From NCBI GenBank assembly GCA_037574385.1, contig GCA_037574385.1_4529.1: DNA of 64,000 nucleotides. One strand, written 5' to 3'. Shown here in pieces: positions 1 through 64,000 of the stretch. Source of the stretch: a phage. The number at the start of each line of letters is the position of its first letter. Within the stretch, counting starts at the first letter, position 1. The position numbers and the translations under genes were made by a program. The notes under the pieces were generated by a model. It was not told the origin of the DNA, did no database searches, and worked only from the letters and a program-made list of their open reading frames with translations.

Positions 1-210
1 TGCATCCAACCCTTGTTTAGAACGTTGACGTCCTACAAAGAATCGTGCTGCTACTTGACGCCAATCAGATGAACCTTTAACAAAGAAGTAAAAACCTTCA
101 CGAGAACGAAACTCTTTAGAAACTTCAGAACCATATTCACCATTACGAACTACTGCAACAACTTCACCGCCAACTGCCAGAAGGTCTTTACGAGTTAAAT
201 ATTTGGTCAT
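1..210 (-). CDS. hypothetical protein, 5' partial (about 70 N-terminal codons; continues past window start)
   Basis: ATG at 208-210 (minus) preceded by GAGGAA SD; frame open to window edge; early promoter upstream at 255-283. Confidence 0.45.
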   Translation of the reverse strand, partial: MTKYLTRKDLLAVGGEVVAVVRNGEYGSEVSKEFRSREGFYFFVKGSSDWRQVAARFFVGRQRSKQGLDA

Positions 211-254
211 GCTAATTTCCTCAATTGATTAATGTTTTTGTAATCCATGAGAGC

Positions 255-283
255 ATTATACTCTGCTCTCAAGAGTTTGTACA
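255..283 (-). promoter_or_regulatory. sigma70-type early promoter (TGTACA-N17-TATAAT); -10 flanked by GAGAGC/GCTCTC inverted repeat
   Basis: Minus strand TGTACAAACTCTTGAGAGCAGAGTATAATGCTCTC; near-identical copy at 44650-44678. Confidence 0.5.
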
Positions 284-286
284 ATT

Positions 287-487
287 TTATTCGGTCATAT
301 CAGAACGTTCAAAAAGCTCTTCAACAGTTAAACATTCGGTGTCATCCTCAATAAAGAATCGGGTCCAACACGTTGGGGCGATGCAGTTATGAGTTTGTCC
401 AGCTATAGAAGCTACACGAATAAGCTGCTGACCATTATTCAGGACAAATTTTTCACCAATTTCAACATCTTTAAAAAGCTTAGCCAT
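287..487 (-). CDS. hypothetical small early protein (66 aa)
   Basis: Track ORF 287-547 trimmed to internal ATG (MAKLF...) with GAGGAA SD; upstream codons are a translated promoter. Confidence 0.5.
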   Translation of the reverse strand: MAKLFKDVEIGEKFVLNNGQQLIRVASIAGQTHNCIAPTCWTRFFIEDDTECLTVEELFERSDMTE

Positions 488-515
488 TTTGTATTCCTCA
501 TGTTTAAGTAGGACT

Positions 516-545
516 ACTATACCATAATCATACCGTGATGTAAAC
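516..545 (-). promoter_or_regulatory. early promoter (GTTTACA-N17-TGnTATAGT)
   Basis: Minus strand GTTTACATCACGGTATGATTATGGTATAGT, about 30 nt upstream of ATG at 487. Confidence 0.5.
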
Positions 546-737
546 AATTAAATTACATTAAAATATGTTAAAGCCAACCATGTTCCAGTGAACGAACATG
601 CAATGTAAAAAACCGTATCACAAATTGTTTTTAGTACAATAAGAAGTGCATTTTTCATAAGTACCTCAATGCAATTGAAAATATTATACAAATCATAGGG
701 ATACTAAGCAACCATATTCCGATCCACATTTTAGAGC

Positions 738-1001
738 TCATATCTCAACTTCCGCGAGTTCCATATATCCTTTGCTGATAACCTCTTTAAGGTCTTTAGA
801 AAGAATAACATCAAAATGGTCGTTCATATGTCCATTAACCAGACGAGTTATTTCGGCTTCAGATGACATATAAGGCACGTCTGAGTCCCAATGAGATAGA
901 CCTAAATGGGTATAAATCATCCCTTCGTCGTCTGCGGTGTTGTACATTGAAACAAACTCACCTGTCACTTTATGTTTTGCGTAGAAAAATTTAAATTTCA
1001 T
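738..1001 (-). CDS. hypothetical protein (87 aa)
   Basis: ORF with AGAGGA SD; early promoter at 1028-1057. Confidence 0.5.
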   Translation of the reverse strand: MKFKFFYAKHKVTGEFVSMYNTADDEGMIYTHLGLSHWDSDVPYMSSEAEITRLVNGHMNDHFDVILSKDLKEVISKGYMELAEVEI

Positions 1002-1027
1002 GATGTTATCCTCTTTTAGATAGGACT

Positions 1028-1057
1028 ACTGTATCATAGTCCTACTTAGTTGTAAAC
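1028..1057 (-). promoter_or_regulatory. early promoter (GTTTACA-N17-TACAGT); -10 inside TAGGACTA/TAGTCCTA palindrome
   Basis: Minus strand GTTTACAACTAAGTAGGACTATGATACAGTAGTCCTA. Confidence 0.5.
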
Positions 1058-1069
1058 ACTTTTATGAAA

Positions 1070-1546
1070 TTAAAGTTGAAGATACCACCCGTTGTAGTTG
1101 CTCTTGCGGACGATTTTCTTTAGGTCTTCATGGTCTCCCACGAACTTTATAGAATAAGAGAAGACGTCAGGTGAGGTTTCTTTGACATTCAATATAATAA
1201 TACAGTCTGCAACTCGATGATTCAGGAATGGCCCTATGTTGATTCCGTTGCCACCCGGATAATCACCACTGTATCCTGTGGTAACAGAAATCCATTTAGA
1301 ATCCATCTGATGTGTCTTGACTTCTACACGAATTCCACAATATTTAGGATGGGCTAACACGTCCCATGCATATGTGTACGGGTCTTCTACGTCTTCATTA
1401 CCTTTATTAACATATCCGTCTAGCCAATTTGCTACTACATACTCTGCAAAGACTGCAACCTTACAACGTCGAACTACATCTTCTTTGTTTTGGTCTGGAT
1501 TTTGGCTCAATGAATATCGAGCAGTGTCAGCAATCTTCACCTTCAT
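1070..1546 (-). CDS. hypothetical protein (158 aa; start uncertain, alternative ATG at 1627 gives 185 aa)
   Basis: Long minus ORF; 5' part of track ORF overlaps the upstream gene in another frame, so internal ATG chosen; occupies the position of T4 denB but no recognisable motif. Confidence 0.4.
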   Translation of the reverse strand: MKVKIADTARYSLSQNPDQNKEDVVRRCKVAVFAEYVVANWLDGYVNKGNEDVEDPYTYAWDVLAHPKYCGIRVEVKTHQMDSKWISVTTGYSGDYPGGNGINIGPFLNHRVADCIIILNVKETSPDVFSYSIKFVGDHEDLKKIVRKSNYNGWYLQL

Positions 1547-1562
1547 TTCACTAGTCAAAAAC

Positions 1563-1850
1563 TCATTCGACAGGATAAATGTCGGAAGATTCTTCAGTCT
1601 CAATAGTCCCAAGTTCGTCTTTACCATAGATACCTCTGATGTGTAGTTCGCCAAAATAAATGCGGTCTCCTTCTTCAAGATAGTTAGCATCTACCGGCGG
1701 GATTTCAATAACAACTTCGTCGCATTCTAACCAGCCGTAGTGTGCATCACCAGGATGTTTTACCAATTTAGCACAATAAACTGATTTACACTTATGATGA
1801 CCACGAAGATTAGCAATTTTGGATTCTGATACGTCAAATGGATGAATCAT
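1563..1850 (-). CDS. hypothetical protein (95 aa)
   Basis: Track ORF starts with TTG overlapping rIIB; first ATG at 1850 has AGGGG SD just after the rIIB terminator hairpin. Confidence 0.45.
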   Translation of the reverse strand: MIHPFDVSESKIANLRGHHKCKSVYCAKLVKHPGDAHYGWLECDEVVIEIPPVDANYLEEGDRIYFGELHIRGIYGKDELGTIETEESSDIYPVE

Positions 1851-1860
1851 AATTACCCCT

Positions 1861-1885
1861 AAAGAAAAAGGGGACCGAAGTCCCC
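1861..1885 (-). terminator. intrinsic terminator after rIIB
   Basis: Minus strand GGGGAC-TTCG-GTCCCC hairpin followed by TTTTTCTTT. Confidence 0.6.
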
Positions 1886-1890
1886 AATTA

Positions 1891-2826
1891 TTATTCTGCA
1901 AACAATTCAGTAACGTCTGAAATTACTTCATAACGACAAGTACGCATCTTAGCATCACCATAGTCAACTGGGATGGATACAACATCACGTGGATGAACTT
2001 TAACCTTAACAACTTTATCTGAGCTTGAACCAAAGTGGCGAATATAAGATTTAGCACAAACGTGGAGACCACGAGAACAGGTTTGAGTATCATCGTCGTT
2101 AACTCGAGTACGAGGCATTGAAACAACTTTACCTGGGGAGTTATCAAATGTACCACTATAGCAGTCTAAATAGTCCTTACGAACTACTTTCCACGCGTAG
2201 AAATGCCCATCTTCAGTGATTTCAATATCATTTGCAACCAAGAAGTCGAATAAACGTTGTACAGCTTTTTCGCTCGGGTTTTCTAACAGGTTTTCAAGGA
2301 ACGGCAGATAGAATTTAAAGTCTTCGCCTTTTTCCATGGAATCAATAATACGATTAACCAGACCTGAACGAATTTCTATACCTTGATAAAATAAACTACC
2401 ACCTTCAATAGTAACATTACCGTCAACAAACTTAGTAATAGCTTTCTTGACGTTAATAAGTTCAACAGCTTTACTAAGGTTTCCTGCGACCAGATTAGCT
2501 TTAATTTCTTCAAAATTTGCATGACTTGATGGGGTCGCATTGTATGCTACGCGTCCTTCAATGATTGAAATAAATTTAGATGACGCGTTCCATACGATTT
2601 CTGGACGATGTCCGCCGATAATAGGTTCATCATTTTCTGGGATCTGTTCTTCGTCTTCAAATTCAGCTGCTTTCTCTTCAGCTTTAAAATTCTTAACAAT
2701 CTTACGAAGAGTATCTGTTGAAATGTCGAAGTAATCGGCAATTTCTTTACGAGTCCATTTGCCCGATTCAACCAGGCCGTAAGCTTCTAACTGTTCTTCT
2801 TGGGACAAGCATTTAATATTGTACAT
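1891..2826 (-). CDS. rIIB: rIIB protein (membrane-associated lysis-inhibition/Rex-exclusion protein)
   Basis: 311 aa; near-collinear with recalled T4 rIIB (MYNIKCL..., WNAS.KFISI, C-terminal PRDVVSIPVDY..AKMRTCRYEV). Confidence 0.93.
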   Translation of the reverse strand: MYNIKCLSQEEQLEAYGLVESGKWTRKEIADYFDISTDTLRKIVKNFKAEEKAAEFEDEEQIPENDEPIIGGHRPEIVWNASSKFISIIEGRVAYNATPSSHANFEEIKANLVAGNLSKAVELINVKKAITKFVDGNVTIEGGSLFYQGIEIRSGLVNRIIDSMEKGEDFKFYLPFLENLLENPSEKAVQRLFDFLVANDIEITEDGHFYAWKVVRKDYLDCYSGTFDNSPGKVVSMPRTRVNDDDTQTCSRGLHVCAKSYIRHFGSSSDKVVKVKVHPRDVVSIPVDYGDAKMRTCRYEVISDVTELFAE

Positions 2827-2835
2827 AATGTTTCC

Positions 2836-5049
2836 TTATTTGGCCGCTTCCACGGCCTTCATGAATTTAACGATTTGAGCGACTTGTTCTTTAGAAAGAG
2901 TACCACGTCGTCCCATGTATTCTGACACAATATGATAATTGGTTTCGAATTCAATAACCATTTTATCATCATTATCGTAAGCATTATCTTTAAGCTTATC
3001 GAAAATTTTAGCACACAATTCTAACTTTTTATTCAGTTCTCTGTTAGTAGCACCTGAGAATCGATTCCATCCCCAACGATTATTTACCGTTGAGAGTTTT
3101 GCAAAATCTTTACTGATTTCTTTGTTTTTAGAGCTAAAATACTTACTAAGGAAGTTAAGCTCTTCGTTACGAGTAATATGATTCAAATAAGGCTGTGCTC
3201 TACGACTTGGTGATACATACTCATCATAATCCACTTTATCAATTAGCGTAATATAGTCATTAATTGATTTTTCGAACAAGCATTCTACTTCGCCAAGTTT
3301 ACGAACTTTCTTAGCAATCTGTGGACGAACTACAGTGAACTCTTTAATACCTGACAAATCAGCAATACGGGTCAAGAAATTGGAGTCATAGTTCAACCAA
3401 CCTTTATCTGCGTCAAGACATTCAGCATTAGAACGATTACGAACTATAGCATAACCTTGGATTTCATCTGCTTCACTTGCTGGAATAAAGAGGTCTTCTG
3501 ATACCCAAACATCGTTTTCATTCTTAAAGAATCGATGAGCACTTGGCGATTTAGGACGAGGCTCATTAGTCCGTTTCCTGACTTCAATCCATGGCTTAAC
3601 GATTTGTAAAAGCTCTGAAGTCTTGTACATGTTAATGTTGTCGCCGTCAAAGATAACTTTAAGGCGTTCCAGAAGTTTCATTGCATCTTCGTCTGTAGGG
3701 TCAACGAATAGTACGCTTTTACCAAAACCGCGTGGAACTTTACCGGTTAATTTAACCTCGTCTTTAGACATTTCAATTGAATTAAGAGCTCGCATTAATG
3801 GAACGCGTCCCTTAACGTCGTCAATAACAATTTCAACGTTTTTAATGTTAATGCCAATCAGGCTGTTAATTGAAATAGTTGATGATGAGCTACCACTTTC
3901 ACGAATACGACGAAGACGAGGGGATTCAACGATATCGTATACGACGCCAAGATTACACCACTCAGGCCCCATTTTAAAACGTTTATACAACTCAGAATAA
4001 GTTAGTTGTTCTTTAGAGTATTTCAGTGATTCAATATTAGACCCAGCCTTTTCCATGTATTTACGAGCGGTATAGCCAAGAGAATCAATTTCACGGAACA
4101 CATGACGTGGGTATTTACAATCAATCCATTTCTTAGAATCTTCAGCGAACAATTTAGCATCGATTTCTGCAACGCGTTTATGGATATTTGCTACTGTACG
4201 TTTATCAAACGACAATGCTTCACGAGACGGAGCTACATCTAGTTCACCCATAGGGAATTTAATATAAGCTGTAGTGCATCGTGTCATCATCCATGTTTGT
4301 TCTTTAATAACACTTCCGATTGGATAAACAATACCACCATAAACAGCCATGATATTACCACGTTCACCCCGTGGAGCTTCCTTGGCCAAATATACATCGT
4401 CAAATTCTGGGAAGTATTTAATATCTTTAACACCACGAACTTCTGCTATATCACCTAAAGGACGCATAACATATGCAATTTCAGATGCGAACTTTTCAAA
4501 ATCTTCTGGGTTAACCGGTACGACTACTTCTACACCCGTACGGTCATCAGGACCCATCTTATCTACAAAGGTTGGCTTAATTTGAGGACCCGTGTCATCT
4601 TGGTAGATTACGTAACCACGAACTTCACCGTTGTGATAAGACGTAAGGTTAAACGTATCGGTATATGCTAGCGGAGCTTTAGAGCCGAGCCCGAATCCAC
4701 CAATGAAATCGTTGCTCGATGTTTTAGTTGAAGCAAAATATGAGTTATAGATTCCTGGCTCTTCGTCATTACCTCGAATAGTGAAATCACTCATACCAGG
4801 ACCAAAGTCTCGAACTACAAAACGTGGGTCTAAACGACCTGGAGCCTGAACAATAAACTTATCAGTGCAACCGTTAAGAATTTGTCCATCAATACAGTTT
4901 GTGATTAATTCACGTACACAAGCCAATTCTTTGTTTGTATAAAGGTCATTAGACAAAATCTTATAAACTTTGCTATTGCCTTGAATAGTGAATGCTGTAC
5001 TCTTACCGCCTGAACCAATAATCGTTTCTTTAGCCGTTTCAATAATCAT
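2836..5049 (-). CDS. rIIA: rIIA protein (GHKL-type ATPase domain)
   Basis: 737 aa directly upstream of rIIB as in T4; N-terminal GHKL ATPase-like motifs (ELITNCID, DFGPGM, GGFGLGSK). Confidence 0.9.
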   Translation of the reverse strand: MIIETAKETIIGSGGKSTAFTIQGNSKVYKILSNDLYTNKELACVRELITNCIDGQILNGCTDKFIVQAPGRLDPRFVVRDFGPGMSDFTIRGNDEEPGIYNSYFASTKTSSNDFIGGFGLGSKAPLAYTDTFNLTSYHNGEVRGYVIYQDDTGPQIKPTFVDKMGPDDRTGVEVVVPVNPEDFEKFASEIAYVMRPLGDIAEVRGVKDIKYFPEFDDVYLAKEAPRGERGNIMAVYGGIVYPIGSVIKEQTWMMTRCTTAYIKFPMGELDVAPSREALSFDKRTVANIHKRVAEIDAKLFAEDSKKWIDCKYPRHVFREIDSLGYTARKYMEKAGSNIESLKYSKEQLTYSELYKRFKMGPEWCNLGVVYDIVESPRLRRIRESGSSSSTISINSLIGINIKNVEIVIDDVKGRVPLMRALNSIEMSKDEVKLTGKVPRGFGKSVLFVDPTDEDAMKLLERLKVIFDGDNINMYKTSELLQIVKPWIEVRKRTNEPRPKSPSAHRFFKNENDVWVSEDLFIPASEADEIQGYAIVRNRSNAECLDADKGWLNYDSNFLTRIADLSGIKEFTVVRPQIAKKVRKLGEVECLFEKSINDYITLIDKVDYDEYVSPSRRAQPYLNHITRNEELNFLSKYFSSKNKEISKDFAKLSTVNNRWGWNRFSGATNRELNKKLELCAKIFDKLKDNAYDNDDKMVIEFETNYHIVSEYMGRRGTLSKEQVAQIVKFMKAVEAAK

Positions 5050-5061
5050 ATTTTTCTCTCA

Positions 5062-5262
5062 TCACAAGTTACGTTTAAAAATTTCTGCTACTTCAAGAAG
5101 TTCTTCTTTAGTAGCTGTATCGGTTTGTATTTTATATCGAATTTCTTTAAAGCGTTCTTTAAAGGACTCTGCTGACTCGATATCAAAAAATCTTTGGATA
5201 AGCCGGAATTCCCGGAGCACTGCTTTATCAAAAAGTTCCAAGTCCACGTTATATGTTCTCAT
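5062..5262 (-). CDS. rIIA.1-like small protein
   Basis: 66-aa ORF immediately upstream of rIIA with AAGAGA SD; position and size as T4 rIIA.1. Confidence 0.5.
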   Translation of the reverse strand: MRTYNVDLELFDKAVLREFRLIQRFFDIESAESFKERFKEIRYKIQTDTATKEELLEVAEIFKRNL

Positions 5263-5285
5263 AATATTCTCTTCAGTAGATTCCT

Positions 5286-5345
5286 AGGGCACTATTACTA
5301 AAGACCATATAATCTATCATCTTATGTGTAATAGTGCCTCAGGCG
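5286..5345. repeat. 11-bp inverted repeat with about 29-nt spacer
   Basis: GGCACTATTAC ... GTAATAGTGCC between the glycosyltransferase gene and rIIA.1. Confidence 0.5.
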
Positions 5346-5354
5346 ATTCAGGAT

Positions 5355-6455
5355 TTACGCTGTGAAGATTTTATCCCACATTGCAACAACTGCATCTCGG
5401 TTATACTTCTTCCATACTGCTTCAGCACGTTTAACTCGAGCTTCGTATGTGTCAGTGAATTCTAATACAGCTTTTGTGTAAAGCGCAACTACTTCTTTCT
5501 TAGGAGTAGAGGAATCAATTTCTACACGCACAGTATCTGGGTCATATTCGAATGTCGCATGCGGATAATCCTTAAAAACTAACTGAATTACAGGGACACC
5601 TTTAGAAATGGCTTCAATAGAACTATTCTCTACCGTACCTGTGTCAGGACACGTATTAATAAGTGCTTTAGCTGTTTTAAGACGTTCCATAATTTCACTG
5701 TGTGGAGCATCAATAATAACAGGATACTTAGCCGGTGGTGCCCATTTACTAGGACAGTATCCTGCGCCATTTTCGCCTAGTGCTTTAATCGCTTCAAGAG
5801 CAACATCAGTACGACGCATTTTAGTGTCATAACGTTGTGCACTAATAATCAGATCAGTCGCCGGAAGAACTTCAGGTTTCTCATTCAAACAAATAACCGG
5901 ATAATCTTCGGCTTCAAACAACGGATTTGCTCGCCAATAATCATAATCAATTTTGTCAGTCAGACCTGAAGTCATATAACAATATTTGCGTTCAAATTCA
6001 CGGAAGGCTTTAGTAGGAGCATAACTCTTACCACCGTTCTTATGAATTTGAATAGTCTGGTCCCAAATTTGAACAATGCCACGAGATACCGGCTCAAACG
6101 GTGTTGCCATAAAATTCTTATGAACTTTAGAGAGACCTGCGTCTTTAATTGCCTGAACGGTTAGTTTAGTCGGTTCCATTGTAACAACGAAATCGTACTC
6201 ATTAATGCCGGCTAGTTCAACAATCTTACGAGCCATAGTATAACTCATACCTAGACTGAATTTAGTCAGATGACCAACAGGATGATGATTAACCTTCCAA
6301 TCACCAAACGTGTCATTATCAAAGCCGATATAATCAATATCAGCACCGATGGACACAAGATATTTCAACACATTTAAATGTACTGCTTCAAGACCACCTT
6401 GTACACGTTCTGGGTTAAACGGGACTGCGCGAGATGGGATAAACATAACTTTCAT
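5355..6455 (-). CDS. GT-B fold glycosyltransferase (GT4-like), candidate DNA sugar transferase
   Basis: 366 aa; C-terminal TGTVENSSIEAISKGVPVI resembles the GT4 E-x7-E/G-PVI donor-binding motif; sits between rIIA.1 and gene 39 where T4 has gene 60/mobA. Confidence 0.65.
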   Translation of the reverse strand: MKVMFIPSRAVPFNPERVQGGLEAVHLNVLKYLVSIGADIDYIGFDNDTFGDWKVNHHPVGHLTKFSLGMSYTMARKIVELAGINEYDFVVTMEPTKLTVQAIKDAGLSKVHKNFMATPFEPVSRGIVQIWDQTIQIHKNGGKSYAPTKAFREFERKYCYMTSGLTDKIDYDYWRANPLFEAEDYPVICLNEKPEVLPATDLIISAQRYDTKMRRTDVALEAIKALGENGAGYCPSKWAPPAKYPVIIDAPHSEIMERLKTAKALINTCPDTGTVENSSIEAISKGVPVIQLVFKDYPHATFEYDPDTVRVEIDSSTPKKEVVALYTKAVLEFTDTYEARVKRAEAVWKKYNRDAVVAMWDKIFTA

Positions 6456-6465
6456 AATTAAGCCT

Positions 6466-6499
6466 TATTAAAATTAAAATGAAGCTCCCGAAGGAGCTT
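6466..6499 (-). terminator. intrinsic terminator after gene 39
   Basis: Minus strand AAGCTCC-TTCG-GGAGCTT hairpin overlapping the gp39 stop, followed by CATTTTAATTTT. Confidence 0.5.
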
Positions 6500-8315
6500 A
6501 GGACATCCATTCTTTACGAAGTTCTGAATCATCACCCAACAACATTTCAAAGAGTTCTTTCCAATTTTCAGGAAGTTTAACTACGTCGTACACAGGGTTT
6601 TGAATCATTTCACGATATTCTGACTTTTCAAGGGAGCCCAATCCCTTGATGTATCGAATACTATGCTTAGGCAGTGTATCTTTAGCTTCTTCATACTCAG
6701 CTACAGTATAAAACCATTTTTGAGTTTTGCCGATTTGTGCAATAATTACAGGTGTTTTAACAAAGCGAATACGTCCTTGTTCAAACAATTCAGGCCAATT
6801 ACTAAAGAAAGCAAGCAAAGCCGGATAGATACTTCCAAGACCGTCATGATCGGCATCGGTCATAATTGCAATATTACGATAGTTCGTATTCTCTGCCTTT
6901 TCACCAAGAATAAGACCTGTGATAGCACAGATATCAAAGAGCTCTTTGTTCTTCATCATATCGGCATATGACATACCCCAGCTATTCATCACCTTACCAC
7001 GTAATGGGAATCCGCCGTGTAGTTCACGGTCACGAACATCAATGAGATATCCAATTGCCGAATCACCTTCTGTTAAAAACAATGTCGTATCTGCATCTTT
7101 ACCGCATTGGTTAGCTTTAATATGCTTATGAACCTTAGCTTTAGTTGCCTTTTTAGCTGCTTTAGTTTCTGCAGCCTTTTCTGCTGCCAATTTACGAGCT
7201 AATGCTGCTTCAACAATAGGCATAATCAAGGCTTCGTTTTTAAGAAGTGCCTGAGCAATTTTCTTAGCATCTAATTGGATATGATTACGAATATCACCAT
7301 ACGTTGACGTTAAACGTTCTTTAGTCTGAGAATCAAAACGCATGTTGCTCATGTCTCTAATAAACATCAACATTGTGAGACATTCTTTAACACGAGCTTT
7401 AGTGACTTCAATACCCTTATATTTCTTTTTAATACCCGGCAAAAGATGTTCGCAAATATCATCCATTACACATTCAACATGATGACCACCATTTTTAGTA
7501 TGGATGTTATTCACATAAGTTAAATGACGGAAGCCATCCGGTGATGTTGTGAATGCTATAGAGACTTTATCATTTTCTTGAATGATGTTATCTTCACCAA
7601 ATTGTTTAGCAAATCGTTTAAAATTGCCATCAACCTTTTTACCATTAAATGTGAACTTGATATCAGGATAAACGACTGCCAATGTTTGAAGTCGGTCTAA
7701 AGTAATATCTAAATAAATTTGAGATAAATTATGCTCTTCAAATGAAGTGAAATCAGGAGTGAAGATTACTTTAGTGCCTTTACCTTTAGATTTCTTAGAA
7801 GACCATGATTTGTTTTCCATTCCGTTTGAACAGTTAACAGTGATTTCATTTTCGCCATCTGACGTGATGCCTGTAAACAACGTAGAGAAGATATTAGTTA
7901 AACTACTCCCGACGCCGTTCATACCACCTGTCTTGCGTTCAGAGTCGTCACCAAAGTTACCACCGGCCTTTGGAATAGTCCAGGCTGCTACAGGCCCAGG
8001 AATTTGTTCACCCGTTTGGTCGGTAACTAAACCTTGAGGAATACCACGTCCGTTATCTTCCACTGAAACTTGATTATTTTTAATTTGCACATCAATTTTA
8101 TTTGCAAACTTAAATGATGTACGAATAGCTTCATCAACCGAGTTGTCAATAATCTCATCGATTAATTTAACCAGACCAGGAACATATTCAACTTGTTGAT
8201 ATTTACCAAACAAAAAACGCTCATGTGCTTCTTTAGCTGAAGAACCAATATACATACCACTACGTTTCTTAATATGTTCTACATCTGACAGTACCTTAAT
8301 TTCATTTTTAATCAT
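6498..8315 (-). CDS. 39: DNA topoisomerase II large subunit (ATPase), unsplit gp39/gp60 form
   Basis: 605 aa; N-terminus MIKNEIKVLSDVEHIKKRSGMYIGS and GyrB-like ATPase/TOPRIM motifs match recalled T4 gp39; GAGGAG SD. Confidence 0.93.
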   Translation of the reverse strand: MIKNEIKVLSDVEHIKKRSGMYIGSSAKEAHERFLFGKYQQVEYVPGLVKLIDEIIDNSVDEAIRTSFKFANKIDVQIKNNQVSVEDNGRGIPQGLVTDQTGEQIPGPVAAWTIPKAGGNFGDDSERKTGGMNGVGSSLTNIFSTLFTGITSDGENEITVNCSNGMENKSWSSKKSKGKGTKVIFTPDFTSFEEHNLSQIYLDITLDRLQTLAVVYPDIKFTFNGKKVDGNFKRFAKQFGEDNIIQENDKVSIAFTTSPDGFRHLTYVNNIHTKNGGHHVECVMDDICEHLLPGIKKKYKGIEVTKARVKECLTMLMFIRDMSNMRFDSQTKERLTSTYGDIRNHIQLDAKKIAQALLKNEALIMPIVEAALARKLAAEKAAETKAAKKATKAKVHKHIKANQCGKDADTTLFLTEGDSAIGYLIDVRDRELHGGFPLRGKVMNSWGMSYADMMKNKELFDICAITGLILGEKAENTNYRNIAIMTDADHDGLGSIYPALLAFFSNWPELFEQGRIRFVKTPVIIAQIGKTQKWFYTVAEYEEAKDTLPKHSIRYIKGLGSLEKSEYREMIQNPVYDVVKLPENWKELFEMLLGDDSELRKEWMS

Positions 8316-8337
8316 GTTGTCTCCTCGTTATGAAGGT

Positions 8338-8364
8338 ATTCTATCATCCGAAATCTAAAGCAAA
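8338..8364 (-). promoter_or_regulatory. middle-type promoter (MotA box TTTGCTTTA, 12-nt spacer, TAGAAT) for gene 39
   Basis: Minus strand TTTGCTTTAGATTTCGGATGATAGAAT; MotA box abuts the T-run of terminator 8355-8380. Confidence 0.45.
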
Positions 8365-8380
8365 AAGGGCCGAAGCCCTT
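8355..8380 (-). terminator. intrinsic terminator
   Basis: Minus strand AAGGGC-TTCG-GCCCTT followed by TTTTGCTTT. Confidence 0.5.
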
Positions 8381-8804
8381 ATTTAAATTTAATTTTCTGA
8401 AGTGCATCAATTGCAGCCAAACGCCCTTGTTCACTTTTAACTGTAATGACCACATCGCCTGATACGATCACCGAACCATCAACAAATTCTATAGAGTCTT
8501 TTTTGAAATCGACAGCTGTATCTGGTTCCGGAACTTCTTCAAAGAATTTAAATTCTGCACCATAAATCAGAATATCACCTTGCATACTATGAATAGTTCG
8601 GCCATAATCGCCTACGGCTTCTACAGCAATCATTGAAACACCGTAACCAATCATCTCTTCCACAATAAAATCTTTAGACAATAAAGTAGTATGCAGATTA
8701 GTATTAAGACGTTTACCAGTCGTATTAAGAATTCTCAAGAAATTATCTTCCTGTCCTTTGATAATACGGTATTTCTTGCCAATTTCAAAACCTTTAAAAG
8801 CCAT
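8379..8804 (-). CDS. hypothetical protein (141 aa; goF position)
   Basis: ORF with ATG at 8804; size and position as T4 goF, no motif support. Confidence 0.45.
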   Translation of the reverse strand: MAFKGFEIGKKYRIIKGQEDNFLRILNTTGKRLNTNLHTTLLSKDFIVEEMIGYGVSMIAVEAVGDYGRTIHSMQGDILIYGAEFKFFEEVPEPDTAVDFKKDSIEFVDGSVIVSGDVVITVKSEQGRLAAIDALQKIKFK

Positions 8805-8806
8805 AA

Positions 8807-8986
8807 TTATCCCTTCTTAAGTAAGTCGTAAAAACCACCGTTCACATGTTTAGGAGCAGAAACCCGACGAGTAGACAGACGATGACATTCAGGGCAAACA
8901 TCGTTTTCTCGTTCAGAAATCCTTTTAATTTTTTCATATTCATGACCACAATCTTCAGATTGACATTTATAGTCGTATAACGGCAT
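8807..8986 (-). CDS. small zinc-ribbon protein (59 aa)
   Basis: Not in ORF track (<60 aa); CxxxxC...CxxC (MPLYDYKCQSEDCGH...VCPECHRL); AAGGA SD; packed between neighbours with 2-nt gaps. Confidence 0.5.
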   Translation of the reverse strand: MPLYDYKCQSEDCGHEYEKIKRISERENDVCPECHRLSTRRVSAPKHVNGGFYDLLKKG

Positions 8987-8988
8987 TA

Positions 8989-9399
8989 TTATTCCTTAAA
9001 ATGTGTTTTCAACATTTGATACAAAGACCATGCCTGGTCGTTATTTTCGATAGTAATCGTCATCACCGGAAATTCGGTCAATTCATCAAGTTCTTCAGAG
9101 TCTTGCTCTTCAGACGCTTGATATGGATTTCCAACTTCATCAAAAAACTCTGCTTCACTAGTAGAGAGCCAGATAAAGTTTTCATCAAGAATATCACCAC
9201 CAGTTGCGTATCCAACCATGCCAGTAGATGTCACAATTTTAGTAGGTCGACCAAGATGGTCAACATCTAATACTTTAAATGGTTCCATGCCAAGACGTCG
9301 TGCATAAATCCCATTATCAGTGTGGTTTTTAATAAACTCTTCTTGGACACGTTTATCTTTAAATTGGTACCATGAGTTAACGCGGAATTTATTAGCCAT
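8989..9399 (-). CDS. hypothetical protein (136 aa)
   Basis: Track ORF trimmed to ATG at 9399 that overlaps the upstream stop (TAATG). Confidence 0.5.
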
Positions 9400-9626
9400 T
9401 AGTAAGTTTCCTTCCAATAAGTTGTACCATTTTCAGTGATTTCACGGAAGATACCATAGATAGGCATTTCATCACCGAGTTTTTCGTAAACGTAAACCAC
9501 TTCAGTGTAGCATAAAAATTCAGTCCAGTTTTTCTGTACAACAACTAAATCAGGATTAAACAGAACATCTTCAAACTCATCGATGTTTGAATCAGTAGTT
9601 ACGTTTTTAATGATTTGACGTTTCAT
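9399..9626 (-). CDS. hypothetical protein (75 aa)
   Basis: Internal ATG (MKRQ...) with AAGAGGAG SD downstream of early promoter 9655-9683. Confidence 0.5.
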
Positions 9627-9654
9627 AATATTCTCCTCTTGTTTTGATAGGTCT

Positions 9655-9683
9655 ATAGTATCATAGACCATAGTTGTTGTACA
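9655..9683 (-). promoter_or_regulatory. early promoter (TGTACA-N17-TACTAT); GGTCTAT/ATAGACC inverted repeat around -10
   Basis: Minus strand TGTACAACAACTATGGTCTATGATACTATAGACCTATC. Confidence 0.5.
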
Positions 9684-10208
9684 TCATTTTAGCAAAATAA
9701 AATCAACTTGTTCTGCCAATGAACGTCTGAACATTAATTGACAACTTCCGAGGATGAAATCAGGTGCTTCATAGACCGCGATGTAGTATCCTTTAGCTTT
9801 CAAGAGTTCAACATCTACCTGGTCATCAAACCATGCATAAACCGCGTCAACACTTTCAAATCCAAAATAGAACCCTTGAGCCCAATCTTCACTCAATTCA
9901 AATGTGTGCTCAATTCTATAGTATCTTAAGATATTTTGTTCAAGGAGTTTATCTTCATTTACTGTAGGACGATTAGGGACATTATAGTTGTCGCCGTGAT
10001 GGTAGAAATTACCTGAGAGTATTCCATGTTTATCAAGGAACTCCCATGTTTCTTCAGAGTTGTCGGTGCCCGACCAACCGTAAGGTGAGCGAGGTTCTTT
10101 ATTCCAAGAGGTTTCCCAAATTCTGACGGCTTTACCGTCTTCGATGGCAATTCCTGGTAATGATTCACGTTGAGTACAAAAACTACGTTCTACGCGGTAA
10201 ACTAACAT
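9684..10208 (-). CDS. hypothetical protein (174 aa)
   Basis: ORF with AGAGGAGAA SD; early promoter 10235-10263. Confidence 0.55.
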   Translation of the reverse strand: MLVYRVERSFCTQRESLPGIAIEDGKAVRIWETSWNKEPRSPYGWSGTDNSEETWEFLDKHGILSGNFYHHGDNYNVPNRPTVNEDKLLEQNILRYYRIEHTFELSEDWAQGFYFGFESVDAVYAWFDDQVDVELLKAKGYYIAVYEAPDFILGSCQLMFRRSLAEQVDFILLK

Positions 10209-10234
10209 ATTATTCTCCTCTGGTTGATACGGTT

Positions 10235-10263
10235 ATAATATCAAAACCAGAGGAGAAGTAAAC
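10235..10263 (-). promoter_or_regulatory. early promoter (GTTTAC-N17-TATTAT) with spacer complementary to downstream SD
   Basis: Minus strand GTTTACTTCTCCTCTGGTTTTGATATTAT; spacer TTCTCCTCTGGTT pairs with AACCAGAGGAGAA at the RBS. Confidence 0.5.
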
Positions 10264-10267
10264 AACT

Positions 10268-10687
10268 TTATGCGAAAGCAGCCGGGCTATATTTTTTAAT
10301 TTGGAATTCAGGAACTACCATGAACTGACCAGCGAAAACGATGTTATAAAGCTTAACACCATCTTCTACCCAACGGTCGCTAATAAATCCGGCGATTTGC
10401 TTAGTTTTCCATGGCGTTCCATCGGTTGCCGCAGCAATAGTGAATTCGTGGTCTTTTTCAACAGAAACTGATCTGCATAGTCCCCATTTGAACGCTTTTT
10501 CTTCTGGTTCAATGAATTGGCTTGAGACGTAGCCAATGTTGCCATCAGCATCACGAACTTTAACTTGATGTGGACTAAAGAGTCCACAACTTACAGAAAG
10601 AACTTCAACCAACTTCCCAGCAACTTTAGAGCGAGAAGCAACAGATACATATACGTAATCACCAATAGAGAGATTTGCAATATTCAT
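10268..10687 (-). CDS. hypothetical protein, paralog family member (139 aa)
   Basis: C-terminal FISDRWVEDGVKLYNIVFAGQF shared with the two upstream genes; AAGGAA SD. Confidence 0.55.
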   Translation of the reverse strand: MNIANLSIGDYVYVSVASRSKVAGKLVEVLSVSCGLFSPHQVKVRDADGNIGYVSSQFIEPEEKAFKWGLCRSVSVEKDHEFTIAAATDGTPWKTKQIAGFISDRWVEDGVKLYNIVFAGQFMVVPEFQIKKYSPAAFA

Positions 10688-10696
10688 AATAATTCC

Positions 10697-11182
10697 TTAA
10701 GCTTTACGAGGAGACACATAACGAGTGATTTCGGATTCTTTAACAACTCTGAAGTCACCTAAGAATACGATATTGTATAACTTTTCACCATCTTCAACCC
10801 ATTGGTCACTAATGAAGCCACACATAGTATCAGTTTTGCTTGGATAACCGTATTCATCGATGAAGTCAAATTCTTTATCAGTCTGGAATTCAACGCCTTT
10901 GCAAAGGGCCCATTTGAACTGTACATTATGCTCTGTGGATTCAACTTTTTCTCTTGAAGCAAAAGCACTACTCACAGGCGTTTCCAAGAACTTTGCACGA
11001 ACATAAGCAAATTTGGTTTCCTGTGTCCCAAAACTAGGAATAATACGAACCTTTACCTCAGAATCTTCATCTTTAACGCCTTCTTTAAGTTGAATACTTA
11101 CAACTTCGACCAATTTTCCTGCGGCTTTAGAACGAGATTTGTTAGATACGCGAACGATTTCACCAATAATACCAAGATTCAT
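10697..11182 (-). CDS. hypothetical protein, paralog family member (161 aa)
   Basis: Track ORF trimmed to ATG (MNLGIIGE...); shares SRSKAAGKLVEV and FISDQWVEDGEKLYNIVF with 10268-10687. Confidence 0.55.
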   Translation of the reverse strand: MNLGIIGEIVRVSNKSRSKAAGKLVEVVSIQLKEGVKDEDSEVKVRIIPSFGTQETKFAYVRAKFLETPVSSAFASREKVESTEHNVQFKWALCKGVEFQTDKEFDFIDEYGYPSKTDTMCGFISDQWVEDGEKLYNIVFLGDFRVVKESEITRYVSPRKA

Positions 11183-11212
11183 AATTTCTCTCTCTTTGTT
11201 TAAATTGAATTC

Positions 11213-11241
11213 ATTATACTCCATCCATCCTTGGATGTACA
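11213..11241 (-). promoter_or_regulatory. early promoter (TGTACA-N17-TATAAT), CCAAGGATGG-spacer family
   Basis: Minus strand TGTACATCCAAGGATGGATGGAGTATAAT. Confidence 0.5.
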
Positions 11242-11244
11242 ACA

Positions 11245-11739
11245 TTAATTAAGGATATTAACCACAGCACTACGTGGAACTACACTAAAATCACCTGCAT
11301 GAACAACGTTCAGAAGTTCAACACCGTCTTCAATCCACTGGTCAGTTACCCATCCATTTACTGGACCTGCGAAAGGACGTCGAATTGAAACATATTTACA
11401 CAGCAAATCAGTAGGCTCAATAGGCTTAATCAGAGTACCGTACATACAAGCGATATCCATATCAATACAGATGTCTTTAACGGGTTCTACTTCTTCAATC
11501 AACAGTTCAAAGTCTGTGCTTGGAAGGGCGGTAGTGGAAATTGTACCATATGAATTTTTAATTTCTAAGAATAACCAAGGGCCTTCAGCTTGTTTGATGA
11601 AGTTAACAATAGTGAAACTATTGCCTTGAGTGGCACCTAAAATTTCACAAAACTTTTCGTAAGCTCGCACTGAAGCACTGTACCAGTTGATTTGTTTTTC
11701 GTCTTTCAGGATGTAAGTAGCCGTAGTATTGATATTCAT
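11245..11739 (-). CDS. hypothetical protein, paralog family member (164 aa)
   Basis: C-terminal WVTDQWIEDGVELLNVVHAGDF related to the two downstream genes; early promoter 11771-11799. Confidence 0.55.
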   Translation of the reverse strand: MNINTTATYILKDEKQINWYSASVRAYEKFCEILGATQGNSFTIVNFIKQAEGPWLFLEIKNSYGTISTTALPSTDFELLIEEVEPVKDICIDMDIACMYGTLIKPIEPTDLLCKYVSIRRPFAGPVNGWVTDQWIEDGVELLNVVHAGDFSVVPRSAVVNILN

Positions 11740-11770
11740 AATGTTTTTCCTGTTTGGTTAAGATAGAAAG

Positions 11771-11799
11771 ATTATACTCCAACCATCCTTGGTTGTAAA
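11771..11799 (-). promoter_or_regulatory. early promoter (GTTTACA-N17-TATAAT), CCAAGGATGG-spacer family
   Basis: Minus strand GTTTACAACCAAGGATGGTTGGAGTATAAT; identical core at 52583-52611 and 53601-53629. Confidence 0.55.
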
Positions 11800-11805
11800 C
11801 TGATT

Positions 11806-12483
11806 TTATCGCTGTTTTACACTTAACGGGTCAGGATTCTCAGGGACATCTTCAAGGCCAAGCGCATAACGCTGAGCATATTTTAACATCAAAATATCTT
11901 TAGCACAATCATGAATACTATCATGGGCAATGAATCCTTTTAGCGTACCCATAGGTAATGGACACATACTTAATCCTCGCGTCAACGAGTAAGCTTCGAT
12001 TGCCGTACGAATATCGCGTTGAGCCCAGAATTTAACCGGTTCTAATTTATCAGTATCAATATCTGGTTCAAGAACACCTTCATCACGATAGAGGTCACGA
12101 ATCAAATCGACCAAGATCGGGAAGTCAAAGCTCATACCACGGCACCACATCTGTGATTTCCATTGGTCAACTTTATTAGCTCGACAATAATCTAAAAAGA
12201 TTTTAATGCCTTCAAGCGTAGTGACATCGTCTTCAGACGGAGCCAGGTTTTTACGTGCTTCTGCTGATTGTTCTTTCCACCATTTCATAGTGGATTTAGC
12301 GAAAACTCGCTTCCCTTTTTGAGAAGCTAAATTAAATTTAATTCGCTTACCTCGTTGAACAAGTTCTTCAAATGTTTCAACAACTTCAGGGTCCGAATTA
12401 TATGCAATAACCGCAAGGTCAATAACAGCCGCTTTTGATGTATTGCCGAATGTTTCAAAATCTATAATAACATCAGTGCTCAT
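11806..12483 (-). CDS. dexA: exonuclease A (DnaQ/DEDD-family 3'-5' exonuclease)
   Basis: 225 aa; DEDD motif IIDFETFG at N-terminus; position immediately downstream of dda as in T4. Confidence 0.8.
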   Translation of the reverse strand: MSTDVIIDFETFGNTSKAAVIDLAVIAYNSDPEVVETFEELVQRGKRIKFNLASQKGKRVFAKSTMKWWKEQSAEARKNLAPSEDDVTTLEGIKIFLDYCRANKVDQWKSQMWCRGMSFDFPILVDLIRDLYRDEGVLEPDIDTDKLEPVKFWAQRDIRTAIEAYSLTRGLSMCPLPMGTLKGFIAHDSIHDCAKDILMLKYAQRYALGLEDVPENPDPLSVKQR

Positions 12484-12492
12484 AATTTTCTC

Positions 12493-13806
12493 TCAAATAA
12501 AATGGACGTCAAAACGACCACGAGTCGTGCCGACATACAATAACTGTTTAGCTAATTCTGAATCGGCATAATGGATACAAGGTGTATAAACAAAGGCTGT
12601 GTCAACAGACATACCCTGAGCCTTATGGAAGGTTGATACTGGTAGTGCCTTCACCTTAGTGAACATACGTTTAGCATCCCAGAATTCGCTCCATGGAGCT
12701 TTACCACCTTTATTCCAGAATTTGTATGTTTCTGCAGTCTTAGCCAAAAACAAATTGAATTTATAAAGCTCTTCTTCAGAAGAAATAACCTTTATATCTT
12801 CGCGGATGTATTCTTCATCATCCCCATATGTTTCTACTGTAAGATTCCAGTATCGTATCATATACTCGCCAGAAACACCACGTGCTTTAACGAATGTAGA
12901 CGTTTCTACAGCATCTCGAATACGAACGAATTGCCCGTTATTGAAAAGCATTTCGGTCATATTTTTGCCATCTAGCTTATATGTCTTAGTAAATGGCTCT
13001 TGTAGAACAATGACCTCGTCTTTAATAAATGGCTTTTCTGTTTCAAGAAGTTTTCGGCGAATAATTGAATTCAACTTATCCACCGACTTATTTGTGAATG
13101 CCATCATTCGATTTTCGAAAAGGTCTTCAGGAGTTTTAACGACGTTAAAATAGTTCATCATATACGATTTAAGGTCTGTATATCCATGAACACCGTGCCC
13201 ATCAACTACTTTATCATAAATCCATTTGCCATTACGAATATCGGTCGCAACATCAATAATTGGTGCATTGCTACGTTTAACTTCTGTAAGGTTGCATTGC
13301 ACGAAGTCTTTGTGAGTGAAGAAAGGACTTAGATACGCAGTTGATTCGCCGGGGTCCACTGGACGAATCTGACATCGGTCACCAATTCCAATTACTGTAC
13401 ACCATTTAGGGATACTAGCTAACATTATTTTAAACAGAGAACGGTCACACATTGACGCTTCATCAAATAACAGTACACGACACAAGGCTAAGTCGGGAAC
13501 CTTTTTCTGTTCAAATAATACGTTTTCTTCGTATGTAGTTGGGTTGATTTTAAGAATGCTATGAATAGTCGATGCTTCTTGTCCAGCAAGTTTGCTTAGA
13601 ACCTTTTTAGCAGCGTGTGTTGGTGCTGCTAAAATAATACCTGATTCTCCAGAAGAAATAAGGGCTTCAACGATGAATCTAGTAAGGGTTGTTTTACCTG
13701 TACCCGCAGGTCCATTAATAGTTACGTGATGTTTCTTTTCTTTAATAGCTTTCATAACAACGTTGAAGGCGTTTTTCTGGCCTTCAGTCAAGTCATCAAA
13801 TGTCAT
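12493..13806 (-). CDS. dda: Dda DNA helicase (SF1B)
   Basis: 437 aa; MTFDDLTEGQKNAFN..., Walker A GPAGTGKTT; near-identical stretches to recalled T4 Dda. Confidence 0.92.
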   Translation of the reverse strand: MTFDDLTEGQKNAFNVVMKAIKEKKHHVTINGPAGTGKTTLTRFIVEALISSGESGIILAAPTHAAKKVLSKLAGQEASTIHSILKINPTTYEENVLFEQKKVPDLALCRVLLFDEASMCDRSLFKIMLASIPKWCTVIGIGDRCQIRPVDPGESTAYLSPFFTHKDFVQCNLTEVKRSNAPIIDVATDIRNGKWIYDKVVDGHGVHGYTDLKSYMMNYFNVVKTPEDLFENRMMAFTNKSVDKLNSIIRRKLLETEKPFIKDEVIVLQEPFTKTYKLDGKNMTEMLFNNGQFVRIRDAVETSTFVKARGVSGEYMIRYWNLTVETYGDDEEYIREDIKVISSEEELYKFNLFLAKTAETYKFWNKGGKAPWSEFWDAKRMFTKVKALPVSTFHKAQGMSVDTAFVYTPCIHYADSELAKQLLYVGTTRGRFDVHFI

Positions 13807-14114
13807 CGTAAAGTCCCTGCAATTGGAATACTAACAATACGGCCAGTATCTAGAATTCGTTGATACAATCTTTGCGTCTCTGCATCTAGTTTAACGTGTT
13901 TCATTTCAAGCTTATTAAACCAGAACTTACGCGGAGTTTCGACCATTCTTAGAACTCCCATTTTTAAATCTGTTTTATACTGTGTTTTCAAAGTATCGAA
14001 AACTTTATCTGCAATATCCTTTCTAAAAAATACTGCAGGACGATATTCATCAAGAGGAACCGGGACAGTAAATCCTTCCATATCTCGATAAACTATTGCA
14101 TATACATAAACCAT
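13803..14114 (-). CDS. hypothetical protein (dda.1 position)
   Basis: 103-aa ORF with ATGA overlap onto dda. Confidence 0.5.
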   Translation of the reverse strand: MVYVYAIVYRDMEGFTVPVPLDEYRPAVFFRKDIADKVFDTLKTQYKTDLKMGVLRMVETPRKFWFNKLEMKHVKLDAETQRLYQRILDTGRIVSIPIAGTLR

Positions 14115-14116
14115 AA

Positions 14117-14863
14117 TTAACCTTTAACCAATTGGAATAATGATGCGCTAAGTGGTAAGCCACGTTTCAATTTTAATTTACCAATGAAACCAATCTTTTC
14201 AAAACGTTGCAAACCTTGGATAACTTTATCATATGTATCGAAAAGCGATTCAGCGTCAGTTAATTTAGTTTTAGTTTTCCAGTCAGAGCCTTTAAGAAGA
14301 ACGTTGAGTTTAGTAAGTTCATGGCCTTCTGCTTGGTGTGAACCATTAATGCGTGCTTTCAAAGCAACAATTCTAAGTTTAGATTCGTTAGATAAAGGTT
14401 GATTTTTCATCATGTTCGCCATATGCTTAACACGATTTTCACGTTTTGCTCGGATTTTTAAAATAGTACCATAAACCTTTTTAATTTGGGCCCATTTCTT
14501 CTCGTCGAGATTAAGTTTCTCTACTTTACGGACAGAAGGATTAGCGATACGTCTTGCAATGGCATCACGTTTCTCAATAAGTTCTTCTAATGTTAAATCA
14601 GAACGAGCCGTGTTATATTTTTTCTTAACTGGGATAACATTACCTTTAATGTAGCCGATATCGTTATCAAAACGTTCTAAGGATAATTTCTCACCTTCAA
14701 CAGAGTTATTGAAAGATTCACCTGAGTAAGCGCAGACCTTTTGATCAAGAATGTTTTTAAGGTAATTAAAGTCTAAGTTAAAATCCTTAGAGCGTCTCTT
14801 CGCAGAAGCTCTGGTGTGGTCAAGACGACGATTGATTTTGTTAATTTTATTATTTGATAACAT
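14117..14863 (-). CDS. hypothetical basic protein (248 aa; Srd position)
   Basis: ORF with AGAGGAAA SD and early promoter 14913-14940; Lys/Arg-rich; assignment by synteny only. Confidence 0.5.
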   Translation of the reverse strand: MLSNNKINKINRRLDHTRASAKRRSKDFNLDFNYLKNILDQKVCAYSGESFNNSVEGEKLSLERFDNDIGYIKGNVIPVKKKYNTARSDLTLEELIEKRDAIARRIANPSVRKVEKLNLDEKKWAQIKKVYGTILKIRAKRENRVKHMANMMKNQPLSNESKLRIVALKARINGSHQAEGHELTKLNVLLKGSDWKTKTKLTDAESLFDTYDKVIQGLQRFEKIGFIGKLKLKRGLPLSASLFQLVKG

Positions 14864-14912
14864 AATATTTTCCTCTGTCTTACGGACGTTAGGTCATTTA
14901 GCTGATAAGCTT

Positions 14913-14940
14913 ATAATATCATGCCCTCAGGTAGTGTACA
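14913..14940 (-). promoter_or_regulatory. early promoter (TGTACA-N16-TATTAT)
   Basis: Minus strand TGTACACTACCTGAGGGCATGATATTAT. Confidence 0.45.
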
Positions 14941-15016
14941 CTCTTTTTTTCGTAAAATGCTTTAATTTTTTATGTGTTATAATGGTTCTGAGTTCCATCC
15001 GGTTATTCCAATCCAG

Positions 15017-15625
15017 TCAGTAACTGACAATAGTCAGATTCCAGATTGTATAATTTCCATCTTGAATAATAGAATCTACACGCAGTGTAGTCCCTATAGG
15101 GAGCATAAATTCACATTCGTCAGATATAAGTCTAGCATTAGACCGTCTTGTCGCTTCAGGGAAAGCTCCATTGAACTCACAAGACGGCGCAGCCAGAATC
15201 ATATTAAGCATATGTTCACGGAAGTTGAAAGCAAATGGTGCATCTTTGATGCAGAACATATTAAATGTTCCATAAAAATTATATGAAGCAAAGTTACGTG
15301 CTACACCGAACACCGGGCTGAAGCTCATTACTCTGTCAAATTTAATAATACTACCAACGCCTTTATCATCAAGTGTGGCCATAGTTTTCTTAGAGATTCC
15401 ACGATACATTGTCTCAGGAACAGAAGACGACCAATTTCTACGAACAATTGCACTTAAATCTTGTTGGATGCTATCAGGCTTGTTTTCCATACACTGCCAC
15501 AGTATACTTTGTTCAATGTCGCTGAATTGACTATCAATTTCGTACTGCAATACATCTTGATATTCGGGGTTTTGAGCACGACGAACCATTTCTTCAATTT
15601 CACACTCGTTATACGGCATAAACAT
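15017..15625 (-). CDS. ADP-ribosyltransferase (ModA/ModB-like)
   Basis: 202 aa; ART triad candidates YRG, SFS and ECE; size and location as T4 modA/modB. Confidence 0.55.
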   Translation of the reverse strand: MFMPYNECEIEEMVRRAQNPEYQDVLQYEIDSQFSDIEQSILWQCMENKPDSIQQDLSAIVRRNWSSSVPETMYRGISKKTMATLDDKGVGSIIKFDRVMSFSPVFGVARNFASYNFYGTFNMFCIKDAPFAFNFREHMLNMILAAPSCEFNGAFPEATRRSNARLISDECEFMLPIGTTLRVDSIIQDGNYTIWNLTIVSY

Positions 15626-15653
15626 TTAGGTTTCTCCTGTGGTTGATAAAGGT

Positions 15654-15682
15654 ATAGTATCATCGTCGGTAGAGTTTGTACA
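15654..15682 (-). promoter_or_regulatory. early promoter (TGTACA-N17-TACTAT)
   Basis: Minus strand TGTACAAACTCTACCGACGATGATACTAT upstream of the ART gene. Confidence 0.45.
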
Positions 15683-15817
15683 CTAAAAATTCAACATTTT
15701 CAAATGAATGATTTTGTATAATCGAGATAAAGGGTCATATTCTAAGTCTTCAATTTCCACAATCTCAAATCTAGAGATACTTGAGACCATGTACTCTTGT
15801 TCAGATTGACATGTCAT
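15683..15817 (-). CDS. hypothetical small protein (44 aa)
   Basis: Not in track; ATG with GGAGG SD 8 nt upstream, downstream of early promoter 15845-15873. Confidence 0.35.
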   Translation of the reverse strand: MTCQSEQEYMVSSISRFEIVEIEDLEYDPLSRLYKIIHLKMLNF

Positions 15818-15844
15818 GATAGACCTCCATTTAAAGATAAGCCT

Positions 15845-15873
15845 ATCATAACACGAGAGGAGGGAATGTAAAC
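15845..15873 (-). promoter_or_regulatory. early promoter (GTTTAC-N17-TATGAT)
   Basis: Minus strand GTTTACATTCCCTCCTCTCGTGTTATGAT. Confidence 0.4.
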
Positions 15874-16037
15874 TACTTTTTAAGCTTTCCGACTAAAGGT
15901 CCATCAGGGCCAGGTTGTTCTAACATGAATGGTGATGCTTTAAGAAGCAATGCCAACCCTTTCACCATTCGATACCATATCTCAAAGTCCTTTTTCTTGG
16001 TTTCCACTAAGAATTGCTCTTTCAAATGCTCTTTCAT
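15873..16037 (-). CDS. hypothetical small protein (54 aa)
   Basis: Not in track; ATG overlaps the stop of the upstream gene (ATGA). Confidence 0.35.
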   Translation of the reverse strand: MKEHLKEQFLVETKKKDFEIWYRMVKGLALLLKASPFMLEQPGPDGPLVGKLKK

Positions 16038-16225
16038 TTCCAAGGACTCCACGGTGGTGGGTCGTCATAATAAGAGGCAAGGTCTTTCAGGGCTTCAACA
16101 GGTAAACTAAAGCCATGTCGTTGTATAATACTATCTAGTTCATCAACAAGTTCACTACGATGCACTTTAGGAGCCTCAACTTCAGGCTCATCAAACATAC
16201 TCATCAAGTCCATATTATTCACCAA
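16034..16225 (-). CDS. hypothetical protein (63 aa)
   Basis: ORF in tight operon context. Confidence 0.45.
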   Translation of the reverse strand: MVNNMDLMSMFDEPEVEAPKVHRSELVDELDSIIQRHGFSLPVEALKDLASYYDDPPPWSPWK

Positions 16226-16679
16226 GATAAAAACTAGCCGGTTCAGAGAATGTTTCTAGTGCTACACCTTTTGTCTTAAAAAATTTCCAAATAGCTCGTT
16301 GCAAATGGGTTAAATCTGCTAATGATGTAATAAAGTATTTTTTGGCAAAATACTTATGGTCTCGCTTTTCAAACAGGTCTAAACGCTTTTCAGGATTCAC
16401 ATAAACGGCATTTTCTGTAGATTCATACCCTAAATCCTTTATGCCTTCTTCAAGACTAAACGGAGAATTTTTAGAATGAGTAATAGCTCCAACTCGCTCT
16501 ACACGAATTTTGTAACCTTTAGGAATCTGCAATTTGCAGAATTCTTCTACGATATATTGCGGATTATTTAGACTTTTGTTAATGAGAATAGCTATTTCTA
16601 GCGGAGTCTTATCTTCTACTGGTATATGTTTAAACGACTTGGCTTCAAGCAAATACATTTTAAATAGCATAGCATCCAT
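16215..16679 (-). CDS. hypothetical protein (154 aa)
   Basis: ORF; start overlaps the upstream stop. Confidence 0.5.
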   Translation of the reverse strand: MDAMLFKMYLLEAKSFKHIPVEDKTPLEIAILINKSLNNPQYIVEEFCKLQIPKGYKIRVERVGAITHSKNSPFSLEEGIKDLGYESTENAVYVNPEKRLDLFEKRDHKYFAKKYFITSLADLTHLQRAIWKFFKTKGVALETFSEPASFYLGE

Positions 16680-16858
16680 TATAATTTCCTCAATGGTTCA
16701 CCCATATAAAGTTTTACAATACGTTCGCCTTCATCTTCGACGAGCTTTTCTTCATGTTTCTGGAATTCTTTAGCCATATTCTCTTCAAGAACATCCAGCC
16801 AATCTTCTGGACCGACTCCATCATTCAAGCTTTTAAACCATTTTACTATTCTGTTCAT
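16679..16858 (-). CDS. hypothetical protein (59 aa)
   Basis: Track ORF trimmed to ATG forming ATGA overlap with the upstream stop. Confidence 0.45.
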   Translation of the reverse strand: MNRIVKWFKSLNDGVGPEDWLDVLEENMAKEFQKHEEKLVEDEGERIVKLYMGEPLRKL

Positions 16859-17055
16859 TCGCAGCTCCCTGAGCTTGAACCACAATCAGAATAACTTGAC
16901 CCAGAATCACCAGGCCAAGACGATACGTATGAATGATTATAACTTGAAGAGCTTGAAGCATTAACCTGTTTTGTTTTTGGACGAATAACTTCTTCCATCA
17001 TTCCGTCACCGATATATTCCCAACTTTTTTCGTGTGTATCAGGAATAGGCATCAT
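16855..17055 (-). CDS. hypothetical Ser-rich small protein (66 aa)
   Basis: Track ORF trimmed to ATGATG with GAAGGT SD; C-terminal SSSSSYNHSYVSS...SGSSYSDCGSSSGSCE. Confidence 0.4.
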   Translation of the reverse strand: MMPIPDTHEKSWEYIGDGMMEEVIRPKTKQVNASSSSSYNHSYVSSWPGDSGSSYSDCGSSSGSCE

Positions 17056-17068
17056 ACCTTCGCCTGGT

Positions 17069-17296
17069 TTAACAGCAAATAACTTCTTCAGTATCGTAAG
17101 CATTAATTGTTCCTCGAACAAAACGAACACCACCATCATCCCAACGGATTTCGGCATTAAATTTGACGTCTTCACCATCCATCATGAATGAGTGTACGAC
17201 TACATCATCGTAATATCCAAGACCGTATTTCAACGAAACTTCTTGAGCAATCAAAGCACCTAATGTGTTATTAGGTTTAATCCAACGATTTAACAT
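17069..17296 (-). CDS. hypothetical protein (75 aa)
   Basis: AAGAGGAGAA SD; early promoter 17325-17355. Confidence 0.5.
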   Translation of the reverse strand: MLNRWIKPNNTLGALIAQEVSLKYGLGYYDDVVVHSFMMDGEDVKFNAEIRWDDGGVRFVRGTINAYDTEEVICC

Positions 17297-17324
17297 ATTG
17301 TTCTCCTCTTGAGTAGGTAAGAAT

Positions 17325-17355
17325 ATCTTAACACAGTTTTTAGTGGTTGTAAACT
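17325..17355 (-). promoter_or_regulatory. early promoter (GTTTACA-N17-TAAGAT)
   Basis: Minus strand GTTTACAACCACTAAAAACTGTGTTAAGAT. Confidence 0.4.
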
Positions 17356-17364
17356 CTAGAAACG

Positions 17365-17393
17365 AAAAAAAAAAGGAATCCCGAAGGATTCCT
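17365..17393 (-). terminator. intrinsic terminator after soc
   Basis: Minus strand AGGAATCC-TTCG-GGATTCCT followed by nine T. Confidence 0.65.
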
Positions 17394-17401
17394 TAAATTA
17401 T

Positions 17402-17638
17402 TTAACCGCTTACTGGTGTAGGGGTAAACATTGCGGCGTTCTTAGTTTTCCAAGTTGCTGCATCAGAAACGACATCAGAATAAGCTGCCTTTTCTGATGG
17501 AAAGATTTGGTAATGAGAATCTGCAATCCGATGTTCGTTTGAATAAATCTCAAACGGAACAGAAACTTCCATACCTTTAACTTCTTTACCTTCACCAGCT
17601 GGATGCGTGAAGGTTTTGATATTAACGAAACCACCCAT
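17402..17638 (-). CDS. soc: small outer capsid protein Soc
   Basis: 78 aa; GFVNIKTF...HYQIFPSEKAAYS matches recalled T4 Soc; own TATAAATA late promoter and downstream terminator. Confidence 0.85.
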   Translation of the reverse strand: MGGFVNIKTFTHPAGEGKEVKGMEVSVPFEIYSNEHRIADSHYQIFPSEKAAYSDVVSDAATWKTKNAAMFTPTPVSG

Positions 17639-17669
17639 AATAAACTCCTTTGTTGTTTAATTACAGGTG

Positions 17670-17677
17670 TATTTATA
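17670..17677 (-). promoter_or_regulatory. late promoter (TATAAATA) for soc
   Basis: Exact T4 late consensus TATAAATA on minus strand about 32 nt upstream of the soc ATG. Confidence 0.6.
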
Positions 17678-17679
17678 AC

Positions 17680-17961
17680 TTACAATTTAGCAGCTTGGAC
17701 TGCTTTATTGGCTTCAGTCATTTTAGCTAGATTTTCAGCAGTAGGATTAGCAATGTATTCGGCTGTAGCTTGAGCAAAAACATTATGAGTTTCGATTACA
17801 TTTTTAGCATTTTCAGTATTCATATCAATTTCTTGTTTAGATAAATTTTTTAGTTGATTGGCTAAGAGTTCTACAAAGATTTCAACATTAGCGTTTTCAA
17901 TTATAGCATTAATATGCTTCTTACGAGCTTTCTTAAGCTGACGTTTATTTAAACGAGACAT
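17680..17961 (-). CDS. hypothetical protein (93 aa)
   Basis: ORF immediately downstream of gene 56 (stop/start adjacent). Confidence 0.5.
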   Translation of the reverse strand: MSRLNKRQLKKARKKHINAIIENANVEIFVELLANQLKNLSKQEIDMNTENAKNVIETHNVFAQATAEYIANPTAENLAKMTEANKAVQAAKL

Positions 17962-18482
17962 TAATAACCTCGGTCCTGACGAGCAAAGTTCTCGGCGTTT
18001 TTCAGGTAATACAGTTTAAAGATTTCTTCTGCAGTCAGTCCAAGGCCATGGAACATATTCAGAACAAAGTGGAGGATATCAATCATTTCGAATTTAATTT
18101 CGAGCTGGTCTTCAGGAGACAACTCATCAATACGACGATTACGGAATTCAGCATGTTGTACTTTCCAAGGCTTCCATACACTGCTGGCAGCTTTTTCACC
18201 ATTGCTCATACCACCAAGTGAAGTCAGCAGTTCACGGAATTCATCATCAATATAATCTTTCTGATTACGCAGCCAATCAACAACATCGCCAGCAGTGGCC
18301 AATTCATCAGGATGTTTGTTATGTTCAGGCTTGTCATTTGCCAGACGAACCTGTAAAGATTTCTGCATATCAAGCATAACTTGCAGTGGGTCTTTATCTT
18401 CGTGAATCAGAGCATTAAAATAAGCTTCTTCTGCTTTATCAACACCAGAAATAAGTTGTGAACATTCGTTAAAGTGTGCCAT
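17961..18482 (-). CDS. 56: dCTP pyrophosphatase (dCTPase/dUTPase, MazG-like)
   Basis: Track ORF trimmed to ATG (MAHFNEC...) giving 173 aa; DPLQVMLDMQ, ETAGDVV, EIFKLYYLKN..FARQDRGY match recalled T4 gp56. Confidence 0.9.
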   Translation of the reverse strand: MAHFNECSQLISGVDKAEEAYFNALIHEDKDPLQVMLDMQKSLQVRLANDKPEHNKHPDELATAGDVVDWLRNQKDYIDDEFRELLTSLGGMSNGEKAASSVWKPWKVQHAEFRNRRIDELSPEDQLEIKFEMIDILHFVLNMFHGLGLTAEEIFKLYYLKNAENFARQDRGY

Positions 18483-18571
18483 TATTTTTCCTTTCAATTC
18501 AGTAATAAGTGAGTTAATTCTAACATTAATTTTATAAAGCGTAATAAATAATAGGTAACTAAGGAGATATT

Positions 18572-18769
18572 ATGTTTAAACTTCCATCGTTAATCAACGC
18601 TATTAAAGGCAATAAAAAGAAAACTGCTATCGCTGCAATAGTTGTAGGCGGCATTATTTCATGGAACTTCGGGATTGCACCATTGTTAGTTGCCCATGGT
18701 GTTATAGTTCCTTCTGTTCCATTGGATACTGTAGTTGATTTGGCCTTTGCTATTATAGGGCTTGTTTAA
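18572..18769 (+). CDS. small hydrophobic membrane protein (65 aa), plus strand
   Basis: Only convincing plus-strand gene: AAGGAG SD 6 nt before ATG; two predicted TM segments; convergent with gene 61. Confidence 0.5.
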   Translation: MFKLPSLINAIKGNKKKTAIAAIVVGGIISWNFGIAPLLVAHGVIVPSVPLDTVVDLAFAIIGLV

Positions 18770-19788
18770 ATCTTCGAATAACGAGATAATCTCATTTTAG
18801 CATGCAACCCACTTGAAATATTCTGTTTCATATATTCTAAAATTTCTTGTGGTGTTGCATTTTCTTTCATTACCATATCATTCACATCCTTTGATCTCCA
18901 TGGAGCTCTATCCCAGAACATAACACGTTCGCCTGCATCTACTAATCGCTTCATACGAGCTATAGTATCCGGATGCCTAGGTTCATTATCCATTACCCAT
19001 ACCCGACGTTCTTTAAATGGTACCACATCTAAATCTATTGAGCCGCCTGTAATAGCGATTGCATTGGGTATGAATAAACTATCAATAGGGCCTTCCATTA
19101 CCCAGACGTCTCCTTCCTTAACACGTTCAACACCATAAATTTTTGTTGCAGACTCAAACGCTTTAATAGTGATATATTTCTGAGGAGCATCTTTACGAAG
19201 TGCACGTCCTTGGAATGACTCGGCCTTCCCGTCTTTATTAAAAATAGGAATCACTAAACGTGGTTCAGGAATCTCTTTCTTATACGTACCAGGTTGAATT
19301 TTGTTAACCAATTTAGGCCATTCTAATGTGAACCATAATCTGTTCCACGATTCTTTAGGAATACACCGAGACTTAACATATTTCACAATAGGATGCTCTT
19401 CAGGCAGCTTGTCCAGACGAGAACAAGACGGCAAAGAATTTATAGTCTTTTTCTCCGGTTCTGGTTTATGTTCAGGAACCTTTTCAATCTTTGGTTCCAT
19501 TCTAGCTTTTTCTTTACGAACTTCCATTAGATATTCACGATAAAGATCTTCGTCATACTCTTTTAAGTATCCGGAAATTGTATTATGATATTGACAGTTA
19601 TAGCAATGCACATTACCTGGAGTACCGCCATAATACCATCCGCGAGCTTTCATTGCATCTGTCTGAGAGTCGCCACAAACTGGACAACGAAACGTTAATT
19701 TAAATGTGCTTGAATTATTGATTTGTCTAAAACGAGGTAGGTGAGAAAACGCACGATAAGCAAATTCATTATCTATCCATTCAGCCAT
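18766..19788 (-). CDS. 61: DNA primase gp61 (zinc-binding domain + TOPRIM)
   Basis: 340 aa; N-terminal CPVCGD...HCYNCQYH zinc ribbon; size and position as T4 gene 61. Confidence 0.85.
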   Translation of the reverse strand: MAEWIDNEFAYRAFSHLPRFRQINNSSTFKLTFRCPVCGDSQTDAMKARGWYYGGTPGNVHCYNCQYHNTISGYLKEYDEDLYREYLMEVRKEKARMEPKIEKVPEHKPEPEKKTINSLPSCSRLDKLPEEHPIVKYVKSRCIPKESWNRLWFTLEWPKLVNKIQPGTYKKEIPEPRLVIPIFNKDGKAESFQGRALRKDAPQKYITIKAFESATKIYGVERVKEGDVWVMEGPIDSLFIPNAIAITGGSIDLDVVPFKERRVWVMDNEPRHPDTIARMKRLVDAGERVMFWDRAPWRSKDVNDMVMKENATPQEILEYMKQNISSGLHAKMRLSRYSKI

Positions 19789-19827
19789 AGTATTCTCCAG
19801 AGGCCTTAAATTAATAAGGCCATCATA

Positions 19828-20295
19828 TCACAACTTATTGATATTTACTTTAATTCGCTTTCTTTTCTTGGAAGGAATTTGTTCTGGACCTTTATTTACG
19901 ACTGCACCTGTAGTTGTTCCTGATGCAATAGCTTGAGGACTGCCACCTGAATCACCAGCCACCATATCCTCAAATAAAGGGAGTTCTTTAAATATTTCTT
20001 TCTGCTGTTCTTCTGTAATGTTATAGCGGGATGCTACAGCACTCCAGGCAGACATCATTGAGGCCATTCCATTAAGACCCGGAACAGTGCTCATCATTCG
20101 CTTCATTGAACGAACTGAAGCATGAAAAGGTGTATAAGCCGCTTTCTCTTCAGGAGTGGAAGGACGTTTAAGAACACTTCCACGTTCGTCGATGATTTTG
20201 GCTTCATACGCTTTCCATTCGGTAAAAGGTTTTTGCATTAGACGAATAAACTTATATGCATAAACTGAATCTATTGCAGTGTTAATAATACCCAT
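19828..20295 (-). CDS. hypothetical protein (155 aa)
   Basis: Track ORF (TTG) trimmed to ATG with AGGAGG SD. Confidence 0.5.
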   Translation of the reverse strand: MGIINTAIDSVYAYKFIRLMQKPFTEWKAYEAKIIDERGSVLKRPSTPEEKAAYTPFHASVRSMKRMMSTVPGLNGMASMMSAWSAVASRYNITEEQQKEIFKELPLFEDMVAGDSGGSPQAIASGTTTGAVVNKGPEQIPSKKRKRIKVNINKL

Positions 20296-20314
20296 AGGTA
20301 CCTCCTGAGTATAT

Positions 20315-20512
20315 TTAATCAATCACAAAGATCGCTTTATCACCGTTCGCATCTGTGACTTCATATGTAGTGTCTTCATAGTGTGGAATATTCCAAATTA
20401 CACCGTCATTAGCTTTTACGCTAATATGACATTGGTGTTTTGAAACAACTTCATAATCTTCAAAACTTGTAAAAACACTAATTTTAGAACCAGTGCAAAT
20501 TGCAGTAGTCAT
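20315..20512 (-). CDS. hypothetical protein (65 aa)
   Basis: ORF with GAGG SD. Confidence 0.45.
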   Translation of the reverse strand: MTTAICTGSKISVFTSFEDYEVVSKHQCHISVKANDGVIWNIPHYEDTTYEVTDANGDKAIFVID

Positions 20513-20513
20513 T

Positions 20514-21164
20514 TTAACCTCGATTCATAAATGCATTAAATATTTGGTCATCAACAGAAATTTCTAATTCGACTTCAATTGCTTCAGCCTTTTCTTCAGG
20601 TGGTAATTCGTATCCACACACTACAATTTTTTCATCGATATCAAAATATACAGAAGCAATATGATTAATGTTATTTTCAGTTAAGTCTAAATCAACATCA
20701 ACATCTTTTTGACCTACACTTAAAGGATAACTAATACGGGTTATTTTATTATCTTTAACAAAGAGTCCACCAACATACTCTGTACTACGTTTGAAGTTTA
20801 CACGTTTCCGAATTGAAAGATATGATGCATCTTTACCGTGAGCTCGGCTCATAGGACATAATGAATAACTAGAATAAGAGATATCAAATCCTACGCCTTC
20901 AACATGTGCCAGAGTATCATGAGTAAACCAATTATAGTCGTATGCCAAATCCATTAAATTATAATATGTGAACGGAACTGGATTAACGTCATACGTTGTA
21001 CCTTTAAAATCTGCCCAGGCAACGATTTCGTTATCTTTAACAATTACAAAAATTACACCAATATGGTATCCGTTATTATTTTCATTCGGCGTTATATTAT
21101 AACATTGTGCATTAGGAAATTTACCATATTTAAATGGCGCGTTTTTGTGCATATAATAAATCAT
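20514..21164 (-). CDS. hypothetical protein (216 aa)
   Basis: Track ORF (GTG) trimmed to ATG with AGGTGA SD directly after the upstream stop. Confidence 0.5.
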   Translation of the reverse strand: MIYYMHKNAPFKYGKFPNAQCYNITPNENNNGYHIGVIFVIVKDNEIVAWADFKGTTYDVNPVPFTYYNLMDLAYDYNWFTHDTLAHVEGVGFDISYSSYSLCPMSRAHGKDASYLSIRKRVNFKRSTEYVGGLFVKDNKITRISYPLSVGQKDVDVDLDLTENNINHIASVYFDIDEKIVVCGYELPPEEKAEAIEVELEISVDDQIFNAFMNRG

Positions 21165-21165
21165 A

Positions 21166-21459
21166 TTATTCACCTGTGATTTCGGTTACGATATCTTTGT
21201 TATCGAAATTAGGGTCACAATACAAAACATAGTTGTACTGCATGATACCGCCAGACTTAAGTTGTTCAACAACTTTATTAACCATATTAGGACGGTCTCG
21301 TTTAGTGATGTTCATGATATCAGAGAAGATTTGTTGTTCAACATCTTCTTGATTTGCAGTCATTGACCACTCACAGAGGTCTTTATCATAACCTGCTGTA
21401 ACTGGAGCTGGTGCACATGATACTGCAAGTAAGATTGCTGCCAATGATAACTTTTTCAT
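21166..21459 (-). CDS. sp: Spackle-like periplasmic protein (lysozyme inhibitor / superinfection exclusion)
   Basis: 97 aa with signal peptide; mature GYDKDLCEWSMTA...GGIMQYNYVLYCD matches recalled T4 Sp (61.3); early promoter 21489-21517. Confidence 0.6.
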   Translation of the reverse strand: MKKLSLAAILLAVSCAPAPVTAGYDKDLCEWSMTANQEDVEQQIFSDIMNITKRDRPNMVNKVVEQLKSGGIMQYNYVLYCDPNFDNKDIVTEITGE

Positions 21460-21488
21460 TTTAACTCCTTAGTTGATTTGATAGGACT

Positions 21489-21517
21489 ACTATACTATAG
21501 TCCATCTATAATGTAAA
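21489..21517 (-). promoter_or_regulatory. early promoter (GTTTACA-N17-TATAGT) for sp
   Basis: Minus strand GTTTACATTATAGATGGACTATAGTATAGTAGTCC. Confidence 0.5.
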
Positions 21518-21522
21518 CAAGT

Positions 21523-21771
21523 TTATTCTTTTTCGCGAATAATAATTACTTGTTGAGGCTGCTGAGCAGATTTCTTTTCGGCAACGATAGACCAAATTAA
21601 AGTTCCAATCCAACCAACCATCGTCCAGTTAAAGAGCAAAGATACAAAGAAGATTGCTGTTGTGCTTTTTGTGCCACGAATAAGTGCGATTACCCAAGGC
21701 AACATGTAAATGATGATTGAACCAATACCTGCGATTAAAACTGCTACTGAACTAGCTACGAATAATTCCAT
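21523..21771 (-). CDS. Imm-superinfection-family small membrane protein
   Basis: 82 aa, two TM helices; YMLPWVIALIRG...WTMVGWIGTLIWSI resembles the Imm_superinfect motif; AAGAGGAAA SD. Confidence 0.45.
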   Translation of the reverse strand: MELFVASSVAVLIAGIGSIIIYMLPWVIALIRGTKSTTAIFFVSLLFNWTMVGWIGTLIWSIVAEKKSAQQPQQVIIIREKE

Positions 21772-21832
21772 GTTAATTTCCTCTTGATTTGTTATGTTTA
21801 TAGTATCTTGTTTTAACTTTGGCGTAAACCAA

Positions 21833-22201
21833 TTAATTAAATTTGTTTAAACGTTCAATACACTGGACGTAGTTATTCGCGATTTGTTTCTGGGTAGGCT
21901 CTTTACCAGTTGTTTCAATATAGCGAATGAATGCGATTTCAGTAGCCTGTAAGCAATGTTCTTTAACGCGTTGTTCTTTTGTCAATGCTACAGTATCAGA
22001 ATCACGATAACGTTGAGCATGGGCATCAGCTTGAATCATTCGATTACCTACAGTAACCGGGTCTTCCACTTCAACTTTAGGTTGGTTGTACTGTTTAACA
22101 TTCGGGTTATAAATCAATTGGCCAACATTATTAGGGATAAAGCCGTGAGCACCACATCCAGTTAATCCGAATACCATTGCTAAAGCGATTAATTTTTTCA
22201 T
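21833..22201 (-). CDS. putative lipoprotein (122 aa)
   Basis: Signal peptide with lipobox LTGC; early promoter 22230-22258. Confidence 0.5.
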   Translation of the reverse strand: MKKLIALAMVFGLTGCGAHGFIPNNVGQLIYNPNVKQYNQPKVEVEDPVTVGNRMIQADAHAQRYRDSDTVALTKEQRVKEHCLQATEIAFIRYIETTGKEPTQKQIANNYVQCIERLNKFN

Positions 22202-22229
22202 TTCAATTTCCTCTGTAGTTGATAAAAAG

Positions 22230-22258
22230 ATAGTAACACAGTATGTGGTGCTTGTAAA
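22230..22258 (-). promoter_or_regulatory. early promoter (GTTTACA-N17-TACTAT)
   Basis: Minus strand GTTTACAAGCACCACATACTGTGTTACTAT. Confidence 0.45.
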
Positions 22259-22272
22259 CAGTTATTTTAAAA

Positions 22273-22461
22273 TTATCGAAAATCAGCTTCAAAAACTTTC
22301 TCGTCATTAATAAATGCTTTAACAAGTGCACTGTTCACTTCGGCGAGTTGTACCGCAACCCACTCGATTTCTTCACGATCACCTGATAACATGATATCTT
22401 TAGTGAACATCTCACCACTTTTAAACCAGCCAATAAAAGTAATTTTAGTTAATTTGCTCAT
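22273..22461 (-). CDS. hypothetical protein (62 aa)
   Basis: Track ORF trimmed to ATG with GAGGAAAT SD. Confidence 0.4.
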   Translation of the reverse strand: MSKLTKITFIGWFKSGEMFTKDIMLSGDREEIEWVAVQLAEVNSALVKAFINDEKVFEADFR

Positions 22462-22775
22462 ATTTCCTCGCAAAATGCCCATTCAGCGTGATAAACTGTA
22501 GCACCTTTAGTATCGTTCATTTGAACTACGTCTACCGGAGAAATTACTCGATAGAGACGTGGTTCACCTCCATAAGAGCGTGCTGCTCGTCCTGCATAAA
22601 TCTTTGCTAAACCGATATCTTCAGTAAAGAATACACGATTCAAGTTTTTCTTACGTCCAGTTTCAGACAGAACTCCTGTTTCTTCAGGAGGACAAAGCAT
22701 GTTTTCGATGTTAGCTGAACTACTTGAACCGTGATAAAAAATCTTAAATTCTGCTTTACAATCGATGGTTTTCAT
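22458..22775 (-). CDS. hypothetical protein (105 aa)
   Basis: GGAGAA SD; early promoter 22802-22830. Confidence 0.5.
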   Translation of the reverse strand: MKTIDCKAEFKIFYHGSSSSANIENMLCPPEETGVLSETGRKKNLNRVFFTEDIGLAKIYAGRAARSYGGEPRLYRVISPVDVVQMNDTKGATVYHAEWAFCEEI

Positions 22776-22801
22776 TTTGTTCTCCAGTAGTTGATAGGTC
22801 T

Positions 22802-22830
22802 ATAATAACACAACTACTGGAGAAGTAAAC
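22802..22830 (-). promoter_or_regulatory. early promoter (GTTTAC-N17-TATTAT) with spacer complementary to downstream SD
   Basis: Minus strand GTTTACTTCTCCAGTAGTTGTGTTATTAT; spacer pairs with CAACTACTGGAGAA at the RBS. Confidence 0.5.
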
Positions 22831-23205
22831 TTAAAAACGTAATTTAGATATATCTGCGTTGATTTCGTTTTGGTTTGCGTCGTATGCAATTAAACGAACC
22901 GCTTTAGATGGGTCATTCAATGCATAGAAATGATGGAACATTGCTCGAACGATATCACCATTTACGAGTTCTACCTGGATAGGAGAACCTTTTTCTAGTT
23001 GGAAATGTTCATAAGCTTTGATGGTTCGCAGATAATCAAGTTTTTGATTTCCGGCTCCAACAATTTGTACGATACGTTTGCCCATGTTTTCCATACGAGA
23101 TACAATAGTTTTAGGAGCAAGAATAACGTAGGTTGCCAACGGAGAAACTACTTCAACAGTTGTGTTTTCGGTGATTGCAGTAAAAATTGCTTGAGACATA
23201 TTCAT
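22831..23205 (-). CDS. hypothetical protein (124 aa)
   Basis: AAGAGGAAAA SD; early promoter 23235-23263. Confidence 0.5.
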   Translation of the reverse strand: MNMSQAIFTAITENTTVEVVSPLATYVILAPKTIVSRMENMGKRIVQIVGAGNQKLDYLRTIKAYEHFQLEKGSPIQVELVNGDIVRAMFHHFYALNDPSKAVRLIAYDANQNEINADISKLRF

Positions 23206-23234
23206 AATGTTTTCCTCTTGGTTGGTGTAAGTAC

Positions 23235-23263
23235 ATCATATCATGCCTAGAGGAAGATGTAAA
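23235..23263 (-). promoter_or_regulatory. early promoter (GTTTACA-N17-TATGAT)
   Basis: Minus strand GTTTACATCTTCCTCTAGGCATGATATGAT, just after the gp41 terminator hairpin. Confidence 0.45.
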
Positions 23264-23288
23264 CCCCGAAAGGAGACCGAAGTCTCCT
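23260..23288 (-). terminator. terminator-like hairpin after gene 41
   Basis: AGGAGAC-TTCG-GTCTCCT stem-loop; U-rich on both strands (plus-side TTTTATTAAAATTTT), possibly bidirectional. Confidence 0.4.
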
Positions 23289-23293
23289 TTTTA

Positions 23294-24736
23294 TTAAAAT
23301 TTTAACTCATTGGCTAAGCTATCTAGGTCAGCACGTGTTGCTTTGGCTTTACCTACGCGTTCCGTACGATTCACCTCTGCCTGACGCATCTGAGCACCTG
23401 CGTTTTCATTTACTGTGTTAGGTGTGTTCATGCCTTCTTGCTCAATCTCAACCCATTTCTGATTGCCTTTACGTACACCCATCAAGAACTTGTTCCACTT
23501 ATTCTTATCACCATATCGTGATTTGATTTGTTTGATAAGTTGTTGTTCAGCTTGTGCAAGTTCTTCAGTTTCAATTACGGCCAACATGAAATCTGCCGTT
23601 GCTGGTAAACCTGCTGATTCTGCAATATCACTCATGTTCATGTCTGAAGCATCCCATGCTGCACGTCCTACTTGAGCTGCAGTCCATAGAACTGTTTCAG
23701 ATTCTACTGCTAATGCACGAAGTTCTTCTGCAATAGCTTTAACTAATGTGTAACTATTTTCAGTGTAAACTCTGATACGACAAGACCCACAAATACCTAA
23801 GTAATCGACTATAATTACAGACGGCACAAAGTTCTTCTTAAGTTTCAATTCATTAAGCAATGCACGGAATGTATTAGCATTAGCTCCACCAGTAGGATAC
23901 TGTTTGACTACTAAACGTCCTAATGTTGATTTTGAACGCCATTTTTCCATCTTGGCTTTATATTCAGCATAAGATACGTTACCATCATCGATATCATCGA
24001 GTGATACGTCAAGCATGTTTGCATCTATACGCTTAGCACAAACTTCTTCAGCCATTTCCATGGAAATATAAAGAACATTATGTCCTGTTTGAAGATAATC
24101 TGCAGCAAGTGAACAAAGGCCTAAAGATTTACCAACGTTAACACCAGCCATTAAAACGTTCAGTGTACCTGTTTCTGCGCCACCTTTGGTGATTTTATTA
24201 AGAATGTTTAATTTGAACGGGACCTTACGTGCTTTATTTAGATAAGAAAGCCAGCGTGCTTCATAGTCTTCCATCCAGTCATGTCCAACATAACTATCGA
24301 ACGAAATTGAAAGTGCTTGACGCATAATATCAGGAATAGCTCCTACGTCAGGCATTTTCTTGTTACGTTGTTCTGGAGGTAGTTCAGCATTAGACTGAAT
24401 CTCAATGATTTTGGATGTAGCATTATACATCGCTTTTTGCTGGACATATTTCTCAGTTTCTTTAACCAACCATTCGTGGTCTTCAGGAGTATCAGCCAAT
24501 TTTTCAATTAGGTCTGAAGTTCCTTTATATTCGGCTTCAGTTAAAGAACTGTTATCTAAAGCCACCTTTAATGCATTGATGGATGGCATTGCATTATATT
24601 CGTTAACGTGGCTCTTTATAATTTTAAAGACATTTTTTGCCGGTCCACGCTCAAAATACTCAGAATCCATATAAGGCCAGACCTTAGAAAAATAAGCCTG
24701 GTCGTATACGAGATGAGACAAAATAATTTCTACCAC
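23294..24736 (-). CDS. 41: replicative DNA helicase gp41 (DnaB family)
   Basis: 480 aa; RecA-like core with Walker A GVNVGKS; N-terminus matches recalled T4 gp41; order 41-40-uvsX as T4. Confidence 0.9.
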   Translation of the reverse strand: MVEIILSHLVYDQAYFSKVWPYMDSEYFERGPAKNVFKIIKSHVNEYNAMPSINALKVALDNSSLTEAEYKGTSDLIEKLADTPEDHEWLVKETEKYVQQKAMYNATSKIIEIQSNAELPPEQRNKKMPDVGAIPDIMRQALSISFDSYVGHDWMEDYEARWLSYLNKARKVPFKLNILNKITKGGAETGTLNVLMAGVNVGKSLGLCSLAADYLQTGHNVLYISMEMAEEVCAKRIDANMLDVSLDDIDDGNVSYAEYKAKMEKWRSKSTLGRLVVKQYPTGGANANTFRALLNELKLKKNFVPSVIIVDYLGICGSCRIRVYTENSYTLVKAIAEELRALAVESETVLWTAAQVGRAAWDASDMNMSDIAESAGLPATADFMLAVIETEELAQAEQQLIKQIKSRYGDKNKWNKFLMGVRKGNQKWVEIEQEGMNTPNTVNENAGAQMRQAEVNRTERVGKAKATRADLDSLANELKF

Positions 24737-24745
24737 GATAACTCC

Positions 24746-25087
24746 TTAAAAGAATTTAAATTTTTTCTTGGTTCGTTCATTAAAAGCTTGTTGTACCTGC
24801 ATTGTAACACATTTTTCAACATGCGGCGCAAGTTCTGCTTTTCTGTCCTGGTCAAGAACTGCAAAGTCCATTACGATTTTACCATCAACCCAATCTAGTT
24901 TTGTAATATAGACTATATGATGGGAGCCGTCTTCAAGTGTAATCAGAATCTCTTGAATGACATTTTCCATTGCTGAACGGATAATTTTAAGAGATTCATT
25001 AAACACTCGTTCTTTGCGAATGTCTTCCCCTTCCGAAGAAGGGGATTCATCAACGATTTCTAGATTCAAATCATCGAGATTATTCAT
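24746..25087 (-). CDS. gp40-like protein (by position)
   Basis: Track ORF trimmed to ATG with GGAAGA SD; between 41 and uvsX. Confidence 0.45.
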   Translation of the reverse strand: MNNLDDLNLEIVDESPSSEGEDIRKERVFNESLKIIRSAMENVIQEILITLEDGSHHIVYITKLDWVDGKIVMDFAVLDQDRKAELAPHVEKCVTMQVQQAFNERTKKKFKFF

Positions 25088-26252
25088 CGAAATCTTCCAT
25101 TTCGTCAAGGTCGTTTTCTATATCTGCTGCAGATGGAGCATCAGAAGCTTTAACCGGAACTTTAGTTGTTGCTTTGCAATTAATAAGGTCGTTAACAGCG
25201 TCATCAACTTCTTTAATAGAAGAGATAGCACCTAGTTTATATTTAGTTTCAATTGCATCTCGGAAAGGTTTGTGTTTAAACAACGGTCCCCAGAATTCTA
25301 CACAATCAGTAGCTTTAGCACGCCATGATTTCTCTTCACGAATCATTTCGCCTGTTTCTTCGTCAAGGAATTCGCGAGCATACCACCCAGCTTTAGGCTT
25401 AACTACAAAACCAATTTCGGTTGCCATTTCTAGCAAGCCACTGAATGGGTCGATACCGCCATCAAAATTAACCGTGATCGGGAAAGTAGATTTCTCTTTA
25501 ACTGTACGAGATTTTTCTGCTTTCAACGTGAAGTCATAACCGGTCAATTCTGTACCTTCTTTAACCTGACGTTTAGAGATAAAGAATACAGTGTTAGCAG
25601 AGTAAAGAATACCTGTACCACCGCCCATAATCTCTTTAGGATATAGTCCGCCGATTTCCATTGCGGTATGGTTGATTGCAACACACGGAATATCTTTAAT
25701 AGTCAGATAAGGAGTCACAATGCGGAAAAGAGATTTAAGTGCCTTAGCACGAGACATATCACCTACGACTTTCTCGTTCAATGCATCTTCGGTTTCTTTC
25801 TTAGATGCAGTATTACCGATTGAATCGATAAAGATAATAACTTTATCACCGCGTTCAATTGCATCAAGCTGATTAGTCATATCAACTTTAAGTTGTTCGA
25901 CAGACTGAATTGGTGTATGAACTACACGGTCTAAATCAACACCCATTGAACGAAAATAAGATTCTGAAGCACCAAATTCCGAGTCATAAAACAAACAGAT
26001 TGCATCTTTATATTTCTTCATATACGCTGCAACCATAGTCAGCCCAAACAATGTTTTAAAATGTTTAGAAGGTGCAGCAAAAATAGTCAAGCCTGATTGC
26101 AATCCTGCATTCAGAGCACCACCTAGTGCAATATTCAACATCGGAATACGAGTAGGGACTTCATCACGATTATTAAACAGCTTAGACTTAGTCAAGTCTG
26201 CAGTCATTTTAGAAGTAGAAGCTTTAATCAGACGAGATTTTAAATCAGACAT
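25080..26252 (-). CDS. uvsX: UvsX recombinase (RecA/Rad51 family)
   Basis: 390 aa; MSDLKSRLIKASTSK..., Walker A GPSKHFKT; long identical stretches to recalled T4 UvsX. Confidence 0.93.
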   Translation of the reverse strand: MSDLKSRLIKASTSKMTADLTKSKLFNNRDEVPTRIPMLNIALGGALNAGLQSGLTIFAAPSKHFKTLFGLTMVAAYMKKYKDAICLFYDSEFGASESYFRSMGVDLDRVVHTPIQSVEQLKVDMTNQLDAIERGDKVIIFIDSIGNTASKKETEDALNEKVVGDMSRAKALKSLFRIVTPYLTIKDIPCVAINHTAMEIGGLYPKEIMGGGTGILYSANTVFFISKRQVKEGTELTGYDFTLKAEKSRTVKEKSTFPITVNFDGGIDPFSGLLEMATEIGFVVKPKAGWYAREFLDEETGEMIREEKSWRAKATDCVEFWGPLFKHKPFRDAIETKYKLGAISSIKEVDDAVNDLINCKATTKVPVKASDAPSAADIENDLDEMEDFDE

Positions 26253-26351
26253 TGTATTTTTCCATAGGCATCATTATATTTTACTCATGTTTAAAAGATA
26301 AGATGATTATATACTAAGAGTTATACAGCATTTAAAACTTTAAACAGGCTC

Positions 26352-26900
26352 TTAACGAGCCCATTTGATAATTTCTGTAATCAAATTATTACGTTCGCTT
26401 GCATTAAATCCTATAACTTTGTTAGCACCATCATGATTAAGTAATTGATACGTTTGGATTTTGTTATGAATTGCAAACTCTTCAAAATGTGAAATGACTG
26501 TATTAAAACCGAATGAAGACAAAGTAATAAGGTCGTCTTCAAAACTTTCAGTCATTTCGTTACGTGTTAAAATAATTGTGAACACATCATGGTTTTGGCA
26601 AAGACGAATATAATCCTGTTCATAAACGTCAAGAACCGAGTCCGCATCTTGTCGAATACGTCCATAAACCCAGTTACTAATATATCCACGGTCTAATAGA
26701 TAAATCTTAGTAGGGTCTAAATAATTCAACATCGTTTCGAAACAGCCAACTTCATTTCGAGACTTAACATCGAAACGCCCATCAACTGTTCGTTTAGGGA
26801 AATCAATCTTTACATATCTTTCACTAATTTCCATTATGTCATTAATGAAAGTTGTTTTACCAGCATTATCCGGTCCGTCTACTAAAATAATTTTAGCCAT
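26352..26900 (-). CDS. P-loop nucleotide kinase (thymidylate/dNMP kinase-like)
   Basis: 182 aa; Walker A VDGPDNAGKTT and DRGYIS lid-like motif; at the T4 beta-gt locus between uvsX and 42. Confidence 0.6.
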   Translation of the reverse strand: MAKIILVDGPDNAGKTTFINDIMEISERYVKIDFPKRTVDGRFDVKSRNEVGCFETMLNYLDPTKIYLLDRGYISNWVYGRIRQDADSVLDVYEQDYIRLCQNHDVFTIILTRNEMTESFEDDLITLSSFGFNTVISHFEEFAIHNKIQTYQLLNHDGANKVIGFNASERNNLITEIIKWAR

Positions 26901-26901
26901 T

Positions 26902-27801
26902 TTATTCCTCGATTACGACATCTTCGTATTTAGGTATATTATACGGTGAAGAAATTAAAGCATTAAAGTAGATGAACTCACCAAGACCTGGATGGAATAC
27001 TTCTTCAGGATTTTCGAAATATTGAATCTTCGGACGTCCTTTAAGAATTTGATAGTACTCAGTTTTAGTTGGTTTAAAAATTCGAATCAGCGCTTCTTCA
27101 GGGTACTTATTTCTGTCGAAGCTAATATTTGGATCTGTTATATAAAGCGGTTGGCCTAATTGAATTGCACATTCAACCACTTGTTCAAAACGATAGCACG
27201 GGTCACTAATTCGAAATGGATGAAAAATACCATCTAGATGAATAGGAGCCAAATCACCTACAAGACGCTGCATGATGGAAGGACGTATAACTTTCTGCGT
27301 TACGATAATCTTATTACCATCTGCACCTGCGTTAACCAGCACTTCCTTTTGACGTTCATTCAACACAGTAGTTTGAAGTGAACGATTAACCGACAACATA
27401 TCGGTTTTTAAGAATTCATCAATATAAAAGCGTGGTTTATTAGGGTCTGTAGTGATATTGAAATTGAATTCCACATCAAAAGCGCCATCATATCCAGTGA
27501 TATCTGTGATTAGAAAATCACAATCATAATAAGCAATTAATGAATCAACCACAAATTCATTTTCAGACCAGAAATATTTACGAGTGTTATACGCGTTATC
27601 TTTATACCATAATGGAACAAACTTAAATTCCGGGAAAAGACGTTCACATTCTTTAATATCAGATGCATTACGTGGATATGTAATCACATCACCCGGATTA
27701 GCACGGTGCAAATGAAGTTGGAAGTTGCCATCCTTAAGGATAGCATACTGTCCAGTTTCATAAGACCGCATACTCAAGATTGGTACGCGGAAAATAGCCA
27801 T
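26902..27801 (-). CDS. hypothetical protein (299 aa) at beta-glucosyltransferase locus; candidate DNA-modification enzyme
   Basis: Translationally coupled to gene 42; no similarity to recalled T4 beta-gt; function by synteny only. Confidence 0.55.
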   Translation of the reverse strand: MAIFRVPILSMRSYETGQYAILKDGNFQLHLHRANPGDVITYPRNASDIKECERLFPEFKFVPLWYKDNAYNTRKYFWSENEFVVDSLIAYYDCDFLITDITGYDGAFDVEFNFNITTDPNKPRFYIDEFLKTDMLSVNRSLQTTVLNERQKEVLVNAGADGNKIIVTQKVIRPSIMQRLVGDLAPIHLDGIFHPFRISDPCYRFEQVVECAIQLGQPLYITDPNISFDRNKYPEEALIRIFKPTKTEYYQILKGRPKIQYFENPEEVFHPGLGEFIYFNALISSPYNIPKYEDVVIEE

Positions 27802-28517
27802 TAGTCAAGGAATCCTTTAACATAATCAAAATCACGTTCAAACACATGGGCACTTACCATGGTATGAGTATAATCACCAACTTCTACACCGCATTCGTTA
27901 GCGATATAATGAAGTAATTTTCCTTGGAGATAAAAATCCAACTGCATAACAACAGCACAGTTCTGAGAACGCATATGGCAGTGCGTATAAAGCTTACCAT
28001 CACGAATATAATAAGTAACTGAGTCAGTACATGGATATTCAAGCGTTTCGTCTGAATCAAGCAAAGCCTGATCAGAACTTTCTAGAATTTGGAACACAAC
28101 TCTTCGGGAGTTAGGCTTCTCTTTAAGTTCTTTTAGAAGAGCTGGTAATTGGGCCGCAATGCGAGGACCATAGAAAGTGTTGAAGTTCGCCGGCAAAACA
28201 TCTGATTTTGGTTTAGAAATAAATTTAGCGACATTAGGATATGCCTTAAACGCTTCTTCTGCGTTGGTACCACCAGAAATCATAAACTTCCAGAAGTCTT
28301 CGGCATATTCATAAGAGATGCGGTTAATACGTGGGTCGGTCATTTTGAATGATGATGGAGTGTCAACAACTACTGTCATAGACCCAATTTCATTACAACG
28401 TCCAATACGAGAATCAGTTACGAATTCCGGGTTTTCTAAAATTTCACGATTGACTGCTTTAAATGCGGTTTGAAAATCTGCGGCTTTGATATATTTCATT
28501 GTGTTATGTTTTCCCAT
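27801..28517 (-). CDS. 42: deoxycytidylate 5-hydroxymethyltransferase (thymidylate synthase fold)
   Basis: 238 aa; RRVVFQI...YPCTDSVTYYIRDGKLYTHCHMRSQN parallels T4 gp42 catalytic region; position between uvsX and 43. Confidence 0.8.
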   Translation of the reverse strand: MGKHNTMKYIKAADFQTAFKAVNREILENPEFVTDSRIGRCNEIGSMTVVVDTPSSFKMTDPRINRISYEYAEDFWKFMISGGTNAEEAFKAYPNVAKFISKPKSDVLPANFNTFYGPRIAAQLPALLKELKEKPNSRRVVFQILESSDQALLDSDETLEYPCTDSVTYYIRDGKLYTHCHMRSQNCAVVMQLDFYLQGKLLHYIANECGVEVGDYTHTMVSAHVFERDFDYVKGFLD

Positions 28518-28536
28518 GTTTACCTCAATACAATTT

Positions 28537-28559
28537 ATTATATACTCAATTCGTAAAGC
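28537..28559 (-). promoter_or_regulatory. possible middle-type promoter for gene 42 (imperfect MotA box GCTTTA, 11-nt spacer, TATAAT)
   Basis: Minus strand AAGCTTTACGAATTGAGTATATAAT. Confidence 0.3.
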
Positions 28560-28799
28560 TTATTTGAATTTCTTGACAATGTTGATATAACGTAAAGCTT
28601 CAGCATCGATACTTCCAAGGACACTATGAAGAAATGCATCAGCGTAGTATTCCAATTGAATAGGTTCTTTAATCACTTTAGCCGCTTTGGTTTCAAACAG
28701 GCCCATCAGGGCCTTTTTAAGAATTTGTTCGTTGCTGTTAATTTTCGTAGTCAAAATCTCTTCATTAAGTTGGTGGTTAAAAGTTTTTCTAGAAATCAT
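28560..28799 (-). CDS. hypothetical protein (79 aa)
   Basis: ATGA-coupled to upstream gene. Confidence 0.45.
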   Translation of the reverse strand: MISRKTFNHQLNEEILTTKINSNEQILKKALMGLFETKAAKVIKEPIQLEYYADAFLHSVLGSIDAEALRYINIVKKFK

Positions 28800-29956
28800 T
28801 CCGGGTACCTCAAAGCGTCATCAGAGTTAGTTATATCAATAATAGATATAGAGTTTTCTGCTAACCCATTTTTAGATAATTGACGTTTATAATATCTTTC
28901 ACAATATGTACACGTTGACCCACAGATTTCATTAGCACAATCAAAATCAGGATGTCTGAACCACCTTTTTTCTAAAAAGCCATCTAACAAAGAGGTTTCA
29001 ATATTTACTGTATGTGAAAACTCAGTCTCATTTTCAAGAGTGAAAATAGTCTCTAAAGGCTTCCACAGTTCTAACAAATTACCTTCAAACTTTTCAGAAG
29101 CGTATGCTTCAAGAACTTTCAAAATGTAGTCTGTGCTACCTGTACGTCCTGAAACTTTGAATTGAGTGATACCAATATCATTATAAAGTTTCAAATCTTG
29201 AGGACGAACAAAACGAGTTCTCAACCAGTTAAATGGGTCTGTATCACGAGCTTTAATACAGTGCTGCATTGGATATCCATTTAAGGATTTAGCATCATCA
29301 GCTGTAACATCAGTACTATGGAAAATATAGCAAGAGTCACGATAGCTACAATGTGTTGTATACCCTTTACCAGCATTAGAACAGAACTCATTTACAAGAA
29401 CTTCAAATATTATATTGTTCTTATTGCAAAACTCTGCTGCACGCTTCAGGAAAGAAACTGAACGGTTCTTATGAATTCCACAGCAGACCTTTTTGATATT
29501 ATATTGGTCATGCAAGTATTTGATTTGAGTTACGGCATCGACATGTAGAATTGTTGAAACTTCAATCTCAATATCTTTATTGACTTCACGAACAATTTCC
29601 ATAACAACAGGGTTAGCGATAGTAATACGCCATACGCCTATTGACCAAAGATACTGAACATAATCCTGAATAGCTTTCTTCTTCCACTCAACTAGTTCTC
29701 TTTTTGAACCAGGATTTATCGTGTTGAGTGTATAGTTAAAGCAAATACCTAATTCGTTACAACGTTTAACGTAGTCTTCTAACATCTTTTTGTCAACGTC
29801 AGGAAGCCTAAAATCAGGTCTGGCTGCTACAAAAGCCATTTCTCTTGTAGAGCCATATACTTCGTTTATCAAGCTATTAGGATAGGTTTTATTGAGCTCT
29901 ACGATTTTATCAAGAAGAGCTAAATCAAAATTCGTTCCGATTTTAAAAGTATTCAT
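28796..29956 (-). CDS. Cys-rich putative Fe-S protein (386 aa), unknown function
   Basis: Track ORF (GTG) trimmed to first ATG; Cys cluster VCCG...EFC...EFCSNAGKGYTTHCSYRDSC and C-terminal CGSTCTYC (CX3CX2C). Confidence 0.55.
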   Translation of the reverse strand: MNTFKIGTNFDLALLDKIVELNKTYPNSLINEVYGSTREMAFVAARPDFRLPDVDKKMLEDYVKRCNELGICFNYTLNTINPGSKRELVEWKKKAIQDYVQYLWSIGVWRITIANPVVMEIVREVNKDIEIEVSTILHVDAVTQIKYLHDQYNIKKVCCGIHKNRSVSFLKRAAEFCNKNNIIFEVLVNEFCSNAGKGYTTHCSYRDSCYIFHSTDVTADDAKSLNGYPMQHCIKARDTDPFNWLRTRFVRPQDLKLYNDIGITQFKVSGRTGSTDYILKVLEAYASEKFEGNLLELWKPLETIFTLENETEFSHTVNIETSLLDGFLEKRWFRHPDFDCANEICGSTCTYCERYYKRQLSKNGLAENSISIIDITNSDDALRYPE

Positions 29957-30012
29957 TTTTTTGCATCTCACGTTAATTGATGCGATGGTTTTTGCAGGTC
30001 TTACTTAAATTA

Positions 30013-30399
30013 TTATAGATTCGGTTTATATGATTTAAATGTTTCGAATTCGCCTTTATTCATAAGAGCTTTGAATTCGTCAGGACGCATAGCTTTGTCG
30101 TCGATAATCCAATCATATACTGGTTTATGTGTTAGCAAATTATGGTACTTCAAGCCAATGTTTGCCAAGTTCTGAATCAGACTTGGGAGAATGTCAATTG
30201 CTATACGTCCAGGACCTACTGACTTCATACCACGAGCAGTGTAAAGCGTTATGGTATGCCCTGCATCATACAGGGCATTAATGGCAGACACCATTTCGAC
30301 GTCTGGTTTGAAGTTCACGTAATCGCGATTGTTATTCCATTCTGTGATGCAATCATCGACATCAAAACAAAGATTAAGCATGTTTTCTACACGGTGCAT
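30013..30399 (-). CDS. HAD-superfamily phosphatase (small; start uncertain)
   Basis: N-terminal LCFDVDDCIT (HAD motif I-like), LYTARG, YDWIIDDKA; chosen ATG overlaps upstream stop (TAATG); alternative ATGs at 30414 and 30381. Confidence 0.55.
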   Translation of the reverse strand: MHRVENMLNLCFDVDDCITEWNNNRDYVNFKPDVEMVSAINALYDAGHTITLYTARGMKSVGPGRIAIDILPSLIQNLANIGLKYHNLLTHKPVYDWIIDDKAMRPDEFKALMNKGEFETFKSYKPNL

Positions 30400-32084
30400 T
30401 AGATTTGTTCCCATTGATGAGTGATATCGCCACCGATTGGACGATAAGAAACACCAGTTTCTTTATCAGTTAGTACCCATTTACCAGGATTTTTTGTAAT
30501 CAGAGTAGCCGTTACAGGTTCTGCTACGTCATAACTAATAGAGCCGTCTTGAAGTACACGGCCCATGTTACGTAATTGCTTAGTTAGAAGTTCCATACCT
30601 TTATAATATGCGGCTACCGCTTTAAGTGGATTATTCTTGAAATAACCACCTAATGCAATCCAGATAATTGCCACTGCCAAATGATGATACTCGTTAAACG
30701 AACTCATCTTTCCATATTTGTAAACTAATGGATTGATGTTAATAGTCACATTACAAGTTGTTTCATCAATAATAAACTGGCCCCAGGTCGGATTAGCGTT
30801 GAATTCATCATAACCTGAAACAGCATAAAGCACTTTAGCTTCATCATACAATTTTGGCCCGTAAATCTTGGTTTCACCAAAATATCCACGAGGGTCGATA
30901 AACTTGACTTCGCCGTTATCAGTAATCATAGTATTACTGAAGTTCGGGTCACCGTGAATAACAGAGTACTGTCCCTGAGAACGGTTATGATAACGAATAA
31001 GGTGTTCTAAAGCTTGTTTCAGCATTGGCTTCAGACGTCCAATCTTAGTGTAGTTCACGTGTGTGATTTTACCAAATGAATCAATCAATGGCTGAATGCT
31101 TTCACAACGATCAATAACTTTCGTATAGAACTCTTTAGTGAAATCACGACGAACAGTTTCAGGACTTACAAAATAAATGTCTGTGTTAAATTTCAGTGCA
31201 TCTAAAATTGCATCAATAATTTGTGGACGAGCAAGACTTGATTTGGATTTAATATATTCAAATGCTGGCTTACCTTTAATGCGTTCCATTTCAAAGTTAT
31301 TTTCATTAACAGAAACTAACTGAGGAACTGAATCTGATTTCACTTTCAAATACCATGAAATCTCATCTTTTTGAAGAGCTCGACCTTGTTCAGTTAATGC
31401 GAATTTAGTTACAGTTTCTTCACCAATTTCAACCGCATTAAAACTACGATTAAGTTCACGAACTTCATGAGCTTTTTCAAGTTTAGGCATATCACCAAGG
31501 TCGATGATATTCATAAGCTCTGATTTATTGAATGCGCCGCTGTAAAGGAATTCTACAAAATCACGTCCTTTGCAGTATTCGTGAATTTCCTCATCAGTAG
31601 AACCCATGTAGAATTCCCAGTCTTTGAACTGATAAATTCCTACAACATTACCGCCTGTTGCACCTACATTAGTGATATTTTCACCATCGAAATTATATCG
31701 ACATTCATCACCTTTAACATAGATTGCGTTAACATTCCAAGACCATGAACCAAAATCAGGAATAATATCACACCAGTTAACAACTACGTTATGGCCGTCT
31801 AAATCTTTGTGTAATTTAGCAAGAGCATAAGCAGAACCATACGCTTCATCAACTGTACGAATAGTCACATTGAACCCTTCTTGCTCACAATAAGCTCGAA
31901 CAGTTTCAGCAAATTTTGAATGAACTACTACAATAATTTCATCTGCGCCAAGGTCAGAATAAATTGTATACAAATTGCTCAGAATAGTGTCTTGTTTATA
32001 GTTCACAAGAACTTTTGGAATATGGTGAGTAATTGGATATAAACGAGTTGCCAATCCAGCACCAAGAATAACAGCTTTTTTCAT
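30399..32084 (-). CDS. bifunctional sugar-1-phosphate nucleotidyltransferase / APH-type sugar kinase
   Basis: 561 aa; N-terminus ILGAGLATRLYPIT (RmlA/GlmU-type G-x-G-T-R-L-x-P-x-T); C-terminal VIHGDPNFSNTMI and IDPRGYFG (APH/choline-kinase catalytic loop). Confidence 0.7.
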   Translation of the reverse strand: MKKAVILGAGLATRLYPITHHIPKVLVNYKQDTILSNLYTIYSDLGADEIIVVVHSKFAETVRAYCEQEGFNVTIRTVDEAYGSAYALAKLHKDLDGHNVVVNWCDIIPDFGSWSWNVNAIYVKGDECRYNFDGENITNVGATGGNVVGIYQFKDWEFYMGSTDEEIHEYCKGRDFVEFLYSGAFNKSELMNIIDLGDMPKLEKAHEVRELNRSFNAVEIGEETVTKFALTEQGRALQKDEISWYLKVKSDSVPQLVSVNENNFEMERIKGKPAFEYIKSKSSLARPQIIDAILDALKFNTDIYFVSPETVRRDFTKEFYTKVIDRCESIQPLIDSFGKITHVNYTKIGRLKPMLKQALEHLIRYHNRSQGQYSVIHGDPNFSNTMITDNGEVKFIDPRGYFGETKIYGPKLYDEAKVLYAVSGYDEFNANPTWGQFIIDETTCNVTININPLVYKYGKMSSFNEYHHLAVAIIWIALGGYFKNNPLKAVAAYYKGMELLTKQLRNMGRVLQDGSISYDVAEPVTATLITKNPGKWVLTDKETGVSYRPIGGDITHQWEQI

Positions 32085-32112
32085 GTTGAAGTCCTCATTG
32101 GTAAGTAGGTGT

Positions 32113-32139
32113 ATTGTACACTATTCTAGTTAAAGCATT
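32113..32139 (-). promoter_or_regulatory. middle-type promoter (MotA box ATGCTTTA, 12-nt spacer, TACAAT) upstream of the nucleotidyltransferase/kinase gene
   Basis: Minus strand ATGCTTTAACTAGAATAGTGTACAAT, 25-30 nt upstream of ATG at 32084. Confidence 0.4.
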
Positions 32140-32269
32140 CATACTTTGCCTGTAGACCAATCATAATCCATCCAATTACAAGTGTTGGAATCATTACTGG
32201 AGCCGTTAAGCTCCAGTAGATAGTCATGACAAGCATCAATAGTAAAAGTCCTATTGTTATTGCTTTCAT
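32126..32269 (-). CDS. small hydrophobic peptide (47 aa)
   Basis: Not in track; ATG overlaps the stop of the SIS gene (ATGA); predicted membrane helices. Confidence 0.35.
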   Translation of the reverse strand: MKAITIGLLLLMLVMTIYWSLTAPVMIPTLVIGWIMIGLQAKYECFN

Positions 32270-32901
32270 TGTTCGCCTCGTAACATGGCACCTAGTGCAC
32301 CGCCAGGGTGGAACTTAAGGAAATCATTAGAGGTAAATCCGCGTTCAGACGAAAGGTTGATAGCGAACGTATCGATAAGCGCTAACAACAATGTAGTGGA
32401 CATAGTCGGAGCTAAAGAGTTCTCGTCAACTTCTACCGCGATACCGGTACAGAATGTATAATCAAAAAGAGCTTCGTATTCTTGTGGAATGTCAGGGTTA
32501 CAATGTAACAGAATCTGTTTAACCTGAGGACGAATCATACGAAGATGTTTAGCAACACCTATCATTTCTTCAGTCTTACCAGAACGACTGATGTGAACTA
32601 ATACATCATTAGGTGCAATGAATCCTGCATCACCGTGAGAATAATGCCCAGTGTTCAAATACATGCTAGGAATACCTAGTGAAGCAAAAGTCTCGGAAGC
32701 TTTAGTTGCGATATTAGCGTTCTTACCAACACCTGTAATAATTACACGACTTTCATAATTACTCAGTCCTGGGCGTCGAAGAGTTTCTAGAATAGCATTA
32801 TAACGAGCAGGGTTTTGACTAATTACTTTGGCCATAGCGGCCAAAGAAGAAGCTTGTTTTATGATTGCGTCAATAGCGATAGTGATTGGTGTAGTTTTCA
32901 T
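32266..32901 (-). CDS. SIS-domain sugar-phosphate isomerase (KdsD/GutQ-like arabinose-5-phosphate isomerase, no CBS domains)
   Basis: 211 aa; ITGVGKNANIATKASETFASLGIPS, ISRSGKTEE, LAPTMSTT, FHPGGALG match KdsD SIS-domain motifs. Confidence 0.7.
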   Translation of the reverse strand: MKTTPITIAIDAIIKQASSLAAMAKVISQNPARYNAILETLRRPGLSNYESRVIITGVGKNANIATKASETFASLGIPSMYLNTGHYSHGDAGFIAPNDVLVHISRSGKTEEMIGVAKHLRMIRPQVKQILLHCNPDIPQEYEALFDYTFCTGIAVEVDENSLAPTMSTTLLLALIDTFAINLSSERGFTSNDFLKFHPGGALGAMLRGEQ

Positions 32902-32941
32902 ATTTCTCTCATTTAATTAGTTTACCGTCCTTGGCATTATA

Positions 32942-35653
32942 TCAAAAATCGAACATATCGAACAGAGATGCTTTCTTCTCGTAATCGAGTTTCGCTGCTG
33001 ATGTGAATCCTTCAAGTGGTTTAATAAATGTCTTCTCAAGGAGAACCGTGTAGTCCATCCAATGAAGTACGTCGTCTTTAATTAAATCTGTGATTTCAGT
33101 ACCAGAAGGCCATGCGATACATTTATCACCGAATGGGTTTCCTTCACGTAAAGGCAGAACATATACTTTTTCACCTTCTACAACTTGTGGTGCATCAATA
33201 TTACCTTTGATAGCCCGGTTATACGTTAGAATTCCACGAATATGGAACGGGCATTTGGGACCCGGGAATCCACCTACATCATATTTAGCAATGTTATTCG
33301 CAGAAGATACCGACGCGATGCTAATATAATTCAATTGACGGAATTCTTTTTCAAACTCTTTAAAATACTCTTGTAATGATTCTTCACCTTCCTGAAGCAT
33401 ACGACGAATACATTCCTTAAGAGCTTTCTGTACCGCTTTAGGAGTTGAAGATTTCTGTGTTTCGAGACCCATGATTTTGAGTTTAGGCTTAGCGTAACGA
33501 GTACCTTCCATATCCCACACGTTTAATGCATAACGTTTCTTACCAGTCCAAAATCCGCCAATACCTTTAGAACCGAGCGGAGGACCAGCGATAGCTTCTC
33601 GGTCCATGAACATCAAATGTTGCTTATTATTCATGTATTCGCACATTTCACGGAAACCTCTATCAATAGCAGGTTCCATACGTTCACGAGCGAACTTATC
33701 TAAGAAGTCTACCCAATGGTTGGTATCACGGAATTTAGATTCACCAACCTTATCAATAATTTTATCTGCAGATACATAAATGGAGTCTGTATCACCGTAT
33801 AGAACGAAAGCTTCACCTTCTGTACCACAAACTTCGTTCAGATATTCATTAACTTTACGTTCAATCCACTGTAAAGCCATTTGCCCGAATGTTGTGATTG
33901 CAGTAGCATTACGCAAATCATAATAACGGAACCAAACGTTGCCAAGTGCACCATAAAGTGAGTTGATAAGCAATTTACGGTTAATCTGTGCAGTCATACC
34001 TGCAACTTCAGTACGTTGAGCTCTAAACAACATTTCATTAAGAGATTTAGCAGACAACTTTTTAATCTTTTCTTTAATCTCGTCAGTGAAGTCGAAACGA
34101 TAATCAACATCTAATGGTTCGTCAACAGAAAGATTAGGATTATGCAATGCCTCTTTAATTATTTCACCATTACGTTGAGCTGCAAGCATGTAACCTTTAT
34201 GTTCTTTACGCTGATTAAAGACCTTAGTGATTTCAGTTGGAACTACACCATCACGGTCTTTATAATACATCATGCCATTAGGAGAGCAACTGTACACATC
34301 TGAAGGACGTTCAGCAACAGCGTTAATATAATCATGTAATGGAGCTACTTTAAACGTTCCTGCTATTGTTTCTGGGCTAATATTCACTTGGCGAATAATA
34401 CTTGGATACAGAGATGTAAGGTCGAAACTCATTACATATTTGTATCGATTTGGAATAGGTTCCTTAACAAAAGCGCCTGGGTAAGGTTGAACCGGGTGAG
34501 AACGACCTTGTGGAATCACCTTGTTCTGCTCTTTAAGGCTATTAAAAATAATAGCATCCCATGTTTTAATTGGGCTAAACACAGATTGAATCTGTATCTT
34601 AGCATAATAACCCATGTCCAAACTCAAGTTGATGAACTGACGCTTAGCATCAATTTGCAATACACGATACACGTCGATAATGTTATAAGAAATATATCGT
34701 TGGTGATTGCTTTCACGAAGCTTAGAAATAGGGCCGTCATATTTCAGTTTACCAACGTTCAATTCAAATTCTGAAATGTAATCCAGAGAATACGACGGTT
34801 GATTGGTAAAAGAGAATTTTTTGTAAAGGTCAATGTAATCAAGAACAGAGATACCGAACAATGTAATGATTTCACGAGAACCATACATGTTTTCGATAAC
34901 TTTAACATGAGTTTTACGATGTGGTGATAAACGTTTCGCAGTAGATTCGCCAAAAATATTCTTGATTCGGTTATACACATATGGAATATCAAATGACTCA
35001 ACGTTCCATCCGGTTAAAATGACAGGAGTTTTCTGTTGCCAGAAGTTGAGATATTCCATCAACAATTCTTTTTCGTTATCGAACGGCATATAAATGATTT
35101 TATCAATAATTTCGGATGGAACTTCATCACCACCTTGTTCTTGAAGCTTAGCAGCGATTTCAATAGACCATTCTTCTACATTACCATATGGAGAATTCAA
35201 TAGATCAAATACGTAAAACCTGTCGTCAATTGAGTCATAATGAGTGATAGCATCAATCGGATGTTTTGCTTGTGACGGCTCAGGGAACCCATCCGGAGAT
35301 GTTACTTCGATGTCGAAGTTAGCCACACGAATTTTTGTATGGTCGTATTTGATTTCATAGTTATAAGTGTCAGACAAATACGCCAATTTGAAATCGTCCA
35401 TGCCAAGTGCTTCAAGTCCGATATCTTCCATGCGTTTAATCCATTGGGAGGCATCACGCATATTAGCGAACAACTTACGAGTACACGACTTACCGTAGAT
35501 ATCGAAATATTTCGTAGCCTGACTTTCTGGACAATGAGCAAACAGTGATGGTTTATATTCTACTTCACGAGTACGTTCACGGCCATTAGAATCGATGTAA
35601 CGTTCAAAAATTGAATCACCGATCTGTTCAACCGTTAAGTAAAATTCTTTCAT
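32942..35653 (-). CDS. 43: DNA polymerase (family B, gp43)
   Basis: 903 aa; exonuclease FDIEVTS and polymerase YGDTDS motifs; length and N-terminus match recalled RB69 gp43. Confidence 0.95.
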   Translation of the reverse strand: MKEFYLTVEQIGDSIFERYIDSNGRERTREVEYKPSLFAHCPESQATKYFDIYGKSCTRKLFANMRDASQWIKRMEDIGLEALGMDDFKLAYLSDTYNYEIKYDHTKIRVANFDIEVTSPDGFPEPSQAKHPIDAITHYDSIDDRFYVFDLLNSPYGNVEEWSIEIAAKLQEQGGDEVPSEIIDKIIYMPFDNEKELLMEYLNFWQQKTPVILTGWNVESFDIPYVYNRIKNIFGESTAKRLSPHRKTHVKVIENMYGSREIITLFGISVLDYIDLYKKFSFTNQPSYSLDYISEFELNVGKLKYDGPISKLRESNHQRYISYNIIDVYRVLQIDAKRQFINLSLDMGYYAKIQIQSVFSPIKTWDAIIFNSLKEQNKVIPQGRSHPVQPYPGAFVKEPIPNRYKYVMSFDLTSLYPSIIRQVNISPETIAGTFKVAPLHDYINAVAERPSDVYSCSPNGMMYYKDRDGVVPTEITKVFNQRKEHKGYMLAAQRNGEIIKEALHNPNLSVDEPLDVDYRFDFTDEIKEKIKKLSAKSLNEMLFRAQRTEVAGMTAQINRKLLINSLYGALGNVWFRYYDLRNATAITTFGQMALQWIERKVNEYLNEVCGTEGEAFVLYGDTDSIYVSADKIIDKVGESKFRDTNHWVDFLDKFARERMEPAIDRGFREMCEYMNNKQHLMFMDREAIAGPPLGSKGIGGFWTGKKRYALNVWDMEGTRYAKPKLKIMGLETQKSSTPKAVQKALKECIRRMLQEGEESLQEYFKEFEKEFRQLNYISIASVSSANNIAKYDVGGFPGPKCPFHIRGILTYNRAIKGNIDAPQVVEGEKVYVLPLREGNPFGDKCIAWPSGTEITDLIKDDVLHWMDYTVLLEKTFIKPLEGFTSAAKLDYEKKASLFDMFDF

Positions 35654-35712
35654 TTAATTTCCTTTAGACGAGTTATTGTCTTTTGTTTGTTGATGAACTT
35701 ATTATACTCCAA

Positions 35713-35730
35713 ATGGGACCGAAGTCCCAT
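35713..35730 (-). other. stem-loop in regA-43 intergenic region (candidate RNA operator/attenuator)
   Basis: ATGGGAC-TTCG-GTCCCAT perfect 7-bp stem just after regA stop and just upstream of a TATAAT element; no U-run. Confidence 0.4.
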
Positions 35731-35734
35731 TGCT

Positions 35735-36103
35735 TTAATTACCAATTGTATATTTTGCTTTCAAAGTCCAGTCATCTTTCTGTTTAAAAGAGATAACTCG
35801 GAAGTTATTAGTCAGGCTAAATAGATCTTCACGAGCAGAGTCTTCAATAACAATCAATCCCCAGTCTTCAAGCAACTGAGCAATCGAATCACGTCGCTGA
35901 TAGTCTTCGCCGTCAATATCAACCTGGCGTCCATCCATACGCAACATTTCTTTAAAGTGGACAATATAGTACTTACCTTGCTTTTGGAGGATATGACAAG
36001 ACTGGTAAAGGACTTTATCTTTGTTATTAGCGATGCCCATACGGGTCAAAGTCTCTTTGACTTTCAGAAAATCTTCAGGGTTCTTCAATTTAATTTCAAT
36101 CAT
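35735..36103 (-). CDS. regA: RegA translational repressor
   Basis: Track ORF trimmed to ATG (MIEIKLK...) giving 122 aa; near-identical to recalled T4 RegA. Confidence 0.9.
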   Translation of the reverse strand: MIEIKLKNPEDFLKVKETLTRMGIANNKDKVLYQSCHILQKQGKYYIVHFKEMLRMDGRQVDIDGEDYQRRDSIAQLLEDWGLIVIEDSAREDLFSLTNNFRVISFKQKDDWTLKAKYTIGN

Positions 36104-36105
36104 TT

Positions 36106-36669
36106 TTACCATTCCAATGCTAATTTTTTAAATTGTTTTTGTTCTTTCACGTTTTTGGTAACTTCTTTGAGAAATTCATCAGTGACCATGGCCTTCAGTT
36201 CTTTAAGGACTATTGGCAACTTGTTATTTTTTTCAAGGAGCCGCTTATACTCGGTAGCATCATTCATGTTGATTGTGTAATGTTTCATCAACAGTTTGAT
36301 AACTAGTAACTCTGAAGTGTCTTCGACTAGTTTAGCCCATTTAGAGAATCGACGACCACGCGGAATTGCCGCCATCATATAGTTGAAGTGCGCTTCATCA
36401 CTTAATTCAGAACCGACTAAGTTCATCATGTAAACGGCTGGCATACATTCTGGGAACTGGGATAATGAGTTCTCAACCATAAATTTTGAGTAGTCGACCT
36501 GAGCAATTGACATAGATTTCTTTTCGTTAATAGCATTAATGATTTTAAAGAATTCATTCTCAGGTTTTTCTTTAAACATATCAGCACATTTTTGAATCGC
36601 ATCAGCGTCATTAGACTTCCATGCAATTTGGTGCTCGTTAAGCTGGACGTCATCATCGAATAAGTTCAT
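36106..36669 (-). CDS. 62: clamp loader small subunit gp62
   Basis: 187 aa; N-terminal and C-terminal stretches ([14 protein letters not shown]) match recalled T4 gp62. Confidence 0.9.
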
Positions 36670-36670
36670 A

Positions 36671-37633
36671 TTATTTCCAAGTCAGTTCGCAGGTCAGCTG
36701 AAGAAGCATATACATAACATGTAATTCAATATTACTTGCTAGTCCATGAAACTTATTATTTTCGCCTGCAATTTCGTAAAGCGAAATAATACTTTTACCA
36801 GGTGCAACTTGGTCATAACATTCTGAAACTAATTTATCGATGAACCACGAATAATCTGCAGCATATTTTGGAGCTAATGCACGAAGCTGTTTGATATCTT
36901 TGTTCTTCATTGCTTCGATAACATCAGAGACTGTGCCACGGTCATTAGTTACGATAGACAGAATACCTGCATCAAGAACACCTTTAGACGAGTACTGGTC
37001 TAATTGGCCGATTGTGCGACGAAAGTCTGGGAAGTTCTTTTTAACCAGAGCTGCAACAACTTTCATATCAGCGATTTCGATATTTTCGTTCTTACAGATT
37101 TCAACCATACGATGAATCATTTTCTTCATCATCGAGATTTTATCTTCTTCGGTTGGACGACCGAATTCGATAACTCGACAACGGCTACGTAATGGTTCAA
37201 TAATTCCGTCAATATTGTTAGCAGTGATAATAATAGAGCAGTTACTAGAGAATTCTTCCATAAACGTACGAAGGTGACGTTGTGATTCGGCGAGGCCACT
37301 ACGGTCAAATTCATCAATAACAATAACTTTAGGCTTGCCTTCCATTGAGACTGAACGAGCGAATGCAGTTAACGGACCACGAACAAAATCAATCTTACAA
37401 TCAGAACCGTTGACGAACATCATTTCGGCATTGATATCGTTACATAATGCTTTTGCTACAGTTGTTTTACCTGTACCAGGAGAAGGAGAGTGCAAAATAA
37501 TATGAGGAAGTTTTCCTTTAGATACTAAAGACTTGAATGTTTCATGGTCATACGCAGGCAGAATACATTCGTCAATGGAAGAAGGACGATATTTCTGTTC
37601 TAGAATGTGTTCTTTAGAATTGATAGTAATCAT
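36671..37633 (-). CDS. 44: clamp loader large subunit gp44 (AAA+ ATPase)
   Basis: 320 aa; Walker [11 protein letters not shown], Walker B VIVIDEFD; matches recalled T4 gp44. Confidence 0.9.
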
Positions 37634-37708
37634 GTAATTTTCCTCATTATCATTAAACTGGAGGATTTCTCCTCCATAATCGTATCACATTAAACTTAAA
37701 GCTTTGAC

Positions 37709-38395
37709 TTAGAAGTCGTGAGTAGAATCGGCTTCCATTGCAATAACATAACTTACTTGAGAGCTTTCAAACTTGGCTGCAACTTTATCACCAGCTCCCC
37801 ACAACATTACTTTATAGTTACCTGGCTGGATTTTCATATTAGCCATATTGATTACGAAGTTAAAGTTATTAGAACCATCATAATCGGTAAGAGTCAAAGA
37901 ATACTTAGGACGAGTTAGTCCAGAATCTTCAACTTTATTATAACCGTTGATAACAATTTTACCATCTTTATTTGTAATAGCAATTGTATCAATCTGAAGA
38001 CCACGTGAAACTCGAAGCAATTGTTGAAGGTCCTCAGCTTTAATTTCAGTAATCACCGAAGCCACCGGGAATTGAATTGGCTTATTAGGAAAAACAATGG
38101 TGCTCTTGTCGGCAGCAGGCCAATAAACTGTGGAACGTGTATCTGCAATTTTAATATTGCCATCGGTGTGCATTGAAATTTCAGCATCATCAGACACTAG
38201 ACTCAAAATGCTTAAGAAGCTATTCAAATCATAAAGTGCTACGTCAAAATCAATTTCATCAGAGATATTTGCTTCCGCATAAGTGGTGCCATTAACTGCA
38301 CGAGTCATAATAAATTTACCTTGACTCAGCAGAATGCCTGAGTTAATAGAGGCAAAGTTTTTCAGAATAGCGATAGTATCTTTAGACAGTTTCAT
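37709..38395 (-). CDS. 45: sliding clamp gp45
   Basis: Track ORF (TTG) trimmed to ATG giving 228 aa; MKLSKDTIAILKNFASINSG... matches recalled T4 gp45. Confidence 0.9.
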   Translation of the reverse strand: MKLSKDTIAILKNFASINSGILLSQGKFIMTRAVNGTTYAEANISDEIDFDVALYDLNSFLSILSLVSDDAEISMHTDGNIKIADTRSTVYWPAADKSTIVFPNKPIQFPVASVITEIKAEDLQQLLRVSRGLQIDTIAITNKDGKIVINGYNKVEDSGLTRPKYSLTLTDYDGSNNFNFVINMANMKIQPGNYKVMLWGAGDKVAAKFESSQVSYVIAMEADSTHDF

Positions 38396-38435
38396 TTTAT
38401 TTCCTTTCAAGACAATTCAAAGTTTAACAAATTTA

Positions 38436-38852
38436 TTATGCAGCAACCATTTGCTTTTTAATAGCTTCAGGCAGTGATTCAATATATTCTGGAATTTTAG
38501 AAGCAACAATTTCGCCGGCTGCAATTAGTTGTTCGTCGGCATCAACACAATAGAAATCTTCCAGGCGCTCAGAACCATCTTTATCAAGAACGATTTTTCC
38601 ACCAGCTTCAATAGAATCTTTATAGTGCTTACGCATCAGATGAATCCACATATCAGATACATCGTTATCAATAAAACCATAAATCATAAAACGAGTTTCT
38701 TGTGGCAAAGATTGAAGCTTTTTAGCACTTGCGTCATCACAATGCAGGACCCATGCTTTACGAACACGATTATGGTTATGCGGGTTAGCGTCAGTACGGA
38801 TAGAAGTAACTTTCAGATCAGCAGCAGTGAAACCTTTAGCAGTAGTAAACAT
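38436..38852 (-). CDS. RpbA-like protein (by position)
   Basis: 138-aa ORF directly downstream of gene 45 as T4 rpbA; no motif support. Confidence 0.45.
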   Translation of the reverse strand: MFTTAKGFTAADLKVTSIRTDANPHNHNRVRKAWVLHCDDASAKKLQSLPQETRFMIYGFIDNDVSDMWIHLMRKHYKDSIEAGGKIVLDKDGSERLEDFYCVDADEQLIAAGEIVASKIPEYIESLPEAIKKQMVAA

Positions 38853-38864
38853 ATTATTTCTCTC

Positions 38865-39065
38865 TTATTCGTAGAAGTCGGTAACTGTCCATGCGGAATT
38901 GCGATTAGACATTATTTTATTATACTCATCTTTAAAAGCAGATTTGAGCATTTGTTCAGTAACAATATGTTCTTCACCTGAAAACGTATTGGTCAAAACA
39001 TATTTTTTAATTTCAGGGACAACGAGAAGATGATGTCCGGTTGAATACTCCATGTTGTTCTCCAT
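38865..39065 (-). CDS. hypothetical protein (66 aa)
   Basis: ORF between rpbA-like gene and gene 46. Confidence 0.45.
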   Translation of the reverse strand: MENNMEYSTGHHLLVVPEIKKYVLTNTFSGEEHIVTEQMLKSAFKDEYNKIMSNRNSAWTVTDFYE

Positions 39066-39107
39066 TTAATTTGATGTGGTCATTATAACCACATCGTGTT
39101 AAAGCGT

Positions 39108-40796
39108 TTATGAAACAGTCATTACAGTAAATCGTCCAACTTTGCTCATCTGAAGATGTTGTCCATAAGCTTGTGGGTCATGGTCTCTGTGACTAATTAT
39201 AAACACGTTTGCATCGGTTAGAGAGTTAAGAATCGTTGAAATAGCTTTAATACCTTCAGAATCAGTCGCGGAATCCATGACTTCGTCCATAATTAATGTA
39301 TTGATTCTAACACCAGAGACCTTTTCAGCAATATCTCGCCATGTAAACAACAACGCGATATCAATGCGTGCTTTTTCACCTTGACTAAATGAAGCATAAC
39401 TAAAATCTTCACGGCCGCGTGATTTTATAGATTCATTGAATTCTTCGTCAATAGAAAACACATAATCAGCTTCCATGATTTTAAGATAATGGTTAATCTG
39501 CTTGTTGAACAGAGGCACATATTTTTTAATGATAGCACCTTTAATACCAGAATCTTTTAACATATCTGTGATAATACCACGATGGTATTTTTCAAGAACG
39601 ATATCCGATTTTGTTTTAATGATTTTATCAAGTTCTTTTTGAAGCAAAGCTATCTCATCGGCATGGTCGATAAATTCCGCCGAGGCTTGTTCTATTGCAG
39701 CTTTAACTTTCTTAGCTTTATCAATAGTAGCAATCATTGCTTGTTTCTTTGTACGAATATCGGATGCAAGGTCCTGTTTAGTCTTAACATTAGCTCTATA
39801 TTCGTCCACTAGGACACTCAGATTATCTCTGTGACAGGTAAGTTGCTCGAATGAGTGATTACATTCATGAAGCTTATCGGTAATCTTAGAGACAATAGGA
39901 TCGCCCTGGTGCAACTGTGATGCACAAGTAGGACATGTACCGCCATCGTGATACATCTTAATAACTTTGTTATATGAGTCAATTTTAGATTTAATCAAGA
40001 ATGCTTCTTGTCCTATCTTGTTGAATGCCTCAGTAGGGTCTTCATCAAGAACGATATTAAGTAGTCGCTCATTAGCTTCTTCGATTTCTGCTTTTAATGA
40101 ACGAGCTTCTTTGGCTAGGTCGTCATACATATTCTGTAGACGTGCTACATTATCGCCAGATAATTTCTTTTGGCGTTCGATATTCTCGTTATAAATCTTA
40201 ATTTGTTGGATAATACCATCTTTCTTGGCATCGAGAACTTGTCCCTGGGAATTAAGTTCTCGAACTTGAGACTTATTGATTTTATCCATTTCAGCGAGTG
40301 TGCCGACTTCTAAAAGGTCTTCGACAAGTTTTCTACGAGCAGGGGTGCTAAGAGCCATGAAAGGGGTATACCCTGCCGTCCCAAGCACAACGATCTGTTT
40401 AAAAGACGCGTATGACATTCCGATGCTACGTTCAAATTCTTCTTGGAAGTCGCGACTGCTGGCAGATTCATCAAGACGAACACCGTTAACGGAGATTTCG
40501 AAAATATTGGGCTTTTGGCCACGTTTAATGAAGTATTTTTTATCATCGAATTCCATCCAAAGCTCAACTAAGAGCTCTTTCTTGTTCGTGCTATTAATGA
40601 TTTGTCCTTTCTTAACATCACGAAATGGTTTACCGAAAAGTCCGAAAGTAATGGCTTCTAACATCGTAGATTTACCACCGCCATTTTTACCAGTGATTAA
40701 TGTCTTTTGGACTTTATCTAATTGGATATCAATAGGATTCCCACCTACCGACATGATGTTTTGATAACGAACACGATTTAATTTAAATGATTTCAT
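39108..40796 (-). CDS. 46: recombination endonuclease subunit gp46 (SbcC/Rad50-like ATPase)
   Basis: 562 aa; Walker A GKNGGGKST, central coiled coil with CPTC zinc hook, C-terminal ABC signature region. Confidence 0.88.
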   Translation of the reverse strand: MKSFKLNRVRYQNIMSVGGNPIDIQLDKVQKTLITGKNGGGKSTMLEAITFGLFGKPFRDVKKGQIINSTNKKELLVELWMEFDDKKYFIKRGQKPNIFEISVNGVRLDESASSRDFQEEFERSIGMSYASFKQIVVLGTAGYTPFMALSTPARRKLVEDLLEVGTLAEMDKINKSQVRELNSQGQVLDAKKDGIIQQIKIYNENIERQKKLSGDNVARLQNMYDDLAKEARSLKAEIEEANERLLNIVLDEDPTEAFNKIGQEAFLIKSKIDSYNKVIKMYHDGGTCPTCASQLHQGDPIVSKITDKLHECNHSFEQLTCHRDNLSVLVDEYRANVKTKQDLASDIRTKKQAMIATIDKAKKVKAAIEQASAEFIDHADEIALLQKELDKIIKTKSDIVLEKYHRGIITDMLKDSGIKGAIIKKYVPLFNKQINHYLKIMEADYVFSIDEEFNESIKSRGREDFSYASFSQGEKARIDIALLFTWRDIAEKVSGVRINTLIMDEVMDSATDSEGIKAISTILNSLTDANVFIISHRDHDPQAYGQHLQMSKVGRFTVMTVS

Positions 40797-41041
40797 ATGT
40801 ATTCTCTTCGAATGAAGTCCTCTACATATTTTAACATGTCATCCCTATCAGCAAAATATTCATCTAGTTCTGCATACATAACAACACCCGGTGCGTACTC
40901 ACAGGTAACATACATTGTTCCAAAGAAACGAGGAGTTGATTCCTCGCAATTCTCAGTCCATTCAACGATACCAATATAACCGTCACCAATACTAAATTCA
41001 TGACGATGGATTTCATAATCAGTCTTCGTCATTATACGCAT
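40793..41041 (-). CDS. hypothetical protein (82 aa)
   Basis: ATGA-coupled to gene 46. Confidence 0.45.
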   Translation of the reverse strand: MRIMTKTDYEIHRHEFSIGDGYIGIVEWTENCEESTPRFFGTMYVTCEYAPGVVMYAELDEYFADRDDMLKYVEDFIRREYI

Positions 41042-41276
41042 CCTCGATACATGCTTCAGCCATTTTAAGAATAGAGCCAGGAGTATCGTTGTCCATTATA
41101 TTAAAGCTAAATTCAATAGCCCAGTCGGTGCAGACATGAACTGCTTTAACTTCATTGCCTTCAACGCGTAATGGCTCAATCCAATACTTGATGGTGTTCT
41201 CGAATCCATCATCATCTTTAACGTCTATTTCAACTTCAAGCCCGAGCCCAGCATTGTTAAATTCATCTAAAGTCAT
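41019..41276 (-). CDS. hypothetical protein (85 aa)
   Basis: ATGA-coupled to gene 47. Confidence 0.45.
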   Translation of the reverse strand: MTLDEFNNAGLGLEVEIDVKDDDGFENTIKYWIEPLRVEGNEVKAVHVCTDWAIEFSFNIMDNDTPGSILKMAEACIEDAYNDED

Positions 41277-42292
41277 TGTGTTGCCTCAATATAAAGTTCG
41301 TTGGAATATTTGACCAGCGCTTCTCTGTCTTCGTCTGAGATATCTGGAATCGCGTCAATATATTCTTTAATGATATCTTGAAGTGATTTAATCTCGATTT
41401 CCTGGTCGTCATCAGATTCAACACTGTTATCAACTTTAGAAACCATACGAAGAGAGTGAACTACTTTTTCAAGTTCAGATTCAAACTTAGTCAACTCTGA
41501 ATCAATTTCTGATACTATAACACGTACGGCTAGATTAGTATAATCAGAATAATTGATTTTGCCTTTAAACGGATAAGTGATTCGTCGATGCCATGTCGTT
41601 TCATTGGGAATAAATTCCATACGTTCAACGTCGGTGTCAAATACCCAGAATCCGCGAGGATCATTCTCGTCACCTGCAGTAAGGGTCCATGGTGTCCCAA
41701 TATATTTGACGTTAGCAGCTTCAGAGATTGTGTGGAAGTGGCCGGACCAGACTTGTTTATAGGTCTTTAAGAAATCAGGTTCAAGCCCATGAGACTTCAT
41801 TCCTTTATAGAAATAAAAGCCGTTCAGTTCCCAGTGCCCAACACAATACGCAGCAGAAGAAGTCTTGATATGCTCTAAGATTTCACCTGTATTTTCTTCA
41901 CACATCCATGGAACGATATCAATCAGACATCCGTCAAAATCTACAGTAGTTGGATGTTCATAAATAGTAAAGTTTTCAAATTGAGTTAACAATTCAGAAA
42001 CAGTGTTAGGTGTTATTGTATTCTTAAACGCCATGTCATGGTTTCCTATCGTGACATGAACGTGAATGCCTGCCTTAGAAATCATATCAACTATTTCACG
42101 ATTGAATTCCATCGTACGATGTGTAATTGCTTTACGGACGTCGAACCAATCACCGTACTGAATCCAAGTTTTAATCCCGTGTTTCTTAGAGTATTCAATT
42201 GCTTGACGAATACCATCACGTTGAATATCTTGGACCCATGGGTCGTCCTGTTTAACGCCGATATGGAAGTCACCTAAATGTAAAATTTTCAT
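41273..42292 (-). CDS. 47: recombination endonuclease subunit gp47 (Mre11/SbcD-like phosphoesterase)
   Basis: Track ORF (TTG) trimmed to ATG giving 339 aa; MKILHLGDFH, GNHD, GHWE phosphoesterase motifs; matches recalled T4 gp47. Confidence 0.9.
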   Translation of the reverse strand: MKILHLGDFHIGVKQDDPWVQDIQRDGIRQAIEYSKKHGIKTWIQYGDWFDVRKAITHRTMEFNREIVDMISKAGIHVHVTIGNHDMAFKNTITPNTVSELLTQFENFTIYEHPTTVDFDGCLIDIVPWMCEENTGEILEHIKTSSAAYCVGHWELNGFYFYKGMKSHGLEPDFLKTYKQVWSGHFHTISEAANVKYIGTPWTLTAGDENDPRGFWVFDTDVERMEFIPNETTWHRRITYPFKGKINYSDYTNLAVRVIVSEIDSELTKFESELEKVVHSLRMVSKVDNSVESDDDQEIEIKSLQDIIKEYIDAIPDISDEDREALVKYSNELYIEATQ

Positions 42293-42480
42293 AAGTCTAA
42301 CGCCGTTATCGCAATGCAAAATAAAACCACAGAAATTAATCCATCTGGGGTACTAAAGAAACCTATCCAACACGCCCTAGTGAATAGATAGAAGGCTAAT
42401 ATCAATATAGTCACACCTAAAAATATAATCATATGTTTTCCTCATTAGTTGGTTCATTTTATCATCCAGAATATAAAGCA

Positions 42481-42508
42481 AAAAAAAAGGAAGCACTAGG
42501 CTTCCTTT
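42481..42508 (-). terminator. intrinsic terminator upstream of gene 47
   Basis: Minus strand AGGAAGC-loop-GCTTCCT followed by nine T. Confidence 0.55.
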
Positions 42509-42669
42509 CCAATTAACACACCGTACAGAGGTTCGCGATTAGACGTGAACTTGATAGGCTTATACGTAATAGTACCTTCATTTTCTGCTTTAATACGAGC
42601 GGCTTCAAATTGAAGTATCATCTCATTTTTGTCAGATTTAATCTTATCAAAATCCATCGAATTCGTCAT
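42496..42669 (-). CDS. hypothetical small protein (57 aa)
   Basis: Not in track; AAGAGG SD; stop lies within terminator hairpin 42481-42508. Confidence 0.35.
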   Translation of the reverse strand: MTNSMDFDKIKSDKNEMILQFEAARIKAENEGTITYKPIKFTSNREPLYGVLIGKEA

Positions 42670-42818
42670 TCATAAAACCTCTTAAACTTTTTCGTATTCG
42701 TAATTCATAAGCTTAAAAATCTGGGTGTTCGTCTTTCATTAGCCACCTGTCCACGTTATCATCGTTTCCACCATTTCTTAACTTGAAATGAATCAACCCT
42801 GCGTTCAGCTTCAGACGT

Positions 42819-43142
42819 TTAAACTTTGTTTGAACTAGCGCCATTAATGATGTCCTCAATAGCCTGACGAGTAGTAACCCACTGGATTTTAATTAACTTG
42901 TCATTATACGGTTGTCGTAGAATATCCCGAGATTTCTTAATAGCATATTCATAAGCTTCGAAGTTGTTTTGAATTGCTGCTTCTTGAGCATGAGCATAAA
43001 GTCGATTTAGTTCGAAACGATTCTTTTTAAGAATCTTTTCGGATTTTTTACGTGCTTCAGCTTCATTTTTCTTTTGTATTTCTTGTAGCATTTTAGCTAC
43101 TGCATCTTCTGCTTCTTTATTTTCAATAATCTCGGTAGTCAT
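42819..43142 (-). CDS. hypothetical protein (107 aa), at the T4 alpha-gt locus
   Basis: ORF between 47 and 55 where T4 has alpha-glucosyltransferase. Confidence 0.45.
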   Translation of the reverse strand: MTTEIIENKEAEDAVAKMLQEIQKKNEAEARKKSEKILKKNRFELNRLYAHAQEAAIQNNFEAYEYAIKKSRDILRQPYNDKLIKIQWVTTRQAIEDIINGASSNKV

Positions 43143-43143
43143 A

Positions 43144-43353
43144 TTATCTCATTAAATTAAAATAAAAACGTCCGTCCTCTTCAATACAGAACTCGTACTC
43201 AACTGGAGTCCCATTTATTGAAAATGACACGTCATGTGGGTTCAAAGGGTCGATGTCAAAATTAATTTTAAATTCTCGACCCAACAGTTTTACCAAATAA
43301 GGGATTGCTTCGTCAAAAGGTTCTTCTAAGTAGTTAGAGATGTCAATTGTCAT
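43144..43353 (-). CDS. hypothetical protein (69 aa)
   Basis: Track ORF trimmed to ATG just past the gene 55 stop; weak SD. Confidence 0.35.
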
Positions 43354-43900
43354 CCTCATATAAAAAATCCAAACTAGGCGAATCGCTAACAACTTCCTTC
43401 TTTTCAGCCCCAGGAGCTTTATAAGCGGATTCTTCATAATGCGTCATTTTATCGTAGATGTCTTGAATAAACGTTTCATCTACCAACGCTACCATATCAT
43501 CGTCATGACTGTCGTAGACATTATGAACGAAGTAACTATATTTCTTTGCAACTTCCTTACGTTCTTTTTTGATACGTTGGACAAAAGCATTAAAACAAGC
43601 TCGAGTTATGTATGCATGTGGGTTATTGTACTTAGTTTCGTCGAAATTATGAAGTCCCTTAATAGAGGCTTCAATCCCATCTGCAATCATCTCCTGCTTC
43701 CAAGACTGGGTATACCCTGAAAAGTTGAAACGTTTGGACAGGCCTTCGGCGATAAGCATAATTGCTAAACCGATGGTATCATTCTGACGAATAATTTTGT
43801 TTGGGTCTTTATTATTTAAGAGCTCCTTTTTCCACTCGATTATAGCAGCGAGAAGCTCTTTATTATTCACATAGTTATTTTTAGGTTTTTGTTCAGTCAT
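43343..43900 (-). CDS. 55: late-transcription sigma factor gp55
   Basis: Track ORF (TTG) trimmed to ATG giving 185 aa; NYVNNKELL...[47 protein letters not shown] near-identical to recalled T4 gp55. Confidence 0.92.
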
Positions 43901-44055
43901 AAGTACCTCTTGGCTCAATTCATAGGTCTATTATATCATAATATTTAGAGACCTATCTTAAAGCACGAGATACTATCAAAGATACGTAACTTTCATAAAG
44001 TTGACGACTTAAAATTCACCAAACTTTTCTTCGGTTATAGCAATTCTAGATAGTT

Positions 44056-44283
44056 TCATTCTAATTCCTTCGCTGCAAATAAGGCAGCATCCAACGAATC
44101 AAATTGGTCAACGAAATCAATATTCAACGCATCGTCAACCGTAGCATATAACCACCATTGTTTGAATTCGTATTCTAGAATAAATCCAGGACCTTCAATC
44201 TGAGGAAGACCTAGGCTATTTGTACCAACTTCGTAACCAGCTAGACGCAGGTCATTAATCAAAGTTTCTGTTAATACGCTCAT
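44056..44283 (-). CDS. hypothetical protein (75 aa)
   Basis: ATGA-coupled ORF. Confidence 0.45.
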   Translation of the reverse strand: MSVLTETLINDLRLAGYEVGTNSLGLPQIEGPGFILEYEFKQWWLYATVDDALNIDFVDQFDSLDAALFAAKELE

Positions 44284-44612
44284 TTTGCCGCCTTAACAAT
44301 TTTCAGGTCAATGAATTTTTTCTTACGTTGATTTTTCATACGACGGATAGTCTTTTCAGAGATTTCATGTTTCTGATAAGCTTTAGATTCAACACCAAAT
44401 GCAGCAACGTCAAATTCAGAAAGAATATATTGTACTAGAATTTCACGAATAGAATTACGTCCAATTTTCTGGTCGTGTTTTTGCATGATTTCATAAAGAC
44501 GGAATTCCCACGCGTCAAGAACTTGAGGAGTAACAATATTGCCGGATTCCAGAAGAGCAACAACTTTATCGAAAGCGAAAGAATTAACTACGTTTTTGAT
44601 TTTAGTAGACAT
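44280..44612 (-). CDS. hypothetical protein (110 aa)
   Basis: Track ORF trimmed to ATG with GAGGAAAA SD; early promoter 44650-44678. Confidence 0.5.
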   Translation of the reverse strand: MSTKIKNVVNSFAFDKVVALLESGNIVTPQVLDAWEFRLYEIMQKHDQKIGRNSIREILVQYILSEFDVAAFGVESKAYQKHEISEKTIRRMKNQRKKKFIDLKIVKAAK

Positions 44613-44649
44613 ATTATTTTCCTCGGTTATTTTATTATCCAACGAGAGC

Positions 44650-44678
44650 ATTATACTCTGCTCTCAAGAGTCTGTACA
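44650..44678 (-). promoter_or_regulatory. early promoter (TGTACA-N17-TATAAT), copy of the 255-283 element
   Basis: Minus strand TGTACAGACTCTTGAGAGCAGAGTATAATGCTCTC. Confidence 0.5.
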
Positions 44679-44918
44679 CTATTTTTTAAGCATGAAAAGC
44701 AAGTAATTTGTATCACGTGGAGTAATATCAACACCCATATCAAAGATGCCTTTATAGATTGGGTATTTGTTTTCGGTTGTATCGAAGCTGAAACTATTTC
44801 CATCACATCTAACAGTAATGGCATCTGTTAAAATGTCATACTCAATCCTAACAATTGAATCCCCAATTTTAACGTCGAGGTGTTTTTTGAATTTGATAAA
44901 ATCTAATTCTTCGGCCAT
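44679..44918 (-). CDS. hypothetical protein (79 aa)
   Basis: GAGGAAAA SD. Confidence 0.5.
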   Translation of the reverse strand: MAEELDFIKFKKHLDVKIGDSIVRIEYDILTDAITVRCDGNSFSFDTTENKYPIYKGIFDMGVDITPRDTNYLLFMLKK

Positions 44919-44978
44919 GATATTTTCCTCATTTTAAGACGATAGGAAGAAGTGTTATCTTCCTACTATCGTAAACTA

Positions 44979-45179
44979 TTAACCGAACTTTTTAGCACCT
45001 TTCCAGCCTTCGTACATAACTGCACAAGTCAATAGTACAGCATGTTGGCATTCTTTGTATTTGTAAACCCAGAACCAGCGTAAGAAGTCTTCATCCTCAA
45101 CGCCGTTGAGTTTCATGTTGGCAAAGAATTCTGCACGTTCTTCACGAAGTTGCCATGACACAATATTTTCAGGATTCAT
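44979..45179 (-). CDS. hypothetical protein (66 aa)
   Basis: Trimmed to ATG forming ATGA overlap. Confidence 0.45.
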   Translation of the reverse strand: MNPENIVSWQLREERAEFFANMKLNGVEDEDFLRWFWVYKYKECQHAVLLTCAVMYEGWKGAKKFG

Positions 45180-45310
45180 TTTATATTCCATGCCCCATTT
45201 TCATCGATGAACTTAATCCAGTCATTTACAGACCATTTAGTTGTATCACCCTTTGGATTAACATTTAAAGTATATAATCCCTGCTTAAAAAGCATTCGTT
45301 TGATATTCAT
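45176..45310 (-). CDS. hypothetical small protein (44 aa)
   Basis: Trimmed to ATG with GAGGAAATT SD. Confidence 0.35.
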   Translation of the reverse strand: MNIKRMLFKQGLYTLNVNPKGDTTKWSVNDWIKFIDENGAWNIK

Positions 45311-45317
45311 AATTTCC

Positions 45318-45611
45318 TCAACTGTAACGATAACATTCGTTAGCTTTACGTTTGGCTTCAGTATGAGAAGTATTATAATCATAATCTTCTTTACTGTAAA
45401 CATCCTTTTTCAACTTACGAACTTCTTTGCGGAGTTGTCGATTCATTTCGTTCTTGACTTCAGAATCAACACCTTTCGTACGTTTCCATTTATCTGAGCG
45501 GAAGATGTTTTCAACCATGTCTTTGTGGCTAACACCATCAGGAGCTTTACGCTTACCAAAATAGTCGTAATCGCGAACTTTCAAATCTTTACGACGATAT
45601 GTTTTACCCAT
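45318..45611 (-). CDS. hypothetical basic protein (97 aa)
   Basis: Trimmed to ATG with GAGGTA SD; Lys/Arg-rich. Confidence 0.45.
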   Translation of the reverse strand: MGKTYRRKDLKVRDYDYFGKRKAPDGVSHKDMVENIFRSDKWKRTKGVDSEVKNEMNRQLRKEVRKLKKDVYSKEDYDYNTSHTEAKRKANECYRYS

Positions 45612-45618
45612 AAGTACC

Positions 45619-45867
45619 TCAGAGGTTGATTGATACAATGCGTTTGATAAAATTCACTTCACTTACTGAAAGGTCTTTAAGGCCAATTGCTTCTAAACGC
45701 TGAGTAAGCGTCAACATCGGGATATAATCCCATTGAGTTTTATTTGCTTGATAAGTACGAACGCCATTAGCAATTTCAACATGCAAATCTGAAATGGTAA
45801 CGAATACCGGTCGCTCATCATTAACTTTAAGGGTTAGAACAACTTTCTTTGAATCTAAACTAATCAT
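45619..45867 (-). CDS. hypothetical protein (82 aa)
   Basis: GAAGGAAA SD. Confidence 0.45.
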   Translation of the reverse strand: MISLDSKKVVLTLKVNDERPVFVTISDLHVEIANGVRTYQANKTQWDYIPMLTLTQRLEAIGLKDLSVSEVNFIKRIVSINL

Positions 45868-46046
45868 AGTTTAATTTCCTTCGCGATTGAACAGAAGATA
45901 CCACGGTCACAAAGCATTTCACCGATTTCTGGATATTTGATTGAACGATACCAAACATCCAGGCTTGAAATTCTGGTTATCCGTACTGCATTACCATTGA
46001 CAGAATAGTACTGGTCAACCTTAATTTCTTTATCTTCAATTGTCAT
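45864..46046 (-). CDS. hypothetical protein (60 aa)
   Basis: Trimmed to ATG with AGAGGAAAA SD; early promoter 46075-46104. Confidence 0.45.
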   Translation of the reverse strand: MTIEDKEIKVDQYYSVNGNAVRITRISSLDVWYRSIKYPEIGEMLCDRGIFCSIAKEIKL

Positions 46047-46074
46047 TTTGTTTTCCTCTGTGGTAGATGGTGTT

Positions 46075-46104
46075 AATCTTAACATATCTATCGAGGATGT
46101 AAAC
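46075..46104 (-). promoter_or_regulatory. early promoter (GTTTAC-N17/18-TAAGAT)
   Basis: Minus strand GTTTACATCCTCGATAGATATGTTAAGAT. Confidence 0.4.
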
Positions 46105-46212
46105 TGGTTTATGAAAATATTTTCGATTTGAGAGGGGCACAAGGAGATAGCGAAGTGAAGATTCCAATGGATTATATTAGAAATGAGATAAAGAAGACCA
46201 GGCGGCACCTGG

Positions 46213-46536
46213 TCAATCTTCTATGATATCAGAGTCGTATCCTAATGAAATCAAGGACTTTTTAAACTCTGCAATATTCTTTTGTTTCTTATCATTTAAA
46301 AATATGACAGGATAACGAATATTAAGTGAAGTGAATCCTGCACGTTTAGCAAGAGATACGATTAAAGGACGGTCATATTCAATCTTACCATTATTAGTGA
46401 GGACTTTATAAAATGTATAAGGAGCATTGAGCTCCTTTAAAAGTTTTGTAACGGTATAACATCCTGGACAACGTCCTACTTCTTCAGGGATGCCATAGAT
46501 TTCAATCTTATTCTTTAAGTTCGAGTTTTGTTCCAC
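46213..46536 (-). CDS. glutaredoxin/NrdH-like redoxin (about 107 aa; start uncertain, possibly GTG)
   Basis: Thioredoxin-fold signature IEIYGIPEEVGRCPGCY (CxxC); no in-frame ATG after the upstream stop, so GTG with AAGGAA SD proposed; T4 nrdH position. Confidence 0.45.
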   Translation of the reverse strand: MEQNSNLKNKIEIYGIPEEVGRCPGCYTVTKLLKELNAPYTFYKVLTNNGKIEYDRPLIVSLAKRAGFTSLNIRYPVIFLNDKKQKNIAEFKKSLISLGYDSDIIED

Positions 46537-46819
46537 GAGAAATAATTCCTTGATACGCCCAGTATGGCGGGTTAACAGAATCCTCACCAGAGTTTTCTTC
46601 AGGAAAATAAACCTGGATAACGAAGCCGGATTCATCAAAGGTGAAATAAGTAGTAGGCAGTTCACCTAACAAATCGGCACGAGCGTTGATTTCTTCGAGG
46701 TCTTGTTCACGTCCAGCCCAGAAGCTTGGGTTCAGACTACATTCATAGAAATAATAGTCATTACCGAACATATCAAACCCCTTCCAACTCTCTACCACGT
46801 ACCGCTCAAAACTAATCAT
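46508..46819 (-). CDS. hypothetical protein (103 aa)
   Basis: ORF with AAAGG SD. Confidence 0.45.
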   Translation of the reverse strand: MISFERYVVESWKGFDMFGNDYYFYECSLNPSFWAGREQDLEEINARADLLGELPTTYFTFDESGFVIQVYFPEENSGEDSVNPPYWAYQGIISRGTKLELKE

Positions 46820-46821
46820 AA

Positions 46822-47037
46822 TTAAGCCTTTTTATCAAGAACAGAATTCAGTTTATTAGTAATTTTGTCCAAACGTTCATTGAATTCGCTGGAGGATAAA
46901 CCCTTTTCCGGAGAAATTAAACTAATCACGAAAAATACACCAGTAAAAGGAATAAGAAAAATAGCTCCAACTGCCATAAACAGAAAGAATGTTACAGTTG
47001 TAAGAAAATCAGCTAAACCTTTACGAAATTTATACAT
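46822..47037 (-). CDS. small membrane protein (71 aa)
   Basis: AAGGG SD; hydrophobic TM segments. Confidence 0.5.
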   Translation of the reverse strand: MYKFRKGLADFLTTVTFFLFMAVGAIFLIPFTGVFFVISLISPEKGLSSSEFNERLDKITNKLNSVLDKKA

Positions 47038-47151
47038 ATTTACCCTTAATTAATTAACCAAGCATTGATAAGCACTAAACTATATTGCGAATAAAATTCT
47101 GGACCAAAATGAAAAATCATATCATTTATAGTATCCATAATATAATTCAAT

Positions 47152-47622
47152 TTAATCATGTTTCCACACCCCATCGGTATTTGACCAAAGTCGCTGATTA
47201 TCTGATCCTCGCCACAGCTTTTTAGTCGGAAGATTTTTCTCATACTTCCCATCAATAATAACATCAACATATTTAAGCATTTCTAGCTGTTTAATATCTT
47301 CAAACTTATATCCTGTCCACAACCAAATGCTTTTATTGGGATAAAGATTTTTAATAGTTTGAACCACAGAGTGAATAACATCTCGGTTATCAGGATAGAG
47401 AGGGTCGCCTCCAGTTATAGTCAATCCTTCTATATAATCATTATTCAAACATTGAATTAATTGTTCTAGTGTTTCACCAGTGAATGGAGCACCATTTCTA
47501 GCATTCCATGTTGATTTATTATAACACCCTTCGCATTTATGCAAACAACCTGTAACGAAAAGAACGACCCTACAACCAGGGCCATTAACAAAATCGCAAG
47601 GATAAAATCTATCATAATTCAT
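47152..47622 (-). CDS. nrdG: anaerobic ribonucleotide reductase activating protein (radical SAM)
   Basis: 156 aa; CLHKCEGC (CX3CX2C) radical-SAM motif; ATGA-coupled to nrdD. Confidence 0.88.
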   Translation of the reverse strand: MNYDRFYPCDFVNGPGCRVVLFVTGCLHKCEGCYNKSTWNARNGAPFTGETLEQLIQCLNNDYIEGLTITGGDPLYPDNRDVIHSVVQTIKNLYPNKSIWLWTGYKFEDIKQLEMLKYVDVIIDGKYEKNLPTKKLWRGSDNQRLWSNTDGVWKHD

Positions 47623-49436
47623 TGGTGTTTAACCCTATGCATGATTTCTTTATTTTTACCGAGATTAAATCCGCGTTCGTTCGGATTTCCCAAATAACCG
47701 CACGTTCTTCTTATTGTGTTCATCTTTTTAGGATCAGTTTCTCCGCAAACTGAACAAACAAATCCGTTTTCAGTAGGAGTCATTTCATGGGTACTTCCGC
47801 ATGTAAAACATTTATCCACTGGCATATTAACACCAAAATAATCTAAATGTTGTGCAGCATAATCCCAGACGGCCTCAAGTCCTTTTAAGTTATTTTTCAT
47901 ATCAGGAAGTTCAACATAAGAAATGTGACCACCTGTCGCAATGAAATGATATGGCGCTTCACGAGAAATCTTTTCAAACGGAGTAATATTTTCTTCTACT
48001 GAAACGTGGAAACTATTAGTGTACCAGCCTTTATCGGTAACATCTTTTACACTTCCGTATTTTTCTGTATCAAGTTTACAGAAGCGATAACAAAGGTTTT
48101 CAGCAGGAGTCGAATATAAACTAAAAGCAAATCCAGTTCTTTCAGTCCACTGTTTAAGATGAGCATTCATTTTAGTTAAAATTTCTTGCCCAATATCACG
48201 ACCGACAAGAATATTCAATTCGTGAATACCAATGTATCCCAAAGACACTGAACTTCTACCGTTTTTAAATAACTCAATTATGTCGTCATCAGGTTTAAGA
48301 CGAACACCGAATGCACCTTCTTGGTAAAGAATAGGAGCAACAGTCGCTTTAACTCCTTTTAAGGAACTAATTCTACACATCAAGGCTTCAAAACACAGAT
48401 CCATTCGTTCATTGAATAATTCAACAAATTTCTGTTCATTGAACTGTGTTCCAATATAAGAATCTAATGCGATACGAGGAAGATTCAGCGTTACAACACC
48501 TAGATTATTACGCCCATCAAGAATTTCATTACCGGTTGAATCTTTCCACACACTCAAGAAACTACGGCAACCCATTGGAGAAACTGGAACTGAAGAACCG
48601 GTAATAACTTTGTTATTCTTAACCGAAATGATGTCAGGATACATTCTTTTGCTTGCACATTCTAAAGCAAGCTGCTTAATATCATAGTTCGGGTCGTCTT
48701 TATAAAGATTAACACCTTCTTCAATGAACATAACAAGTTTAGGGAAAATAGGAGTTATCCCATCACGTCCAAGACCTTTAATCCGATTTTTCAGAATTGC
48801 TTTCTGAATCATTCGTTCAGTCCAATCGGTTCCCATGCCAAATGTAATTGTTACAAAAGGCGTTTGTCCATTTGAACTAAAGAGAGTATTTACTTCATAT
48901 TCATAAGCTTGGAATGCATCGTATACGTCTTTTTCTGTTTTAGATTGAGCATAATTCAACGCATCAGCGATTTGCCATTTTTCTGCATCTTCAACATGTT
49001 TAGCGTATGTGCGTTTAACATAAGGAGAAAGAACTTTATCGACATTCGCAAATGTAGTTCCGCCATACTGATGTGAAGCAACTTGTGCGGTAATTTGTGC
49101 CATAATTGCAGTAGCAACACCAATTGATTTAGGCGTTTCAATTTGAGCATTGCCTAATTTAAATCCATTCTCAAGCATCCCCTTTAAATCGACTAAACAG
49201 CAATTAGTAAATGGAAGAGCAGGAGAATAATCAATATCATGCATGTGGATAATTCCACTTTCATGCGCATTCATAATAAAAGACGGGACCATATTTTTGG
49301 CAATGTGCTTAGACACAATACCAGCCATAAGGTCCCGTTGAGTTGGAAAAACACGAGAATCTTTATTAGCATTCTCGTTCAAAAGATCTTTATTAGTTTT
49401 ATGAATTAATCCTTCAATTTCTTTTTCAATTTTCAT
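47619..49436 (-). CDS. nrdD: anaerobic ribonucleoside-triphosphate reductase (glycyl radical enzyme), uninterrupted
   Basis: 605 aa; C-terminal zinc ribbon CFTCGS...CSVCG and glycyl-radical motif RRTCGYLG. Confidence 0.9.
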   Translation of the reverse strand: MKIEKEIEGLIHKTNKDLLNENANKDSRVFPTQRDLMAGIVSKHIAKNMVPSFIMNAHESGIIHMHDIDYSPALPFTNCCLVDLKGMLENGFKLGNAQIETPKSIGVATAIMAQITAQVASHQYGGTTFANVDKVLSPYVKRTYAKHVEDAEKWQIADALNYAQSKTEKDVYDAFQAYEYEVNTLFSSNGQTPFVTITFGMGTDWTERMIQKAILKNRIKGLGRDGITPIFPKLVMFIEEGVNLYKDDPNYDIKQLALECASKRMYPDIISVKNNKVITGSSVPVSPMGCRSFLSVWKDSTGNEILDGRNNLGVVTLNLPRIALDSYIGTQFNEQKFVELFNERMDLCFEALMCRISSLKGVKATVAPILYQEGAFGVRLKPDDDIIELFKNGRSSVSLGYIGIHELNILVGRDIGQEILTKMNAHLKQWTERTGFAFSLYSTPAENLCYRFCKLDTEKYGSVKDVTDKGWYTNSFHVSVEENITPFEKISREAPYHFIATGGHISYVELPDMKNNLKGLEAVWDYAAQHLDYFGVNMPVDKCFTCGSTHEMTPTENGFVCSVCGETDPKKMNTIRRTCGYLGNPNERGFNLGKNKEIMHRVKHQ

Positions 49437-49906
49437 TTTAAACTCTTTCTAAGCTGCTTTTTGAATGAAGATATTAATTGTGTTTTAGTATCAGATTCAT
49501 TATATTCAAATCCTCTTTGAAGCATCTCAGCCATCATTTCCTCTTTACCTAGTCTTGAGAACTCTTTAGTTTTGTCTGGAACAAAATTAGGATGGATATT
49601 ATTATCAGAATAATCTTGTTTCAAATAAGCAAGAAGAGCTTCAAGCCATTCGAGGTAATCAACGTTTTGACCTTTCAAACCGGAACGGTTGAACTTATGC
49701 TTCATTTGACCTTCTGCTGCGTTGCACAGATTACAGAGTAATCCACGAACTCTACCGGCTTTTGGCCCGTTTAATTCATGGTCGTGGTCAAGATGGTTAC
49801 CTTGAACATCAGAGTCTAATTCACGGCGGCAAATAGGACACTTACCGTTCTGTGCATCATAAAATTTTTGTTTTTCTTCTTTATATTTTGCGCCTGATAA
49901 TAACAT
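49433..49906 (-). CDS. 49: endonuclease VII (Holliday junction resolvase)
   Basis: 157 aa; MLLSGAKYKEEKQKFYDAQNGKCPIC...HLDHDHELNGPKAGRVRGLLCNLCNAAEG near-identical to recalled T4 gp49. Confidence 0.92.
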   Translation of the reverse strand: MLLSGAKYKEEKQKFYDAQNGKCPICRRELDSDVQGNHLDHDHELNGPKAGRVRGLLCNLCNAAEGQMKHKFNRSGLKGQNVDYLEWLEALLAYLKQDYSDNNIHPNFVPDKTKEFSRLGKEEMMAEMLQRGFEYNESDTKTQLISSFKKQLRKSLK

Positions 49907-49945
49907 GATAAACCCTTACCTTAAATAGATAAGGGTATTTATAAT

Positions 49946-50116
49946 TTAGTAAACTTTATAAAAGTTACGATGAGAACGTTTAGCTTTGCGAAGCTGACGT
50001 TTAGTAGGACGAACTGTAAATGGTTGTCCAGAGAAAAAATTCGGATCGGTTTTAATAAGCAAATACCAATCATGCTTGCCATTTTTTAATAAACGGTACA
50101 ATAATTTAACTTGCAT
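49946..50116 (-). CDS. hypothetical protein (56 aa)
   Basis: Trimmed to ATG with GGGAAGAG SD. Confidence 0.4.
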   Translation of the reverse strand: MQVKLLYRLLKNGKHDWYLLIKTDPNFFSGQPFTVRPTKRQLRKAKRSHRNFYKVY

Positions 50117-50244
50117 AATAATCTCTTCCCATTTCCATATCAATTAATTCATTTATTGAAGGTTCATCATAACATGGTTCTTCGTCGTTGTAAACTGTTT
50201 CGACGTCTGGCTCGACTGTCTCCCATCGAGCAGAATACCACGGT

Positions 50245-50415
50245 TTAACCCCGGAGTTTATTGAGCTCTTCATAATCAATCCAGGATTCTAGCCCAGATG
50301 GCAAATCAGATTCAATTTCCCAAAGAAGCTCTTCAATTTTCTGAAGACGATCTAATTCTTCAACAGGAATAGTAACCATTGATGGAGCTCTTGCTGCACT
50401 AATATCGTATATCAT
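50245..50415 (-). CDS. hypothetical protein (56 aa; start uncertain)
   Basis: Trimmed to ATG with GGGGTAAAT SD just past the upstream stop. Confidence 0.35.
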   Translation of the reverse strand: MIYDISAARAPSMVTIPVEELDRLQKIEELLWEIESDLPSGLESWIDYEELNKLRG

Positions 50416-50417
50416 AT

Positions 50418-50633
50418 TTACCCCAGTTTGACCATACAATCGCCGTATTTCCACTTAGAAATAGACTTTTCGCCATTAGAATAATAAACTTCTAGTTTAG
50501 CACGATTATTTTTAATTTGAATAATCTTTGCTGTCATCAAAGTTCCATACCCATAATAAACTGCAACTTCGTCACCTACATATACTGCGTTTCCACGGTA
50601 GTCATGGATATAATCAGTTCCTTCAAGCATCAT
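50418..50633 (-). CDS. hypothetical protein (71 aa)
   Basis: ATGA-coupled to nrdC. Confidence 0.45.
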   Translation of the reverse strand: MMLEGTDYIHDYRGNAVYVGDEVAVYYGYGTLMTAKIIQIKNNRAKLEVYYSNGEKSISKWKYGDCMVKLG

Positions 50634-50893
50634 TTAAAATATTCTCGCAGTTGGTCAAATCCACCAATGTGACTTCCGTCAGGAGCAAATACTTGAGGCA
50701 TAGTCAATCCAACTTGTGATTCACGTCCAAGCTTAACCAAAAGCTCAGTAATTTTCTCATCGTCGAACACACCTTTTTCCGGCATAACATTAATGAATTC
50801 GAACGGCTGTTTCTTAACAGTCAACAATCGTTTCGCATTATCACAATAAATGCATTTATGAATAGTAGAGTCATACCCGTACACTTTAAACAT
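50630..50893 (-). CDS. nrdC: thioredoxin/glutaredoxin NrdC
   Basis: Trimmed to ATG giving 87 aa; MFKVYGYDS.IHKCIYCDNAKRLL... near-identical to recalled T4 NrdC. Confidence 0.9.
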   Translation of the reverse strand: MFKVYGYDSTIHKCIYCDNAKRLLTVKKQPFEFINVMPEKGVFDDEKITELLVKLGRESQVGLTMPQVFAPDGSHIGGFDQLREYFK

Positions 50894-51299
50894 TATTTTT
50901 CCTTTCGTCAATTAAGCAATTAACACCCAATACAATACATGTAATAAAACCTGTGATACAGATAGAAACTAACAACACTGTACCAAAGAACCAAATCAGG
51001 TTATCTTTACTATTTTGTTGAATATCCATCTCGCGAATTTCTATAGCTATCGTATCACCTTTATTCAGAAGCGTATAAAACGATGGTGATACATGCCTGT
51101 CAAAAACTCGTCCTTGCTCATCTTTATAGACTGCAATAAATTCTAATTTAGAATATTTTCCTGTAGATTGGCCTGAGATTAATTCCACTACCTCCACAGG
51201 AATTACTTTAGTTTCCATATAAGTATTCTGGCTGTTCCAAATGAATGGAATAATGGCAAAAACTAAAGCTGCAATAAAACAACGAAGACTATATCTCAT
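50886..51299 (-). CDS. membrane protein (137 aa)
   Basis: N-terminal and C-terminal TM segments. Confidence 0.5.
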   Translation of the reverse strand: MRYSLRCFIAALVFAIIPFIWNSQNTYMETKVIPVEVVELISGQSTGKYSKLEFIAVYKDEQGRVFDRHVSPSFYTLLNKGDTIAIEIREMDIQQNSKDNLIWFFGTVLLVSICITGFITCIVLGVNCLIDERKNNV

Positions 51300-51604
51300 T
51301 ATAATGTTCTCTCAAATTTGTGGAAGCATTTACGGCATTTCAATTTCAGGTTATCAGTGGTCCAGTTAACCAATTGAACCTGAATAGTTCCACATTCCGG
51401 ACACGGATGTTTTGCTGCCGATTTGGCAGCATTTTCACGTCGTTCAACCATTTTCATTATTTCGTTCCATGCCGGAGGAACGAACTCTTCTTTACCATGA
51501 ATTTTATCTCGCTGAACAAATTCAATCTTTGAACTATCGTCAATAAACTTAACTAAGCTGTGATTAGTGTTCATATCAATATCCTCTAAAAGACGTAGTT
51601 TCAT
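51299..51604 (-). CDS. zinc-finger protein (101 aa)
   Basis: CPECG...CRKC zinc-ribbon pattern. Confidence 0.5.
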   Translation of the reverse strand: MKLRLLEDIDMNTNHSLVKFIDDSSKIEFVQRDKIHGKEEFVPPAWNEIMKMVERRENAAKSAAKHPCPECGTIQVQLVNWTTDNLKLKCRKCFHKFERTL

Positions 51605-52554
51605 TATAACACCTCAATGGCATTTCGTAAACCATCCGCTTTCGCATTCAGAGCTTTTAACGATTTAGTTTGTTCTTTAATCTGGGCTTCGACTTCTTTC
51701 AGACGAGATTTGAGATATTCACGTTCTTCTCTTAAGTTATCAACTTTTTCTGCTTTAGGCTCTTTAATAGGCTTAGGCTTATACTCGTTAGGGTTCTTCA
51801 GTTTAATTTTAATTCGAGAACTGAATAACATTGAACCGTTATCTTCGGTTTCGTCGAACATTTCAACAACATCCATAGTCTGTAACATCATGCGAAGTTT
51901 ATAAGACAGAGAACGAACGGTTTTATTGTGCTTCTTAATTTCTTCAGCTTTCATGGTACCGAGATTACGTGAGTAGTAATAAGGAACCTGGATATCAATT
52001 GATAACGACGCGGTGCCATTACCAGTTGGTTTGAATACTGCAGTAACCCAATCTTTAACATGAACTTTATTTGTACGATCATCGCCGCCTGTGAATAATT
52101 TACATGAATGTTTAAAAAGCATATTCACTTGGTTATTGAATTCACAAGCAAATTTATCAGCAAATTTAGTTTCAGGAATGGTAGATAACCAATCAGCCAA
52201 ATGAGTCTTTTTAACATCATTAACAATAGTGAATTCAACCAAATCGGTTTTAGATGTCACAGATTTAATAAAGCTCGGCTTCATAAAGTTTTTAATGTTA
52301 TCGCGAGCTACAGTAGAAGATAATAAACGAGAACGTTTGAACCATTGAAGCAGTGTCCCTAATGAATGAGAATACGCATTCTGAGTATCTTTACAGATAT
52401 GATTTTCTTGGCCTGTGTATGTACCAAAATCGCGAAGAATACCACTTACTACATCTCGGTGTGGAACATCAAATCCTAGTGCACCAGTAGCGCGCTGAGC
52501 ATGAACGTTAGCGATAAGACCGGCAAAGTATTCAATGTAATGTGAACGTGTCAT
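51604..52554 (-). CDS. hypothetical protein with C-terminal coiled coil (316 aa)
   Basis: Early promoter 52583-52611; C-terminal heptad-rich segment. Confidence 0.55.
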   Translation of the reverse strand: MTRSHYIEYFAGLIANVHAQRATGALGFDVPHRDVVSGILRDFGTYTGQENHICKDTQNAYSHSLGTLLQWFKRSRLLSSTVARDNIKNFMKPSFIKSVTSKTDLVEFTIVNDVKKTHLADWLSTIPETKFADKFACEFNNQVNMLFKHSCKLFTGGDDRTNKVHVKDWVTAVFKPTGNGTASLSIDIQVPYYYSRNLGTMKAEEIKKHNKTVRSLSYKLRMMLQTMDVVEMFDETEDNGSMLFSSRIKIKLKNPNEYKPKPIKEPKAEKVDNLREEREYLKSRLKEVEAQIKEQTKSLKALNAKADGLRNAIEVL

Positions 52555-52582
52555 AATATTTTCCTCTCGTTAAGATAGATTC

Positions 52583-52611
52583 ATTATACTCCAACCATCC
52601 TTGGTTGTAAA
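52583..52611 (-). promoter_or_regulatory. early promoter (GTTTACA-N17-TATAAT), CCAAGGATGG-spacer family
   Basis: Minus strand GTTTACAACCAAGGATGGTTGGAGTATAAT. Confidence 0.55.
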
Positions 52612-52616
52612 CTGAT

Positions 52617-53573
52617 TTATGATTTTAATGCATTCATTGCGTTAAAAAGTTTAGAGTACTGCAACTGGAGATTGGTCACCACCTGTTGAGCATCACGAAG
52701 CTTAGCTTGTGCCTTATCAAGTTCAACAGACAGTTGGTCTACAGTAGCCTTGATTTGATTGTAATGATAATCTTCAGCCGGAAGAAGGTCATTAGAAACA
52801 TTTAGTTTTGCTGCCGACAGTTTGCACACATTTGGCAAACCTTTAAACATACCAGATTGTGCTGGAGAATATGCGCCTAGAACCTCTGCATTACCGACTG
52901 GTGTTGATGTAATATTGCCTTCGAACGTTGCATTTTCCTTTTTAAGATTTTTATAATATTCAGAGTCTTTGTGCCACCATGGTGCAGGAACCTTTTTACC
53001 AATAGATACACGAGCCTGGATAGCGATATGGCCCTTATTCTTGATAGGGTCGATAATATTAAGCTCACGAGAATAAATTGCTTTAATCTGGTGGATATTA
53101 TCACCTAAAACTTCCAACGCTTGGTGGAATACACGAGCAACGTTATCATTCTTAGGTTTATACGTAAGAGTGAACTCGTTCTCACTGATAACCATGGTTT
53201 CTAACTTATCGTAAGTATATTTCAAATGCTTCATGTTAATTGCTTGAGGACGAATACGAGAAGCAATGGCCATCAGATTGTTAAGGTTATTTCTGAACTG
53301 TTTAGCAAAATATTGTCCATAACCGCCAATACAAAAATTACGAAGTTTCTGTTTGGCCAGTAAACGACTGAACTCACCGTTTTTAATGAACTCTTTAACG
53401 GGTGTGTTAGTAACACATTCAAATTGAGTAAACTTACGAGAAGTAATCCCATAATATGAACAGATTTCCTCAATCTCTTCAGGAGTCTTTACAGGCATAC
53501 GGATAGGATTAGGTCCTGGAGTATATGCGTTCGAGGTAAATTCTTTGATAAGTTCTCTACGTGTAATAGCCAT
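52617..53573 (-). CDS. hypothetical protein with C-terminal coiled coil (318 aa)
   Basis: Track ORF trimmed to ATG (MAITRREL...) with GAGGAA SD; early promoter 53601-53629. Confidence 0.55.
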   Translation of the reverse strand: MAITRRELIKEFTSNAYTPGPNPIRMPVKTPEEIEEICSYYGITSRKFTQFECVTNTPVKEFIKNGEFSRLLAKQKLRNFCIGGYGQYFAKQFRNNLNNLMAIASRIRPQAINMKHLKYTYDKLETMVISENEFTLTYKPKNDNVARVFHQALEVLGDNIHQIKAIYSRELNIIDPIKNKGHIAIQARVSIGKKVPAPWWHKDSEYYKNLKKENATFEGNITSTPVGNAEVLGAYSPAQSGMFKGLPNVCKLSAAKLNVSNDLLPAEDYHYNQIKATVDQLSVELDKAQAKLRDAQQVVTNLQLQYSKLFNAMNALKS

Positions 53574-53600
53574 TTTATATTCCTCATGTTGAAAAAAATT

Positions 53601-53629
53601 ATTATACTCCAACCATCCTTGGTTGTACA
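53601..53629 (-). promoter_or_regulatory. early promoter (TGTACA-N17-TATAAT), CCAAGGATGG-spacer family
   Basis: Minus strand TGTACAACCAAGGATGGTTGGAGTATAAT. Confidence 0.55.
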
Positions 53630-54625
53630 TCATTCCTTAAGAAGTTTTACTACCTGAATAAGATTAGCTCGTTCTGTTTTATTTTTACCGTTCAGTCCGG
53701 CCAATCGCGAGATTTCATCGTCAGTTTGTTGAATAGTTACATTAAGTTCATTAATCAAAGCTTCAAAGTATTTGATTTGCTCAGCATGTTTTGATTCAAA
53801 TTTCTGAACCGGAATAACGTCTTGGTTCAGTTCATCAATAAGGTCTTTAAGAGCATCTTCTTGGTTGATATCATATTCAACTTCTTTTATTTCTTCAACG
53901 AGCTCGTCTTTATATCTAACGTCTTTTAGTCCTGGTGCTGGTCCTGAAATCTCTTCTTTAAGAGTACAAACATATCCAATACGGTATCCAGTTCCGTCTC
54001 GCTTGATATCAACTTCGTCGATAAATCCACAATGTTTAAGTCCAGAGCCGATTATGTCAAAATATCCTTGACGTCGTCCTTCAAACGTTACACGAACTAC
54101 TAAGACAGTTTTGCCACCAACCTTTTGAAGCTCACATTTATAAAAGTCTGTTGAACCTGAATAACGTGGATGAGTTTTAAAGTTCATCTGACGATCTAAG
54201 CCCATTTGTAAACGTGCTGTTACGGCCATAAAACGTGTTTGGTTCTCGTTAAGATGAGCAACGATCCATTTCAAAGGCATTTTACACTGTTCACGTCCGA
54301 ACAAATCAGTACGTCCTAGATTACGCAGGATGTTGTTAGAGTTAATCATCGACAGAACGTTAAGTTTATTCAGCGCGCTGAAGATTCCATCAGCCATTGA
54401 TTTTCCATAACCTTTACACGCTTTAATAAGTGCTCGCGGCAGATTAGCATAGATTTCGGACGGCATATGAAAATCAAATTTACTAGTCAGTAATTGATGA
54501 ACTTGGATAGCAATTTGCTCATAATTAAGTGCTCTGCGATCGTTATGGTCTTTAAACCACACTTTAATCTGTGAAGCACATAAACCGTTAATTTCATGTT
54601 TTACCGCATCAGATGTAATGCTCAT
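53630..54625 (-). CDS. hypothetical protein with C-terminal coiled coil (331 aa)
   Basis: GAGGAAATAG SD; promoter-like element 54661-54689. Confidence 0.55.
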   Translation of the reverse strand: MSITSDAVKHEINGLCASQIKVWFKDHNDRRALNYEQIAIQVHQLLTSKFDFHMPSEIYANLPRALIKACKGYGKSMADGIFSALNKLNVLSMINSNNILRNLGRTDLFGREQCKMPLKWIVAHLNENQTRFMAVTARLQMGLDRQMNFKTHPRYSGSTDFYKCELQKVGGKTVLVVRVTFEGRRQGYFDIIGSGLKHCGFIDEVDIKRDGTGYRIGYVCTLKEEISGPAPGLKDVRYKDELVEEIKEVEYDINQEDALKDLIDELNQDVIPVQKFESKHAEQIKYFEALINELNVTIQQTDDEISRLAGLNGKNKTERANLIQVVKLLKE

Positions 54626-54687
54626 AACTATTTCCTCAGATTGAATTGGAACTCAAAACCATTATAACCCGTCCTTGGGTAAAGCGT

Positions 54688-55215
54688 TTATGCGTGAACC
54701 GTCTTTAAACGTTCTTCAAATTTCCGAAGAGTACTAATACGTTCTGATTTCTGTTTTGTGTAGTTTGCAATACGTTCTGAAGTGAGAGCGTATCGTTCGT
54801 TTACTGTTTCTTTCATGAAGTCAGGGATTTCACGAGAAGCTTTAATTTCATCAAACTTATCGATTACTGCCTGGTCTTCAGCGATTAAATTTTCGTACAT
54901 CTCGATATCTTTCTTGATAAACTCGATATCTTCCTGGGTTACTTTGGATAAACGAGATGCTTTATCCTTTTTGTACTGCTCGTTAGTTTCACGAGACCAG
55001 AATAATGTACGTTTTTTATTAGTGTTTTTGTAGACTTCCACAATTCCAACCGAATCGATGATAACAATCCAATTCCAGCGAGATTTGAAAATCTGACCTC
55101 CGTCCACGGTAATCTCGTTACCATAAGCAACGTCATTAAAGAACTTGCTTTGTGCTTCAGATTTAAATTTACCGTCGTTATAATTTACCAGGTTGAAAAT
55201 ATCTTTAGCGTTCAT
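54688..55215 (-). CDS. hypothetical protein (175 aa)
   Basis: GGAGG SD; early promoter 55243-55270. Confidence 0.5.
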   Translation of the reverse strand: MNAKDIFNLVNYNDGKFKSEAQSKFFNDVAYGNEITVDGGQIFKSRWNWIVIIDSVGIVEVYKNTNKKRTLFWSRETNEQYKKDKASRLSKVTQEDIEFIKKDIEMYENLIAEDQAVIDKFDEIKASREIPDFMKETVNERYALTSERIANYTKQKSERISTLRKFEERLKTVHA

Positions 55216-55242
55216 GTTTTACCTCCAGTAGTTGATAGGTCT

Positions 55243-55270
55243 ATAATAACATAACCATAGACCTTGTAAA
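55243..55270 (-). promoter_or_regulatory. early promoter (GTTTACA-N16-TATTAT); AGGTCTAT/ATAGACCT inverted repeat around -10
   Basis: Minus strand GTTTACAAGGTCTATGGTTATGTTATTATAGACCT. Confidence 0.45.
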
Positions 55271-55273
55271 CAA

Positions 55274-55561
55274 CTAAAAGAAACTTTTTTCGGTATTTTT
55301 TCCACTGAACCAAACAGACTTCGGGATTTTTTGTAATTTTTCAGATTTAAGTTTCTCTTCCTGTTCTTTCTTATATACACCCTTGTCGTACTGGAGCATC
55401 TCTATGGCATTCTTTTGCAAACGATCTAAGGTAATTAAGGCTTTAGTTTTTCCTTTCAAGGAAGAGTCCTGGCGAACCTCCTCGCTATATTGCATCGTAG
55501 AACTAACCATACGATGAGCATAGAGTTCGACTGCGGCTTTAATTTTTTGCATAAAATCCAT
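55274..55561 (-). CDS. hypothetical protein (95 aa)
   Basis: AAAGAGGA SD; preferred over the overlapping alternative frame 55456-55662. Confidence 0.45.
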   Translation of the reverse strand: MDFMQKIKAAVELYAHRMVSSTMQYSEEVRQDSSLKGKTKALITLDRLQKNAIEMLQYDKGVYKKEQEEKLKSEKLQKIPKSVWFSGKNTEKSFF

Positions 55562-55699
55562 AACATATCCTCTTTGATTTGTACATCATTATTTTTAAAT
55601 ATTTCTATGCCCTCAGTAGGTTCCTGGTGTCCTTCTTTGAGGTAAGCCATATGATTATCCATCTTTATGGCTTTTGTTACCTCAGGACTTCCTATAAGC

Positions 55700-56692
55700 T
55701 TATTTCAGTAAAGTAACTTCCGAGATTTCTTCCCAACCATCTTTATCAGTTGAAATAAAATCTGCTACATAAAGAGCCGTACGTAATGATACATTGCGAA
55801 GACGAGATACGTTAGCCTTCATCCAGGACAATGCTTTATACGTTTCAGCATCAGTCAGACCACGTTTCTGCATCATGTCAGTAGATAATATTACATCTTC
55901 AACTCGAACCATAATCTCTTCATTAGAGTGTACTCCAAGGTCGAGATACACTGAACGAGATACTAAAGCTTGAAGGTGTGGAGCAAGTTTCGAACCCCGT
56001 TCTAACTCTTTATCGATATCAACGTTTGTAATGAAAACGATAGTACCTTCAAACTCAAATTCTTTATCAATACCCTTATCCTCGAGATAAGATGACGCAG
56101 TGCTCCAACAAACTTTGCGTTTATCGCCGGTATCTAATGCTGCTTTAAGAAGGTTCAAGATGTCCATATCTGAGAATACGTCAACGTCGTCGATTAAGAG
56201 AACGCTGTCTGCATCACGGTTGAGCCAAAGTTGTTCGTAAAGGCCAATACCAGAGATTTTACCATTAATGCTTTTGTATTTGATGAAACCATTATCATTA
56301 GCATTATTAAGTGCTTTATCCAGAGAATACGTCTTACCAATACCAGCTGCACCTGAAATAATGAGTGAACGAATTTTGCCATCGATAATACCATTCGTCA
56401 TCATGTTCATTACTTTAAAGCGTTTGTTGATACGAGTTTTCATATCTTCAGTGCTTTCAACAACTGCAACCGGTGACGTCTCAACTCCTTCCATTACGAT
56501 GTCTGATTTGAAGACCCATACTCCACGTTCAGAACCATCAATCATAACGAAAATTTTACCATCACCTAAGTGAGAACATTCAGGATTAAGCTTTGCTGGG
56601 AACCATGTCTTTGTGGCAACATAAGAACCAGAGATTTCGTTATTACGATAGATACCTTTTTTGATTTGAACGTTGAACATTTTATTCTCCAA
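55700..56692 (-). CDS. P-loop NTPase (AAA-like ATPase), unknown function
   Basis: 330 aa; Walker A ISGAAGIGKT and Walker B LLIDDVD; early promoter 56720-56748. Confidence 0.6.
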   Translation of the reverse strand: MENKMFNVQIKKGIYRNNEISGSYVATKTWFPAKLNPECSHLGDGKIFVMIDGSERGVWVFKSDIVMEGVETSPVAVVESTEDMKTRINKRFKVMNMMTNGIIDGKIRSLIISGAAGIGKTYSLDKALNNANDNGFIKYKSINGKISGIGLYEQLWLNRDADSVLLIDDVDVFSDMDILNLLKAALDTGDKRKVCWSTASSYLEDKGIDKEFEFEGTIVFITNVDIDKELERGSKLAPHLQALVSRSVYLDLGVHSNEEIMVRVEDVILSTDMMQKRGLTDAETYKALSWMKANVSRLRNVSLRTALYVADFISTDKDGWEEISEVTLLK

Positions 56693-56719
56693 ATTTACTC
56701 ATTTCGTTTCGATAGGTCT

Positions 56720-56748
56720 ATAATAACATGTTTAAAGCAAAAGTAAAC
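56720..56748 (-). promoter_or_regulatory. early promoter (GTTTACT-N16-TATTAT)
   Basis: Minus strand GTTTACTTTTGCTTTAAACATGTTATTATAGACCTATC. Confidence 0.45.
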
Positions 56749-56750
56749 AA

Positions 56751-56969
56751 TTATTTGCGACGAGATTTTTTGGTAAGAGGTTGAAAGAACACTGCTTTAC
56801 CAGCAGGAGTCAAAGTGACTCGTAATGCATTACCGATTCCTAAGGATGCTTTAACAAGACCTTTAGATTTCAGTTCACCGAATGCTTGGCGTTGGTCTGC
56901 ATCACGAGTGTTAACCATAAGACCTTTATCACCAGCTTCACGAATCATTTCTAACATTTTGGTTTTCAT
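56751..56969 (-). CDS. hypothetical basic protein (72 aa)
   Basis: AAGAGGAGAAA SD; early promoter 56999-57026. Confidence 0.5.
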   Translation of the reverse strand: MKTKMLEMIREAGDKGLMVNTRDADQRQAFGELKSKGLVKASLGIGNALRVTLTPAGKAVFFQPLTKKSRRK

Positions 56970-56998
56970 TTTGTTTTCTCCTCTTGTTTTGATAGGTC

Positions 56999-57026
56999 TA
57001 TAATAACATATCCTAAAAGCATGTAC
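56999..57026 (-). promoter_or_regulatory. early promoter (TGTACA-N16-TATTAT)
   Basis: Minus strand TGTACATGCTTTTAGGATATGTTATTATAGACCTATC. Confidence 0.45.
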
Positions 57027-57075
57027 ACTACTTTTTAAAAATATTTTGACCCCCTAAAGGGCCCGAAGGCCCTTA

Positions 57076-58065
57076 TCATTTATAGTACGAATTGTGGTTT
57101 TCTAAGTAGACTTGTTCAAGGAAGTCATCCCAGAAACTCATATCTACTTTTTGTTGCATACCGTTCTTAGCAGCTTGTTCTGCTGCATGTTCAACTTGGT
57201 CGACGATATCTTCTAGGAATTCTTGTACAGTTTTAAACGTATGTTTACCAAGCTTAACATCGAGAATAAATGGAGCATCCTGAAGTGGGTAAACCAGGTC
57301 GCCGGTTTTGTAAATTTCTAAGAGCTGAAGCCCACCACGGCATGCATGACTCAATGCTTTCCAGTCAATACCTTCGTTGGCTTCCGCCTTACGAGCACGT
57401 TCGCCATAGTTCTCTTCCAGTTTAACCAGGATGGCATTGAACTCTTTATTGGTTAACGTATCTTGGAATTTACGGTCTAACAGATTATAGAATGTTTGCT
57501 TACCTGTTTTCTCGTTTTCGGTTTCAACCCACGAAGCAAATTCACCTACAGGCAGAACATTCTTCATATGTGATAAACGAATTACTGCACCATTATCAAA
57601 GTATTGTCCCCATTCATTAGAACGTTTAAGGGCTTGACGAAGAACAGCCAGTCGAGAACCCTTGACGCCATATTTAGAAGCTTGCTTACGGACATACCCT
57701 AAATAAGATTTCATGTTAGTGGTATAGAAACGAGACCTGTTATCTTGAATATACTTCCATACATCAGGCAAATCAGATTTAACTACTAGACTTTGTGGAG
57801 TGTGAAGCATATCTAATGCGACGGTTTCACCATCCGCAGCTAGTTTAAAGAAATATTTGAGACTATACAACTCATGGTCCACGTCGTCTTTTGTGTTCTT
57901 AGAAGATGTGTTATTTGTGTTCTTGCTCATGTGTTCTTTAACGTTACCGGTCAAGATATCACGAGCATGAGGGACATAAATTTCTTTAAAATCGACGTCA
58001 GATTCAGGAGTAGACGTTCCATAAAGGTGGCTACCAAAGTAGCCTTTCATAATTGTTTTCATCAT
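57076..58065 (-). CDS. Pol-beta superfamily nucleotidyltransferase
   Basis: 329 aa; N-terminal GSHLYGTSTPESDVDF (G[SG]-x(9-13)-D-x-[DE] NTase signature); ATGA-coupled to upstream membrane-protein gene. Confidence 0.55.
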   Translation of the reverse strand: MMKTIMKGYFGSHLYGTSTPESDVDFKEIYVPHARDILTGNVKEHMSKNTNNTSSKNTKDDVDHELYSLKYFFKLAADGETVALDMLHTPQSLVVKSDLPDVWKYIQDNRSRFYTTNMKSYLGYVRKQASKYGVKGSRLAVLRQALKRSNEWGQYFDNGAVIRLSHMKNVLPVGEFASWVETENEKTGKQTFYNLLDRKFQDTLTNKEFNAILVKLEENYGERARKAEANEGIDWKALSHACRGGLQLLEIYKTGDLVYPLQDAPFILDVKLGKHTFKTVQEFLEDIVDQVEHAAEQAAKNGMQQKVDMSFWDDFLEQVYLENHNSYYK

Positions 58066-58535
58066 TTAGCCTTATATTCAAGAGTAGGACAGACTTTTTC
58101 TTTACGAGCTTTAAGGTATTCACCTATTAATGATTTCTTACGTTCAATAGGCTCAAGTCCATTTTTAATTCGTTCTTGGTTTTGTGCAATGAGCTCAATT
58201 TCTTTATAATATTTTCTGTCATTATATTTGTCTAACAACCAAGACGGACCAATTATCAATCCGGCAGAAATAAAAGCCATGACTGATACCATTAAAATGC
58301 CTACACCAATTGAGGCCGGAACTAATGTCCATAGACTGCTAAAAACAAAGAATTTAGTTAAAATTTCCTGGCCAATGATTGTGACTGCTGCTAAAATCGC
58401 AAATCCAATAATTGAAACAGCCAATACAGGGATTAACGTTTTCCAAAAATAAGCACACAACGTTTTCGGACGATTCCATGTACTATTGAACGCGGCATAA
58501 ATTTTAAAGTGCCAAGAGTTTTCATTGATAATCAT
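58062..58535 (-). CDS. integral membrane protein (157 aa)
   Basis: Several predicted TM helices; AGGAAT SD. Confidence 0.5.
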   Translation of the reverse strand: MIINENSWHFKIYAAFNSTWNRPKTLCAYFWKTLIPVLAVSIIGFAILAAVTIIGQEILTKFFVFSSLWTLVPASIGVGILMVSVMAFISAGLIIGPSWLLDKYNDRKYYKEIELIAQNQERIKNGLEPIERKKSLIGEYLKARKEKVCPTLEYKAK

Positions 58536-58544
58536 AATAATTCC

Positions 58545-59075
58545 TTATTTCAAAGTTGGGATAATGGAATCGAGATAAGCTTTAAGAGCTACAGCTTCGT
58601 CTTTGGTAAATGTAGTAACATGTGAACGTAAATCATCATTTTGGCGAATAGTTACGACATCACCATCTTCATAAGAATTCATGACAGCCAAAGTCGTGGT
58701 ATAGTTTGGAGCTATTGGATTAATAATGTAAGCACCACGACTGATACCCCATTTAAGTTTAGCCTTTTCAGGTGGTTCGGATTCCAAGAATTCTTTCACC
58801 TTAGCAACGAATGTTTTCCAGTTATCGATAGAAAGGCATTTGTCTTCAGTTTCGATATTAGCACCGTTATAAAGCCCATGATAAAAACGAGCCTGAAGGT
58901 CTCCACCAATATTAATTGCCGATGCATGACCAGGCGGATTGAGTTTCAAAATCTCGTCTAGTTCCATAGGACAAATAGTAATACCATCATCTTCCTGAGT
59001 CAGAACGTATACATTACCACTTTTTTCGATAGTCAAATCACCGAACAGTTCGGTTGTTTCAATTACAGTTTTCAT
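58545..59075 (-). CDS. hypothetical protein (176 aa)
   Basis: Track ORF (TTG) trimmed to ATG. Confidence 0.5.
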   Translation of the reverse strand: MKTVIETTELFGDLTIEKSGNVYVLTQEDDGITICPMELDEILKLNPPGHASAINIGGDLQARFYHGLYNGANIETEDKCLSIDNWKTFVAKVKEFLESEPPEKAKLKWGISRGAYIINPIAPNYTTTLAVMNSYEDGDVVTIRQNDDLRSHVTTFTKDEAVALKAYLDSIIPTLK

Positions 59076-59076
59076 A

Positions 59077-59256
59077 TTATTCACCAATTAAAGTTTCAAC
59101 AAAATTCACCAAATCATTCTGACGAGCATCAACTTGTTTTTCATAAAAGTCTCCACAGTCATTTACTGCATGATAAGCTACATCATTTAAATCTGAATCA
59201 GCTTCACGTAAGTCATGGATAAGGTCCATCAATTTATTAGCTTGTTCGCGTGTCAT
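59077..59256 (-). CDS. hypothetical small acidic protein (about 59 aa)
   Basis: Not in track; ATGA-coupled to a second small ORF upstream. Confidence 0.3.
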   Translation of the reverse strand: MTREQANKLMDLIHDLREADSDLNDVAYHAVNDCGDFYEKQVDARQNDLVNFVETLIGE

Positions 59257-59363
59257 TTTACCATACTCGCTTCAATAAGATTCACTATGCCGTTTACCAT
59301 GTTATAAGTAAACATCGGATAATTGTATTGTACTACAACATAAGCGATAAGCAAAAGTTTCAT
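59253..59363 (-). CDS. hypothetical hydrophobic peptide (about 36 aa)
   Basis: Not in track; ATG with GGAGAACAAA SD directly downstream of early promoter 59392-59420. Confidence 0.3.
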   Translation of the reverse strand: MKLLLIAYVVVQYNYPMFTYNMVNGIVNLIEASMVK

Positions 59364-59391
59364 TTTGTTCTCCGTTCGTTTTGGTAGGACT

Positions 59392-59420
59392 ACTATAACA
59401 TAATCCTACCAAGATGTAAA
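59392..59420 (-). promoter_or_regulatory. early promoter (GTTTACA-N17-TATAGT); TTGGTAGGA/TCCTACCAA inverted repeat around -10
   Basis: Minus strand GTTTACATCTTGGTAGGATTATGTTATAGTAGTCCTACCAA. Confidence 0.45.
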
Positions 59421-59630
59421 CTACCGATTGTGTTTTAAATGTTGATAAAGTTCTTCAACTTGTTTAGGGTCCAAAACAATTAGGTCATTTTCTTGACGAA
59501 GATAAATCCATCCCTTATCCCCAGGGCCATTTTTACAAAACATCACCGTCGTCATATCATCATCTTCAGCGCTTTCAGGTAAAAGTTCAAGTACGCCGTC
59601 TTCAGATTTTCCAGTATAATCGTAAAGCAT
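59421..59630 (-). CDS. hypothetical protein (69 aa)
   Basis: Trimmed to ATG with GAGGATATT SD. Confidence 0.4.
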   Translation of the reverse strand: MLYDYTGKSEDGVLELLPESAEDDDMTTVMFCKNGPGDKGWIYLRQENDLIVLDPKQVEELYQHLKHNR

Positions 59631-59637
59631 AATATCC

Positions 59638-59817
59638 TCACATAATCTCGTTAACATACATTTGCAATTCGGTGTGGGAGTCGGCCATCTTTTTCATTGC
59701 CTTATTGATATCGATATCACCGTCTTCACACCCATGGGCATTTTCCCAATCAGATACAGCATTAGCATACTCTTCAATCAAAAACATTAACTTAGAAATC
59801 TTTTCTTTACGTGACAT
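59638..59817 (-). CDS. hypothetical protein (59 aa)
   Basis: Trimmed to ATG with AGAGGAGAA SD; early promoter 59845-59873. Confidence 0.45.
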   Translation of the reverse strand: MSRKEKISKLMFLIEEYANAVSDWENAHGCEDGDIDINKAMKKMADSHTELQMYVNEIM

Positions 59818-59844
59818 AACGTTCTCCTCTAGTAAGTAAGGTCT

Positions 59845-59873
59845 ACTATAACACAACCTGAGGAGAAGTAAAC
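59845..59873 (-). promoter_or_regulatory. early promoter (GTTTAC-N17-TATAGT) with spacer partly complementary to SD
   Basis: Minus strand GTTTACTTCTCCTCAGGTTGTGTTATAGT. Confidence 0.45.
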
Positions 59874-59885
59874 TGATAGATACAA

Positions 59886-59916
59886 AAAAGCCCCAACCTT
59901 TCGGAAGGGGCTAGTG
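59886..59916 (-). terminator. intrinsic terminator
   Basis: Minus strand AGCCCC..CC-GAAA-GG..GGGGCT hairpin followed by TTTTTTG. Confidence 0.55.
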
Positions 59917-59918
59917 AA

Positions 59919-60221
59919 TTAGATAGATGTAGGCTCTAATTTTATTTTCATGAACTCGGCAAATTGTCTGGCAGTTTTTATGCCTTGTTCCTGGCATTCA
60001 AATGCATCATCACAGGGGCTATTTTTGTAATGCTTTGCCATATACTTATAAAATTTTTCAGAATTCTCAACATTTTGAATTTCGAACAAAGTATATACGT
60101 TTTTAATCCCTGATTCCATAAAGTTATCAAAGTACGGGTCAACATATGCAGTACCAACAATAGGAGTCGTTGCTGCAAAAAACCCCAGCATCGCCACAAT
60201 GGCTATCGCTCTTAAGGCCAT
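59919..60221 (-). CDS. secreted/periplasmic protein (100 aa)
   Basis: N-terminal signal peptide MALRAIAIVAMLGFFAATTPIVGTA; followed by terminator 59886-59916. Confidence 0.5.
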   Translation of the reverse strand: MALRAIAIVAMLGFFAATTPIVGTAYVDPYFDNFMESGIKNVYTLFEIQNVENSEKFYKYMAKHYKNSPCDDAFECQEQGIKTARQFAEFMKIKLEPTSI

Positions 60222-60233
60222 ATAGGCCTCCTG

Positions 60234-60446
60234 TTAATTTTGGCCAGTATTTATTTTTCGCCTTTGAACGGCCTTAACATCTGCGAGGTATTTTTCCAGC
60301 TTGCGCTTGCGTGTATAATCAGCTTTAGAACCAGTTTGACGGATATCCTCGTTTAAATGAGAAATAGAATGTCCTAATTCTCTTCGGATTTCATCCAATT
60401 GGGTTACAGTAAGATTACGAAGTTGTCTTTCGTTTAATTGCTGCAT
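60234..60446 (-). CDS. hypothetical protein (70 aa), probably late-expressed
   Basis: AAGAGGT SD; TATAAATA late-promoter consensus at 60473-60480. Confidence 0.5.
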
Positions 60447-60472
60447 ATATACCTCTTGGTTAGATATTAGTA

Positions 60473-60480
60473 TTTATAAC
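60473..60480 (-). promoter_or_regulatory. late promoter (TATAAATA)
   Basis: Exact TATAAATA on minus strand about 27 nt upstream of ATG at 60446, overlapping the tk 3' end. Confidence 0.5.
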
Positions 60481-61055
60481 AACCCTGTCAAATCATTCCA
60501 ATGCTTCCGGCATAATGACACATATCTATCGGTATCACCAATTTCAATTTGTCCACCGTCTGTAATTGGAAGTCCATCTTCCGTGACTCTAGCTACCATA
60601 GTGGCCTTTTTACCACAATGACAGACACCTTTAAGTTCAACAAGCTTGTCGGCAATAGCCATTAATGCTTGAGAACCTTCAAATAGATTACCTTTAAAAT
60701 CTGTTCGTAGTCCATATGCCATTACTGGCACATTGTATACGTCAACAATACGACTAAGTTGATACACCTTTTCAGTAGTTAAGAACTGAGCTTCGTCAAC
60801 AAATACACAGTGAATATCCTTTTGTGCTGCAGCCCATTTATAGAATTCAAAGATATCCATGTCTTTTGTAATTATATTGGCATCCTGACGAATACCAATA
60901 CGAGAGACTATTTCACCTTTTGAATCACGAGTATCAATAGCCGGTTTAAGAACTAATACACTCATGCCACGTTCTTTATAGTTATGTGCGGCAGTAAGTA
61001 ATGAAGCAGACTTACCAGCATTCATGGCGGCATAGGTAAAAATTAAACTAGCCAT
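60474..61055 (-). CDS. tk: thymidine kinase
   Basis: 193 aa; P-loop YAAMNAGKS, VDEAQF and C-terminal CHCGKKA zinc motif; matches recalled T4 Tk. Confidence 0.9.
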   Translation of the reverse strand: MASLIFTYAAMNAGKSASLLTAAHNYKERGMSVLVLKPAIDTRDSKGEIVSRIGIRQDANIITKDMDIFEFYKWAAAQKDIHCVFVDEAQFLTTEKVYQLSRIVDVYNVPVMAYGLRTDFKGNLFEGSQALMAIADKLVELKGVCHCGKKATMVARVTEDGLPITDGGQIEIGDTDRYVSLCRKHWNDLTGLL

Positions 61056-61063
61056 AAGAGTCC

Positions 61064-61249
61064 TTATTCGGTAATTCGTTCTAGATAATCATCTAATGCC
61101 CTTTGGGCATCTTCCAGTTCTTGTGTTGCGAGCTGTTTTGCCAGTTTAGACGAGAAATACGATGAATGTTCCCATTCATAAGCTTGTTCAGCCAAACGTA
61201 TTTCATTAGACAAATAAATTATCTCTTCTTTCTGTTGACGAGTAATCAT
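61064..61249 (-). CDS. hypothetical protein (61 aa)
   Basis: ATGA-coupled. Confidence 0.45.
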   Translation of the reverse strand: MITRQQKEEIIYLSNEIRLAEQAYEWEHSSYFSSKLAKQLATQELEDAQRALDDYLERITE

Positions 61250-61428
61250 AATGAGTTCACATAATTAATGAGTTCTTGTTCTTTCCTGTCAAATGATTCC
61301 AACAATGCTTGATATTCTTCATCTGTTAAAGGAGCATATTCATCGTACGCATTGGTGGCTGCTTGCTCATCCAATAGGTCATGGATAAGTTCGAACAGTT
61401 TAGCTTTCTCTTCTTTAGTCAATTTCAT
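61246..61428 (-). CDS. hypothetical acidic protein (60 aa)
   Basis: ATGA-coupled. Confidence 0.45.
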   Translation of the reverse strand: MKLTKEEKAKLFELIHDLLDEQAATNAYDEYAPLTDEEYQALLESFDRKEQELINYVNSL

Positions 61429-61919
61429 TTAGGTTCCCAATCAACAATCACAATTTCTAGTTTAGTGGAATACGTATCTAAAATCTCTTCGATGACATCC
61501 CAGTTTCCACCACCTATACCTGCACCAATTCTTGGCATATAAATTACAGGCTTTGTTATCTTATTCTTTCCGAATTCATTTAATTCTATTATACAATTCA
61601 TTAAAGCAGAGTACTCAAAATTAGGTCCCGGCTCAAACTGTGTATAAAGATTAAAGCAATAAGCTTTATGGGTCTTAAAATATTTTTCATAAACTGAATA
61701 AGTCCCGAGTTTAGACTCGTCTCCGAATTCGGTTTGAAGTTTATCAGCTTCCAGAATTTTTGGATAAGCCTTTGCTAATTGTCCTGCTACACCAGCGCCC
61801 ATTGTATGAAAACAATTGCACCCATGAGCAATATTATTACCTTTAGAAAACAGGGCGACAATATCGCCCTTGATATAGTTTTTAATCACTTGCTGCAAGT
61901 CCTCTAGTATAAGAGTCAA
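61425..61919 (-). CDS. macro-domain protein (putative ADP-ribose binding/hydrolase)
   Basis: 164 aa; macro-domain glycine-rich motifs HTMGAGVAG and RIGAGIGGGNW. Confidence 0.6.
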   Translation of the reverse strand: MTLILEDLQQVIKNYIKGDIVALFSKGNNIAHGCNCFHTMGAGVAGQLAKAYPKILEADKLQTEFGDESKLGTYSVYEKYFKTHKAYCFNLYTQFEPGPNFEYSALMNCIIELNEFGKNKITKPVIYMPRIGAGIGGGNWDVIEEILDTYSTKLEIVIVDWEPK

Positions 61920-62229
61920 CTAGACGGTCCACCATAGAATTGCATGCTGCCTTATCTTTAGGTTCCGCCACCGAGCATTCTAATATTTGCCATTTTTTAT
62001 GATATCGTTTAATTAAGGTAGACGCCTTGAACCTACTAGACGCCCCATCTTTTTCTCCGTCTTTATATGCGTATAACAATTTTTGTGAAAAATCTACTTT
62101 ACACTCTTGACTTTTACCACAATAATCAGACGCCGTTCTGTTTGTATACTCCGTTACATCAGTATATGTAGTATTAGCAAGAGCGTTAAATGAAACCAAG
62201 CCAACTATTAAAGCCAACATTTTGGTCAT
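61882..62229 (-). CDS. secreted protein (115 aa)
   Basis: Signal peptide MTKMLALIVGLVSFNALA; ATGA-coupled to upstream gene. Confidence 0.45.
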   Translation of the reverse strand: MTKMLALIVGLVSFNALANTTYTDVTEYTNRTASDYCGKSQECKVDFSQKLLYAYKDGEKDGASSRFKASTLIKRYHKKWQILECSVAEPKDKAACNSMVDRLVDSYTRGLAASD

Positions 62230-62768
62230 TCTTTTACTTCCAGTAGTTTATTTGATTTAAGGTAATTAGCCTTTTCTAGGACTTCAGAAGCATATTTACT
62301 TCCAGCACTTGTCTTCCATCCCGCATTATATGAGGATATAGCTTTTCTTATATCCCCGTTATGTATATTTAACCAATAAGAAAATTCGATATAAGCCCAT
62401 CTGGCTGAATTAGACCGCTTAGATAGCATTTTCTTAATTTGGGCATCAGTCATATTATAACCAAGCTGGTTAATTCTTGCCCTCATTGTTGGTAGATAGT
62501 TTTGGAACATTCCATACGCATGGTGACCTTTCTTATCTTTAAGATTAACACCGGCAGATGATTCCTGCCATAGTATTGCGGCCATTATGTATCCAAGTCC
62601 TTTCTTATGCATATTTTCATGCGTTTTAAATTTTCCGTCCTTAGAAAACTGTTCCCCAAACTGATAAGCATAATTCAAGTTATCGAGTTGGACATTACTA
62701 AAAGTATGCTCGGAGCTATGTGCTGATAACGAAAGAGCAAATAGACCAGCGAGTAGTGCTTTTCTCAT
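62226..62768 (-). CDS. secreted lytic transglycosylase-like protein (SLT domain)
   Basis: 180 aa; signal peptide; SLT motifs LWQESS, AYGMFQ, YNAG. Confidence 0.55.
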   Translation of the reverse strand: MRKALLAGLFALSLSAHSSEHTFSNVQLDNLNYAYQFGEQFSKDGKFKTHENMHKKGLGYIMAAILWQESSAGVNLKDKKGHHAYGMFQNYLPTMRARINQLGYNMTDAQIKKMLSKRSNSARWAYIEFSYWLNIHNGDIRKAISSYNAGWKTSAGSKYASEVLEKANYLKSNKLLEVKE

Positions 62769-62776
62769 GTTTACCT

Positions 62777-63235
62777 CTAGATTTTAATCACTGCTTTAGA
62801 AGCTTTTCCTGGTAGTCGTTTACTGTTAATAATAGCCATTCTACATTGAAGAGTCTTCATTTTGAATGCCGGATTTTCGCGACAAACTGTAAGGCCTAAC
62901 CAAAGATTTCCATCAGTTATTTCTAAACGGCCTGGGCGGTATTCGACACCTTCGACAAAATCTTCATCAACATCTGGACGTGCCGGCATTGATAAAAATT
63001 CTGCAACTTCTTTAACGTGATTTTTTACTTTACGAAATAATTCAAAAACATAATTCTCATCTATTTCTCTCTGGATGGCACGATCTAAGAGATGTTGAGA
63101 ATACTTGATATGAAAGCCCGGTAGTCCAAGAGACTTTGCAGCATCTTTTATACCGGCATTTATTTTGCGGAACTCCGTTTCAAAGATTCGACGGAGTTTA
63201 TTACGGCGGATAAAAACTTCCGAATTGATAGTCAT
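62777..63235 (-). CDS. regB: RegB endoribonuclease
   Basis: 152 aa; MTINSEVFIRRNKLRR..., FHIKYSQHLLDRAIQREIDE..., RLPGKASKAVIK match recalled T4 RegB; early promoter 63264-63292. Confidence 0.9.
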   Translation of the reverse strand: MTINSEVFIRRNKLRRIFETEFRKINAGIKDAAKSLGLPGFHIKYSQHLLDRAIQREIDENYVFELFRKVKNHVKEVAEFLSMPARPDVDEDFVEGVEYRPGRLEITDGNLWLGLTVCRENPAFKMKTLQCRMAIINSKRLPGKASKAVIKI

Positions 63236-63263
63236 TTTGATTTCTCCTCTAGTTTACAGGTCT

Positions 63264-63292
63264 ATAGTAACACAACTAGAGGAGAAGTAAAC
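63264..63292 (-). promoter_or_regulatory. early promoter for regB (GTTTAC-N17-TACTAT) with spacer complementary to SD
   Basis: Minus strand GTTTACTTCTCCTCTAGTTGTGTTACTAT; 13-bp perfect complement AACTAGAGGAGAA at the regB RBS. Confidence 0.55.
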
Positions 63293-63296
63293 TACT

Positions 63297-63512
63297 TTAT
63301 TGATAAAATGGAGTTAAAGCCCAAGATTCTTTAGATACCATATCGGCGAAATGCCTCATCTCTTCGATTTGGCGACGACGCTGGTCAGCATAGTCTTCTT
63401 CGCCTTCTTCTTTACAATCTTCAAGGTCTTCTTCAAGATACTTTAAGTATTCACTACAAATTTTGTTGACCTTTTCCTGGAAGTCCAATAACCCAGTAAT
63501 AGTAGAAGCCAT
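63297..63512 (-). CDS. hypothetical acidic protein (71 aa)
   Basis: ORF abutting the upstream stop. Confidence 0.45.
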   Translation of the reverse strand: MASTITGLLDFQEKVNKICSEYLKYLEEDLEDCKEEGEEDYADQRRRQIEEMRHFADMVSKESWALTPFYQ

Positions 63513-63778
63513 TAGTATTTTTCCTCAGGTCGAAATACTGCGCGGCATGCCCACATGCTGGCTTCTTTTAGATGTTGCTTAGCATACTTAAGAGCCTGCA
63601 CTGCATCCATATCTTCTTTGGTTTGTTGCTCTGTTTCATTTTCTTTCAAGATATATGCTTCTTCAATCAGAGCATCAAACAACAATCCAAGACGGACTTC
63701 AGCATCTTTAATAGCGTTCACTTTACCAATTTTATCATCGGTATGCGGCTTGTAGCCTTTGATGTCTTCAATCGACAT
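63512..63778 (-). CDS. hypothetical protein (88 aa)
   Basis: Track ORF trimmed to ATG with GAGGAAATT SD. Confidence 0.45.
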   Translation of the reverse strand: MSIEDIKGYKPHTDDKIGKVNAIKDAEVRLGLLFDALIEEAYILKENETEQQTKEDMDAVQALKYAKQHLKEASMWACRAVFRPEEKY

Positions 63779-63992
63779 AAGGAATTTCCTCATCGGTGGC
63801 AAGGTCATATTCGACCAATTGGATAGGCTCATTAATACCGTATCCACGTACAGTGATATCAGTTGTCGGATAGTTTCCAGTAATATCACCCATTCTAAAT
63901 GCTTCAATGAATGATTGCTCGCCTGAGCAACTAAACCAGGCGGCAAAACATTTTAAAACATCTTCAGACCCTTCTATAATCAATTTAGCCAT
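63768..63992 (-). CDS. hypothetical protein (74 aa)
   Basis: ORF ending 10 nt inside the downstream gene; start at window edge region. Confidence 0.4.
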   Translation of the reverse strand: MAKLIIEGSEDVLKCFAAWFSCSGEQSFIEAFRMGDITGNYPTTDITVRGYGINEPIQLVEYDLATDEEIPYVD

Positions 63993-64000
63993 TATAGACT

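Follow-up and report, generated by a model that had tools for sequence, protein, structure and literature searches.

A gene 47–55 interval without a-gt in an RB69-like T-even phage, and probable arabinose modification from elsewhere in the window

The phage DNA analysed here, a stretch of 64 kb that we refer to as the window, very probably carries an RB69-like locus between genes 47 and 55 that is devoid of a-gt, retains the small T-even genes together with a terminator/promoter module, and is accompanied by an arabinose modification encoded elsewhere in the window. None of the three T-even glucosyltransferases (a-gt, b-gt and ba-gt) was found in the window, and the cluster of modification genes known from RB69 is present. 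We propose that the 47–55 interval of the Mosigvirus lineage never carries a-gt or mobB, and that what is left there is the conserved early/middle small genes a-gt.5, a-gt.4, a-gt.3 (inactivated here), a-gt.2 and 47.1. The lack of a-gt and b-gt and the use of arabinose in RB69-like phages are already known from the RB69 record of 2003, Thomas 2018 and Lee 2026.

The identity of the phage was established by megablast of positions 41200-44000 and 30000-54999 of the window against 50,697 phage records. The closest relatives were the Shigella phage ESh27 and the Escherichia phages Mizar, TH12 and CCU7 at 97–98% identity, and approximately 145 further phage records were matched over at least 80% of the query. 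ESh27 and TH12 are classified as Straboviridae; Tevenvirinae; Mosigvirus, the genus of RB69. Moreover, the window and the first ~62 kb of RB69 are collinear (rIIB, rIIA, ORF003c, 39 ... uvsX ... 43 ... 46, 47, 55). By these comparisons the window is a Mosigvirus, that is, an RB69-like T-even phage. The window covers 64 kb of a genome of ~169 kb directly, and for the remainder we used as a stand-in the complete genome of TH12 (Mosigvirus utam, 169,545 bp), which is 97.8% identical and has the same 47–55 haplotype. All genes of the 47–55 interval, its two borders included, and all arabinosylation genes discussed below lie on the minus strand.

The sequence-only reading had held that no a-gt lies between genes 47 and 55, and this is borne out by tblastn with T4 a-gt (400 aa), for which the best match had an E value of 2.6 in the window and 1.4 in complete TH12, both at the level of chance. 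In addition, the six reading frames of the 47–55 interval show no similarity to a-gt. The same search with T4 b-gt (351 aa) gave best E values of 3.0 in the window and 4.9 in TH12, and with T6 ba-gt (279 aa, from AP018814) 4.1 and 2.7, again no better than chance; mobB likewise gave only chance-level matches in the window and in the whole of TH12. Homologues of a-gt and b-gt are therefore found neither in the 64-kb window nor in the complete TH12 genome. Pfam recognises all three enzymes when these are used as positive controls (a-gt by PF11440 AGT, with 862 bits for the T4 protein, b-gt by PF09198 and ba-gt by PF20691 TAGT). The two glycosyltransferase candidates of the window and the kinase described below match no Pfam family at E <= 0.01, these three included. 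The candidates are too divergent for sequence profiles, and their glycosyltransferase fold is taken here from the literature. Within the phage collection a-gt occurs in 657 records; the 30 matches listed of these 657 belong to T4-like phages of Escherichia, Shigella, Yersinia and Salmonella and to Klebsiella phages. In Klebsiella phage KP179 a 47.1-like sequence has an a-gt 66% identical to that of T4 immediately upstream, and therefore the placement of a-gt at 47.1 is not peculiar to the genus of T4 itself.

The b-gt locus had been read as a further indication that the T4 enzymes are not used. It is indeed without b-gt, but it is not empty, for it houses a different glycosyltransferase together with its pathway. 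Where T4 has b-gt and gene 42, the window has an arabinosylation cluster (26352..32901) that is 95–99% identical to RB69 p045-p055, the functions of which we give as in PMC13326640. In the interval from uvsX to gene 42, a 182-aa nucleotide kinase (p045; 26352..26900; 98.4% identical to RB69) and a 299-aa ORF stand in place of b-gt, both 98–99% identical to RB69 p045-p047. The latter (26902..27801; 98–99%) joins p046 and p047 in a single ORF and is the candidate for arabinosyltransferase 1. It is followed by a ThyA homologue, the predicted 5-hydroxy-dCMP synthase (p048; 27801..28517; Pfam Thymidylat_synt), which shares 99.2% identity with RB69 gp48 but no more than 24.8% with T4 gp42, compared with 68–91% identity to T4 for the neighbouring core genes. 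The cluster continues with a U32-like protein (p050; 28796..29971; 99% identical to RB69; Pfam Peptidase_U32), a phosphatase-like protein (p051; 30013..30414; 99%), a nucleotidyltransferase-kinase fusion that unites p053 and p052 in one 561-aa ORF (30399..32084; 97–98%; Pfam NTP_transferase) and an arabinose-5-P isomerase (p055; 32266..32901; 97.6%; Pfam SIS). Outside the cluster, a 366-aa homologue of RB69 ORF003c (p003; 5355..6455; 99.2%) is the proposed second arabinosyltransferase, with a GT-B fold, the role being that given in PMC6024577 and PMC13326640.

The window holds a gp48-type ThyA homologue, two candidate arabinosyltransferases and the genes for synthesis of NDP-arabinose, which together match the gene set of an RB69-type system. 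RB69 has no homologue of a-gt, b-gt or ba-gt, and its DNA contains arabinose (Thomas et al. 2018, PMC6024577). RB69 gp48 has been shown experimentally to convert dCMP to 5-hydroxy-dCMP with flavin and O2, mono- and di-arabinosylated 5-hydroxycytosine replaces cytosine in RB69 DNA (Lee et al. 2026, PMC13326640), and gp46:47 and gp3 are proposed as the first and second arabinosyltransferases (PMC13326640). Set against the arabinosyl-5-hydroxycytosine pathway of RB69 and DLP3 (PMC6024577, PMC13326640), all RB69 pathway genes that belong to this portion of the genome occur at 95–99% identity and there is no difference of substance in the genes; genes 46:47 and 53:52 are each single ORFs in the window, as PMC13326640 argues for RB69. 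From the literature on these 95–99% identical proteins we infer arabosylated 5-hydroxycytosine chemistry in the phage of the window. The thymidylate-synthase homologue would make 5-hydroxy-dCMP, and the NDP-arabinose enzymes and two GT-B glycosyltransferases would then lead to DNA with arabosylated 5-hydroxycytosine, as published for RB69. The proposal that this phage does not employ the glucosylation enzymes of T4, and that another sugar takes the place of glucose, is upheld both by the tblastn negatives and by the RB69 arabinosylation genes at 95–99% identity. As to an alternative sugar modification of hmC, the different sugar stands, but the base is probably not hmC: it is more probably arabosylated 5-hydroxycytosine, the 2018 view of ara-hmC having been superseded (PMC13326640).

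T4-type glucosylation could still persist in this phage if a-gt or b-gt had been relocated to a position outside the window, given that accessory genes move about in T4-like genomes (PMC4122927) and that only 64 kb of ~169 kb was inspected directly. We consider this very improbable. In complete TH12, of the same haplotype and 97.8% identical, none of a-gt, b-gt and ba-gt finds a match (best E >= 1.4), and there is no homologue of them in RB69 (Thomas 2018, PMC6024577). Moreover, the gene 42 homologue is an enzyme of the 5hoC type (99.2% identical to RB69 gp48 and 25% to T4 gp42), and therefore no hmC substrate would be available to glucosyltransferases of the T4 type. Beyond the 64-kb window, the predicted absence of glucosyltransferases rests on a relative of 97–98% identity and on the RB69 literature.

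An a-gt-less locus of the RB69 kind is also what the interval itself displays. Its left border is gene 47, encoding an SbcD-like recombination nuclease subunit (41273..42292; 339 aa; phrog_100) that is 100% identical to RB69 gp47 and 75.8% to T4 gp47. The gene starts at the ATG at 42292 and not at the upstream TTG at 42319, so that a left boundary of the interval at 42320, which presumes the TTG, has to be abandoned. The right border is gene 55, the late sigma factor (43343..43900; 185 aa; phrog_234; 99.5% identical to RB69 gp55 and 90.7% to T4 gp55). A terminator (42510..42484) and ORFs of 57 aa (42496..42669), 107 aa (42819..43142) and 69 aa (43144..43353) had been listed between these borders, and all four are present. 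The list was nevertheless presented as exhaustive and is not: it missed a 47-aa ORF, 47.1 (42289..42432), and the remnant of a-gt.3 (42713..42844). Neither are the listed ORFs anonymous, as they are orthologues of T4 a-gt.2, a-gt.4 and a-gt.5.

The 47.1 homologue is hydrophobic (GRAVY 1.89), and two membrane helices are predicted in it, in keeping with the T4 47.1 annotation as a predicted membrane protein. It matches phrog_6693 at E = 1.6e-27 and T4 47.1 at 36 of 47 residues (tblastn E = 1e-20), and its ORF and the start of gene 47 overlap by ATGA. The 57-aa protein is a divergent allele of a-gt.2 (DUF5486 PF17588, E = 6.5e-19; phrog_2140), with 31/63 residues identical to T4 a-gt.2 and 32/57 (56%) to RB69 a-gt.2, and it sits amid flanking genes that are 100% identical to RB69. 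The a-gt.4 homologue is basic and predicted to be helical (DUF2654 PF10849, E = 1e-27; phrog_951), and is 100% identical to RB69 a-gt.4 and identical to T4 at 60 of 107 residues. The a-gt.5 homologue is acidic (pI 4.2; DUF5491 PF17595, E = 5e-13), again 100% identical to its RB69 counterpart, with 33/72 residues shared with T4, and its ORF shares 11 nt with the end of gene 55. The matches of phrog_6693, PF17588, PF10849 and PF17595 to 47.1, a-gt.2, a-gt.4 and a-gt.5 are full-length and above the cut-off; the order of the genes is that of T4, and their identities to T4 are 46–77%.

The label 'head maturation protease' for a-gt.2 (phrog_17354) was rejected as a propagated mis-annotation; the match is to a family of 62 residues and the same label has been placed on this locus in Yersinia phage vB_YenM_P8. 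A sequence search of the PDB with a-gt.4 gave no match at E <= 1, and for a-gt.2 to a-gt.5, 47.1, DUF2654, DUF5486 and DUF5491 the literature library that was searched contained no paper and yielded no functional lead. The 'a-gt.N' names are positional: they record that the genes neighbour a-gt in T4 and say nothing of a role in glucosylation. Indeed, these small genes are retained in genomes devoid of a-gt and hence are not bound up with glucosylation.

In T4 the 47–55 interval (NC_000866 35428..40157) reads 47, 47.1, a-gt, mobB, a-gt.2, a-gt.3, a-gt.4, a-gt.5, 55. The window agrees with T4 in the flanking core genes and in the identity, order and orientation of the five small genes, but lacks the pair that T4 carries between 47.1 and a-gt.2, namely a-gt (400 aa, PF11440) and mobB, an HNH homing endonuclease. 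In RB69 (NC_004928 38972..41536) the arrangement is 47, a-gt.2, a-gt.3, a-gt.4, a-gt.5, 55, a-gt-less like that of the window, and the RB69 record of 2003 already annotates a-gt.2 to a-gt.5 without a-gt. The small ORFs at the a-gt locus are therefore no sign of anything unusual, since T4 has the same around its a-gt and the RB69 record has them likewise. The window differs from RB69 by its possession of 47.1, which is missing from RB69, by a 121-bp deletion in a-gt.3, and by a longer, different segment downstream of a-gt.3 that aligns poorly. The haplotype formed by 47.1 and a-gt.2 was found at 95% identity or above in only 4 records (97% in Mizar), and by alignment ESh27 and TH12 also carry it; elsewhere the segment occurs at 85% identity in a Yersinia phage and at 80% in phage MX01. 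This distribution points to a small accessory region that undergoes mosaic exchange.

Alignment with TH12, ESh27 and RB69 identified the frameshifted remnant of a-gt.3 at 42713..42844. The 121-bp deletion lies inside the gene, with a GGGTT direct repeat (microhomology) at the junction (42795..42799), and joins the native first 15–16 codons out of frame to the tail, resulting in a 43-aa ORF. By tblastn the N- and C-terminal pieces lie in different frames, and in place of the intact ORF of ~67 aa only residues 1–16 and the last 12 codons are left. A 43-nt probe across the junction, whose flanks are each too short to seed on intact a-gt.3 alleles, had 0 matches in the 50,697 phage records. The junction 18-mer is also absent from IMG/VR, a weak negative given that the intact allele occurs there only twice. 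By these comparisons the deletion is the sole private feature of the interval in the window. It amounts to a natural knockout of a-gt.3 and suggests that under the conditions of its propagation this phage could do without the gene.

Between the start of 47.1 and the stop of a-gt.2, where T4 has mobB and a-gt, there are 63 nt (42433..42495). On the coding strand this slot reads GGAAGCC-TAG-TGCTTCC TTTTTTTT TGCTTTA TATTCTGGATGA TAAAAT ... GAGGAAAACAT ATG, so that its elements are, in order, a hairpin, a run of T, a perfect Mot box (TGCTTTA), 12 nt, a -10 box of the form TAnnnT and the Shine-Dalgarno sequence of 47.1. The hairpin and its T9 run resemble an intrinsic terminator (42474..42510, minus strand; hairpin 42510..42484), with an 11-bp stem and a 5-nt loop that contains the stop codon of a-gt.2, and the RNA folds at -13.4 kcal/mol (z = -2.86 relative to shuffles). 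The site TTTGCTTTA-N12-TAAAAT (42456..42482, minus strand), 24 nt upstream of the 47.1 start codon, resembles a middle promoter of the MotA type. We counted 14 copies of TGCTTYA-N11-13-TANNNT in the window compared with 1.8 expected, a number reached in 0 of 100 shuffles; 10 of the 14 copies are on the coding strand and one falls exactly at the slot junction. By comparison, T4 late promoters (TATAAATA) are absent from the 47–55 interval and a scan for sigma-70 promoters showed no enrichment over shuffles. We infer terminator and promoter function from consensus only, that of the middle promoter from the published T4 consensus (PMC4122927). The putative intrinsic terminator would end the transcript running from gene 55 to a-gt.2, and the MotA-box middle promoter just after it would restart transcription into 47.1, 47 and 46.

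By sequence, this module is the composite known as PmSL, in which a stem-loop leads directly into a Mot box (TGCTT) and, correctly spaced from it, a -10 box; here the hairpin and T9 run are succeeded by TGCTTTA-N12-TAAAAT at 42480..42456. In the PeSL and PmSL motifs (Arbiol et al. 2010, PMC2839356; Comeau et al. 2014, PMC4122927) a stem-loop terminator is likewise followed directly by a promoter, here of the Mot-box middle type, and the module of the window is, like them, placed where related genomes differ by a gene cassette. Neither PMC2839356 nor PMC4122927 discusses the 47–55 locus or RB69, and 'RB69' and 'a-gt' have 0 mentions in PMC4122927. In T4 the mobB-a-gt cassette has a module of similar hairpin and GCTTTATA at either end, one behind a-gt.2 and the other behind a-gt; the window has just one. 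This would fit a history in which recombination between modules brought the cassette in or removed it. We tentatively suggest, as a possibility that we consider less probable than not, that the terminator/MotA-promoter module (42456..42510) served as the recombination joint for gain or loss of mobB-a-gt, that the a-gt.3 knockout and the swapped a-gt.2/47.1 haplotype mark an actively shuffled region, and that the small proteins act independently of DNA glycosylation, for example in host takeover or anti-defence.

The a-gt.3 remnant demonstrates that decay occurs in this interval, and one might suppose that the whole locus is a recently decayed a-gt locus, the small ORFs and intergenic DNA being fragments of the former glucosyltransferase. 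This reading is effectively refuted, and we attach scarcely any probability to it: all six frames of the interval are without a-gt similarity, each ORF is the orthologue of a distinct T4 gene, the 63-nt space between a-gt.2 and 47.1 is filled by terminator and promoter, and the a-gt-less arrangement is common to ~146 records, given as Mosigvirus. It is just as improbable that the ORFs of 57, 107 and 69 aa, which occupy the a-gt position and match Pfam DUFs, provide replacement functions in DNA-sugar modification, as the same small genes stand in T4 beside a functional a-gt and hence are not its replacement, their size falls far short of that of a GT-A or GT-B glycosyltransferase, a-gt.3 is knocked out in this genome, and the arabinosylation functions are assigned to other genes.

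The RB69-like locus without a-gt, accompanied by a probable arabinose modification from elsewhere in the window, bears chiefly on how such genomes are described, and its significance beyond correct annotation is small. In the annotation of phages of this kind, arabinosyl-5-hydroxycytosine should be entered as the modified base in place of glucosyl-hmC or arabinosyl-hmC. The annotation of the base in turn affects the sensitivity that is predicted for these phages to restriction, CRISPR and type IV systems.

The segment at 42289..42760 on the window's minus strand, within the gene 47 to gene 55 interval, is a mosaic haplotype. It is matched at 95% identity or more in only 4 records and at ~85% in Yersinia phage vB_YenM_P8. 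RB69 lacks 47.1, which the window carries, and its a-gt.2 shows only 56% amino acid identity to the window allele, compared with 100% for the flanking genes. Upstream of the a-gt.2 start lies a mini-ORF, ATGAAAGACGAACACCCAGATTTTTAA (MKDEHPDF*; 42713..42745), similar to the N-terminus of T4 a-gt.2 (..VKDEHPTSE..). This likeness suggests that the haplotype carries a remodelled 5′ end of a-gt.2, with 42669 as the new start of the gene. A further match of the a-gt.2 family (42496..42669), at E = 5e-9, is to phrog_17354, which bears the label 'head maturation protease'; a Yersinia phage record carries the same label at its a-gt.2 locus. For a protein of 57-62 aa, this label is almost certainly a propagated mis-annotation.

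The a-gt.3 gene (42713..42844) has suffered a 121-bp internal deletion (junction at 42795..42799), flanked by the 5-nt direct repeat GGGTT and leaving a frameshifted 43-aa ORF. The junction found no match in 50,697 phage records and none in IMG/VR, where the intact allele itself occurs only twice, and the deletion therefore appears private to this genome, which by its sequence appears to be a natural a-gt.3 knockout. In T4 (L002, the sequence compared here) two similar modules, each a GC-rich hairpin with a TTCG loop followed by (T/A)GCTTTATA, bracket the mobB-a-gt cassette at 22586..22624 and 24681..24731, whereas only one such module (42456..42510) stands at the equivalent position in the window.

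With regard to the arabinosylation genes, p046/p047 and p053/p052, each split in the RB69 reference record, are here single uninterrupted ORFs of 299 aa (26902..27801) and 561 aa (30399..32084), which fits the published view that sequencing errors account for the splits in RB69. The positional homologue of gene 42 (27801..28517) shares only 24.8% identity with T4 dCMP hydroxymethylase, against 68-91% for neighbouring core genes, and 99.2% with RB69 gp48, a published 5-hydroxy-dCMP synthase (Lee et al. 2026, PMC13326640).

Lastly, the whole window contains 14 copies of the MotA-box middle-promoter pattern TGCTTYA-N11-13-TANNNT, where 1.8 would be expected. Most of them lie on the coding strand, with minus-strand examples at 8338, 16936, 26938, 32113, 39622, 42456, 49499 and 61583. 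This pattern could help to chart the phage's middle transcription units.

Follow-up and report, generated by a model that had tools for sequence, protein, structure and literature searches.

NrdC.5 of phage T4 has been reported to counteract Dsr1, a SIR2-domain defence protein of E. coli ECOR17: on E. coli with dsr1, a T4 deletion mutant plates again once T4 nrdC.5 is expressed, a case of genetic rescue (Srikant, Guegler and Laub, 2022; PMC9391042). In the literature searched, no published function was found for NrdC.3, NrdC.4 or NrdC.6, nor were these three described as one superfamily with NrdC.5. Another SIR2 protein, the NADase DSR2, is inhibited by DSAD1, a protein of Bacillus phages; by analogy, DSAD1 would share with NrdC.5 the proposed logic alone (a phage protein binds a SIR2-type effector and blocks its activation), but it acts on a different target and is not homologous as far as PDB sequence searches show (no hit). 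As for genome organization, promoter-early stem-loop cassettes (PeSLs), whose stem-loop is placed immediately upstream of the promoter and serves as a terminator, have been put forward as drivers of the shuffling of modules in hyperplastic regions of T4-type phages (Arbiol et al., 2010, PMC2839356; Comeau et al., 2014, PMC4122927). T-even phages, the principal model system, also find use in phage therapy, and the genes of their hyperplastic regions are mostly without known function.

The window, meaning the whole stretch of 64,000 nucleotides that was analysed, is the genome of a Mosigvirus (RB69-like T-even phage). In its list of open reading frames there are three consecutive ones on the minus strand (51604-52554, 52617-53633 and 53630-54625), which are already known hypothetical genes; that they are real, consecutive genes, as a preliminary description had stated, is confirmed. 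It appears moderately probable that they are strongly diverged paralogues, arrayed in tandem, from a single superfamily, NrdC.3/NrdC.4/NrdC.5/NrdC.6, whose members would be accessory counter-defence factors. The genes, from here on g1, g2 and g3, are as follows:

51604..52554, minus strand: g1, 316 aa; NrdC.3 orthologue; PF26897, phrog_1435
52617..53573, minus strand: g2, 318 aa (MAITRR...); NrdC.5-like; Pfam DUF7235 / PF23882, phrog_2351
53630..54625, minus strand: g3, 331 aa; NrdC.6-like; PF26899 (precomputed family of its homologues), phrog_2257; transcribed first in the array

The longest reading frame of g2 (338 aa) begins at ATG 53633, a start that was rejected because the -10 box of the promoter (53606-53601) lies downstream of it; ATG 53573, with a GAGGAA Shine-Dalgarno in front, gives the same 318 aa as the annotated orthologues. 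With respect to T4, g1 is a clear orthologue of NrdC.3 (56% identity, E 7e-121), has homologues in 654 phage records and shares phrog_1435 with both NrdC.3 and NrdC.4, while g3 is a diverged homologue of NrdC.6 (30% identity, E 1.9e-18), matches phrog_2257 with E 3.6e-127 and has homologues in 742 phage records. The resemblance of g2 to T4 NrdC.5 extends to size, position in the nrdC.x region, pre-replicative expression, DUF7235, phrog_2351 and the C-terminal end (KLNNALNALN in T4, KLFNAMNALKS in g2), but identity is just 24% (E 3.9e-9) across 304 aa; a database-wide tblastn comparison fails to link Mosigvirus g2 with T4 NrdC.5, and the homologues of g2 (133 records) are found in Mosigvirus only. 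The DUF7235 profile covers g2 over its full length at 391.8 bits (cutoff 30; E 3.1e-117), above the curated threshold, and matches neither g1 nor g3, so membership of DUF7235 applies to g2 only, g1 and g3 being related to NrdC.5 at the superfamily level.

Each of the three proteins ends in a heptad-rich helix predicted as a coiled coil, and here the preliminary description was right:

51607..51765, minus strand: heptad helix at the C-terminus of g1 (residues 264-316), with last residues ...GLRNAIEVL; AlphaFold (AF2) helix 275-315
52620..52778, minus strand: heptad helix at the C-terminus of g2 (residues 266-318), with last residues ...KLFNAMNALKS; from the heptad scan
53633..53794, minus strand: helical tail at the C-terminus of g3 (residues 278-331), with last residues ...NLIQVVKLLKE; from the heptad scan

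In a heptad scan whose scoring is crude and home-made rather than that of a calibrated predictor, unbroken registers span residues 264-316 of g1, 266-318 of g2 and 278-311 of g3, where a break at GLNGKNK is followed by a terminal helix, and the three genes occupy ranks 1, 3 and 5 among the 68 minus-strand reading frames of at least 100 aa; by our own arithmetic, the chance that three named frames all fall in the top five is about 2e-4. The tails possess the attributes asked of a coiled coil, that is, at least 4-5 uninterrupted heptads, hydrophobic a and d positions and a predicted helix. The AlphaFold models of g1 and g3 are of low confidence (pLDDT 54 and 59, pTM 0.38 and 0.46), for which reason the fold was left unassigned; their C-terminal helices lie at 275-315 in g1 and at 281-330 in g3 (281-298, 302-312 and 316-330), and their secondary-structure elements follow the same order, an agreement that is not fully independent, since the input alignment of the g3 model already included the other families. 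Searches of BFVD place E5EYP0 and A0A1Z1LY96 of Serratia phage CBH8 among the top matches of both models, with TM-scores of just 0.2-0.4.

Pairwise BLAST finds no similarity among g1, g2 and g3, and it is at this level only that the N-terminal domains differ, as had been supposed; profile comparison points to homologous domains. For this comparison, family alignments of NrdC.3, NrdC.4, NrdC.5 and NrdC.6 (F3 to F6) were broadened with Tequatrovirus, Gaprivervirus and Dhakavirus orthologues, four phage genera in all, and F3, F4 and F5 were also merged (F345). With hhalign, NrdC.3 matches NrdC.4 with E 2.6e-11 (97%), NrdC.4 matches NrdC.5 with E 8.5e-6 (83%, 156 columns) and NrdC.3 matches NrdC.5 with E 8.5e-5 (246 columns); once the tails are removed, the first two values are 4e-12 and 1.2e-5, and no control, whether its profile was reversed or column-shuffled, falls below E 0.019. 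Because the matches hold without the tails and the controls are clean, g1 and g2 are homologous along their whole length, and the profiles argue firmly for their common ancestry via NrdC.4. It could be supposed, on the contrary, that these are three unrelated accessory genes, similar in size by chance, whose coiled-coil tails were gained independently or through tail exchange and whose likeness is confined to those tails; the blank BLAST comparisons, the distribution of the genes over three different PHROGs and Pfam families and the large part that the tail plays in the link of g3 would all agree with this, as would phrog_26858, which is matched by the tail of g2 (E 7.7e-5) as well as by that of T4 NrdC.5 and covers the body of NrdC.4 but just the tails of the other two, a pattern that could mean tail exchange. 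However, the matches between N-terminal domains alone, the same order of motifs at the extreme N-terminus and within the helical domain, the agreement in secondary-structure order and the same chromosomal slot in five genera make such an origin very improbable.

A separate question is whether g3 belongs with the other two or whether, g1 and g2 being one family (NrdC.3/4/5), it is a different protein that shares just the general layout and a coiled-coil tail. The merged F345 profile matches NrdC.6 across 211 columns with E 9.2e-6, while the reversed control, in which the heptad periodicity is retained, gives 0.33, and with the N-terminal domain alone the value is 2.8e-3, which modestly beats the best of 25 shuffles (0.019). 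A separate g3 would be consistent with this last, modest margin, with the comparisons of NrdC.6 with each single family, none of which is significant (E 0.05-0.13), and with the h6N profile, which retrieves no other family. Against it, when 157 reading frames are ranked by hmmsearch with an F345 profile cut down to the N-terminal domain, Mineola_080 (4.4e-9) heads the list, five NrdC.6 proteins come next, and these six outrank every decoy, although the window's own g3 is absent from the top 26 matches; in addition, a BFVD search with the g3 model brings up Mineola_080 (E 8.2e-5), a protein which itself matches F345 at 3.7e-7 in hhalign. In a MAFFT alignment (A4), all four families show shared motifs at corresponding positions, among them motifs 1 and 2 and ID.V, and T4, I12, G74, R145, D203, G217, L259, L322 and L329 (g3 numbering) are invariant. 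The common order of secondary-structure elements in the g1 and g3 models and the two BFVD neighbours that these models share are further points in favour of g3 as a member. A separate origin of g3 is, on this evidence, rather doubtful, and its inclusion in the superfamily quite likely, even if its link to the merged profile weakens without the tail. The proposal that the three genes are a diversified family with a common tail is supported, since the profiles link the families and the same motifs run from the N-terminus to the C-terminal ending; the support is firm in the case of g1 and g2 and moderate in that of g3. The similarity goes beyond the tail, and the idea of a family holds more strongly than had been proposed: more than a generic coiled coil is shared by g1 and g2, and probably by g3.

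The members of such a superfamily would begin with a short conserved motif, (I/M)TR..[YL]I..F, followed by a helical domain of about 150 aa with [FL]S..[LIV].A...[LI][RK]N[FL] and F..N......A.[RK][LI]...R, a small module (beta-hairpin, helix, second beta-hairpin) in which [IM]D.V is conserved, a linker that contains proline and, lastly, a heptad-repeat helix, some 50 aa long, whose end reads L..[AV][ILMV]..L[KN]; this layout can be probed by truncation.

Between nrdC.8 and nrdC.2, Tequatrovirus, Mosigvirus, Gaprivervirus and Dhakavirus carry 3-4 genes of this type, Mosigvirus being without NrdC.4, and Klebsiella phage Mineola carries a single member in the same slot. Identity between T4 and the window is 83% for NrdC.8, as against 56% for NrdC.3, 30% for NrdC.6 and 24% for NrdC.5, and, for NrdC.10, T4 is about 77% identical to two Mosigvirus phages closely related to the window; judged by these values, the genes of the array diverge far faster than their neighbours. 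Losses and truncations are also seen: T4 nrdC.6 encodes 275 aa, without the C-terminal tail motif, where its relatives have 295 aa, nrdC.4 (in L006) and the NrdC.5-like gene (in SP18) are split, and 21 of 156 Mosigvirus records lack g2, with the junction exactly within the shared promoter cassette, as in phage AV118, where one hybrid cassette joins g3 straight to g1; in the other 20 records, too, the deletion or insertion of g2 runs exactly from one cassette to the other.

The promoters in question are the following:

52583..52611, minus strand: early-type promoter cassette of g1, TTTACA-N17-TATAAT (52611-52583); 11/12 consensus positions
53601..53629, minus strand: early-type promoter cassette of g2, TGTACA-N17-TATAAT (53629-53601); 10/12 consensus positions
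54661..54686, minus strand: middle-type (MotA-box) promoter of g3, taaaCGCTTTA + 13 nt + TATAAT (54686-54661); sequence match

An early promoter had been attributed to each gene, and this holds for g1 and g2, with their GTTTAC-like -35 box, 17-nt spacer and TATAAT, and not for g3, where no -35/-10 promoter was found (TTTACC lies just 11 nt from TATAAT) and where the candidate is of the MotA middle type. According to the published rule, a MotA box, (a/t)(a/t)(a/t)TGCTTtA, precedes a good -10 box by 12 +/- 1 bp (PMC2988021); the g3 site, which begins right behind the stop codon of the nrdC.8-like gene, agrees with this save for one mismatch in the box, and its 13-nt stretch, CCCAAGGACGGGT, is a short hairpin-like palindrome. 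The orthologous site in phage SA79RD is annotated as a middle promoter, and the same MotA-type layout is present upstream of T4 nrdC.7 and of nrdC.6 in SP18, Bp7 and RZ. The cassettes of g1 and g2 have an identical 25-nt core, CAACCAAGGATGGTTGGAGTATAAT, present in 4 copies in the window (0 expected), and form a direct repeat on either side of g2; that of g2 has an inverted repeat, CAACCA-AGGA-TGGTTG, in its spacer, and its -35 box overlaps the stop codon of g3. A generic promoter scan found no overall enrichment (29 sites, 29.4 expected), and the case for these putative promoters is made by the positions of the sites and the repeated cassette.

As in PeSLs, variable genes of a hyperplastic region stand between early-promoter cassettes that are nearly identical and carry both a stem-loop and a Shine-Dalgarno leader, and these cassettes flank an indel between related phages, namely the presence or absence of g2 with its junction exactly in the cassette; the MotA-box version is comparable to the PmSL elements (PMC2839356, PMC4122927). 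They differ from PeSLs in having no stem-loop upstream of the early promoter, the inverted repeat NNCCA-AGGA-TGGNN being located between -35 and -10, or between the MotA box and -10. Homologous recombination between the near-identical cassettes would remodel the array and make of g2 a unit that is either present or absent. The distribution of g2 in 156 Mosigvirus genomes, with its breakpoint in the 25-nt promoter repeat, provides a clean example of gene exchange and could be set against host-range data.

As regards function, g1, g2 and g3 would, by analogy, be host-range (counter-defence) genes, a role proposed because T4 nrdC.5 has been published as overcoming Dsr1. For g2 taken by itself, the analogy gives a counter-defence role about an even chance, and for g1 and g3 a smaller one; as g2 is only 24% identical to T4 NrdC.5, anti-Dsr1 activity cannot be assumed for it. 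The genes would be transcribed before replication from their own promoters, two of early sigma70 type and one of MotA middle type, every paralogue would use its globular part to bind and neutralise a host target of its own, and the conserved tail would oligomerise the protein. An alternative would be that these are host-takeover or nucleic-acid-binding factors, acting on the transcription, RNA or DNA of the host or phage, and that the rescue by NrdC.5 on Dsr1 hosts is indirect; the basic character of g1, g2 and most relatives (pI 9.1-9.5), the pre-replicative expression suggested by the promoters and the nature of the published evidence, genetic rescue and not binding (PMC9391042), would accord with it. 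Yet searches of Pfam, NCBIfam, PADLOC and PDB sequences turned up no enzymatic domain and none that binds nucleic acids, and the genes are dispensable, polymorphic and far faster-evolving than their neighbours, which is typical of arms-race genes and not of core takeover, so that this alternative seems hardly probable.

Under the counter-defence reading, the tie of three adjacent orphan families (four in T4) to NrdC.5, with its anti-Dsr1 phenotype, provides concrete anti-defence candidates. A bolder and unlikely extension is that NrdC.3-NrdC.6 constitute a modular immune-evasion family of T-even and related phages, in which fast-evolving globular domains target different defence sensors, the strictly conserved tail end L..A[ILM]..LK allows co-expressed paralogues to form homo- or hetero-oligomers and with them a multi-specific complex, and cassette recombination swaps specificities; if so, g1, g3 and T4 NrdC.3, NrdC.4 and NrdC.6 would be undiscovered inhibitors of other defence systems.

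One further site is found within the 3′ end of g1:

51603..51631, minus strand: putative fourth promoter-like site, TTTACG-N17-TATAAT, in which TG precedes the -10 box

This site would serve the downstream nrdC.2-like gene, whose start is probably an internal ATG behind GAGGA, in preference to ATG 51604.

The three adjacent minus-strand genes considered here (g1, g2 and g3) have long been catalogued in T-even phages as hypothetical ORFs and do not amount to a new kind of system; their value lies in a superfamily link to the anti-Dsr1 gene and in a clean presence/absence polymorphism of g2. The region is 96-97% identical to Mosigvirus (RB69-like T-even) genomes, its genes are all on the minus strand, and the three belong to the hyperplastic region that nrdC and nrdC.11 delimit, with endonuclease VII and NrdC as neighbours at one end and the NrdC.8-like and NrdC.10-like genes at the other. 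The preliminary description was largely right, with one promoter class and one start codon corrected; the similar size and adjacency that it noted are borne out by the ORF coordinates. In order of transcription, the genes are:

53630-54625, minus strand: g3, 331 aa, transcribed first, of the T4 NrdC.6 family (phrog_2257, PF26899; 30% identity)
52617-53573, minus strand: g2, 318 aa, transcribed second, of the T4 NrdC.5 family (DUF7235/PF23882, phrog_2351; only 24% identity to T4 NrdC.5)
51604-52554, minus strand: g1, 316 aa, transcribed third, NrdC.3 orthologue (phrog_1435, PF26897; 56% identity to T4)

Read as its longest ORF, g2 would begin at 53633, with an overlap of the g3 stop codon; this ATG lies upstream of g2's own -10 box, while the ATG at 53573 is preceded by a GAGGAA Shine-Dalgarno; annotated orthologues measure 310-319 aa. 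The start of g2 needs correcting to this predicted ATG at 53573, which gives 318 aa.

In Pfam, NCBIfam and PADLOC, DUF7235 in g2 was the sole informative domain for the three proteins, and PDB sequence searches returned no relatives of them. When 1.84 billion representative proteins were searched exhaustively with the NrdC.3 profile (HMMER), five came back, four resembling NrdC.3-family sequences or fragments and the fifth (336 aa, E 4.9e-6) apparently of NrdC.4 type; beyond these, plain HMMER found no NrdC.3-family relative in that set, and a scan of IMG/VR for the locus returned only 7 close loci. In many GenBank genomes the NrdC.3-, NrdC.5-, NrdC.6- and NrdC.8-like genes are labelled "thioredoxin", a label seemingly inherited from the nrdC.x gene names; it was rejected as the identity of g1-g3, which match no thioredoxin family in Pfam or NCBIfam.

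Compared pair by pair with BLASTP, the three proteins gave no matches. T4, for its part, carries a fourth gene of this kind, nrdC.4, whose product matches g1 (E 6e-5) and shares one PHROG with NrdC.3, and which is, on sequence comparison, the bridge between the families. Family alignments were built from orthologues of Tequatrovirus, Mosigvirus, Gaprivervirus (SP18, RZ) and Dhakavirus (Bp7); in a first hhalign comparison of shallow alignments the sole link was that between NrdC.3 and NrdC.4, and the others surfaced only once the Gaprivervirus and Dhakavirus orthologues were included. At full length, NrdC.3 then matched NrdC.4 with E 2.6e-11 (hhalign probability 97%), NrdC.4 matched NrdC.5 with E 8.5e-6 (83%, 156 columns), NrdC.3 matched NrdC.5 with E 8.5e-5 over 246 columns, nearly end to end, and the merged profile of these three families (F345) matched NrdC.6 with E 9.2e-6 across 211 collinear columns. 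Because coiled coils can inflate such scores, the comparisons were repeated with the tails removed, giving, in the same sequence, 4e-12, 1.2e-5, 8e-3 and 2.8e-3. Reversed-template controls, which preserve composition and heptad periodicity, gave E values of at least 0.23, and column-shuffle controls a best of 25 between 0.019 and 0.056.

An independent MAFFT alignment of 18 sequences lined up five motifs across all four families: an N-terminal (I/M)TR..[YL]I..F, then [FL]S..[LIV].A...[LI][RK]N[FL], F..N......A.[RK][LI]...R, an [IM]D.V in the beta module, and the C-terminal ending L..[AV][ILMV]..L[KN]. Furthermore, when 157 ORFs from seven loci were searched (hmmsearch) with an F345 profile limited to the N-terminal domain, five NrdC.6 proteins ranked right behind the true members and before all decoys, with weak E-values (0.02-0.17) and with the g3 of the window not one of the five. 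From these comparisons we read g1 and g2, with good confidence, as homologous along their full length, and g3 probably belongs to the same superfamily. The suggestion of a diversified family is thus supported, and now covers the protein as a whole.

The C-terminal coiled coils proposed for the three genes are borne out at the level of a home-made heptad scan and of model helices. Uninterrupted heptad registers cover residues 264-316 of g1, 266-318 of g2 and 278-311 of g3, which rank 1, 3 and 5 among the 68 minus-strand ORFs of the window, and long terminal helices close both AlphaFold models (g1, g3). The proteins end in GLRNAIEVL (g1), KLFNAMNALKS (g2) and NLIQVVKLLKE (g3), and in T4 in RLEQALQLIK (NrdC.4) and KLNNALNALN (NrdC.5). 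The NrdC.8-like neighbour (54688-55215, minus strand, 175 aa, 83% identical to T4) is also heptad-rich, at residues 93-124 and 146-175, and has no similarity to the three-gene family.

A fold assignment for g1 and g3 was dropped, as both AlphaFold2 models are too poor (pLDDT 54 for g1 from its own family alignment, 59 for g3 from the superfamily alignment). In both low-confidence models the elements follow one order, from five to seven helices at the N-terminus through two beta-hairpins separated by a helix (the second hairpin with pLDDT about 80 in g3) and a low-confidence linker to the helix or helices at the C-terminus. For each protein, Foldseek against BFVD ranked its own family first; the proteins next in line measure 318-370 aa, and several come from other T4-like phages (Serratia PS2 and CBH8, Enterobacter IME523, Klebsiella Mineola; also E5EYP0), with E5EYP0 and A0A1Z1LY96 of CBH8 common to the lists of g1 and g3. 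The Mineola match is gene 080 (326 aa), directly upstream of an nrdC.2-like gene, which is the slot of the array; taken singly, its sequence matches the F345 profile with E 3.7e-7 over 228 columns, and the adjoining gene 081, taken as control, gave no match.

Within the group, experimental information is available only for T4 nrdC.5. One T4 clone, bearing genome deletions, could no longer plate on E. coli ECOR17 but did so again when dsr1 was deleted in the host, and on MG1655 with dsr1 plating returned when nrdC.5 was expressed from a plasmid (Srikant, Guegler and Laub 2022, PMC9391042); a literature search found no later paper on NrdC.5, NrdC.3, NrdC.4 or NrdC.6. Between T4 and the window, identity falls from 83% for NrdC.8 to 56% for NrdC.3, 30% for NrdC.6 and 24% for NrdC.5, and for NrdC.10 the identity of T4 to two Mosigvirus phages close to the window is about 77%. 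The array differs in make-up from genus to genus: Tequatrovirus has C.6/C.5/C.4/C.3, Mosigvirus C.6/C.5/C.3, Gaprivervirus and Dhakavirus C.6/C.5/C.4, and Jiaodavirus one member.

Broken members are common. The nrdC.6 of T4 (NC_000866; 8067-8894 of locus L002) encodes 275 aa ending in ...IFLFNNMMMKFSDYLD, without the C-terminal tail motif, and at four other Tequatrovirus loci (L006-L009) the product has 295 aa and finishes with the family's coiled-coil motif ...KLIKIVDLLKS; the laboratory T4 gene looks frameshifted at its 3' end. One of those loci (L006, 6910-7942) has nrdC.4 split into two ORFs, as is the NrdC.5-like gene of SP18 (L011, 6038-6942), and such splitting would mean that these accessory genes have become pseudogenes repeatedly. 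In the T2 record PV958097.1 the nrdC.4 match likewise comes in two pieces, over two annotated ORFs. The evolutionary pattern fits that of arms-race genes, and it is from the T4 nrdC.5 phenotype, the divergence, the genus-wise composition and the broken members that a role for g1-g3 as counter-defence or host-range factors is proposed, in which the targets recognised in the host by the diverged globular part would differ between the proteins, and oligomerisation would fall to the conserved tail. Apart from the T4 nrdC.5 phenotype, we infer all of these properties.

Of the early promoters attributed to each gene, those of g1 (TTTACA-N17-TATAAT) and g2 (TGTACA-N17-TATAAT) stand as sigma70-type, while that of g3 does not: upstream of it lies taaaCGCTTTA, followed by 13 nt and TATAAT, the predicted architecture of a T4 middle promoter, where the MotA box is 12 +/- 1 bp from the -10 box (PMC2988021). 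In phage SA79RD the orthologous site is annotated as a middle promoter.

The g1 and g2 promoters have an identical 25-nt core, CAACCAAGGATGGTTGGAGTATAAT, and g2 is therefore flanked by a direct repeat. In phage AV118, one hybrid cassette stands between g3 and g1, combining the -35 box of the g2 promoter with the g1 leader, and g2 is absent. Of 156 Mosigvirus records, 21 contain a 301-nt probe across this junction without interruption, and the rest match it over only part of its length, as expected if g2 interrupts the junction; the finding of g2 in 133 records is in agreement. The 21 phages that lack g2 include AV109, AV114 and AV118, and AV117 is a close relative that carries it. Cassette-mediated shuffling has been proposed for PeSL elements (PMC2839356, PMC4122927), and the presence or absence of g2 resembles it; however, the published stem-loop lies upstream of the -35 box and the present one inside the promoter spacer, so that the hairpin was rejected as a classical PeSL and the cassette is not classed as one.

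The hairpin, with the core CCAAGGAYGG, is conserved inside the spacer and is found at the following sites, as well as in T4 (L002), SP18 (L011) and two further comparison loci (L012, L013):

11213-11237, minus strand: hairpin site
11771-11795, minus strand: hairpin site
52583-52607, minus strand: hairpin site
53601-53625, minus strand: hairpin site
54669-54678, minus strand: additional hairpin site

Its stem varies by compensatory changes, being CAACCA/TGGTTG in three copies of the window and CATCCA/TGGATG in one, AGCCA/TGGCT before T4 nrdC.3, CCACA/TGTGG before T4 nrdC.4, and TACCA/TGGTA in the MotA-type promoters of T4 nrdC.7 and of the nrdC.6 of SP18, Bp7 and RZ. Early-type copies carry a GGAG 3' of the hairpin, a candidate RegB cleavage site that might act in read-through RNA.

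A second tandem array of paralogues (10268-11739, minus strand; 139, 161 and 164 aa) lies downstream of a 225-aa ORF that, from the T4 map, is presumably dexA-like. Two of its three genes are 44% identical, all three have the C-terminal motif GF[IV][ST]D.W[IV]EDG..L.N[IV]V..G.F.VV, and the cassette that flanks g2 also precedes each of the upstream two.

Finally, in the stretch 51574-51631 (minus strand), a fourth promoter-like site (51603-51631) is found within the 3' end of g1, facing the nrdC.2-like gene. Its -10 box overlaps the annotated ATG of that gene (51604), which would limit transcripts from this site to an internal ATG about 30 nt further downstream, preceded by GAGGA; the nrdC.2-like gene may thus have two translation starts, according to the transcript.

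What the first reader, a model, noticed from the sequence alone, without database searches (positions are those of the whole stretch)
61425..61919. Macro-domain protein near tk/regB in a genome that also encodes a Mod-like ADP-ribosyltransferase
The 164-aa protein has macro-domain glycine-rich loops (HTMGAGVAG, RIGAGIGGGNW), and a ModA/ModB-like ADP-ribosyltransferase is at 15017-15625. The phage may therefore both write and erase ADP-ribosylation, or use the macro domain to counter host ADP-ribosylating defence.
Basis: partly seen in the sequence, partly recalled or inferred. Interest (0 to 1): 0.55.

Follow-up and report, generated by a model that had tools for sequence, protein, structure and literature searches.

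The report
T4 Tk.4/AdfM-type phage macrodomain
This gene is the RB69-like phage's copy of the phage T4 macrodomain gene tk.4 (adfM), which a recent preprint showed T4 needs to escape the bacterial DarTG2 defence that ADP-ribosylates phage DNA, so the finding is real but already known.

Summary
The ORF is real and it is a macrodomain. It hits Pfam Macro above the curated cut-off. The AlphaFold model has pLDDT 96, and its nearest solved folds are TARG1, Poa1p, BT1257, DarG and SCO6735. The window is a Mosigvirus (RB69-like T-even phage). The gene sits in the conserved regB–vs.1–vs–tk.4–tk.x–tk block and is 84% identical to T4 Tk.4. The true start is most likely GTG at 61889 (154 aa), not TTG at 61919 (164 aa).

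A 2025 preprint (HIDEN-SEQ) found tk.4 to be the single T4 gene needed against DarTG2. A clean knockout sensitised T4, and the gene was renamed adfM. The "write and erase with Mod" reading is not.

One refinement: the family lacks the catalytic Lys of DarG and TARG1. It has an invariant Gln84, plus Asn25, His22 and Gly122/124. This matches the Gln-type enzyme SCO6735, which cleaves thymidine-linked ADP-ribose from DNA.

The Mod-like ADP-ribosyltransferase at 15017-15625 is confirmed, with an intact R-S-ExE motif.

Verdict: an ordinary, already characterised family; low interest.

The parts
61425..61889 (-). tk.4/adfM coding sequence: 154 aa, GTG start, single macrodomain with no extra domain
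   Evidence: ORF. 84% identical to T4 Tk.4 over 153 aa. Start supported by homologue N-termini, the annotation of phage moha and the Shine-Dalgarno site. AF2 pLDDT 96.
61890..61919 (-).
   Evidence: No homologue carries these 10 residues. The region lies inside vs, 61882-62229.
61900..61904 (-). GAGGA Shine-Dalgarno, 10 nt upstream of the GTG start
   Evidence: Read directly from the sequence.
61882..61889 (-). GTGATTAA overlap of the tk.4 start with the vs stop codon (translational coupling; T4 has an ATGA overlap at the same junction)
   Evidence: T4 coordinates.
61782..61829 (-). Loop 1, AHGCNCFHTMGAGVAG (residues 21-36). Contains His22 and Asn25 (equivalents of SCO6735 H24 and N27, and of PhiKZ AdfM N23) and the GxG ADP-ribose-binding motif.
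   Evidence: H22 is invariant and N25 at least 90% conserved in 59 homologues. Alignment with a Streptomyces SCO6735 orthologue, TARG1 and PhiKZ gp104. Mutagenesis data in PMC9411070 and PMC13309987.
61638..61652 (-). NLYTQ motif (residues 80-84). Gln84 occupies the position of TARG1 Lys84, DarG Lys80 and SCO6735 Gln85.
   Evidence: N80, Y82 and Q84 are invariant. The profile alignment places Q84 opposite TARG1 K84. MAFFT places it opposite Q85 of the SCO6735 orthologue. The Q85A mutant of SCO6735 is inactive.
61500..61535 (-). Phosphate-binding loop PRIGAGIGGGNW (residues 119-130). G122 and G124 correspond to SCO6735 G126 and G128. TARG1 Asp125 is replaced by Gly126.
   Evidence: P119, I121, G122 and G124 are invariant. 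HMMER alignment to 5e3b. Alignment A3.

Best explanation
The gene is the Mosigvirus orthologue of T4 tk.4 (adfM). It encodes a stand-alone, 154-residue macrodomain of the ALC1/TARG1-like class and acts as a counter-defence enzyme.

Proposed mechanism: when a host DarTG2 system releases DarT2, the toxin ADP-ribosylates thymidines in single-stranded phage DNA and blocks replication. The phage macrodomain binds the ADP-ribose through its two glycine-rich loops and hydrolyses the thymine–ribose bond, restoring the DNA. It works as an orphan antitoxin with no DarT-binding domain.

The chemistry is probably the lysine-independent one proposed for Streptomyces SCO6735. There, Gln85 (here Gln84) is held in place by Asn27 (here Asn25) and positions the distal ribose, and a water molecule starts the reaction.

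Shown: fold, orthology, synteny and residue conservation (here); the DarTG2 phenotype of T4 tk.4 (preprint); thymidine-ADP-ribose hydrolysis by the Gln-type SCO6735 and by the Lys-type PhiKZ AdfM (papers).

Inferred: that this allele has the same phenotype, and that T-even AdfM acts by hydrolysis.
For: - Orthology: 84% identity to T4 Tk.4 over the full length, in the same gene order regB–vs.1–vs–tk.4–tk.x–tk.
- Genetics: T4 tk.4 was the single significant hit under DarTG2, and its knockout is DarTG2-sensitive. T-even phages as a group resist DarTG2 even without adfA and adfN.
- Fold: pLDDT 96. The top solved neighbours are TARG1, Poa1p, BT1257, DarG and SCO6735. Profile hits to the same set have E-values from 1e-17 to 2e-11. 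The DarG models of NCBIfam and PADLOC are the only hits in those libraries.
- Active site: Q84, N80, Y82, H22, G122 and G124 are invariant, and N25 is at least 90% conserved, across 59 homologues down to 35% identity. These align with SCO6735 Q85, H24, N27, G126 and G128.
- Precedent: SCO6735 cleaves thymidine-linked ADP-ribose from DNA and protects against DarT. Its Q85A and N27S mutants lose activity and G128E loses most of it. PhiKZ AdfM removes DarT2 marks in vitro, and its N23A mutant (equivalent to N25 here) is impaired.
Against: - Nothing has been tested for this allele or for any Mosigvirus.
- The T4 evidence is a preprint and is genetic only. Its authors state that enzymatic removal 'seems likely'.
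- The catalytic lysine of DarG and TARG1 is absent.
- The DNA-positioning Lys34 of SCO6735 is Ala32 here.
- SCO6735 Q85A, DarG K80A and TARG1 K84A also inhibit DarT without catalysis, so hydrolysis is not the only possible route.
- The DarT2 target motif TNTC contains a cytosine. In T-even DNA that cytosine is glucosyl-hydroxymethylated, and the effect on the substrate is unknown (own knowledge).
Confidence: 0.8

Rival explanations
1. Eraser for the phage's own marks: the macrodomain reverses ADP-ribosylation (or RNAylation) written by the phage Mod/Alt enzymes, giving a write/erase circuit.
For: A ModA/ModB homologue with an intact R-S-ExE motif is encoded at 15017-15625. Both genes are likely expressed early, by analogy with T4 (own knowledge).
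Against: - Mod and Alt modify arginine. Macrodomains of this class are not known to cleave arginine-linked ADP-ribose; ARH/DraG-type enzymes do that (established knowledge).
- The macrodomain family occurs in 2801 phage records and Mod in 1078. Hundreds of Pseudomonas, Vibrio, Acinetobacter and Aeromonas phages have the macrodomain, and these names are not among the main Mod hits.
- tk.4 scored as conditionally essential under DarTG2, not as a general fitness gene.
Confidence: 0.04
2. Metabolic ADP-ribose-derivative hydrolase: an ADP-ribose-1''-phosphate phosphatase (the RefSeq name 'phosphatase', Poa1p-like) or an O-acetyl-ADP-ribose deacetylase. It would clean up by-products of RNA repair or of sirtuin/NADase activity.
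For: - Poa1p is among the best sequence and fold matches: E=1e-8 and TM 0.8.
- The His of the H-x-C-N motif is shared with Poa1p, and PDB entries of Poa1p H23A and S30A mutants exist.
- Some sources name relatives 'O-acetyl-ADP-ribose deacetylase'.
- Such side activities are common in macrodomains.
Against: - These names are transferred by homology, not tested.
- T4 RNA repair (Pnk/Rnl1) does not produce ADP-ribose-1''-phosphate (own knowledge).
- The T4 knockout has a specific DarTG2 phenotype.
- Poa1p has Ser, not the family-invariant Gln, at position 84.
Confidence: 0.08
3. Non-catalytic blocker: the protein protects by binding DarT2, or the ADP-ribosylated or target DNA, without hydrolysis.
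For: Catalytically dead SCO6735 Q85A, DarG K80A and TARG1 K84A all reduce DarT activity on DNA in vitro, with SCO6735 the strongest. The DarG/TARG1 lysine is missing here.
Against: - Every residue shown by mutagenesis to be needed for SCO6735 catalysis, except K34, is invariant or nearly so in the phage family.
- There is no DarT-binding domain: 154 aa matches only positions 4-148 of the 338-position DarG model.
- PhiKZ AdfM acts enzymatically.
Confidence: 0.07

Closest known systems
Phage T4 Tk.4 = AdfM (anti-DarT factor Macrodomain), NP_049723.1
   Same: 84% identical over 153 aa, nearly the same length (154 vs 155 aa), same position between vs and the tk.x genes, and start codon overlapping the vs stop. 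All family-invariant residues are shared.
   Different: GTG start instead of ATG. 25 substitutions, for example GIGGGNW here against GIGKGNW in T4. No experiment has been done on this allele. Flanking genes are less conserved than tk.4 itself: vs 67%, rI 53%.
Streptomyces coelicolor SCO6735 (PDB 5e3b) and Bacteroides BT1257 (2fg1/2afc): Gln-type ALC1-like macrodomains
   Same: Same fold. Same N-x-x-x-Q motif, with Gln at the TARG1-Lys84 position. Same H-x-x-N motif and the same G-x-G phosphate loop. SCO6735 hydrolyses thymidine-linked ADP-ribose on DNA and protects from DarT.
   Different: Only about 22-27% identity. The mobile loop after the Gln is shorter: QFEPGPN here against QRGIRTGSKG. 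SCO6735 Lys34 is Ala32 here. SCO6735 is a cellular, DNA-damage-induced gene rather than a phage gene.
DarG (DarG2) antitoxin macrodomain and PhiKZ gp104 'AdfM'
   Same: Same class of fold and the same biological target, DarT2-modified DNA. The conserved Asn (PhiKZ N23, N25 here) is shared. The NCBIfam and PADLOC DarG models are the only hits in their libraries.
   Different: DarG and PhiKZ AdfM carry the FPTK lysine (K80), which is Gln here. DarG has a C-terminal DarT-binding domain and sits next to darT. PhiKZ gp104 aligns with the window protein over only 23 residues (9 identities). The two phage proteins both called AdfM therefore appear to be separate lineages.
Human TARG1/OARD1 (C6orf130)
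   Same: Best Foldseek hit (E=4e-10) and profile E=1e-16. TARG1 also reverses DarT-type thymidine ADP-ribosylation (as compared in PMC9411070).
   Different: The catalytic dyad Lys84/Asp125 is replaced by Gln84/Gly126.
Yeast Poa1p (ADP-ribose-1''-phosphate phosphatase)
   Same: Fold TM 0.8, sequence E=1e-8, and a shared His-x-Cys-Asn-Cys stretch. It is the source of the 'phosphatase' and 'Poa1p_like' annotations of relatives.
   Different: Ser at the Gln84 position and a different phosphate loop (QINSGIAG). Its role is in tRNA-splicing by-product metabolism.

Membership tests
Macro domain superfamily (Pfam PF01661) | Profile match above the curated gathering score | tested here: met
   28.1 bits against a cut-off of 22; profile positions 2-117 of 118.
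Macro domain superfamily (Pfam PF01661) | Three-layer alpha/beta/alpha macro fold with two glycine-rich ADP-ribose-binding loops | tested here: met
   AF2 pLDDT 96 and pTM 0.91. Foldseek probability 1.00 to many macrodomains, several solved with ADP-ribose bound. MGAG and GAGIGGG loops are conserved.
ALC1/TARG1-like macrodomain class | Closest sequence and structure neighbours are TARG1, Poa1p, DarG and SCO6735 rather than MacroD or viral Mac1 types | tested here: met
   Ranks 1-19, and rank 25, of the Foldseek PDB list are these proteins; viral and MacroD types start at E of about 7e-6. The same order is seen in the profile search.
TARG1 (terminal ADP-ribose glycohydrolase) | Catalytic dyad Lys84/Asp125 | tested here: not met
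   Gln84 and Gly126 occupy the aligned positions.
DarG type II/IV antitoxin (NCBIfam NF048014, PADLOC DarG) | Full-length match including the C-terminal DarT-binding domain | tested here: not met
   32.1 bits against a cut-off of 250. Only profile positions 4-148 of 338 are matched, and the protein is 154 aa.
DarG type II/IV antitoxin (NCBIfam NF048014, PADLOC DarG) | Catalytic Lys80 in the FPTK motif | tested here: not met
   The family has an invariant LYTQ motif. PhiKZ gp104 and TARG1 have the Lys. The Lys80/Lys84/Gln85 equivalence is stated in PMC9411070.
DarG type II/IV antitoxin (NCBIfam NF048014, PADLOC DarG) | Encoded next to a darT toxin gene | tested here: not met
   The neighbours are vs and two DUF7438 (tk.1/tk.2-like) genes.
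SCO6735-type (Gln-type) DNA ADP-ribosylglycohydrolase | Gln at the Lys84/Lys80 position, held by the conserved Asn; the His and G-x-G loop residues shown by mutagenesis to matter | tested here: met
   Q84↔Q85, N25↔N27, H22↔H24 and G122/G124↔G126/G128 in alignment with a Streptomyces orthologue whose numbering reproduces the published residues. The 5e3b loop alignment agrees. These residues are invariant or nearly invariant in the phage family.
SCO6735-type (Gln-type) DNA ADP-ribosylglycohydrolase | DNA-positioning lysines Lys34 and Lys89 | tested here: not met
   Ala32 lies at the Lys34 position. The loop carrying Lys89 is shorter here.
SCO6735-type (Gln-type) DNA ADP-ribosylglycohydrolase | Hydrolysis of thymidine-linked ADP-ribose on ssDNA | not testable with these tools
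   Needs an enzyme assay.
T4 Tk.4/AdfM orthologous group | Full-length sequence orthology and conserved genomic position | tested here: met
   84% identity over 153 aa. The vs–tk.4–tk.x–tk order is shared with T4, PP01 and moha.
T4 Tk.4/AdfM orthologous group | Required for growth on DarTG2-expressing hosts | not testable with these tools
   Shown only for T4.
Poa1p-type ADP-ribose-1''-phosphate phosphatase | Catalytic residues of Poa1p (His23 and Ser30 are named in PDB mutant entries) | tested here: inconclusive
   The His aligns with H22. The Ser position is Thr29, if the chain numbering carries a 3-residue tag offset, which is an inference.

The most novel reading that the evidence does not exclude
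T-even AdfM would be a Gln-type macrodomain of the SCO6735/BT1257 kind, recruited independently of the Lys-type DarG-like AdfM of PhiKZ. In addition, tk.4 would be an allele-swapping hot spot. T4 and PP01 are 99-100% identical in the flanking proteins but only 58% identical in Tk.4, and the T4 allele is closer to this Mosigvirus allele (83%). The alleles would differ in which DarT variants, or which other ADP-ribosyl marks on DNA or RNA, they can reverse.
Probability: 0.25. Interest if true: 0.45.

Novelty: already known. Interest (0 to 1): 0.15.

Why it matters
It matters little as a discovery. The family has been annotated as a macrodomain for years, and its T4 member now has an assigned anti-DarTG2 role.

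It is useful as annotation:
- The 'phosphatase' label in RefSeq relatives should read adfM/anti-DarT2 macrodomain.
- The CDS start should be GTG 61889.
- This phage carries at least two anti-DarT factors in the window: the AdfA homologue at 20517-21164 and AdfM.

The mechanistic refinement gives a concrete and cheap mutagenesis test for how T-even AdfM works. The points to test are the Gln-type active site, the separate lineage from PhiKZ AdfM, and the allele mosaicism.

Tried and rejected
- 164-aa reading from TTG 61919: rejected in favour of GTG 61889.
- Membership in DarG proper: rejected. There is no Lys80, no C-terminal domain and no neighbouring darT.
- TARG1-type chemistry: rejected. 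The Lys84/Asp125 dyad is absent.
- Functional coupling to Mod: rejected on chemistry and on distribution.
- Promoter and terminator scan of 60000-64000: uninformative. It found 12 promoter-like sites against 14.6±3.7 expected. The one terminator-like hairpin lies inside the CDS.
- Segment search of the PDB to force an SCO6735 alignment: it aligned only the phosphate loop. I therefore fetched a Streptomyces orthologue by a degenerate DNA pattern and aligned that instead. MAFFT places the PhiKZ lysine one column off, so the DarG-Lys equivalence rests on the literature.
- The LeRoux 2022 DarTG paper could not be read. DarTG2 resistance of T-even phages was taken from PMC11257639.
- PADLOC gave no hit for the AdfA homologue, as expected for a library of defence proteins.

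Full report
**What is there.**
The minus strand of the window carries an ORF that ends at 61425. Both quoted glycine-rich strings are present.

The window is a Mosigvirus, that is, an RB69-like T-even phage. The 2.9-kb stretch around the ORF is 97-98% identical to phages phiEC1, ATK47, ESh27, moha and others. Several of those records already name the gene 'macro domain protein', 'Poa1p_like family protein', 'ADP-ribose binding module' or 'phosphatase'.

**Start codon.**
The 59-sequence alignment shows no homologue carrying the 10-residue extension; their N-termini lie at or within a few residues of the GTG, consensus MIxxxIKGD. T4 Tk.4 aligns from its first residue to residue 11 of the 164-aa reading. 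Phage moha is annotated with a 465-nt CDS.

In the window that position is GTG 61889. It is preceded by GAGGA with a 10-nt spacer and overlaps the stop codon of vs (GTGATTAA). The CDS is therefore most likely 61425-61889, 154 aa. The extra 30 nt are the 3' end of vs.

**Is it a macrodomain?**
Yes.
- Pfam Macro scores 28.1 bits against a cut-off of 22, over nearly the whole profile.
- PHROG 335 matches at E=8e-67.
- Solved structures found by sequence are BT1257, Poa1p, SCO6735, TARG1/OARD1 and DarG.
- An AlphaFold2 model built on the alignment has mean pLDDT 96.0 and pTM 0.91.
- The best Foldseek matches in the PDB are TARG1, Poa1p, BT1257, Thermus and Mycobacterium DarG macrodomains and SCO6735, all with probability 1.00. 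Viral Mac1 and MacroD types come lower.

It therefore belongs to the ALC1/TARG1-like class.

**Orthology.**
The gene lies in the block regB (62777-63235), vs.1 (62226-62768), vs (61882-62229), this gene, two DUF7438 genes, and tk (60474-61055). T4 and PP01 have the same order, and there the gene is tk.4. Identity to T4 Tk.4 is 84% over 153 residues.

**What is known about tk.4.**
A bioRxiv preprint of November 2025 (10.1101/2025.11.20.689424) screened a T4 transposon library on a DarTG2-expressing host. tk.4 was the single significant hit, and a clean knockout sensitised T4. The authors renamed the gene adfM and proposed, by analogy, enzymatic removal of ADP-ribose from DNA.

An earlier study had noted that all tested Tevenvirinae resist DarTG2 even without adfA and adfN, and so must carry another factor.

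Separately, a Cell Reports 2026 paper named PhiKZ gp104 'AdfM'. It showed removal of DarT2 marks from DNA in vitro and reduced activity of an N23A mutant.

Phage macrodomains are common. A 2022 survey reports them in 41% of myoviruses, and I find homologues of this protein in 2801 of 50,697 phage records.

**Active site.**
The TARG1 dyad is absent: Lys84 is replaced by Gln84 and Asp125 by Gly126. The DarG lysine is absent too, because the literature equates DarG Lys80 with TARG1 Lys84.

This does not make the protein inactive. Gln84, Asn80, Tyr82, His22, Cys26, Asp49, Gly122 and Gly124 are invariant, and Asn25 is at least 90% conserved, in 59 homologues down to 35% identity.

Streptomyces SCO6735 has exactly this arrangement. 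It cleaves thymidine-linked ADP-ribose from DNA and protects against DarT. Gln85 sits at the lysine position, and its Q85A and Q85E mutants are dead. N27S is nearly dead, and G128E is impaired.

To check the equivalence directly, I fetched a Streptomyces orthologue by a degenerate DNA pattern. Its numbering reproduces H24, V25, N27, K34, Q85, G87, G126 and G128. It aligns as Q85↔Q84, N27↔N25, H24↔H22 and G126/G128↔G122/G124. The phosphate loop of PDB 5e3b aligns in the same way. BT1257 has the same N-x-x-x-Q motif.

Two differences remain. SCO6735 Lys34 is Ala32 here, and the loop after the Gln is shorter.

PhiKZ gp104 has the DarG-type FPTK lysine and shares only a 23-residue local match with the window protein. 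The two proteins called 'AdfM' therefore appear to be separate recruitments within one fold class.

**The Mod-like gene.**
ORF 15017-15625(-) is a ModA/ModB homologue. It is 30-31% identical to T4 ModB (E=9e-29) and ModA (E=4e-17). Arg75, Ser101 and Glu170-x-Glu172 are conserved. It lies next to srd (14117-14863, 68% to T4) and an MRH-family gene. Only one Mod paralogue is in the window, whereas T4 has two.

A write/erase pairing with the macrodomain is unlikely. Mod enzymes modify arginine, a linkage that this macrodomain class is not known to cleave (established knowledge). The macrodomain is also present in many phage groups without a detectable Mod.

**Conclusion.**
The finding is a correct identification of an already known gene family, whose T4 member has a recently assigned anti-DarTG2 role.
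- Best explanation (confidence about 0.8): an orphan, Gln-type DNA ADP-ribosylglycohydrolase that reverses DarT2 marks.
- Rivals: a metabolic ADP-ribose-derivative hydrolase, a non-catalytic blocker, or an eraser of Mod marks. All are much less likely.
- Novelty: already known. Interest: low.

The modest additions from this work are the corrected start codon, the Gln-type active-site assignment and the allele mosaicism at tk.4.

Noticed in passing
window 20517-21164 (-): Homologue of T4 gp61.2 = AdfA, the anti-DarT1 factor (66% identity, E=9e-89). If the protein starts at MHKNAPF, as the RB69 cloning primer does, residue 164 is His. That is the state of the RB69 R164H escape allele that neutralises DarT1, and T4 also has His there. 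The window therefore holds two anti-DarT genes.
   Followed up: partly
window 61425-61889 versus L002 (T4) 4423-4890 and L004 (PP01) 2501-2980: tk.4 is a mosaic hot spot. T4 and PP01 proteins are 99-100% identical for rI, rI.1, tk, vs and vs.1 but only 58% identical for Tk.4. The window allele is 83% identical to T4 and 58% to PP01, while its flanking proteins are 53-82% identical to T4. This suggests cassette-like allele exchange.
   Followed up: partly
window 61852-61877 (-): A 26-nt stretch (TATATCAAGGGCGATATTGTCGCCCT, codons 5-13 of tk.4) is identical in the window, moha, T4 and PP01, although the alleles diverge afterwards. It contains an 8-bp imperfect (one G-T pair) G+C-rich hairpin followed by a T-rich run, which the scan flagged as terminator-like. 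It could be a recombination anchor or an RNA element, or it may simply reflect the conserved YIKGDIVAL peptide.
   Followed up: partly
window 61064-61249 (-) and 61246-61428 (-): Two tandem small paralogues of Pfam DUF7438 (tk.1/tk.2-like, 61 and 60 aa) lie between tk and tk.4. Many close Mosigvirus relatives have only one, which explains the 94% query coverage.
   Followed up: no
window 15017-15625 (-), 14117-14863 (-), 16215-16679 (-): There is a single ModA/ModB-like ADP-ribosyltransferase with an intact R-S-ExE motif but no Pfam hit. It is flanked by an Srd homologue (68% to T4) and a T4_MRH family protein. T4 has two adjacent mod genes at this place.
   Followed up: partly
window 61882-62229 (-): This is vs (valyl-tRNA synthetase modifier, 67% to T4), translationally coupled to tk.4. 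In the HIDEN-SEQ preprint the T4 vs gene was the most strongly depleted gene in minimal medium.
   Followed up: no
literature: The name AdfM is used for two barely alignable phage macrodomains: T4 Tk.4 (Gln-type) and PhiKZ gp104 (Lys-type, DarG-like). This name collision could mislead annotation transfer.
   Followed up: yes
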